This document shows, piece by piece, positions 1-20,984 of a stretch of DNA of 20,984 nt. The stretch's first letter is position 1, and every line of letters starts with the position of its first letter. This DNA is from Candidatus Sulfobium sp. (GTDB lineage Bacteria > Nitrospirota > Thermodesulfovibrionia > Thermodesulfovibrionales > UBA6898): the NCBI GenBank assembly GCA_037380845.1, contig JARRRI010000077.1, forward strand, positions 1 to 20,984. Reading direction: 5' to 3'. The position numbers and the translations under genes were made by a program. The notes under the pieces were generated by a model. It saw only the letters and a program-made list of their open reading frames with translations. It was not told the DNA's origin and made no database searches.

Positions 1-516
1 CATCGGTCTTACATCAAACCCGGCGTGAAGGGTATGGTGGATGAGGACCAGGTGCTTAGGATGTTTTCGGAAAACAAGGGAGCGGCCCGAAGGCTCTATG
101 GGGCGTATGTGGGCGACGGGATAGCAATAAAGAAAGAAGACATATACACCACCATCGATAAGAGGATACTGGGGGATGAGAAATTTGCAGATACGGTAAT
201 GGATAAGTGTGAGGCTGAGATCAAGCCGGGCAGGAGGGAGCGGGAATATTCTCTGGGGGCAATTTTCCGGGCAGTCGGAGTGATGTACGGCATAACGGCG
301 TCGCAGATGAGGCGGAAAGGGAAGGACAGAAAGGTTTCGCGTGGCCGAAAGCTGTTCAGTATTGTTGCGCATGACTTCGGCTACAAAGGCAGAGAGATCG
401 CCGAATATATGCATAAAGACCCGGCTTTGGTCACCCGCCATATAAAAGAGAACGATATGAAAGGGGACGCCGCCCAGATAACCTTGATGTTGAAAGAGCG
501 GGACAAATGTCAATAG
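1..516 (+). CDS. 3' part of a REP-associated tyrosine transposase (RAYT / IS200-like Y1) with C-terminal DnaA-C-like HTH; 5' end outside window
   Basis: Frame is open from base 1 (HRSYIKPG..., resembling the segment after the WSS motif). It has 'ILGDEKF' and a C-terminal HTH-like 'SRGRKLFSIVAHDFGYKGREIAEYMHKDPALVT'. It is followed directly by TCAAGTCTGACCCC repeats. The HUH motif is not in the window. Confidence 0.7.
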   Translation, partial: HRSYIKPGVKGMVDEDQVLRMFSENKGAARRLYGAYVGDGIAIKKEDIYTTIDKRILGDEKFADTVMDKCEAEIKPGRREREYSLGAIFRAVGVMYGITASQMRRKGKDRKVSRGRKLFSIVAHDFGYKGREIAEYMHKDPALVTRHIKENDMKGDAAQITLMLKERDKCQ

Positions 517-560
517 TCAAGTCTGACCCCATGCCCTTTCCCTGACCCCATGCCCTTTCC
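517..560. repeat. REP-like motif TCAAGTCTGACCCC with an exact 19-bp tandem duplication CTGACCCCATGCCCTTTCC
   Basis: Units at 523-541 and 542-560 are identical and start right after the transposase stop codon. Confidence 0.85.
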
Positions 561-561
561 A

Positions 562-720
562 CGAATGGCGCTAATTTAAGGAATTTTTCATTAAGAACAA
601 AGAACTTTCTGCTTGTCATTCCCGCAGTCTTTAGGCGGGAATCCAGCAGGAGACAAGGCCCCTTGGATGCCCGGCTGAAGTCCTCGGGCATGACGAAGAT
701 GCTTAAACTAGCGCCATTCG
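562..720. mobile_element. MITE/REPIN-like element with 19-bp terminal inverted repeats, carrying a GTCAT-type double hairpin
   Basis: CGAATGGCGCTAATTTAAG (562-580) and CTTAAACTAGCGCCATTCG (702-720) are 18/19 complementary. Confidence 0.7.
615..694. repeat. GTCAT-family palindromic repeat, copy A
   Basis: GTCATTCCCGC..GCGGGAATCCA ... TGGATGCCCG..CGGGCATGAC, two inverted hairpins. Confidence 0.85.
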
Positions 721-817
721 GGACACATCCCTTTTTTCTTGACATGCGGGGTTCCAGTCGGGCAGACTTCCGGTGATGGATTAGTTGACTTCTATGAGGA
801 AGCAACCATGATTGCAT

Positions 818-852
818 GGGAAAGGCATCAAGTCTGACCCATGCCGCTTCCC
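818..852. repeat. Third, degenerate copy of the RAYT-adjacent REP motif
   Basis: GGGAAAGGCATCAAGTCTGACCCATGCCGCTTCCC matches 517-541 and forms an imperfect hairpin. Confidence 0.75.
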
Positions 853-886
853 GAAGTCTCTTCCCGTTCCTTTGTAGTTTCTTGTC

Positions 887-914
887 CTATGCGCTCCGCT
901 CTTTGCTCTGCGCT
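887..914. repeat. Four degenerate heptamer tandem repeats
   Basis: ctatgcg ctccgct ctttgct ctgcgct. Confidence 0.55.
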
Positions 915-969
915 CTTCATCAAGTAAGTATCGGTTATAATATCCGGGACCTGCAGAAAGGAGAATGAC

Positions 970-2055
970 TTGAAAATAGCGATTACCGGACTTGCAAATT
1001 CAGGAAAAACAACGATTTTCAACGCCCTGACCGGGTTGAACCTTGAAACGACCATCTATCCGACCATTGTGCCCGAGCCCCACCTGGGCGTAGTGAAGGT
1101 ACCTGACGTGCGCGTCGACAGGCTCAGCGAGATTTACCGGCCGAAGAAGACGACCTATGCGACAGTAGAATATGTCGATTATATCGGTCTCACAAAAGGC
1201 GACATGGAACAGAACAGGAAGGTCTTTGACCTCATAAAAGACGTCGATGCCGTTGTGCATGTGGTGAGGGCTTTTGCGGACGAGACGGTGGTACATCCTC
1301 TGGGAAGCGTCGATCCGATGAGGGACGCAGAGACTGTGGAGCTGGAGATGGTTTTCGGGGACCTTGAGCTTGTCGAAAAGAGGCTTGAACGAATGGAAGA
1401 GGGGGTGAAGAAGGGGAAGAAACCCGATGAGAGTGAAAAAAGGCTGCTGACAAAGTGTAAAGAGATCCTGGAAAGTGAAAGGCCGCTCAGAAATGAGATG
1501 TTCTCGGAGGAGGAGCAAAAGTCGATGAGGCATCTCCAGTTTATGTCGATCAAGCCGGTAGTTGTTGTCCTCAATACCGACGAGAAGGAGATGGATACCG
1601 AAAATACGCGCGCCGCGCTGTCGGCGCTGGAGTCATTTTTCACCGGTGGGCAGGTGAGGGTCCTTTCCCTTTGCGGGAAAATAGAGATGGAAATTGCACA
1701 ACTGCCGGAGGAAGAGGCTTCGGTTTTCCTGGAGGACCTCGGCGTCTCCGAGCCCGCTCTGAACAGGCTTGTCAGAGTGTCTTACGATCTGCTCGGCCTC
1801 ATCTCTTTTCTTACGAGCGGCGAAGACGAGGTGCGGGCCTGGACGGTCCGCAGGGGAACCGGCGCTCAGAGGGCGGCGGGCAAGATACATTCCGACATCG
1901 AAAGGGGCTTTATCCGGGCGGAAGTTGTTTCATTTACCGATTTCATCGCTCAGGGAAGCATGCAGGCGGCCAGAGAGAAGGGGCTCCTCAGGCTGGAAGG
2001 AAAGACTTATGAAGTCAGGGACGGGGATATTATCAACTTCAGGTTTAATGTATAA
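970..2055 (+). CDS. ychF: Obg-family ATPase YchF
   Basis: P-loop GLANSGKTT, 'VKVPDxRVDxL', C-terminal 'AAGKIHSDIERGFIRAEV...LRLEGKTYEVRDGDIINFRFNV'. TTG start with AAGGAG SD; TATAAT at 936-941. Confidence 0.95.
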   Translation: MKIAITGLANSGKTTIFNALTGLNLETTIYPTIVPEPHLGVVKVPDVRVDRLSEIYRPKKTTYATVEYVDYIGLTKGDMEQNRKVFDLIKDVDAVVHVVRAFADETVVHPLGSVDPMRDAETVELEMVFGDLELVEKRLERMEEGVKKGKKPDESEKRLLTKCKEILESERPLRNEMFSEEEQKSMRHLQFMSIKPVVVVLNTDEKEMDTENTRAALSALESFFTGGQVRVLSLCGKIEMEIAQLPEEEASVFLEDLGVSEPALNRLVRVSYDLLGLISFLTSGEDEVRAWTVRRGTGAQRAAGKIHSDIERGFIRAEVVSFTDFIAQGSMQAAREKGLLRLEGKTYEVRDGDIINFRFNV

Positions 2056-2074
2056 TTGAGGGATCAGGGAACGC

Positions 2075-2338
2075 ACGTCTGAAGAAAACATTATTCTGCT
2101 AGACAGGGAGCGCGAACACATCAATGAACTCGTAAGGAAGATAGCCGAAGCTGAGACGCCGTCCGATGCCGTAAACGGTGTGCCTCAGGATTTGCTTGAT
2201 GCAATGGTGCTCCGCTACTTCAGGAACAGGGACGTTTTCATGAAGACCTTTCCGGAGGGAATTGAGTCCCTTGACACCGATCCGGTGTCGGTATGGGCCG
2301 CCATGATGATATCCCCTCACGATGAGAAACCGGCATAA
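2075..2338 (+). CDS. Probable hypothetical protein (~87 aa) with no canonical start; missing from the ORF track
   Basis: Stop-free frame 2060-2338 reads (T/M)SEENIILLDREREHINELVRKIAEAE...PHDEKPA and fills the gap in a + strand gene run. ACG at 2075 follows AGGGA. Confidence 0.5.
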   Translation, partial: TSEENIILLDREREHINELVRKIAEAETPSDAVNGVPQDLLDAMVLRYFRNRDVFMKTFPEGIESLDTDPVSVWAAMMISPHDEKPA

Positions 2339-2389
2339 TGAACCGGCTGGTTACATGACGCTCCTCCGCAGAGCAGACAGAAAATCGGC

Positions 2390-2680
2390 ATGGAAGCGAT
2401 TAAAGAGTTGATCGAGAGATACGGCCTCGACGAGGATATCGAGCACGTAATAATTCCCCTTCCCGACAAAAACGGAGGGAGGAGGAGATGTTTTCTCCTG
2501 AAGCGGAAATCGATGAGGATTGTATACCCTGACGGGCATTACACCGATTTCCCGCTCGAGGAGGTTATCGAGGCCATCATGAAATATCCCGAGCTCGAGT
2601 TGAGCGAGGCACTGTTTCTGTTGCACAAGGAGCTGGACGAACAGATTACACGGATTTTTGAGGAAAAAATAGTCGTTTAA
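2390..2680 (+). CDS. Hypothetical protein (96 aa)
   Basis: ATG-started ORF with protein-like composition, ending 10 nt before rne on the same strand. Confidence 0.8.
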   Translation: MEAIKELIERYGLDEDIEHVIIPLPDKNGGRRRCFLLKRKSMRIVYPDGHYTDFPLEEVIEAIMKYPELELSEALFLLHKELDEQITRIFEEKIVV

Positions 2681-2690
2681 GTGAACTTTA

Positions 2691-4598
2691 ATGAAGAAGA
2701 AGATACTGATAAACGCTAGTTACCCGGAAGAAAAGAGGGTAGCCATAGTGGAAGGCGATGTGCTGGTTGATTTCTATGTGGAGGCCGCCGGCAAGGAACA
2801 CCTGAAGGGCAATATATACAAAGGCGCAGTGGCGAGGATTGAGCCCGGACTGCAGGCGGCGTTTGTGGATTTCGGTCTGAAAAAACACGGCTTCTTACAG
2901 ATGCGGGAAGTTAAACCGGAGTATTTCGGGAAGAAAGTGGAAGGGAAGAGGGCGAGGATACAGGACGTTCTTTCGAAGGGACAGGAGCTTATCGTACAGG
3001 TGGAGAAGGATGAGAGAGATACCAAGGGGGCCAGCCTGACGACCTACATTTCCCTCCCGGGGCGATATATAGTGATGATGCCCGGGCAGGAGAGGGTCGG
3101 TGTTTCGAGGAAGATCGAAAACAGAGAGGACAGGGAGCGGCTGAAGGAACTGTTCAGTGAGCTCAAGCTCCCCAAGAAAACCGGTTTTATTCTGAGGACG
3201 GCCTGCAGCGACAGGACCGGCGAGGAACTATCCAACGACCTGAAGTATCTTACAAAATTATGGAGCAAGATACAGACTGAGTCGAAAAAGGTCTCGGCGC
3301 CGGCGCTTATTTACAGGGAACAGGATATCTCGGTGAGGACGGTAAGGGACTATCTGACCTCGGATGTGACAGAAGTGCTTATCGATGATGAAGCTGCCTA
3401 TAAAGCGACAAAGGTCTTTTTGAGAAAAACCCTGCCGTGGCGCAAAATCAACATCAAATATTACAAGGAAAGAAAGCCTGTTTTTGTGAAGTACAACATA
3501 GAAGAACAGATAGCGAAGCTTCATGACAGATACGTACATCTGCCCTCGAGAGGTTATCTGGTGATAGACAAGACGGAGGCTCTCACCGCCATAGACGTCA
3601 ACTCGGGCAGGAGCAGGAAAGAGGAGAATGTCGAGTCGACTGCGCTCAGAACAAATGTCGAGGCGGCCGACGAGGTGGCAAGGCAGCTCAGACTGAGGGA
3701 TATCGGCGGACTCATAGTAATAGATTTTATCGATATGGTTTCCTCCAAGAACCGGCGGGAAGTGGAAAACAGGTTGAGGGCCGCCTTGAGTTCCGACAAG
3801 GCACACACGGAGATAACGGGGATATCAAAGTTCGGGATGGTGGAAATGACGCGGGAGAGAATGAGAACGGCCTATATCGAGTCCGTAAACAGGAAGTGCG
3901 AAGTCTGCGAGGGCACCGGTATCGTAAAGACCCCGGAGATGCTTGCCCTCTCTGCATCCAGGGAAATCTATTCCCGCGCCTCGAAGGGAGGTCTGAAGAG
4001 CATAACCTGCCGCCTTCCTGTTGAGAGCGCCAACTACCTTATCAACACCAGGAGGGACGAGATAGCTGCGGTCGAGAAGGAATCGGGCGTGAAGATCAGC
4101 GTCCTTGCCGATGCGAAACTGGCCGGTCATCACGATATTGCCGTAGAATCTCTCGAACAGAAGGCGGAGCCGGCACCGGAGAAGAAGCGGGAGCAGAGAG
4201 CGGAGGCAAAAGTCGAAGTCAAGGAAAAGGTCAGGCACAAGAAGAAAAGCGGAAGGAAGGCGAGGCATAAGGCGGGACGGGAAGAGAAACCTCAGGAGCC
4301 GTTGCAGCAGACTCCGGAAAGCCCGGGACCGCCAGGACCGGCTTCATCTGAAACTGCGCCTCCGCACGAACGGGAAGAGGAACCGGCGCCGGTCCCGGAT
4401 GCCGGACCAGGGCCTGAACCTTCGCAGGAAAACGCGCAGGCCCCGTCTCGCGAAGCTGCGAGAAAATCCAGGCGAAAGCAGCCGTGGCGTCAGAGACGCA
4501 GACCCAGGCGGAAGCCGCACCCCGAATCGAAGTCTGAACAGCAGGGGGAACACGCAGAAGGGGTGGTCCATCAGTCAGAAGAGCCGTCAGAACAGTAG
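2691..4598 (+). CDS. rne: Ribonuclease E/G family endoribonuclease with disordered C-terminal tail
   Basis: 'KGNIYKG...EPGLQAAFVDFG' S1 domain, 'TEALTAIDVNSG', 'RQLRLRDIGGLIVIDFIDM', Zn-link CEVCEGTG. Confidence 0.93.
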   Translation: MKKKILINASYPEEKRVAIVEGDVLVDFYVEAAGKEHLKGNIYKGAVARIEPGLQAAFVDFGLKKHGFLQMREVKPEYFGKKVEGKRARIQDVLSKGQELIVQVEKDERDTKGASLTTYISLPGRYIVMMPGQERVGVSRKIENREDRERLKELFSELKLPKKTGFILRTACSDRTGEELSNDLKYLTKLWSKIQTESKKVSAPALIYREQDISVRTVRDYLTSDVTEVLIDDEAAYKATKVFLRKTLPWRKINIKYYKERKPVFVKYNIEEQIAKLHDRYVHLPSRGYLVIDKTEALTAIDVNSGRSRKEENVESTALRTNVEAADEVARQLRLRDIGGLIVIDFIDMVSSKNRREVENRLRAALSSDKAHTEITGISKFGMVEMTRERMRTAYIESVNRKCEVCEGTGIVKTPEMLALSASREIYSRASKGGLKSITCRLPVESANYLINTRRDEIAAVEKESGVKISVLADAKLAGHHDIAVESLEQKAEPAPEKKREQRAEAKVEVKEKVRHKKKSGRKARHKAGREEKPQEPLQQTPESPGPPGPASSETAPPHEREEEPAPVPDAGPGPEPSQENAQAPSREAARKSRRKQPWRQRRRPRRKPHPESKSEQQGEHAEGVVHQSEEPSEQ

Positions 4599-4640
4599 GA
4601 CAGTGGCCTCATCTGCGGCTGCAGGATGAATTATCAGCCT

Positions 4641-4776
4641 ATGGCTGAATATGAGTCCGTGCCTAAACTCATGTTCTTGTCATTGTCCGGCCTGACCGGA
4701 CAATCCATGAGCATTGAAATTGACCGGATTCCCCGAGCGATCCGGGGAAGATGAAAGCCGACTTAAATCCTGCCAT
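4641..4776. repeat. Inverted-repeat-bounded element containing GTCAT-family copy B (4679-4754), between convergent rne and proS
   Basis: ATGGCTGAATATGAGTC and GACTTAAATCCTGCCAT are 13/17 complementary. Inside: GTCATTGTCCGG..CCGGACAATCCA and GGATTCCCCG..CGGGGAA hairpins. Confidence 0.7.
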
Positions 4777-4797
4777 GCGCGGAACTGATTATAGCCG

Positions 4798-6483
4798 TCA
4801 GACAGCCGGCATCAAATCTTTTATACGGCCGAAGACTTCTCCGACCTTTACCTTGACCGATTCCTTTGACCTGCGGTCCTTTATCTCTACGAGTCCTTCT
4901 TTGAGGTTCCGCTCTCCGAAAATAATGTGTGTCGGTATTCCTATGAGGTCGGCGTCCTTGAACTTCACGCCGGCCCTTTCGTCACGGTCGTCCATCAGGA
5001 CTTTGATCCCGTCTTTTTCCAGATCTTCGTAGAGTTGTGAAGCCGCTTCGACTGTAACCGGGTCGTTCATGTTCAACGGCAGTATCTCGACGTCGAAAGG
5101 GGACAGTGACCTGGGCCAGATGATCCCGTCCCTGTCATGGTTCTGTTCGACCGCCGCAGCGGCGATACGGGCAGGTCCTATGCCGTAACTACCCATGACG
5201 ATCGGCTCCTCCTGTCCGCTTTCATTGAGAAAAACGGCACCCAGAGGACGGGAGTACTTGGTCCCCAGCTTAAAGATATTGCCGATTTCGATGACCCTTT
5301 CAACTCGCAGTTTCTCTCCGCACTTTCCGCAGAGATCGCCTTCCCGGGCCTTATGGATGTCATGCCATTCAGCGGAAAAATCGCGTTCCGCCCTGACCCC
5401 CTTCAGGTGATAATGCGGCTTGTTGGCCCCGCTGACAAAAAACCCTTCGCGGAGGGCGGTGTCAGCGATGACTCTTACCTTATGTCCCATGGGTCCTATG
5501 AAACCAGCCTCGACACCGAGTGTCTCCTTTACCTCGCCTTTCTGCGCAGGTCTGTGGTCCCCGATTATATGTGAGAGTTTCTTTTCGTGAAGTTCCTGGT
5601 CGCCTCTGACGACCGCGAGCACCGGCCCCTTCTCGCTTATCAGGAGGATGCTCTTCATGAAATAAGAAGGCGGCAGTTTCATGAAATTCGAGACTTCCTG
5701 TACGGTCCGTTTTTCAGGGGTGTGGACTTCCTCGAGCGGCCAGTCCTCATTCTCATTTCCCGGCGTCGAGGAAACGGCGAGTTCAACATTGGCGGAGTAC
5801 CCGCAGCCGGGACATACGGCAACCTCGTCCTCTCCGGCCGGACTCGGGGCCATGAACTCATGCGATACTGCGCCTCCCATCATGCCGGGGTCGGACTCGA
5901 CCATCAGGAATTCGAGGCCGCACCTCTTGAATATCCTGTGGTAAGCTTCGGTATGCAGCCTGTAGTTTACGTCAAGGGCTTCTTCGGAGACGTCGAAACT
6001 GTAGCTGTCTTTCATGGTGAATTCCCTGGTCCTCAGAATTCCGCTCTTCGGCCGCGCTTCATCTCTGAGTTTTGTCTGTATCTGGTACCACACCTGCGGA
6101 AGATCCCGGTATGACCGGATTTCCCTCGACGCAAGCCATGTCATGATCTCTTCGTGGGTCATCCCCAGACACATGTCGCGGCCCGAACGGTCTTTGAGCC
6201 TGAACATCTCGTCGCCTATCGCGTCCCAGCGACCGGTCTGCTGCCAGATCTCGGCAGGGTGGAGCACGGGAAGCGATATCTCCTGCGCGCCTATCGCGTC
6301 CATTTCCTCTCTCAGGATGGCGTTTATCTTTGTCATCACCCTCCATCCCAGGGGGAGCAGCATATAAAGACCCGCGGCCAGCTGGCGCACGTAACCGGCC
6401 CGCAGCATCAATATGTGGCTGACAGCTTCCGCATCCGCCGGGGCCTCCCGCAGTGTGGGTATGAACATTTTAGAAAACCGCAT
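4798..6483 (-). CDS. proS: Proline--tRNA ligase (bacterial type with editing insertion)
   Basis: 'PTLRExPADAExxSHxLMLRAG', 'THEE', 'RDEARP..G..RTREF.MKDSYSF', 'MGSYGIG', 'GVKFKDADLIGIP'; GGAGGA SD. Confidence 0.97.
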   Translation of the reverse strand: MRFSKMFIPTLREAPADAEAVSHILMLRAGYVRQLAAGLYMLLPLGWRVMTKINAILREEMDAIGAQEISLPVLHPAEIWQQTGRWDAIGDEMFRLKDRSGRDMCLGMTHEEIMTWLASREIRSYRDLPQVWYQIQTKLRDEARPKSGILRTREFTMKDSYSFDVSEEALDVNYRLHTEAYHRIFKRCGLEFLMVESDPGMMGGAVSHEFMAPSPAGEDEVAVCPGCGYSANVELAVSSTPGNENEDWPLEEVHTPEKRTVQEVSNFMKLPPSYFMKSILLISEKGPVLAVVRGDQELHEKKLSHIIGDHRPAQKGEVKETLGVEAGFIGPMGHKVRVIADTALREGFFVSGANKPHYHLKGVRAERDFSAEWHDIHKAREGDLCGKCGEKLRVERVIEIGNIFKLGTKYSRPLGAVFLNESGQEEPIVMGSYGIGPARIAAAAVEQNHDRDGIIWPRSLSPFDVEILPLNMNDPVTVEAASQLYEDLEKDGIKVLMDDRDERAGVKFKDADLIGIPTHIIFGERNLKEGLVEIKDRRSKESVKVKVGEVFGRIKDLMPAV

Positions 6484-6710
6484 GTTTCCTCCAAAAAATA
6501 AGGAGACACCCCGAGTAGTCTTAAAGGCGAGGGCCGTCTTCCAAGTGTGAATGGATTAGATTAATGAATAGCGGCACTCAAGGTCAAGGATGAGGAGGCC
6601 TCCCGGCCTGCATTTGCAGCCGTTGCCGGGGCGACCGGGGAGAGGAAGAGCGGCGGAAAGACTCTGTCTTATGTCAACAGGCAACGGAGCATTACAACAG
6701 CCGAAACGTT

Positions 6711-6739
6711 TTGAAAAAATGCCGTCAAAGTGTTAAATT
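6711..6739 (+). promoter_or_regulatory. Putative sigma70 promoter for greA-pyrK-pyrD
   Basis: TTGAAA-17 nt-TAAATT with a TG extended -10. Confidence 0.55.
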
Positions 6740-6769
6740 ACGTTATCTTAAGGCGAAGGAGAGAAAGAA

Positions 6770-7243
6770 ATGCAGAGGGTACCGCTTACACCCGAAGGCT
6801 ATCAGAAGTTGCAGGAGGAACTGGAAAAGCTTCTTAAAGTGGAGCGTCCCCGGAATATACAGGCCATAGCCGAAGCACGTGCGCACGGCGATCTGTCGGA
6901 GAATGCGGAGTATCATGCCGCCAAGGAGAGACAGTCGTTTCTGGAGGGCAGGATCCAGGAGCTTAAATCCAAGATAGCCCTTGCCGATGTCATCGACCCT
7001 TCAAAGATCAGGCAGACGAAGATCGCCTTTGGGGCCAAGGTGAAGGTGCTGGACGTGGAGGCGGATGAGGAGTATGTCTTCAGCCTAGTCGGGCCGGAGG
7101 AGGCCGATGTGAAGAACGGGAAGATATCGATCAGCTCGCCCGTCGGCAGGGCACTGCTCGGGAAGGAAGTCGGGGACGAGGCCGTCATAAAGGCGCCTGC
7201 AAGGACCATCGAATACGAGATCCTAGAGATTAATTTTGAGTAG
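6770..7243 (+). CDS. greA: Transcription elongation factor GreA
   Basis: 'AIAEARAHGDLSENAEYHAAKE', 'ISISSPVGRALLGK'; AAGGAG SD. Confidence 0.97.
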   Translation: MQRVPLTPEGYQKLQEELEKLLKVERPRNIQAIAEARAHGDLSENAEYHAAKERQSFLEGRIQELKSKIALADVIDPSKIRQTKIAFGAKVKVLDVEADEEYVFSLVGPEEADVKNGKISISSPVGRALLGKEVGDEAVIKAPARTIEYEILEINFE

Positions 7244-8006
7244 GTATTTCAGGGCGAGGATCGGAGAAAACCGTCCCTTACACCAAAACCACAATCTGCT
7301 TTCACTGATAAATCTGGATGAAATGGCTGAACCGTCCCCGGGGCAGTTTTACATGATCGGGGCGGGGAAGAGCTATGACCCGTTGCTGAAAAGGGCGTTC
7401 AGTCTCTTCAGGAGAATACCGGCGGGACTTCAGCTGCTGTACAGAGTGCGAGGGAAAGGCACTGCACTGCTGGCTTCTATGAGGGAAGGGGAGGTGCTGG
7501 ACGTCATCGGACCTCTCGGCAATTCCTATCCCCTCCCCGGCGAGGACAAGGTACCGGTTGTCATAGGTGGCGGGATCGGCATTGCCTCGGTATTTTCTCT
7601 GGCCGAGAGGCTTTCGCGAAGTTGTCACGTTTTCTACGGTGCCAGGATGGAAAATGAACTTTTTCTGGCCGGTGAGTTGAGCGATGTATATGAAAATCTT
7701 GTGCTTTGTACCGACGACGGTTCCTGCGGGATCAAGGGCACAGTAGTGGACGTTCTGTGCGACTTCATGAGGCGGCACACAACAGCGTCCTCTGCGCCGG
7801 TAGTCTATGCCTGCGGCCCTGTCCCGATGTTGAGGAGAGTCGCCGAAACCGTCTTATCACTCGGTGTGCAAGGGTATGTTTCCCTCGAAGAGAACATGGC
7901 CTGTGGCATCGGCGCCTGCCTGGGGTGCGTGGTGAAGACGAAGACCGGTTATAAGAGGGTCTGCAGGGAAGGACCCATATTTGACGTTTCGGAGATATTG
8001 TGGTGA
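7236..8006 (+). CDS. pyrK: Dihydroorotate dehydrogenase B electron transfer subunit
   Basis: 'PGQF', 'GPLGN', 'GGGIGIA', 'YACGPVPML', [2Fe-2S] motif 'MACGIGACLGCV...RVCREGPIF'; adjacent to pyrD. Confidence 0.93.
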   Translation: MSRYFRARIGENRPLHQNHNLLSLINLDEMAEPSPGQFYMIGAGKSYDPLLKRAFSLFRRIPAGLQLLYRVRGKGTALLASMREGEVLDVIGPLGNSYPLPGEDKVPVVIGGGIGIASVFSLAERLSRSCHVFYGARMENELFLAGELSDVYENLVLCTDDGSCGIKGTVVDVLCDFMRRHTTASSAPVVYACGPVPMLRRVAETVLSLGVQGYVSLEENMACGIGACLGCVVKTKTGYKRVCREGPIFDVSEILW

Positions 8007-8009
8007 TCC

Positions 8010-8837
8010 ATGAACCTTGAGGTTGAGGTAGGGGGAATAAAACTCAAGAATCCCGTTATGACGGCTTCGGGTACGTTCGGCTACGGCGAAGAGTACGTTG
8101 AAACCGCCGCGGGCATGCTGAACGCGATAGGGCTGCAGAACTTGGGCATAGATGCTTTCATAAGAGAAAAGATGCCTTTCCTCCGGCAGTTCGACACATC
8201 GGTTATCGTTAATTTCTTCGGAGATTCTGTGGAGGAATACGCGGCCGCGGCCTCTAAGCTGAGCGCTGTGGAAGGCATTCACGGACTCGAAATGAACATC
8301 TCCTGTCCGAACAAAGAGGCGGGCTGGTGCATATTCGGAACCGATCCCCGTGTGACTTTTGAAGTCGTGGGGGCGGTGAGAAAGGCCACAACCCTGCCGC
8401 TGATTGTAAAACTCACACCAAACGTTACCGATATAACGGTCATGGCGCGGGCGGCCGAAGACGCCGGGGCTGACGCGCTTTCTCTTATCAATACTCTCAC
8501 CGGCATGTCGATCGATATCAAGACGAGGAAACCTAGACTTGGGAATGTCACGGGAGGGCTGTCGGGTCCGGCGATAAAGCCGGTGGCTGTGCGGATGGTA
8601 TACGAGGTCTCCCGTGCGGTTGGGGTCCCCGTTATAGGCATGGGCGGCATAATGAACGGTGACGACGCGGTTGAGTTTCTCATTGCGGGGGCATCGGCAG
8701 TGGCGGTGGGAACCGCGAATTTTGTGAGGCCGACCGCGGCGACGGAAATATTGGATGGTATGATTGCCTACATGGAGAGGGAGAGGATTGAAGATGTCGG
8801 CTCTCTGACGGGAACTGTAGACCACGATGTTGCGTGA
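8010..8837 (+). CDS. pyrD: Dihydroorotate dehydrogenase class 1B catalytic subunit with an apparent in-frame internal deletion (possible pseudogene or assembly error)
   Basis: '[12 protein letters not shown]', '[10 protein letters not shown]', 'EMNISCPN', 'VKLTPN', '[10 protein letters not shown]' present. The 'LGAxxxK...GNPxPR' segment is absent; 275 aa. Confidence 0.9.
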
Positions 8838-8877
8838 GGAGGTGGAAGTACCGCAAAAGCAGCATGGTCGGCATGGC

Positions 8878-9042
8878 GCACGTAAGGGACACTGAAAAGA
8901 GTCTTGTAATTACGACATGATTTTATTTGCCTTCCACATAGATGAGTACGCAACGTTTGTGACTTTCAGAAAACGGCTGGCAGGCCATTCTACAGGGCTG
9001 TAAGGTGTCGGTACAAGACATTTTTCAGCGCCCCTTCCGTGC
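8878..9042. repeat. 165-bp element bounded by 31-bp imperfect inverted repeats (MITE or structured RNA)
   Basis: 8878-8908 and 9012-9042 are 26/31 complementary; followed by TTTCTTTTTT. Confidence 0.75.
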
Positions 9043-9077
9043 TTTCTTTTTTAGGGCAGCTGTAAGGGATAGTTTAA

Positions 9078-9896
9078 ATGCCGGAAAGTAAACCTGTCAT
9101 AACTCTGACGACGGACTTCGGTTACAGGGACCCCTTCGTGGGCGTGATGAAGGGTGTTATCCTGAAGATCAATCCGGCTGCACAGATAGTCGACCTTACC
9201 CACGGTATTGCCCCCCAGGGCGTAAGAGAGGCCGCATTTTCCCTTGGTGTCAGCTATAAATATTTCCCTGACCGTACGATCCACGTTGTCGTAGTCGACC
9301 CGGGGGTCGGTTCGGGCAGGCGGACCATAATAGTGAGTGTGGACGGTCAGTACTTTGTCGGTCCCGACAACGGGGTATTTTCGTATATCTATAGATTCAG
9401 CCGGGAAGCGCCGCAGGTGGTGCGTATTACTGCCGAACGCTATTTCCTCTCGTCAAAAAGCGCGACCTTTCAGGGGAGGGATCTTTTCGCACCTGTTGCG
9501 GCATGGCTTTCAAAGGGAATCGATGTATCCGAATTCGGAGTCTTTATCAGCGACTATCAGAAATTCGAGGTCCTTTCTCCAAAATTCACAGCGGAAGGTA
9601 TTTTGACCGGAGAGGTGATTCATGTAGACGGGTTCGGCAATGCGATAACGAACATAAGAAAAAGCGATATCGATGAGCTTTGTGGAAGGGCGTCTTCTCC
9701 GGCGATAAAGATAATCATAGGCGAAAGGGAAGTTCATCTTAAGGAGTTCTATTCTCAGGCGGACAGCCGGGAATTATATTCTCTTGTGAACAGCTCGGGA
9801 TATCTGGAATTCTTCGTAAACAGGGGAAACGCAGCCGATGTATATAAGATCTCGACCGGGGACAAAGTTGAAGTCAGATGCGGTTCCGTCAGATGA
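9078..9896 (+). CDS. SAM hydrolase / SAM-dependent halogenase family (DUF62) protein
   Basis: 'ITLTTDFG..DPFVGVMKGVI', 'DLTHGI', 'VVVVDPGVGSGRR', 'VGPDNG', 'TFxGRDLFAP', 'VDGFGNAITN'. Confidence 0.93.
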   Translation: MPESKPVITLTTDFGYRDPFVGVMKGVILKINPAAQIVDLTHGIAPQGVREAAFSLGVSYKYFPDRTIHVVVVDPGVGSGRRTIIVSVDGQYFVGPDNGVFSYIYRFSREAPQVVRITAERYFLSSKSATFQGRDLFAPVAAWLSKGIDVSEFGVFISDYQKFEVLSPKFTAEGILTGEVIHVDGFGNAITNIRKSDIDELCGRASSPAIKIIIGEREVHLKEFYSQADSRELYSLVNSSGYLEFFVNRGNAADVYKISTGDKVEVRCGSVR

Positions 9897-9935
9897 CGGG
9901 TTACAGTAAGCGGGTAATAGTTATATTGACAGGGA

Positions 9936-9982
9936 GCCGGAAAAGGGGAGACATGACTTCCCCGGTCCGGTAGGGTTTTTTT
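9936..9982 (+). terminator. Possible intrinsic terminator after the DUF62 gene
   Basis: CCGGA..GGGGA / TCCCC..TCCGG imperfect stem, then a T7 run five bases later. Confidence 0.35.
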
Positions 9983-9984
9983 GA

Positions 9985-10067
9985 CCGTCATTCCCGCGCA
10001 GGCGGGAATCCACGTTTATTTTCTTTAGGAGAAAATGGATTCCCGATTGCGACCTCGGGAATGACGG
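9985..10067. repeat. GTCAT-family palindromic repeat, copy C
   Basis: CCGTCATTCCCG ... CGGGAATGACGG perfect 12-bp ends; internal GCGGGAATCCA and TGGATTCCCG. Confidence 0.9.
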
Positions 10068-10070
10068 CAA

Positions 10071-10133
10071 CCCATCACCCATTACCCATTGCCTATTACC
10101 CATTGCCTATCGCCTATTGCCTATTGCCCATTG
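10071..10133. repeat. Nine tandem heptamers, consensus CCYATYR
   Basis: cccatca cccatta cccattg cctatta cccattg cctatcg cctattg cctattg cccattg. Confidence 0.9.
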
Positions 10134-10155
10134 CCCCGCATCTGTCTTTCCATTA

Positions 10156-10188
10156 ATACTTGACAGAATTACTAAACTATTTTAACTT
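10156..10188 (+). promoter_or_regulatory. Sigma70 promoter overlapped by an IscR type-1-like operator
   Basis: TTGACA (10160-10165)-17 nt-TAACTT (10183-10188). ATACTTGACAGAATTACTAAACTAT (10156-10180) fits ATASYYGACTRWWWYAGTCRRSTAT at 22/25 positions. Confidence 0.75.
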
Positions 10189-10193
10189 ATAGT

Positions 10194-10679
10194 ATGTTAC
10201 GGTTGTCGACGAAAGGACAGTACGGCGTGAGGGCCATGTTCGAGATAGCCAAGGGGTATAAGAAAGGGCCTATCACGATTAAGGAAATCTCGGAGAGACA
10301 GGACGTTTCCGTGGCCTATCTGGAGCAGATATTGAACAAACTGCGAAGGGCCGGCCTGATCAGGAGCGTCAAGGGGCCGGGCGGCGGCTATATGTTGAAC
10401 GGGGCGCCGGAGGGGATCAGTATCGGTGCTATTCTGAGGGAACTCGAAGGTCCTGTGGCGATCACGTCCTGTCTGGACCCGAAAGAGGGGTGTATGAGGG
10501 TCGACGGATGCGTTACCCACTTGCTCTGGAAAGCCCTCGGAGAAAATATCGAGGCATTTCTCGACAACATGAGCCTCAGGGACCTGCTGGATGGAAATGA
10601 GTTGATAAGAATCGGAGGAAGGGGCAGCCGGCAGAGGAAAGGAAAGGGAAAGGACGTCGAGGCGGCGAAGTCTTTGTGA
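10194..10679 (+). CDS. iscR: Rrf2-family Fe-S regulator, IscR-like
   Basis: 'LSTKGQYGVRAM', 'YLEQILNKLRRAGLIRSVKGPGGGY', ligand pattern C-x6-C-x5-C-x2-H-xLW; lies upstream of iscS/iscU. Confidence 0.85.
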   Translation: MLRLSTKGQYGVRAMFEIAKGYKKGPITIKEISERQDVSVAYLEQILNKLRRAGLIRSVKGPGGGYMLNGAPEGISIGAILRELEGPVAITSCLDPKEGCMRVDGCVTHLLWKALGENIEAFLDNMSLRDLLDGNELIRIGGRGSRQRKGKGKDVEAAKSL

Positions 10680-10930
10680 TGAAATTTGTCGAGAACGTAA
10701 AACCGGACGTAACCACTGATATCGTGTATATGATGTGCCCCATGCATCTCCTGAAACTGGAGGAGCAGATGAAAGAGCTTGAGCCGGGACAGATACTCGA
10801 GATCATGACCGATTATGACGGCGCACTTGAAGATATCCCGTCATGGTGTGAGAAGACAGGAAACGAGTTTCTGGGCATGGAGGACTCAGGCGATTTCTTC
10901 AAATTTTATATAAAGAAGCGCGCGAGGTGA
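10679..10930 (+). CDS. TusA/SirA-family sulfur carrier
   Basis: 'D....MCPM', 'LEPGQILEIMTD..GALEDIPSWCEKTGNEFL', 'FKFYIKK'; start overlaps the iscR stop. Confidence 0.88.
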   Translation: MKFVENVKPDVTTDIVYMMCPMHLLKLEEQMKELEPGQILEIMTDYDGALEDIPSWCEKTGNEFLGMEDSGDFFKFYIKKRAR

Positions 10931-10932
10931 GT

Positions 10933-12135
10933 ATGAAAAAGCTTTATTTTGATCATGTAGCAACGAACCCGCTGCATCCTGATGCCCTTGAGGCGATGAT
11001 GCCTTATCTGAAGGAAGAATTCGGCAACCCGATGAGCGTTTACGAATATGGAATTACGGCAAAAAAGGCTATTGAACTTGCCAGGGAGAAGGTTGCGGCT
11101 CTTGTGAATTCGAAGCCTGCGGAGATTATTTTTACGGCCAGCGGCGCCGAGGCCAACAACTTTGCGCTGCGCGGAATCGCCCTTGCAAGGCAGAACGAGG
11201 GGAAACACCTGCTGGTTTCGAGGATGGAACACCACTCGATACTGAATTCGGCGAGGTTCCTGGAAAAAAGCGGTTTTGCGGTAACATACCTGCCCGTCGA
11301 CAAGAACGGACTGGTGGATCCTGAAACAGTGAAGAAGGCCATCACCGATCAGACGACGTTGATCTCCATAACTCATGCCAGCAGCGAGGTGGGGACGATT
11401 GAGCCCATCAGGGAGATCGCGAAGGTGGCAAAGGAGCGGAAAATTACGGTCCATACCGACGCGGTCGCAACGACCGGAAACATTCCCATTGACGTTAAGG
11501 AACTCGGAGTCGATTTGCTCAGCATGTCCTCACATCAATTCTACGGCCCCAAGGGAGCAGCCGCGCTTTACGTAAAACAGGGCACCAGGATTGTTCCACT
11601 TATTTATGGAGGCATTCAGGAATCGGGCAGAAGGGCCGGCACCGAGAACGTTCCTGCTATCGTGGGAATGGGCAGGGCCGCGGAGCTTGCGAAGACGGAT
11701 ATGCAGAAGAGGATTAAACACCTGCGGCCCCTGAGAGACAGGATTATCGACACGATGTCCGGGGTGCCGAACGTCTATCTTACGGGGCACCGGGAGCACA
11801 GACTGCCCGGTCACGCCAGCTTCTGCGTGGAGTTTATCGAGGGAGAGGCCATGCTTCTTCTCCTTGCGGGGAAAGGTATTTTTGCTGCGAGCGGGTCGGC
11901 CTGTTCTTCAAAGGCATTGAAGGCGTCGCCGGTGCTCCTGTCCATGGGCATTTCTTCCAGTCTCGCGCAGGGTTCGATCGTTTTTTCGCTGGGAATGGGA
12001 AACGGTACCGAAGACGTTGGTTATCTGCTTAATGAATTCCCCGCTGTTATTAAACGGCTGAGAGAAATTTCCCCCTATGCGCAGGGGTGGGGGAACAGAG
12101 AGGAAGGTGGAGAAGAATGTACAGTGAAAGAGTGA
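10933..12135 (+). CDS. iscS: IscS/NifS-family cysteine desulfurase homologue with degenerate PLP active site
   Basis: 'YFDHVAT', 'EHHSIL', 'HQFYGPKG', 'RAGTENVP', 'SGSACSS'; GAGGT SD before the ATG at 10933. Confidence 0.88.
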   Translation: MKKLYFDHVATNPLHPDALEAMMPYLKEEFGNPMSVYEYGITAKKAIELAREKVAALVNSKPAEIIFTASGAEANNFALRGIALARQNEGKHLLVSRMEHHSILNSARFLEKSGFAVTYLPVDKNGLVDPETVKKAITDQTTLISITHASSEVGTIEPIREIAKVAKERKITVHTDAVATTGNIPIDVKELGVDLLSMSSHQFYGPKGAAALYVKQGTRIVPLIYGGIQESGRRAGTENVPAIVGMGRAAELAKTDMQKRIKHLRPLRDRIIDTMSGVPNVYLTGHREHRLPGHASFCVEFIEGEAMLLLLAGKGIFAASGSACSSKALKASPVLLSMGISSSLAQGSIVFSLGMGNGTEDVGYLLNEFPAVIKRLREISPYAQGWGNREEGGEECTVKE

Positions 12136-12521
12136 TGGACCATTTCATGAACCCGAGAAACGTGGGGGACATGGAAGACGCGGACGGGGTCGGGACGGAA
12201 GGGAACCCCACGTGCGGAGATGCGATGAAGATCTTCATAAAGGTGAAAGACGGCCGGATTGTGGATGCCAAATTCAAGACCTTCGGCTGCGGGGCGGCTA
12301 TTGCGGTAAGCAGCATGGTTACGGAGATGGTGAAGGGCAAGACGCTCGATGAAGCCCTCGCCATATCCAAAGAGACGGTCGCGAATGAACTGGGAGGTCT
12401 CCCCCCAGCCTTTTCCGTCATGCCCGAGGTCTTAGTCGGGCATCCATACTGTGTGAAAACCTGGATTCTCGATGCGAGTCCCGAAGCGGGTCTCCGCGCA
12501 GGGTCGCTACGACTTTGCTGA
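12117..12521 (+). pseudogene. iscU: IscU/NifU-type Fe-S scaffold truncated after GGLPP (residue 97), reading into repeat D
   Basis: 'MYSERVMDHFMNPRNVG', 'GNPTCGD', 'FKTFGCGAAIA' present. The KxHC motif and final helix are absent; the last 37 aa are translated repeat. Confidence 0.8.
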
Positions 12522-12595
12522 GAGTCGCTTCGACCCGATTACTACCTCGGGAATGACGAATTCGAAATACAATTCCTTTTATACAATGACAGGTT
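12409..12595. repeat. Long composite GTCAT-family repeat, copy D
   Basis: CGTCATGCCCGAGG ... CCTCGGGAATGACG (12416-12558) plus an AT-rich tail; colinear with copy E. Confidence 0.88.
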
Positions 12596-12598
12596 TAC

Positions 12599-13381
12599 TC
12601 ACGGATAGGTTATCTGCAGCCTCTGGATGCCGGTCGCCCTCCCGGTATCATTGTTTATTTCTATTACCACACCTGAGAGTACGCTCGCGCCGTGGGCCAC
12701 ATCGAATTTTACGGGCATGGACGTGAGAAAACGGCGGATGACCTCTGCCGGCTCTACACCAATGATCGAATTCGCGGGGCCTGTCATGCCGACGTCGGTG
12801 ATGTAGGCGGAGCCTTTGGGAAGGATCTTTTCATCCGCCGTCTGCACGTGGGTATGCGTACCGATCACGGCGCTGACCTTCCCGTCGAAATAATAGCCGA
12901 AGGCTATTTTTTCCGAAGTGGCTTCAGCGTGGAAGTCAACGATGATAATCCCTGTCTCTTTCGAGAGGGTTTCTATCTCCGCCGCGGCAGTCCTGAAGGG
13001 GCAGTCGAGCGGGGACATGAAGACCCTGCCCGAAACGTTCATCACGGCCACCTTCGGCCCGCCCGGTATGGTGAGGACTATGCTTCCATAGCCGGGCACG
13101 CCCGGGGGGTAGTTGAGCGGCCTCAAAACGCGATTGTCTTTGGCAATATAGTGGACAAAATCCTTCTTGTCCCAGACGTGGTTGCCGGTAGTTACCACGT
13201 GTATACCCAGCGAGAACAATTCAAGGACGAGCGACTCGGTGAGGCCGAATCCTCCCGCAATATTCTCGCCGTTGATCACTACCAGATCCGTCTTGTATTT
13301 GTCGGTCAGTTTCGGGAGGAGGGCCTTCAGCGCCGTCCTTCCAGTTTTACCTACTACGTCGCCAACAAAGAGCGCCTTCAT
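12599..13381 (-). CDS. ymdB: YmdB / TIGR00282-family metallophosphoesterase
   Basis: 'FVGDVVG..GR', 'NGEN.AGGFG', 'TTGNHVWD', 'VDFHAEATSEK', 'GTHTHVQTAD', 'TDVGMTG'; downstream of rny. Confidence 0.93.
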   Translation of the reverse strand: MKALFVGDVVGKTGRTALKALLPKLTDKYKTDLVVINGENIAGGFGLTESLVLELFSLGIHVVTTGNHVWDKKDFVHYIAKDNRVLRPLNYPPGVPGYGSIVLTIPGGPKVAVMNVSGRVFMSPLDCPFRTAAAEIETLSKETGIIIVDFHAEATSEKIAFGYYFDGKVSAVIGTHTHVQTADEKILPKGSAYITDVGMTGPANSIIGVEPAEVIRRFLTSMPVKFDVAHGASVLSGVVIEINNDTGRATGIQRLQITYP

Positions 13382-13430
13382 CTATGGTTCCGGATGCGTG
13401 ACAACCCTTAGGCCACCGGTCATCGTTCCC

Positions 13431-14993
13431 CTACTTGGCGTACTCGACATATCTCGATTCCCTGATAACGGTTACCTTGATCTGGCCGGGATACGACATC
13501 TCGGCCTCGATTTTTTTCGATAGATCCCTCGCTATCATGGAGGACATCTCATCGCTGATATCCTCCGGCTTGACGATTATCCTTATCTCCCTGCCCGCCT
13601 GGATGGCATAGCATTTGTCGACACCCTTGAACGAAAGGGCCATCTTCTCGAGGGCTTCGAGCCGTTTCAGATAATTCTCGATGCTCTCCCTCCGCACCCC
13701 CGGTCTGGCGGCGGAAAGGGCGTCCGCAGCTGCAACAAGGGCAGCCTCGACCGTCGCGGGTTCTCCCTCGCCGTGATGTACCAGGATGGCATTCACTACC
13801 TTCTGGTTCTCACCGAATTTGCGCGCCAGGTTCGCGCCTATCTCCTGGTGGGTGCCCTCTATTTCATGGTCGACTGCCTTTCCGATGTCGTGTAAAAGAC
13901 CCGCCCTTTTTGCGAGTTTGACGTCTACCCCCAGTTCACCCGCCATCATCCCCGAAATATAGGCCACTTCGCGGGAGTGCTGGAGTATATTCTGGCCGTA
14001 CGATGTCCTGTATCTGAGACGGCCGATGGTTTTTATAAGTTCCGGATGGATGCCGGACAGACCCAGATCGAAAACGGACTTTTCGCCCTCTTCCCTGATG
14101 CCGGAGTCCACCTCTTTCTTCACTTTCTCGACGATCTCCTCTATCCTGGTCGGATGGATTCGTCCGTCGGTTATGAGCCGTTCAAGGGATATCCGCGCCA
14201 CTTCGCGTCGCACCGGATCGAAGGCCGACAGCGTTACCATCTCGGGAGTATCGTCAACGATAAGGTCCACGCCGGTGGCGGCCTCCAGCGCCCTTATGTT
14301 CCTTCCCTCCCTTCCTATGATCCTGCCCTTCATCTCGTCGTTGGGCAGGCTTACAGCAGATACGGTCGCGTCGGCGACATAATCGCTCGCATATCGCTGG
14401 ATGGCAAACCCGATAATTTCTTTTGCTTTTTTGTCCGCATTTTCCCTTGCTTCATCCTCGATCCTCTTCGAGAGTTTGGCAATGTCATACCGGGATTCTT
14501 CCTCGACACGCCTGAGTAGTTCCTGCCTCGCCTCTTCCTGCGTTACGCCGGACAATTTTTCGAGGATCTCCGTCTGCTCTCTGATGAGCTGGCCGTAACG
14601 ATTCTCCTTTTCCTGAATCGAACGCTCCCTGACCGACCAGTCCTTCTCCTTCCTGCCGAGTTCGTGGTCCCGCTTGTCGATCTGGTCGAATTTCCTTTCG
14701 ATCGTCTCTTCCTTCTGCCTCAGCCTTTTTTCGAGGTGGTTCAGCTCGGACCGCCGCTCCCTCAACTCCTTTTCGGCGTCGTGTTTCGCCTGATAAAGGA
14801 TGTCTTTTGCCTCGAGGGACGCCTCTTTCTTGACGGATTCCGCACTCTTCGATGCCTCGTCGAGTATCTTCTTCTTTTCGCCTTCGATTGATTCTTTCCG
14901 GGCCTTCAGGGCTTGCCTGTAAACCAGACCCAGTACAACGCCGATGATGATTCCGACGCCGAGAGAAATTACAATATTAACGGGGTTGATCAT
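13431..14993 (-). CDS. rny: Ribonuclease Y
   Basis: N-terminal TM helix, coiled coil, KH '[14 protein letters not shown]', HD 'GLLHDIGK', '[10 protein letters not shown]'; AGGAGG SD. Confidence 0.97.
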
Positions 14994-16257
14994 CTGGTGT
15001 ACTCCTCCTTTTCCGAAGCCGTGATTTCATGATCCTCTCATATCCCTGAGAGGATGGAGTGTAAAACGACTTGTGAACACGCATGTAATTCTGCCTGACA
15101 TAATGTTGATCGAAACTGTGGGGATACAGATACCCTGTGCCGGCGCCGAGCCTCTTCGCTCCGGCGTAGTGAGAGTCCTTCAGGTGATCGGGGACCTCCT
15201 GCACGGGTTCACTGCGGATTGCTTCAGTCGCCTTGTCGATAGCAACACAGGACGCGTTGCTTTTTGGAGCGGCCGCAATATATATCACCGCCTGGGCCAG
15301 AGGTATTCTGCCTTCGGGCAGGCCGATCTTTTCCAGGGCCTGCATCGCCGAAACAGCGACGACCAGGGCGGTCGGTTCCGCGTTGCCCACGTCTTCAGCC
15401 GCACATATGACTATCCTCCGGGCGATGAACAGCGGGTCCTCTCCCGCTTCCAGCATCTTGGCAAGCCAGTAGACGGCCGCGTCGGGGTCCGACCCCCGCA
15501 TACTCTTGATAAAAGCGGAGACCGTATCATAGTGGTCATCCTCGTCATAGTAGAGGGTCCTGTTCTGGACTACCTCTTTGGCGTGCTCAAGGGTTATGTG
15601 GCGGCCACCGACAGCCCCGGCAGAGAGAAAGGAAAGCTCGAGTATGTTCAGCGCCCGCCTGGCGTCGCCCTGGCTGACCGAGGCCATGAAATCGACCGCG
15701 CTGTCATCGATGGAGACCTTATACTCACCCAGCCCCCTGTCCTCCGAAAGCGCCCTGCGGAGCAGCCCCCTTATATCGTCTTCCGGGATGGGCCTGAACT
15801 GGAAGATCAGAGACCTTGAAGACAGGGCGGGGACGAGGGCGAAAAAAGGGTTTTGCGTCGAGGCGCCTATGAGTGTGAGTTCGCCCTTTTCAATATACGG
15901 AAGGAGGGCGTCCTGCTGCACCTTGTTGAACCGATGGATCTCATCTACGAAGAGGATCGTTTTTTCGCTTCTGACCGCGGCCACCGCGTCTCTGATGTCT
16001 TTTATTCCGGCGGTTACGGCATTTAACGAAATGAAGTCAGCGCGGGTCTTTCTGGCGATGATATGGGCGAGGGCGGTCTTCCCGGTGCCGGGCGGACCGT
16101 AGAGGATGAGGGAGACTCTCTTGTCTTCTTCAATAAGCCTCCGTAAGGGCCTGTTACTGCCGAGCAAATGGCACTGGCCGACGAGGTCGTCAAATTCCTC
16201 CGGCTGCATCCGCCACGCGAGCGGGGGTGTCCTTTTTCGTTCTTCAAAGAGTTCCAA
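14977..16257 (-). CDS. rarA: Replication-associated recombination protein A (RarA/MgsA)
   Basis: 'PLAxRMxP', 'GPPGTGKT', '[17 protein letters not shown]', '[15 protein letters not shown]'; TTG start. Confidence 0.95.
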
Positions 16258-16277
16258 TTAATAGTCCGCATGCCGGA

Positions 16278-16400
16278 CTATGATTCGGACAGGACTTTTG
16301 GAGCTGAGAAAACTATGGGTTCAGGTAATGAGTTGCATGAAAGATCTATCAAAAAACCCGTAAGTACAGGCTCGTATAGTTTGTTTTCTCTATCAGGCAA
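16278..16400 (-). CDS. Candidate 40-aa small protein / leader ORF between 6S RNA and rarA
   Basis: GGAGGG SD 7 nt upstream of TTG; MPDRENKLYEPVLTGFLIDLSCNSLPEPIVFSAPKVLSES. Confidence 0.3.
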   Translation of the reverse strand: MPDRENKLYEPVLTGFLIDLSCNSLPEPIVFSAPKVLSES

Positions 16401-16454
16401 AAGGCTTCCCTCCAAAAGCGTCGAAATCACAGAGACCAGCTTTTCTATGAGATT

Positions 16455-16633
16455 AATCCCGCCCTGCCGTGTACATGAAGAATTAGATCCGCCTATTGGA
16501 TAGGTGGGTGCCATAAAGGCGCCTTCAGGCCTTTGCCTCCTGGGCAACACGCTCACCAGCACCTCACGCTGGCTCCCGAAAGATCTAATTTGCCGGATCA
16601 ACTTTTTCACATATCACCAACAGGGCAGGAAAT
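16455..16633 (-). ncRNA. ssrS: 6S RNA
   Basis: ~180 nt; closing stem TTCCTGCCCTGTTG / CGGCAGGGCGGGA; AATTAGATC / GATCTAATT inner stem; GGGAGCC and CACCCACCT motifs; located upstream of rny, a common ssrS context. Ends are approximate. Confidence 0.85.
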
Positions 16634-16651
16634 CCTGATTTCCTATATATA

Positions 16652-16681
16652 GTTATAACAGAACACCGCACTTTTGAGCAA
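16652..16681 (-). promoter_or_regulatory. Putative promoter of 6S RNA
   Basis: Minus strand TTGCTC-18 nt-TATAAC with a TG extended -10. Confidence 0.55.
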
Positions 16682-16775
16682 GGAGAAAAAATTGCCTTCA
16701 GACCTGTTCGGCTGAGCTGATTTGTCTTGTGCTCGGGAACTTTTTTTGTCAGCAGCAAACAGAAGGAGGTTCTGT

Positions 16776-17003
16776 ATGTTTGGTCTCGGAATGCCTGAGC
16801 TTATAGTGATTCTGGTCATAGTCGTCGTTCTTTTCGGTGCATCAAGATTGCCCGAGATAGGAAAGGGAGTCGGGCAGGCTATCAAGAACTTCAAGAAGGC
16901 TACGTCTGAGCCCGATGAGATCGACGTTACGCCGAAAAAGAAGAACGTAGAAAAGGACGAGGCCAAGGGACAAGAAGAAAAAGATAAAGATAAAGGTGAA
17001 TAG
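16776..17003 (+). CDS. tatA: Twin-arginine translocase TatA/E subunit
   Basis: '[41 protein letters not shown]'; AAGGAGGT SD fixes the start at 16776. Confidence 0.95.
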
Positions 17004-18114
17004 AGGCCCTGAAGCCGAAATAGACCTTTCCGCCCTTCGGTACAACCTTGAGATTATCAGGGAGACTGTCGGGAAAGTTCCAGTCATAGCAGTGGTCAAG
17101 GCCGATGCGTACGGTCATGGCGCCGCAGAGGTTTCAAGAAATCTCATATCATCAGGAATTTCATGTCTTGCCGTCGCCTTTACAGGGGAGGCCCAAAAGC
17201 TGAGGGAAGCAGGCGTTAAGGGTAAGATCCTGGTTCTCTTCGATACTTCCGACACCGGGGACTACTTCCGCCATAACCTTATTCCGGTCGTTCACGACCT
17301 GCGGACTGCAACCGCTTTTTCTAAGGAGGCGCTGCGCAGGGGGACGAGGATAGCAGCGCATGTAAAAGTGGATACCGGCATGGGCCGGATAGGATTCAGC
17401 GCTCAGAGTGCTGTTGAGGATGTGGGAGAAATCGCCGGAATGGGAGGCATCGAAGTAGAAGGGCTTATGAGCCATTTTTCAGAGGCCGACCTGACGGACA
17501 AGACGTATGCAGCTCTCCAGATCGGAAAGTTTCGCAAGGTCAGAGAGGGTGTCTCGCAGAAACTCGGCCGGCCTGTCATGGCCCATATCGCGAACAGCGC
17601 GGCGATCATCTCTCTGGAGGAGGCCTTTTTCGACGCGGTAAGGCCGGGCCTCATCCTGTACGGTTATTCTCCCTTTAACGACGATCGTGGTTTCATTCCT
17701 CTCATGAAGGTCAGGACCAGGATACTGGTGGTGAGGGACCTGCCTGCGGGGACCCCCGTGAGCTACGGAAGGACGTTTATAACGAAGAGGCGGAGCAGGA
17801 TAGCTGTGGTGCCGGCGGGATATGCTGACGGATACAGCCGTTTGTTTTCCAACAATTCCGAGATGCTCGTGCGGGGCAGGCGGGTACCTGTGGCGGGGAG
17901 GGTCTGTATGGACCTCACCATGCTTGATGTTACGGATGTGGAGGGCGTATCCGAAGGTGACGAGGTGGTCATTCTCGGCCGTCAGGGTAACGACACGATA
18001 ACTGCAGTTGAACTTTCATCGAGGATCAACACCATTCCGTATGACATACTGACAACGTTCGGCAGCAGGGCGCGCAGGTGGTACGTGAATGGTGAGCAGG
18101 ACACCGTCGCCTGA
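16996..18114 (+). CDS. alr: Alanine racemase
   Basis: '[11 protein letters not shown]', '[12 protein letters not shown]', 'MSHF', 'VSYG', 'GYADG', 'GRVCMD'. Confidence 0.97.
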
Positions 18115-18190
18115 AAAATCTCAACAGTTGCCTGCCAGTCGCAAATACCACAAATACTTGACTGAACGTCTTCTGCTTCCGGTACACGGT

Positions 18191-18354
18191 CCCTTTCGTC
18201 ATGCCCGAGGCCTTGGTTGGGTATTCAATCCGTCTGAAAATCCGGATTCTCGATGTCTCCGCGTAGGGTCCGACTTCGCTGAGAGTCGCTTCAACCCGAT
18301 TACTACCCCGGGGATGACGGATTTGAAGCATAATTCTCTTTGCAACATCGGGTT
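18191..18354. repeat. Long composite GTCAT-family repeat, copy E
   Basis: CGTCATGCCCGAGG ... CCCCGGGGATGACG; shares GGATTCTCGATG, GCTGAGAGTCGCTTC and ACCCGATTACTACC with copy D. Confidence 0.88.
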
Positions 18355-18524
18355 AATATGAACAAATGGAACTCATTTAAGAAATCTACGCTAAAGAAGT
18401 AACCTTGTATAGTAATTTGCAGGACTGTACACTGTAAGTGTGTCATGCAGCCTAAATAACATTTTCAGATTCTTGCTGATACGGCGCAGACTGTTAATAA
18501 AAAAATTCCGTAAAGGAGGGGAAC

Positions 18525-18866
18525 ATGCCGAAGTCAAGGCTTCCGAATCAGTATACCGGGATTGCGAAAAGGTTCAGGAAATACTTTACCGCACTGAACA
18601 ATCTGGGGAAGGCTGCGAGCGCAGCGGGTCCCCTGGATGAAAAGACCGCGCAGCTTATCCGGCTGGCCGGTGCGGCCTCGGTCCGCTCTGAGGGGGCGGT
18701 GCATTCCCATGCCAGAAGGGCAATCGAGGCAGGGGCCAGCGCCGAAGAGCTTTATCATTCCCTTCTGCTCCTGACAAGCACGATCGGCTTTCCGACTGTC
18801 TCCGCTGCGCTGTCCTGGGTTGACGACATTATTTTGTCTCAAAAAGGACAGATGAAGCTCTCATGA
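18525..18866 (+). CDS. Carboxymuconolactone decarboxylase (CMD/AhpD-like) family protein
   Basis: 'GPLDEKTAQLI', 'SEGAVHSHARRAIEAGAS.EEL', 'TIGFP'; AAGGAGG SD; no CxxC. Confidence 0.85.
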   Translation: MPKSRLPNQYTGIAKRFRKYFTALNNLGKAASAAGPLDEKTAQLIRLAGAASVRSEGAVHSHARRAIEAGASAEELYHSLLLLTSTIGFPTVSAALSWVDDIILSQKGQMKLS

Positions 18867-19076
18867 AGGCAGGCCGGAAAGACTGGGCAATTCCCGTCTG
18901 GAAAAGTGGGGATTGAAGGGGTTGTGAAGCAGGACATAGAAAAAAGGGAACAACTCCCTCTGGCCCTTTTTGGCGTCCCTCCCGGGTTTTTCCCGGTGTT
19001 TTTTCCGGCTGCAATAGTTACCCGGTTGAGGGGTTAAGTTTTACGGGAAGCAGGGAGGGCCGTGTTACAATAACTT

Positions 19077-20597
19077 GTGACGGACAAGGGCCGGGATGCC
19101 ATATTGGTGAGAGGTGTCAACTGGATCGGGGATGCGGTGATGACGCTGCCGGCGATGCGGGCACTGAGACGCGCAAACCCGGATTCGAAAATAGTCCTTC
19201 TTGTCAAACCCTGGGTTTCTCCGATCTTCGAAAAGGACCCCAATATTGACGAAATGATCATCTACTCGGATGATCATAAAGGTATAAGGGGAAGATTGAG
19301 ACTTGCCGGAGAGTTGAGGACATATGGTTTTCGCCGTGCAGTATTATTCCAGAATGCGATCGACGCGGCTCTAATAGCATTTCTGGCAGGAATTCCTGAA
19401 AGGATAGGATACAGCAGGGATGCAAGGAGGGCCCTCCTCACAAAGGCCGTTCCCTTTGACAAATATGCGGGAAGCCTTCACCACATCCGGTACTATCTGA
19501 ATTTACTGGATAAGGCGGGATTCGCAGTTGGAGATTCCAGACCCTGGATTTATCTTTCTCTGGAAGAAAGACTTGGGGCCAGAGAGAAGCTCGCCGGGCT
19601 GAGGCGCCCTGTCGTCGGTTTAAATCCCGGTGCTTCTTATGGGTCCGCCAAGAGATGGCATCCTGCCCGCTTTGCCGAAGTGGCGAAAAGAGTGGTTGAT
19701 GAACTTGGAGGGAGCGTCGTGGTCTTTGGGGGTCCCGCCGAGACCGGCATCGCGGAAGAAATCCTCGAAGGGGCTTGTCCCGGGAGTTTGTCTGAAAATG
19801 CGGGCTCCGTTGAGACTCCAAGGGTGATGACAATGGCGGGCAGGACGACGCTCAGGGAACTTGTCGCACTTATATCGGAGGTGGACGTGCTGGTCACCAA
19901 TGATTCAGGGCCGATGCACATAGGGTACGCGGTCGGCACACCGCTGGTTGCGGTATTCGGGTCCACATCGCCGGAACTTACGGGGCCGGTCGGATATTGT
20001 GACATAGTGATCAGGAAAGAAGTCGATTGCGCCCCGTGTTTTGAGAGGACATGCCGGAAAGGTGAGGTCCAATGTATGGACCTCGTCACCCCGGCAGACG
20101 TTTTCGATGCCGTGAAGCGGCTGAAAAGGTCCGGGAAGGCCGTATTCTTCGACCGGGACGGGACGCTCTGCAGGGATGCGGGCTATCTGAGCAGGATGGA
20201 AGATTTCGAAGTAATACATGATGTAGAAAGCCTTAACTCCCTGAAAAGACAGGGATATCTATTAATAGGGATAACAAATCAGTCGGGTATAGCCCGTGGA
20301 ATGATGAAGGAAGGTTTCGTTAAAGAGGTCAACGACATATTTGTCAAAAAATACGGCTTCGACAGCTTCTATTATTGTCCCCATCACCCCGACGAAAAAT
20401 GCTCCTGCAGAAAGCCGGAGCCGGGTCTTCTCGTTCGGGCGGGCCATGACTTTGGCATAAATTTAAGGAAATCCTTTGTCGTGGGTGACAAGGATCTGGA
20501 CATGCAGCTTGCCAGGGCGGTCGGGGCAAAGGGTATCCTTGTTCTGACCGGCGAAGACAACGCTTCTCCGCATGCCGAGCAAAATGAAGGCCGATAA
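19077..20597 (+). CDS. waaF: LPS heptosyltransferase II (GT9) fused to heptose-1,7-bisphosphate phosphatase (GmhB-like HAD)
   Basis: 'NWIGDAVM', 'NPGASYGSAKRW', 'TNDSGPMH' followed in frame by 'FFDRDGTL', 'TNQSG', 'CPHHP...CSCRKP', 'VGDK..D'. Confidence 0.9.
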   Translation: MTDKGRDAILVRGVNWIGDAVMTLPAMRALRRANPDSKIVLLVKPWVSPIFEKDPNIDEMIIYSDDHKGIRGRLRLAGELRTYGFRRAVLFQNAIDAALIAFLAGIPERIGYSRDARRALLTKAVPFDKYAGSLHHIRYYLNLLDKAGFAVGDSRPWIYLSLEERLGAREKLAGLRRPVVGLNPGASYGSAKRWHPARFAEVAKRVVDELGGSVVVFGGPAETGIAEEILEGACPGSLSENAGSVETPRVMTMAGRTTLRELVALISEVDVLVTNDSGPMHIGYAVGTPLVAVFGSTSPELTGPVGYCDIVIRKEVDCAPCFERTCRKGEVQCMDLVTPADVFDAVKRLKRSGKAVFFDRDGTLCRDAGYLSRMEDFEVIHDVESLNSLKRQGYLLIGITNQSGIARGMMKEGFVKEVNDIFVKKYGFDSFYYCPHHPDEKCSCRKPEPGLLVRAGHDFGINLRKSFVVGDKDLDMQLARAVGAKGILVLTGEDNASPHAEQNEGR

Positions 20598-20984
20598 AAT
20601 GAAGAACATGGGCATTGCAAAGCCGCCGAAAAAAATCCTGATCGTAAAGCCGAGTTCACTGGGTGATGTCGTACACAGTCTGCCTTTTCTCGATTCGATA
20701 AGAACAGGTTTCCCGAAATCTGAAATCCACTGGGTGATCGCAAAAGGACTTGAGGGACTTCTCGAAGGGCACCCGATGATCAGCAGCCTGGTGGTAATCA
20801 ATAAGGATATGTGGAAGAAGGTATCCGGCACGGGGGAGACCGTGAGGGAAATCAGGCAGCTGTTCAGGCGGCTGAGAGGCGAGGGTTACGACATGGTCAT
20901 AGACCTTCAGGGACTTCTCAGAAGCGGTCTGATCGCAATGTGTACCGGTGCTCCCCTGAGAGTGGGGTTTGCAGAGGCGAGGGA
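20584..20984 (+). CDS. waaC: LPS heptosyltransferase I (GT9), running off the window end; start could be 20584, 20599 or 20608
   Basis: Own translation: 'KILIVKPSSLGDVVHSLPFL...EIHWVI...YDMVIDLQGLLRSG...RVGFAEAR'. Confidence 0.85.
   Translation, partial: MKADKMKNMGIAKPPKKILIVKPSSLGDVVHSLPFLDSIRTGFPKSEIHWVIAKGLEGLLEGHPMISSLVVINKDMWKKVSGTGETVREIRQLFRRLRGEGYDMVIDLQGLLRSGLIAMCTGAPLRVGFAEAR

Follow-up and report, generated by a model that had tools for sequence, protein, structure and literature searches.

A conserved lysine-less IscS homologue encoded with TusA and IscU in bacteria of many phyla

Lysine-less IscS proteins described so far

The E. coli cysteine desulfurase IscS is an active PLP enzyme from which sulfur moves to TusA, and its long Cys loop reaches both IscU and TusA (PDB 3LVL, 3LVJ; PMC2854127). 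Its K206A and Q183E variants lose desulfurase activity, although K206A retains some PLP, according to the accessible part of PMC9978102. A departure from this enzyme is known from Archaeoglobus fulgidus. In the accessible portions of PMC8918507 and bioRxiv 10.1101/2024.03.20.586028, the IscS of this archaeon, in which the lysine is changed to aspartate, has no activity; its cysteine ligates the cluster on IscU, and its crystals contain PMP or PLP despite the absent lysine. The same portions report that neither A. fulgidus iscS2U2 nor M. thermoacetophila iscSU complemented an E. coli mutant, even with sulfide. In the literature available to us, the A. fulgidus pair, although its structure is solved, is without activity and without a known sulfur donor; it figures in reviews as an oddity and is called 'exceptional' or 'unusual' rather than one of a large family. 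In IscS1 of M. acetivorans (MA0808, isc1) the essential lysine is also missing, along with other PLP-binding residues. The available text of PMC7585200 describes it as paired with IscU1 and clustered with four more genes of unknown function; the recombinant protein formed inclusion bodies, and the authors suggest that it acts in the manner of A. fulgidus IscS.

The finding described here bears on how the 'minimal' systems of anaerobes obtain sulfur for their Fe-S clusters, a matter not yet settled. Reviews state that minimal systems are able to use sulfide (PMC13066941). The DsrE and TusA relays of dissimilatory sulfur metabolism, such as the sHdr-associated cascade, are known to feed sulfur oxidation and not Fe-S assembly (accessible part of PMC11094781).

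The IscS* gene and its altered pocket

We analysed a stretch of 20,984 nucleotides (the window) from a Thermodesulfovibrionia (Nitrospirota) bacterium, in which positions 10933-12135 of the + strand translate as a single open frame of 400 amino acids. The product, here termed IscS*, is a full-length protein of the IscS/NifS fold. Its match to Pfam PF00266 spans residues 5-365 (E 2.3e-77), its AlphaFold model (pLDDT 89.8, pTM 0.88) is uncertain only in the Cys loop (325-328) and the C-terminal tail, and Foldseek places this model at TM 0.90-0.93 to NFS1, A. fulgidus IscS and E. coli IscS. IscS* has the class-V aminotransferase fold and the Cys loop of type I cysteine desulfurases (EC 2.8.1.7), and departs from them at the Schiff-base lysine and at the equivalents of T76, N155, Q183 and R354. 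It also scores under the NCBIfam equivalog cut-offs for NifS (TIGR03402, 476.4 against 530.75) and for IscS (TIGR02006, 377.5 against 643.2).

Residue equivalences were taken from an alignment with E. coli K-12 IscS, obtained from its genome record, to which IscS* is 39% identical. All codons lie on the + strand. The Schiff-base lysine K206 is replaced by Q202 (CAA, 11536-11538), the substrate-carboxylate arginine R354 by V350 (GTT in GSIVFS, 11980-11982), Q183 by A179 (GCA in DAVA, 11467-11469), N154 and N155 by S150 and S151 (AGC AGC in HASSE, 11380-11385), and T76 by A72 (GCC, 11146-11148). The persulfide or ligand cysteine C328 is present as C324 (TGT in SGSACSS, 11902-11904). Also retained are H100, D176, S199, H201 and T237, the counterparts of H104, D180, S203, H205 and T243. 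The first-pass annotation of the window had described a dismantled active site with an intact cysteine loop from the glutamine and the four motifs named here; read directly, every codon and coordinate it gave proved correct, and the E. coli alignment likewise confirmed K206Q, R354V, Q183A, the two asparagine-to-serine changes and the presence of the C328 equivalent. The T76A change goes beyond that annotation, as do the tusA gene in the operon and the spread of the clade across phyla described below.

The altered states go beyond chance and are shared by the best 120 database homologues, a set 79-100% identical that includes the query. Q202, V350, A72 and C324 each occur in 120/120, S150 and S151 in 118/120 and 117/120, and A179 in 116/120. 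Among 43 distinct orthologues the key codons vary synonymously: Q202 is written CAG in 40 and CAA in 3, C324 is TGT in 22 and TGC in 21, and V350 uses four different Val codons. For the 67 of 903 pairs that are not saturated, dN/dS over the whole gene runs from 0.023 to 0.159, with 0.064 as the median. The dismantled pocket with its intact Cys loop is kept under strong purifying selection.

These data bear on the objection that IscS* is an ordinary iscS altered by decay or by a sequencing or assembly error. The adjoining iscU gene is broken in the window assembly, as such an account might lead one to expect, but that break is an assembly deletion next to a high-copy repeat and lies outside the IscS* gene. 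With the residue states common to 120/120 homologues, dN/dS at ~0.06 and independent contigs identical over the gene, strain-specific decay and sequencing error are ruled out, the chance of the objection being right is close to nil, and the earlier proposal of a selected pseudoenzyme stands. The contigs in question are Logan contigs of two marsh runs, which cover 11400-12143 with zero differing letters; two other runs differ solely at 11598 and 11716. The runs holding the sequence are marsh and salt-marsh metagenomes, with no RNA dataset among those listed.

Because the Schiff-base lysine and four more residues that bind PLP or cysteine are lost, IscS* should be unable to make persulfide from cysteine. 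By analogy with the E. coli mutants and with A. fulgidus IscS, its desulfurase activity has probably been lost. Some cofactor binding by IscS* is nevertheless possible, since the A. fulgidus crystals hold PMP or PLP without the lysine. One may then ask whether IscS* retains a residual or altered catalysis, with non-covalent PLP, PMP or another ligand, on a non-cysteine substrate or at a very slow rate. Such a reading would draw on the five retained pocket residues listed above, on the ligands in the A. fulgidus crystals and on the PLP still held by E. coli K206A. We consider it improbable: five pocket residues have been replaced jointly, including the carboxylate-binding arginine and the base lysine, the S203 site is Ala in 111/120 close homologues, and across the wider clade the lysine site carries Q, P, L, R, T, M, D and others, a variety that misfits a new conserved chemistry.

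Operon organization and the broken iscU

The IscS* gene belongs to an operon that runs Rrf2-TusA-IscS*-IscU and in which starts and stops overlap. The first gene (10194-10679, + strand) encodes an IscR-like regulator of the Rrf2 family (PF02082, E 1.3e-39) with a C-x6-C-x5-C-x2-H cluster-ligand pattern near residues 93-109. The second (10679-10930, + strand) encodes a TusA-family sulfur carrier of 83 aa, counted from an ATG that overlaps the Rrf2 stop codon; an alternative GTG lies 3 nt upstream. Its family is indicated by PF01206 (E 3.5e-21) and by the conserved cysteine and nearby aspartates. The Cys20 motif reads C-P-M-H in the clade of the window, against the usual C-P-x-P, and among 45 TusA sequences from related operons C20, P21 and D52 are invariant and D45 nearly so. 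Of the 30 loci in this class (L009-L038), 29 preserve the operon order, the flank of L022 showing no IscU; all 30 carry TusA, and all 30 have the Rrf2 gene at the same place. Unlike the E. coli isc operon, which includes hscBA, fdx, iscA and iscX and has no tusA, the window operon has tusA and is without hscBA, fdx and iscA. The minimal iron-sulfur (MIS) system, MisS-MisU, is defined as an S-U pair lacking chaperones, ferredoxin and an A-type carrier, with membership assigned by phylogeny. A promoter scan returned 2 sigma-70-like sites against 1.9 expected from shuffles, none of them before the Rrf2 gene.

The iscU gene starts within the last 19 nt of the IscS* gene. The part homologous to its relatives (12117-12406, + strand) matches the NifU_N scaffold profile PF01592 (E 1.1e-40) over profile positions 1-101 of 127. 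In the window assembly the gene is without its last ~25 codons after G-G-L-P-P, and the K-x-HCS motif of IscU, found in 28/30 loci of the class, is missing; a tblastn search of the 104-contig assembly found the missing tail nowhere. The break abuts a dispersed, MITE-like repeat of ~160 nt with inverted ends (12407-12570, no strand assigned), identified by blastn. Dozens of copies occur in the genome, for example one of 92% identity over 159 nt on contig 9, and word depth in run X1 is 2131 at the repeat against ~46 in its flanks. In contigs from runs X1, X2 and X9, additional letters at 12406/12407 bring iscU back into frame. In X1 and X2 up to ~183 such letters are present at a depth equal to the flanks, and past 12406 the X9 contig reads Q-K-M-H-C-S-N-L-G in frame. 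What breaks iscU here is a deletion in the assembly, next to the high-copy repeat, and a true truncation is rejected as the main form of the gene in the organism.

The first-pass annotation had also suggested looking for a canonical desulfurase elsewhere, and the same genome does hold two, one in a NifU-NifS pair on contig 1 and another on contig 20. IscS* could then be imagined as a modulator that competes or pairs with these canonical NifS/IscS-type enzymes for IscU or TusA and tunes sulfur flow. The two desulfurases, the NifU and the Rrf2 regulator at the head of the operon agree with that picture, which we nonetheless judge very improbable: a dedicated IscU is encoded in an overlapping reading frame in 29/30 loci, and in at least two genomes no copy at E <= 1e-40 has the lysine. 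The latter are a complete 1.1-Mb Dehalococcoidia chromosome and one Clostridia MAG, in both of which every PF00266 match at this threshold is lysine-less.

The lysine-less clade and its sulfur supply

The comparison with A. fulgidus IscS drawn in the first-pass annotation is apt: in the accessible sources that protein has no lysine and no desulfurase activity and ligates the cluster on IscU with its cysteine. The A. fulgidus IscS2-IscU pair (PDB 4EB5, 4EB7, 4HVK; D199K variant 4R5F) shares with the window the type I fold, the absent lysine, the Cys loop and an adjacent gene for a single-domain IscU with Cys/Asp/His ligands, and its IscS2 matches the window protein at a phmmer E of ~3e-111 and a Foldseek TM of 0.90/0.97 (rmsd 1.4). 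It differs in being archaeal, as does M. acetivorans IscS1, and in having Asp instead of Gln at the lysine site; in bacterial IscS* the N154/N155 and T76 equivalents are also lost, and its operon has the order Rrf2-TusA-IscS*-IscU.

IscS* belongs to a large, mostly bacterial clade, spread over more than 10 phyla, in which the arginine and the glutamine are lost and the lysine nearly always. The lysine is absent in 25/150 representative clusters, nearly all of which also lack R354 and Q183 and keep the Cys; a few members have the lysine and lack the arginine (P0125; L161, L163, L177). The lysine-less state is clustered on the tree, with 5 state changes against 22.5 for shuffled labels. FastTree separates a group of 4 clusters containing A. 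fulgidus from the 19-cluster group of the window (supports 96 and 97). The independent origin that this suggests was not upheld, as an AU test did not reject a single clade with A. fulgidus IscS2 (p-AU 0.689), and the constrained one-clade tree beat the quick free search by 28 log units. The lysine-less state is no archaeal oddity: it is strongly conserved throughout a clade that reaches bacteria of many phyla. For annotation this is a warning that thousands of proteins carrying the name 'cysteine desulfurase' probably cannot be desulfurases.

This state is tied genomically to dedicated sulfur carriers. In a cross-phylum sample gathered with two patterns from a 6-row alignment, one of them favouring Q or G at the lysine site, 54/76 lysine-less genes, from more than 10 phyla, have TusA no further than 1.3 kb away, against 0/7 lysine-bearing genes. 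The C324 equivalent is present in 76/76 of these lysine-less ORFs from other phyla. The remaining 22/76 have no TusA inside 1.3 kb, and none of the 3 from Aminicenantota/Acidobacteriota has one. Within 15 control genomes, chosen for holding a lysine-less gene, and the window's own, 14/17 lysine-less genes adjoin TusA, against 0/22 lysine-bearing paralogues. Five loci (L004, L145, L155, L157, L159), with no ORF matching P0001 at E < 1e-15, were left out of the counts. Among further Nitrospirota loci TusA lies within 640 nt in 19/20. DsrE often joins TusA beside the lysine-less genes, and the order IscS*-IscU-(Zn ribbon)-DsrE_2-TusA recurs in Dehalococcoidia, Elusimicrobiota, Clostridia and Saganbacteria. 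The DsrE-TusA module (DsrE_2, PF13686) adjoins lysine-less IscS in other phyla, while the window operon has TusA and no DsrE. A literature search, with most subscription journals outside its reach, returned no paper on bacterial lysine-less IscS or on its link to TusA and DsrE.

A complex model is consistent with a direct contact between the two proteins. The predicted complex of an IscS* dimer with TusA scored 0.65, a mark reached by 116/157 solved complexes and 2/215 mismatched pairs, and the best of 3 controls scored 0.01; because a structure of IscS with TusA from E. coli exists (3LVJ), the high score may stem from resemblance alone. The runs share at least 83% of contacts and the partner pLDDT is at least 86. 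In the model, TusA residues 14 and 16-22, including C20, contact residues 217-233 of one IscS* subunit and residues 101-112 and 327-330 of the other.

We put at roughly 60% the probability that IscS* partners IscU without being a desulfurase, in the manner of A. fulgidus IscS2 and M. acetivorans IscS1, and works with sulfur from outside, likeliest delivered via TusA. A non-catalytic IscS* would descend from a type I cysteine desulfurase and retain its dimeric fold, its IscU-docking C-terminus and its long, flexible Cys loop. Together with the IscU encoded 3' of it, IscS* would form an Fe-S assembly pair under the IscR-like Rrf2 regulator, with Cys324 carrying persulfide, giving the nascent [2Fe-2S] cluster its fourth ligand, or doing both. 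Since its Cys is intact and its gene lies between those of a sulfur carrier and the IscU scaffold, IscS* probably relays sulfur that it has not itself taken from cysteine. This sulfur would enter from outside IscS*, from TusA or as sulfide; the most likely route would carry sulfane sulfur from TusA Cys20 to Cys324 and on to IscU, and in other phyla TusA may pair with a DsrE2-like protein. What Cys324 and TusA do here, and which way the sulfur moves, we infer. With two canonical desulfurases in the genome, cysteine could remain the ultimate sulfur source. E. coli IscS shares with IscS* the fold (TM 0.91), the long Cys loop and the partners IscU and TusA; that sulfur flows there in the opposite direction, from an active IscS to TusA, counts against the proposal, as do the 22/76 lysine-less genes with no TusA inside 1.3 kb, the few clade members that have the lysine, and the failed complementation by A. 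fulgidus iscS2U2 and M. thermoacetophila iscSU.

It is also conceivable that IscS* is a pure scaffold, which holds IscU and lends Cys324 as a ligand while free sulfide supplies the sulfur and TusA serves otherwise, for example in tRNA or molybdenum-cofactor thiolation or in regulation. Such a role has been proposed in print for A. fulgidus IscS, in the accessible portions of the two reports cited above; it accords with the use of sulfide by minimal systems, with the 22/76 lysine-less genes that have no nearby TusA, and with the marsh and salt-marsh origin of the source runs, sulfide being plentiful in this sulfidic habitat. We find it unlikely, though worth serious attention, in view of the 14/17 against 0/22 contrast in TusA adjacency, the conserved Cys20 and aspartates of TusA, the predicted position of Cys20 beside the Cys loop, and the failure of sulfide to rescue the A. 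fulgidus pair in E. coli, as far as the available text describes it. Transfer of persulfide from TusA through IscS* to IscU is the question that the genomic tie raises.

More tentatively, and at odds that we would set short of even, the lysine-less IscS clade with TusA, joined in many phyla by a DsrE2-like protein, may represent a distinct and widespread route of sulfur into Fe-S assembly that is independent of desulfurases. Sulfane sulfur from a pool of sulfide, polysulfide or thiosulfate would be loaded on DsrE and TusA, move to the dead enzyme's Cys loop and from there reach IscU. If true, this route would be the sole ISC-type sulfur supply in some anaerobes, such as the Dehalococcoidia with the 1.1-Mb genome.

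The solved sequence closest to IscS* belongs to a series of seven PDB entries (9wep, 9wer, 9wew, 9wf8, 9wfb, 9wfe, 9wfy; E 5.5e-125 to 9.7e-124), variants of one 406-aa 'cysteine desulfurase' that is closer still to the clade members P0125 and P0138. The same literature search, in which subscription journals were mostly not covered, found no paper on the series. Its variants differ from one another at the equivalents of T76, N155, Q183, K206 and R354, the positions where IscS* departs from canonical enzymes, which suggests that some laboratory is already dissecting the same pocket in a relative.

Catalytic pocket and fold of the lysine-less IscS

The window encodes, in a single open frame of 400 residues (10933-12135, + strand), a protein matched over its full length by PF00266, the class-V aminotransferase family (E 2.3e-77), and scoring below the cut-offs of the curated NCBI models for both NifS (476 bits against 531) and IscS (378 against 643). 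We derived residue equivalences from its alignment with E. coli K-12 IscS, taken from the E. coli genome record. The Schiff-base lysine K206 is replaced by Q202 (CAA, 11536-11538), the substrate arginine R354 by V350 (GTT, 11980-11982), Q183 by A179 (GCA, 11467-11469), and N154 and N155 by S150 and S151 (AGC AGC, 11380-11385), all on the + strand. Codons and alignment thus bear out the pocket substitutions described by the first-pass annotation and add one absent from it, A72 for T76 (GCC, 11146-11148, + strand). The loop cysteine of SGSACSS, which it had described as retained, is indeed present as C324 (TGT, 11902-11904, + strand; E. coli C328), along with H100, D176, S199, H201 and T237 (E. 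coli H104, D180, S203, H205 and T243). In E. coli IscS, the K206A and Q183E exchanges abolish desulfurase activity (PMC9978102).

An AlphaFold model built from 58 sequences is confident (pLDDT 89.8, pTM 0.88), with uncertainty solely at the Cys-loop tip (325-328) and the C-terminal tail, and it superposes on human NFS1, A. fulgidus IscS and E. coli IscS with TM 0.90-0.93. The fold is thus predicted to be intact, with the change confined to the pocket. Seven solved variants of one 406-residue relative (PDB 9wep, 9wer, 9wew, 9wf8, 9wfb, 9wfe and 9wfy) differ at the equivalents of T76, N155, Q183, K206 and R354, exactly the pocket positions discussed here. The series looks like stepwise mutagenesis; our literature search found no paper on it.

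Conservation and spread of the lysine-less clade

The first-pass annotation had proposed a selected pseudoenzyme, and the comparative evidence agrees. Q202, V350, A72 and C324 occur in every one of the 120 top-ranking database homologues (79-100% identity, counting the query), none of which has K or R at the first two sites, while A179, S150 and S151 are found in 116, 118 and 117 of them. In a set of 43 distinct orthologues from the class, the glutamine codon varies synonymously (CAG in 40, CAA in 3), valine 350 is written with four codons, the cysteine codon is TGT in 22 and TGC in 21, and the A179 site holds alanine by four codons in 40 and serine in 3. Median dN/dS is 0.064 (range 0.023-0.159), computed from those 67 of 903 pairs whose dS lay between 0.05 and 2, synonymous sites being saturated in most pairs. 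Logan contigs from two marsh metagenome runs show zero letter differences from the window over 11400-12143, and those from two other runs differ at 11598 and 11716 only. Decay or sequencing error is therefore rejected, given the residues kept in homologues, the low dN/dS and the agreement of metagenome contigs; the original observation is confirmed and its interpretation supported.

The window protein belongs to a large clade of lysine-less IscS proteins and is one of its bacterial members. Among the best 150 representative clusters (50% identity, from a library of 1.8 billion proteins), the lysine is absent in 25, the site holding Q, T, R, S, I, D, G, L, P, N, A or M across clusters. Of the 26 lysine-less rows (query included), only three still have the arginine and most have alanine at the glutamine site; 149 of all 151 rows (150 clusters plus query) retain the cysteine. 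On a FastTree phylogeny of these 151 rows, the lysine state needs 5 changes versus 22.5 with shuffled labels, and the window protein falls within a supported group of 19 clusters, 18 of them lysine-less; the nineteenth, P0125, has the lysine and lacks the arginine and glutamine. The A. fulgidus type forms a separate group of four clusters, one of which (P0179) has 4EB5 as its best PDB match. An AU test (61-row IQ-TREE) did not reject the union of the two groups (p 0.689), so that one ancient origin is possible.

When a single genome per prokaryotic species was scanned with two search patterns, one of them biased towards Q or G at the lysine site, 80 loci came back, belonging to Nitrospirota, Chloroflexota, Planctomycetota, Thermodesulfobacteriota, Myxococcota (by record name), Aminicenantota, Acidobacteriota, Bacillota, Actinomycetota, Elusimicrobiota, Omnitrophota, Margulisiibacteriota and one Hydrothermarchaeota archaeon. 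Their IscS-like ORFs are lysine-less in 76 of 83 cases, and all 76 lack the arginine and keep the cysteine. Twenty further loci from other Nitrospirota families comprise 17 without and 3 with the lysine, and all 20 lack arginine and glutamine. Loss of the substrate arginine is therefore the clade's most constant mark. The lysine is kept, with arginine and glutamine gone and IscU and TusA adjacent, in P0125 and in three loci of one Nitrospirota family (L161, L163 and L177), which may be intermediates or reversions. The Hydrothermarchaeota genome G410 holds a second lysine-less copy (L144) with histidine at the lysine site and a flank without TusA, and in a Caldimicrobium MAG (L058, 5218-5978) the lysine-less IscS is followed by a pair of NifU_N genes, of which the second matches less well (E 2e-16).

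Published descriptions of A. fulgidus IscS call it 'unusual' and 'exceptional', and M. acetivorans IscS1 is reported to lack the lysine and to be encoded in a cluster with four other genes whose function is unknown, the protein itself being uncharacterised (PMC7585200). Our literature search found no paper on bacterial lysine-less IscS or on a TusA/DsrE link.

Operon context and linkage to TusA

The gene occupies the third place in a compact four-gene operon, after an Rrf2 regulator with an IscR-like Cys/His pattern (10194-10679) and TusA (10679-10930), whose ATG overlaps the Rrf2 stop, and before IscU (from 12117), which it overlaps by 19 nt. This order recurs in 29 of the 30 loci retrieved from genomes of the class; in the sole exception, L022, IscU was not found in the 1.5-kb flank. 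Other genes of the window are bacterial (RNase Y, RNase G, GreA, YmdB, alanine racemase and heptosyltransferases), and the organisms named as sources of near homologues put this bacterium in Nitrospirota, Thermodesulfovibrionales. Between 9985 and 10150, ahead of the Rrf2 gene, intergenic DNA contains short palindromes resembling dispersed-repeat ends, as well as a series of short, degenerate repeats of the form CCATTGCCTATTG.

Homology of the window's iscU ends after G-G-L-P-P at 12406, followed by a dispersed repeat of about 160 nt with inverted ends. In relatives, 28 of 30 loci have the K-x-HCS ligand motif after this point. The MITE-like repeat (12407-12570, 18194-18341 and 664-695) lies on many contigs of the window's genome in dozens of copies, the longer matches being 74-94% identical over 100-190 nt, and metagenome runs cover it at a word depth 10-45 times that of the flanks. 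Contigs of two public runs (X1 and X2) carry, at flank-level depth, extra letters exactly at 12406/12407, and that of a third (X9) continues in frame with Q-K-M-H-C-S-N-L-G, restoring K-x-HCS. We therefore reject a biological break; these extra letters and the repeat depth indicate an assembly deletion, leaving the window short of up to about 183 nt at this point.

TusA lies within 640 nt in 19 of 20 other Nitrospirota loci. Across phyla it occurs within 1.3 kb of 54 of 76 lysine-less genes (31 of 52 outside Nitrospirota) and 0 of 7 lysine-bearing ones. In 15 of those genomes and that of the window, it was found in the 1.5-kb flank of 14 of 17 lysine-less and 0 of 22 lysine-bearing genes (all PF00266 genes at E <= 1e-40, five loci not matching the query at E < 1e-15 excluded). 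This contrast is strong but is not equivalent to a formal test, related genomes being non-independent and control genomes having been picked for holding a lysine-less gene. Pfam assignments of neighbours reveal the order lysine-less IscS, IscU, (zinc ribbon), DsrE_2, TusA in Dehalococcoidia (two loci), Elusimicrobiota, Clostridia and Saganbacteria. In a complete 1.1-Mb Dehalococcoidia chromosome (G402, locus L070) and a Clostridia MAG (G404), every PF00266 match at E <= 1e-40 lacks the lysine, and the search at this cut-off gave no canonical IscS, NifS or SufS.

Across 45 operon TusA sequences, the cysteine, next proline and aspartates are kept, the latter being those important in E. coli TusA (PMC2854127). 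TusA upstream of the lysine-less gene, in Nitrospirota and one Hydrothermarchaeota archaeon (L009-L055, L108, L111), reads C-P-M-H, not the usual C-P-x-P, and downstream TusA in other phyla reads C-P-M-P.

A candidate sulfur route

By analogy, the best-supported reading is that the protein would no longer take its sulfur from cysteine and would still dock IscU, its mobile cysteine acting as sulfur carrier and/or cluster ligand; docking on IscU with the loop cysteine as ligand has been shown for A. fulgidus IscS2. The new element is TusA (with DsrE in other phyla), the likely donor, which would hand sulfane sulfur to Cys324. The operon context, with Rrf2 and TusA, makes this a testable sulfur route.

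Several points stand against it. In E. coli, sulfur passes from IscS to TusA, and a quarter of the lysine-less genes have no nearby TusA. The A. fulgidus pair did not complement E. coli, even with added sulfide. The window's genome, a 100%-complete assembly of 104 contigs, also has canonical desulfurases: the search suggested by the first-pass annotation returned two, on contig 1 a NifS whose gene immediately follows that of a three-domain NifU (L001, 662-2688) and on contig 20 a 382-residue enzyme adjoining a RapZ-like P-loop gene (L003, 1429-2577), both with K, R, Q and NN. The principal alternative is that free sulfide is used directly and TusA has another role.

For transfer from TusA, ESMFold2 scored the protein dimer with TusA at 0.65 (best of three controls, 0.01), a mark that 116 of 157 solved complexes and 2 of 215 mismatched pairs reach; because an E. 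coli IscS-TusA complex is already solved, this pass may reflect likeness only. Contact agreement between runs was at least 83% and partner pLDDT at least 86. In the model, TusA residues 14 and 16-22, including Cys20, touch residues 217-233 of one subunit and 101-112 and 327-330 of the other, adjoining Cys324. In the solved E. coli complex (PMC2854127), the loop cysteine likewise comes from the other subunit.
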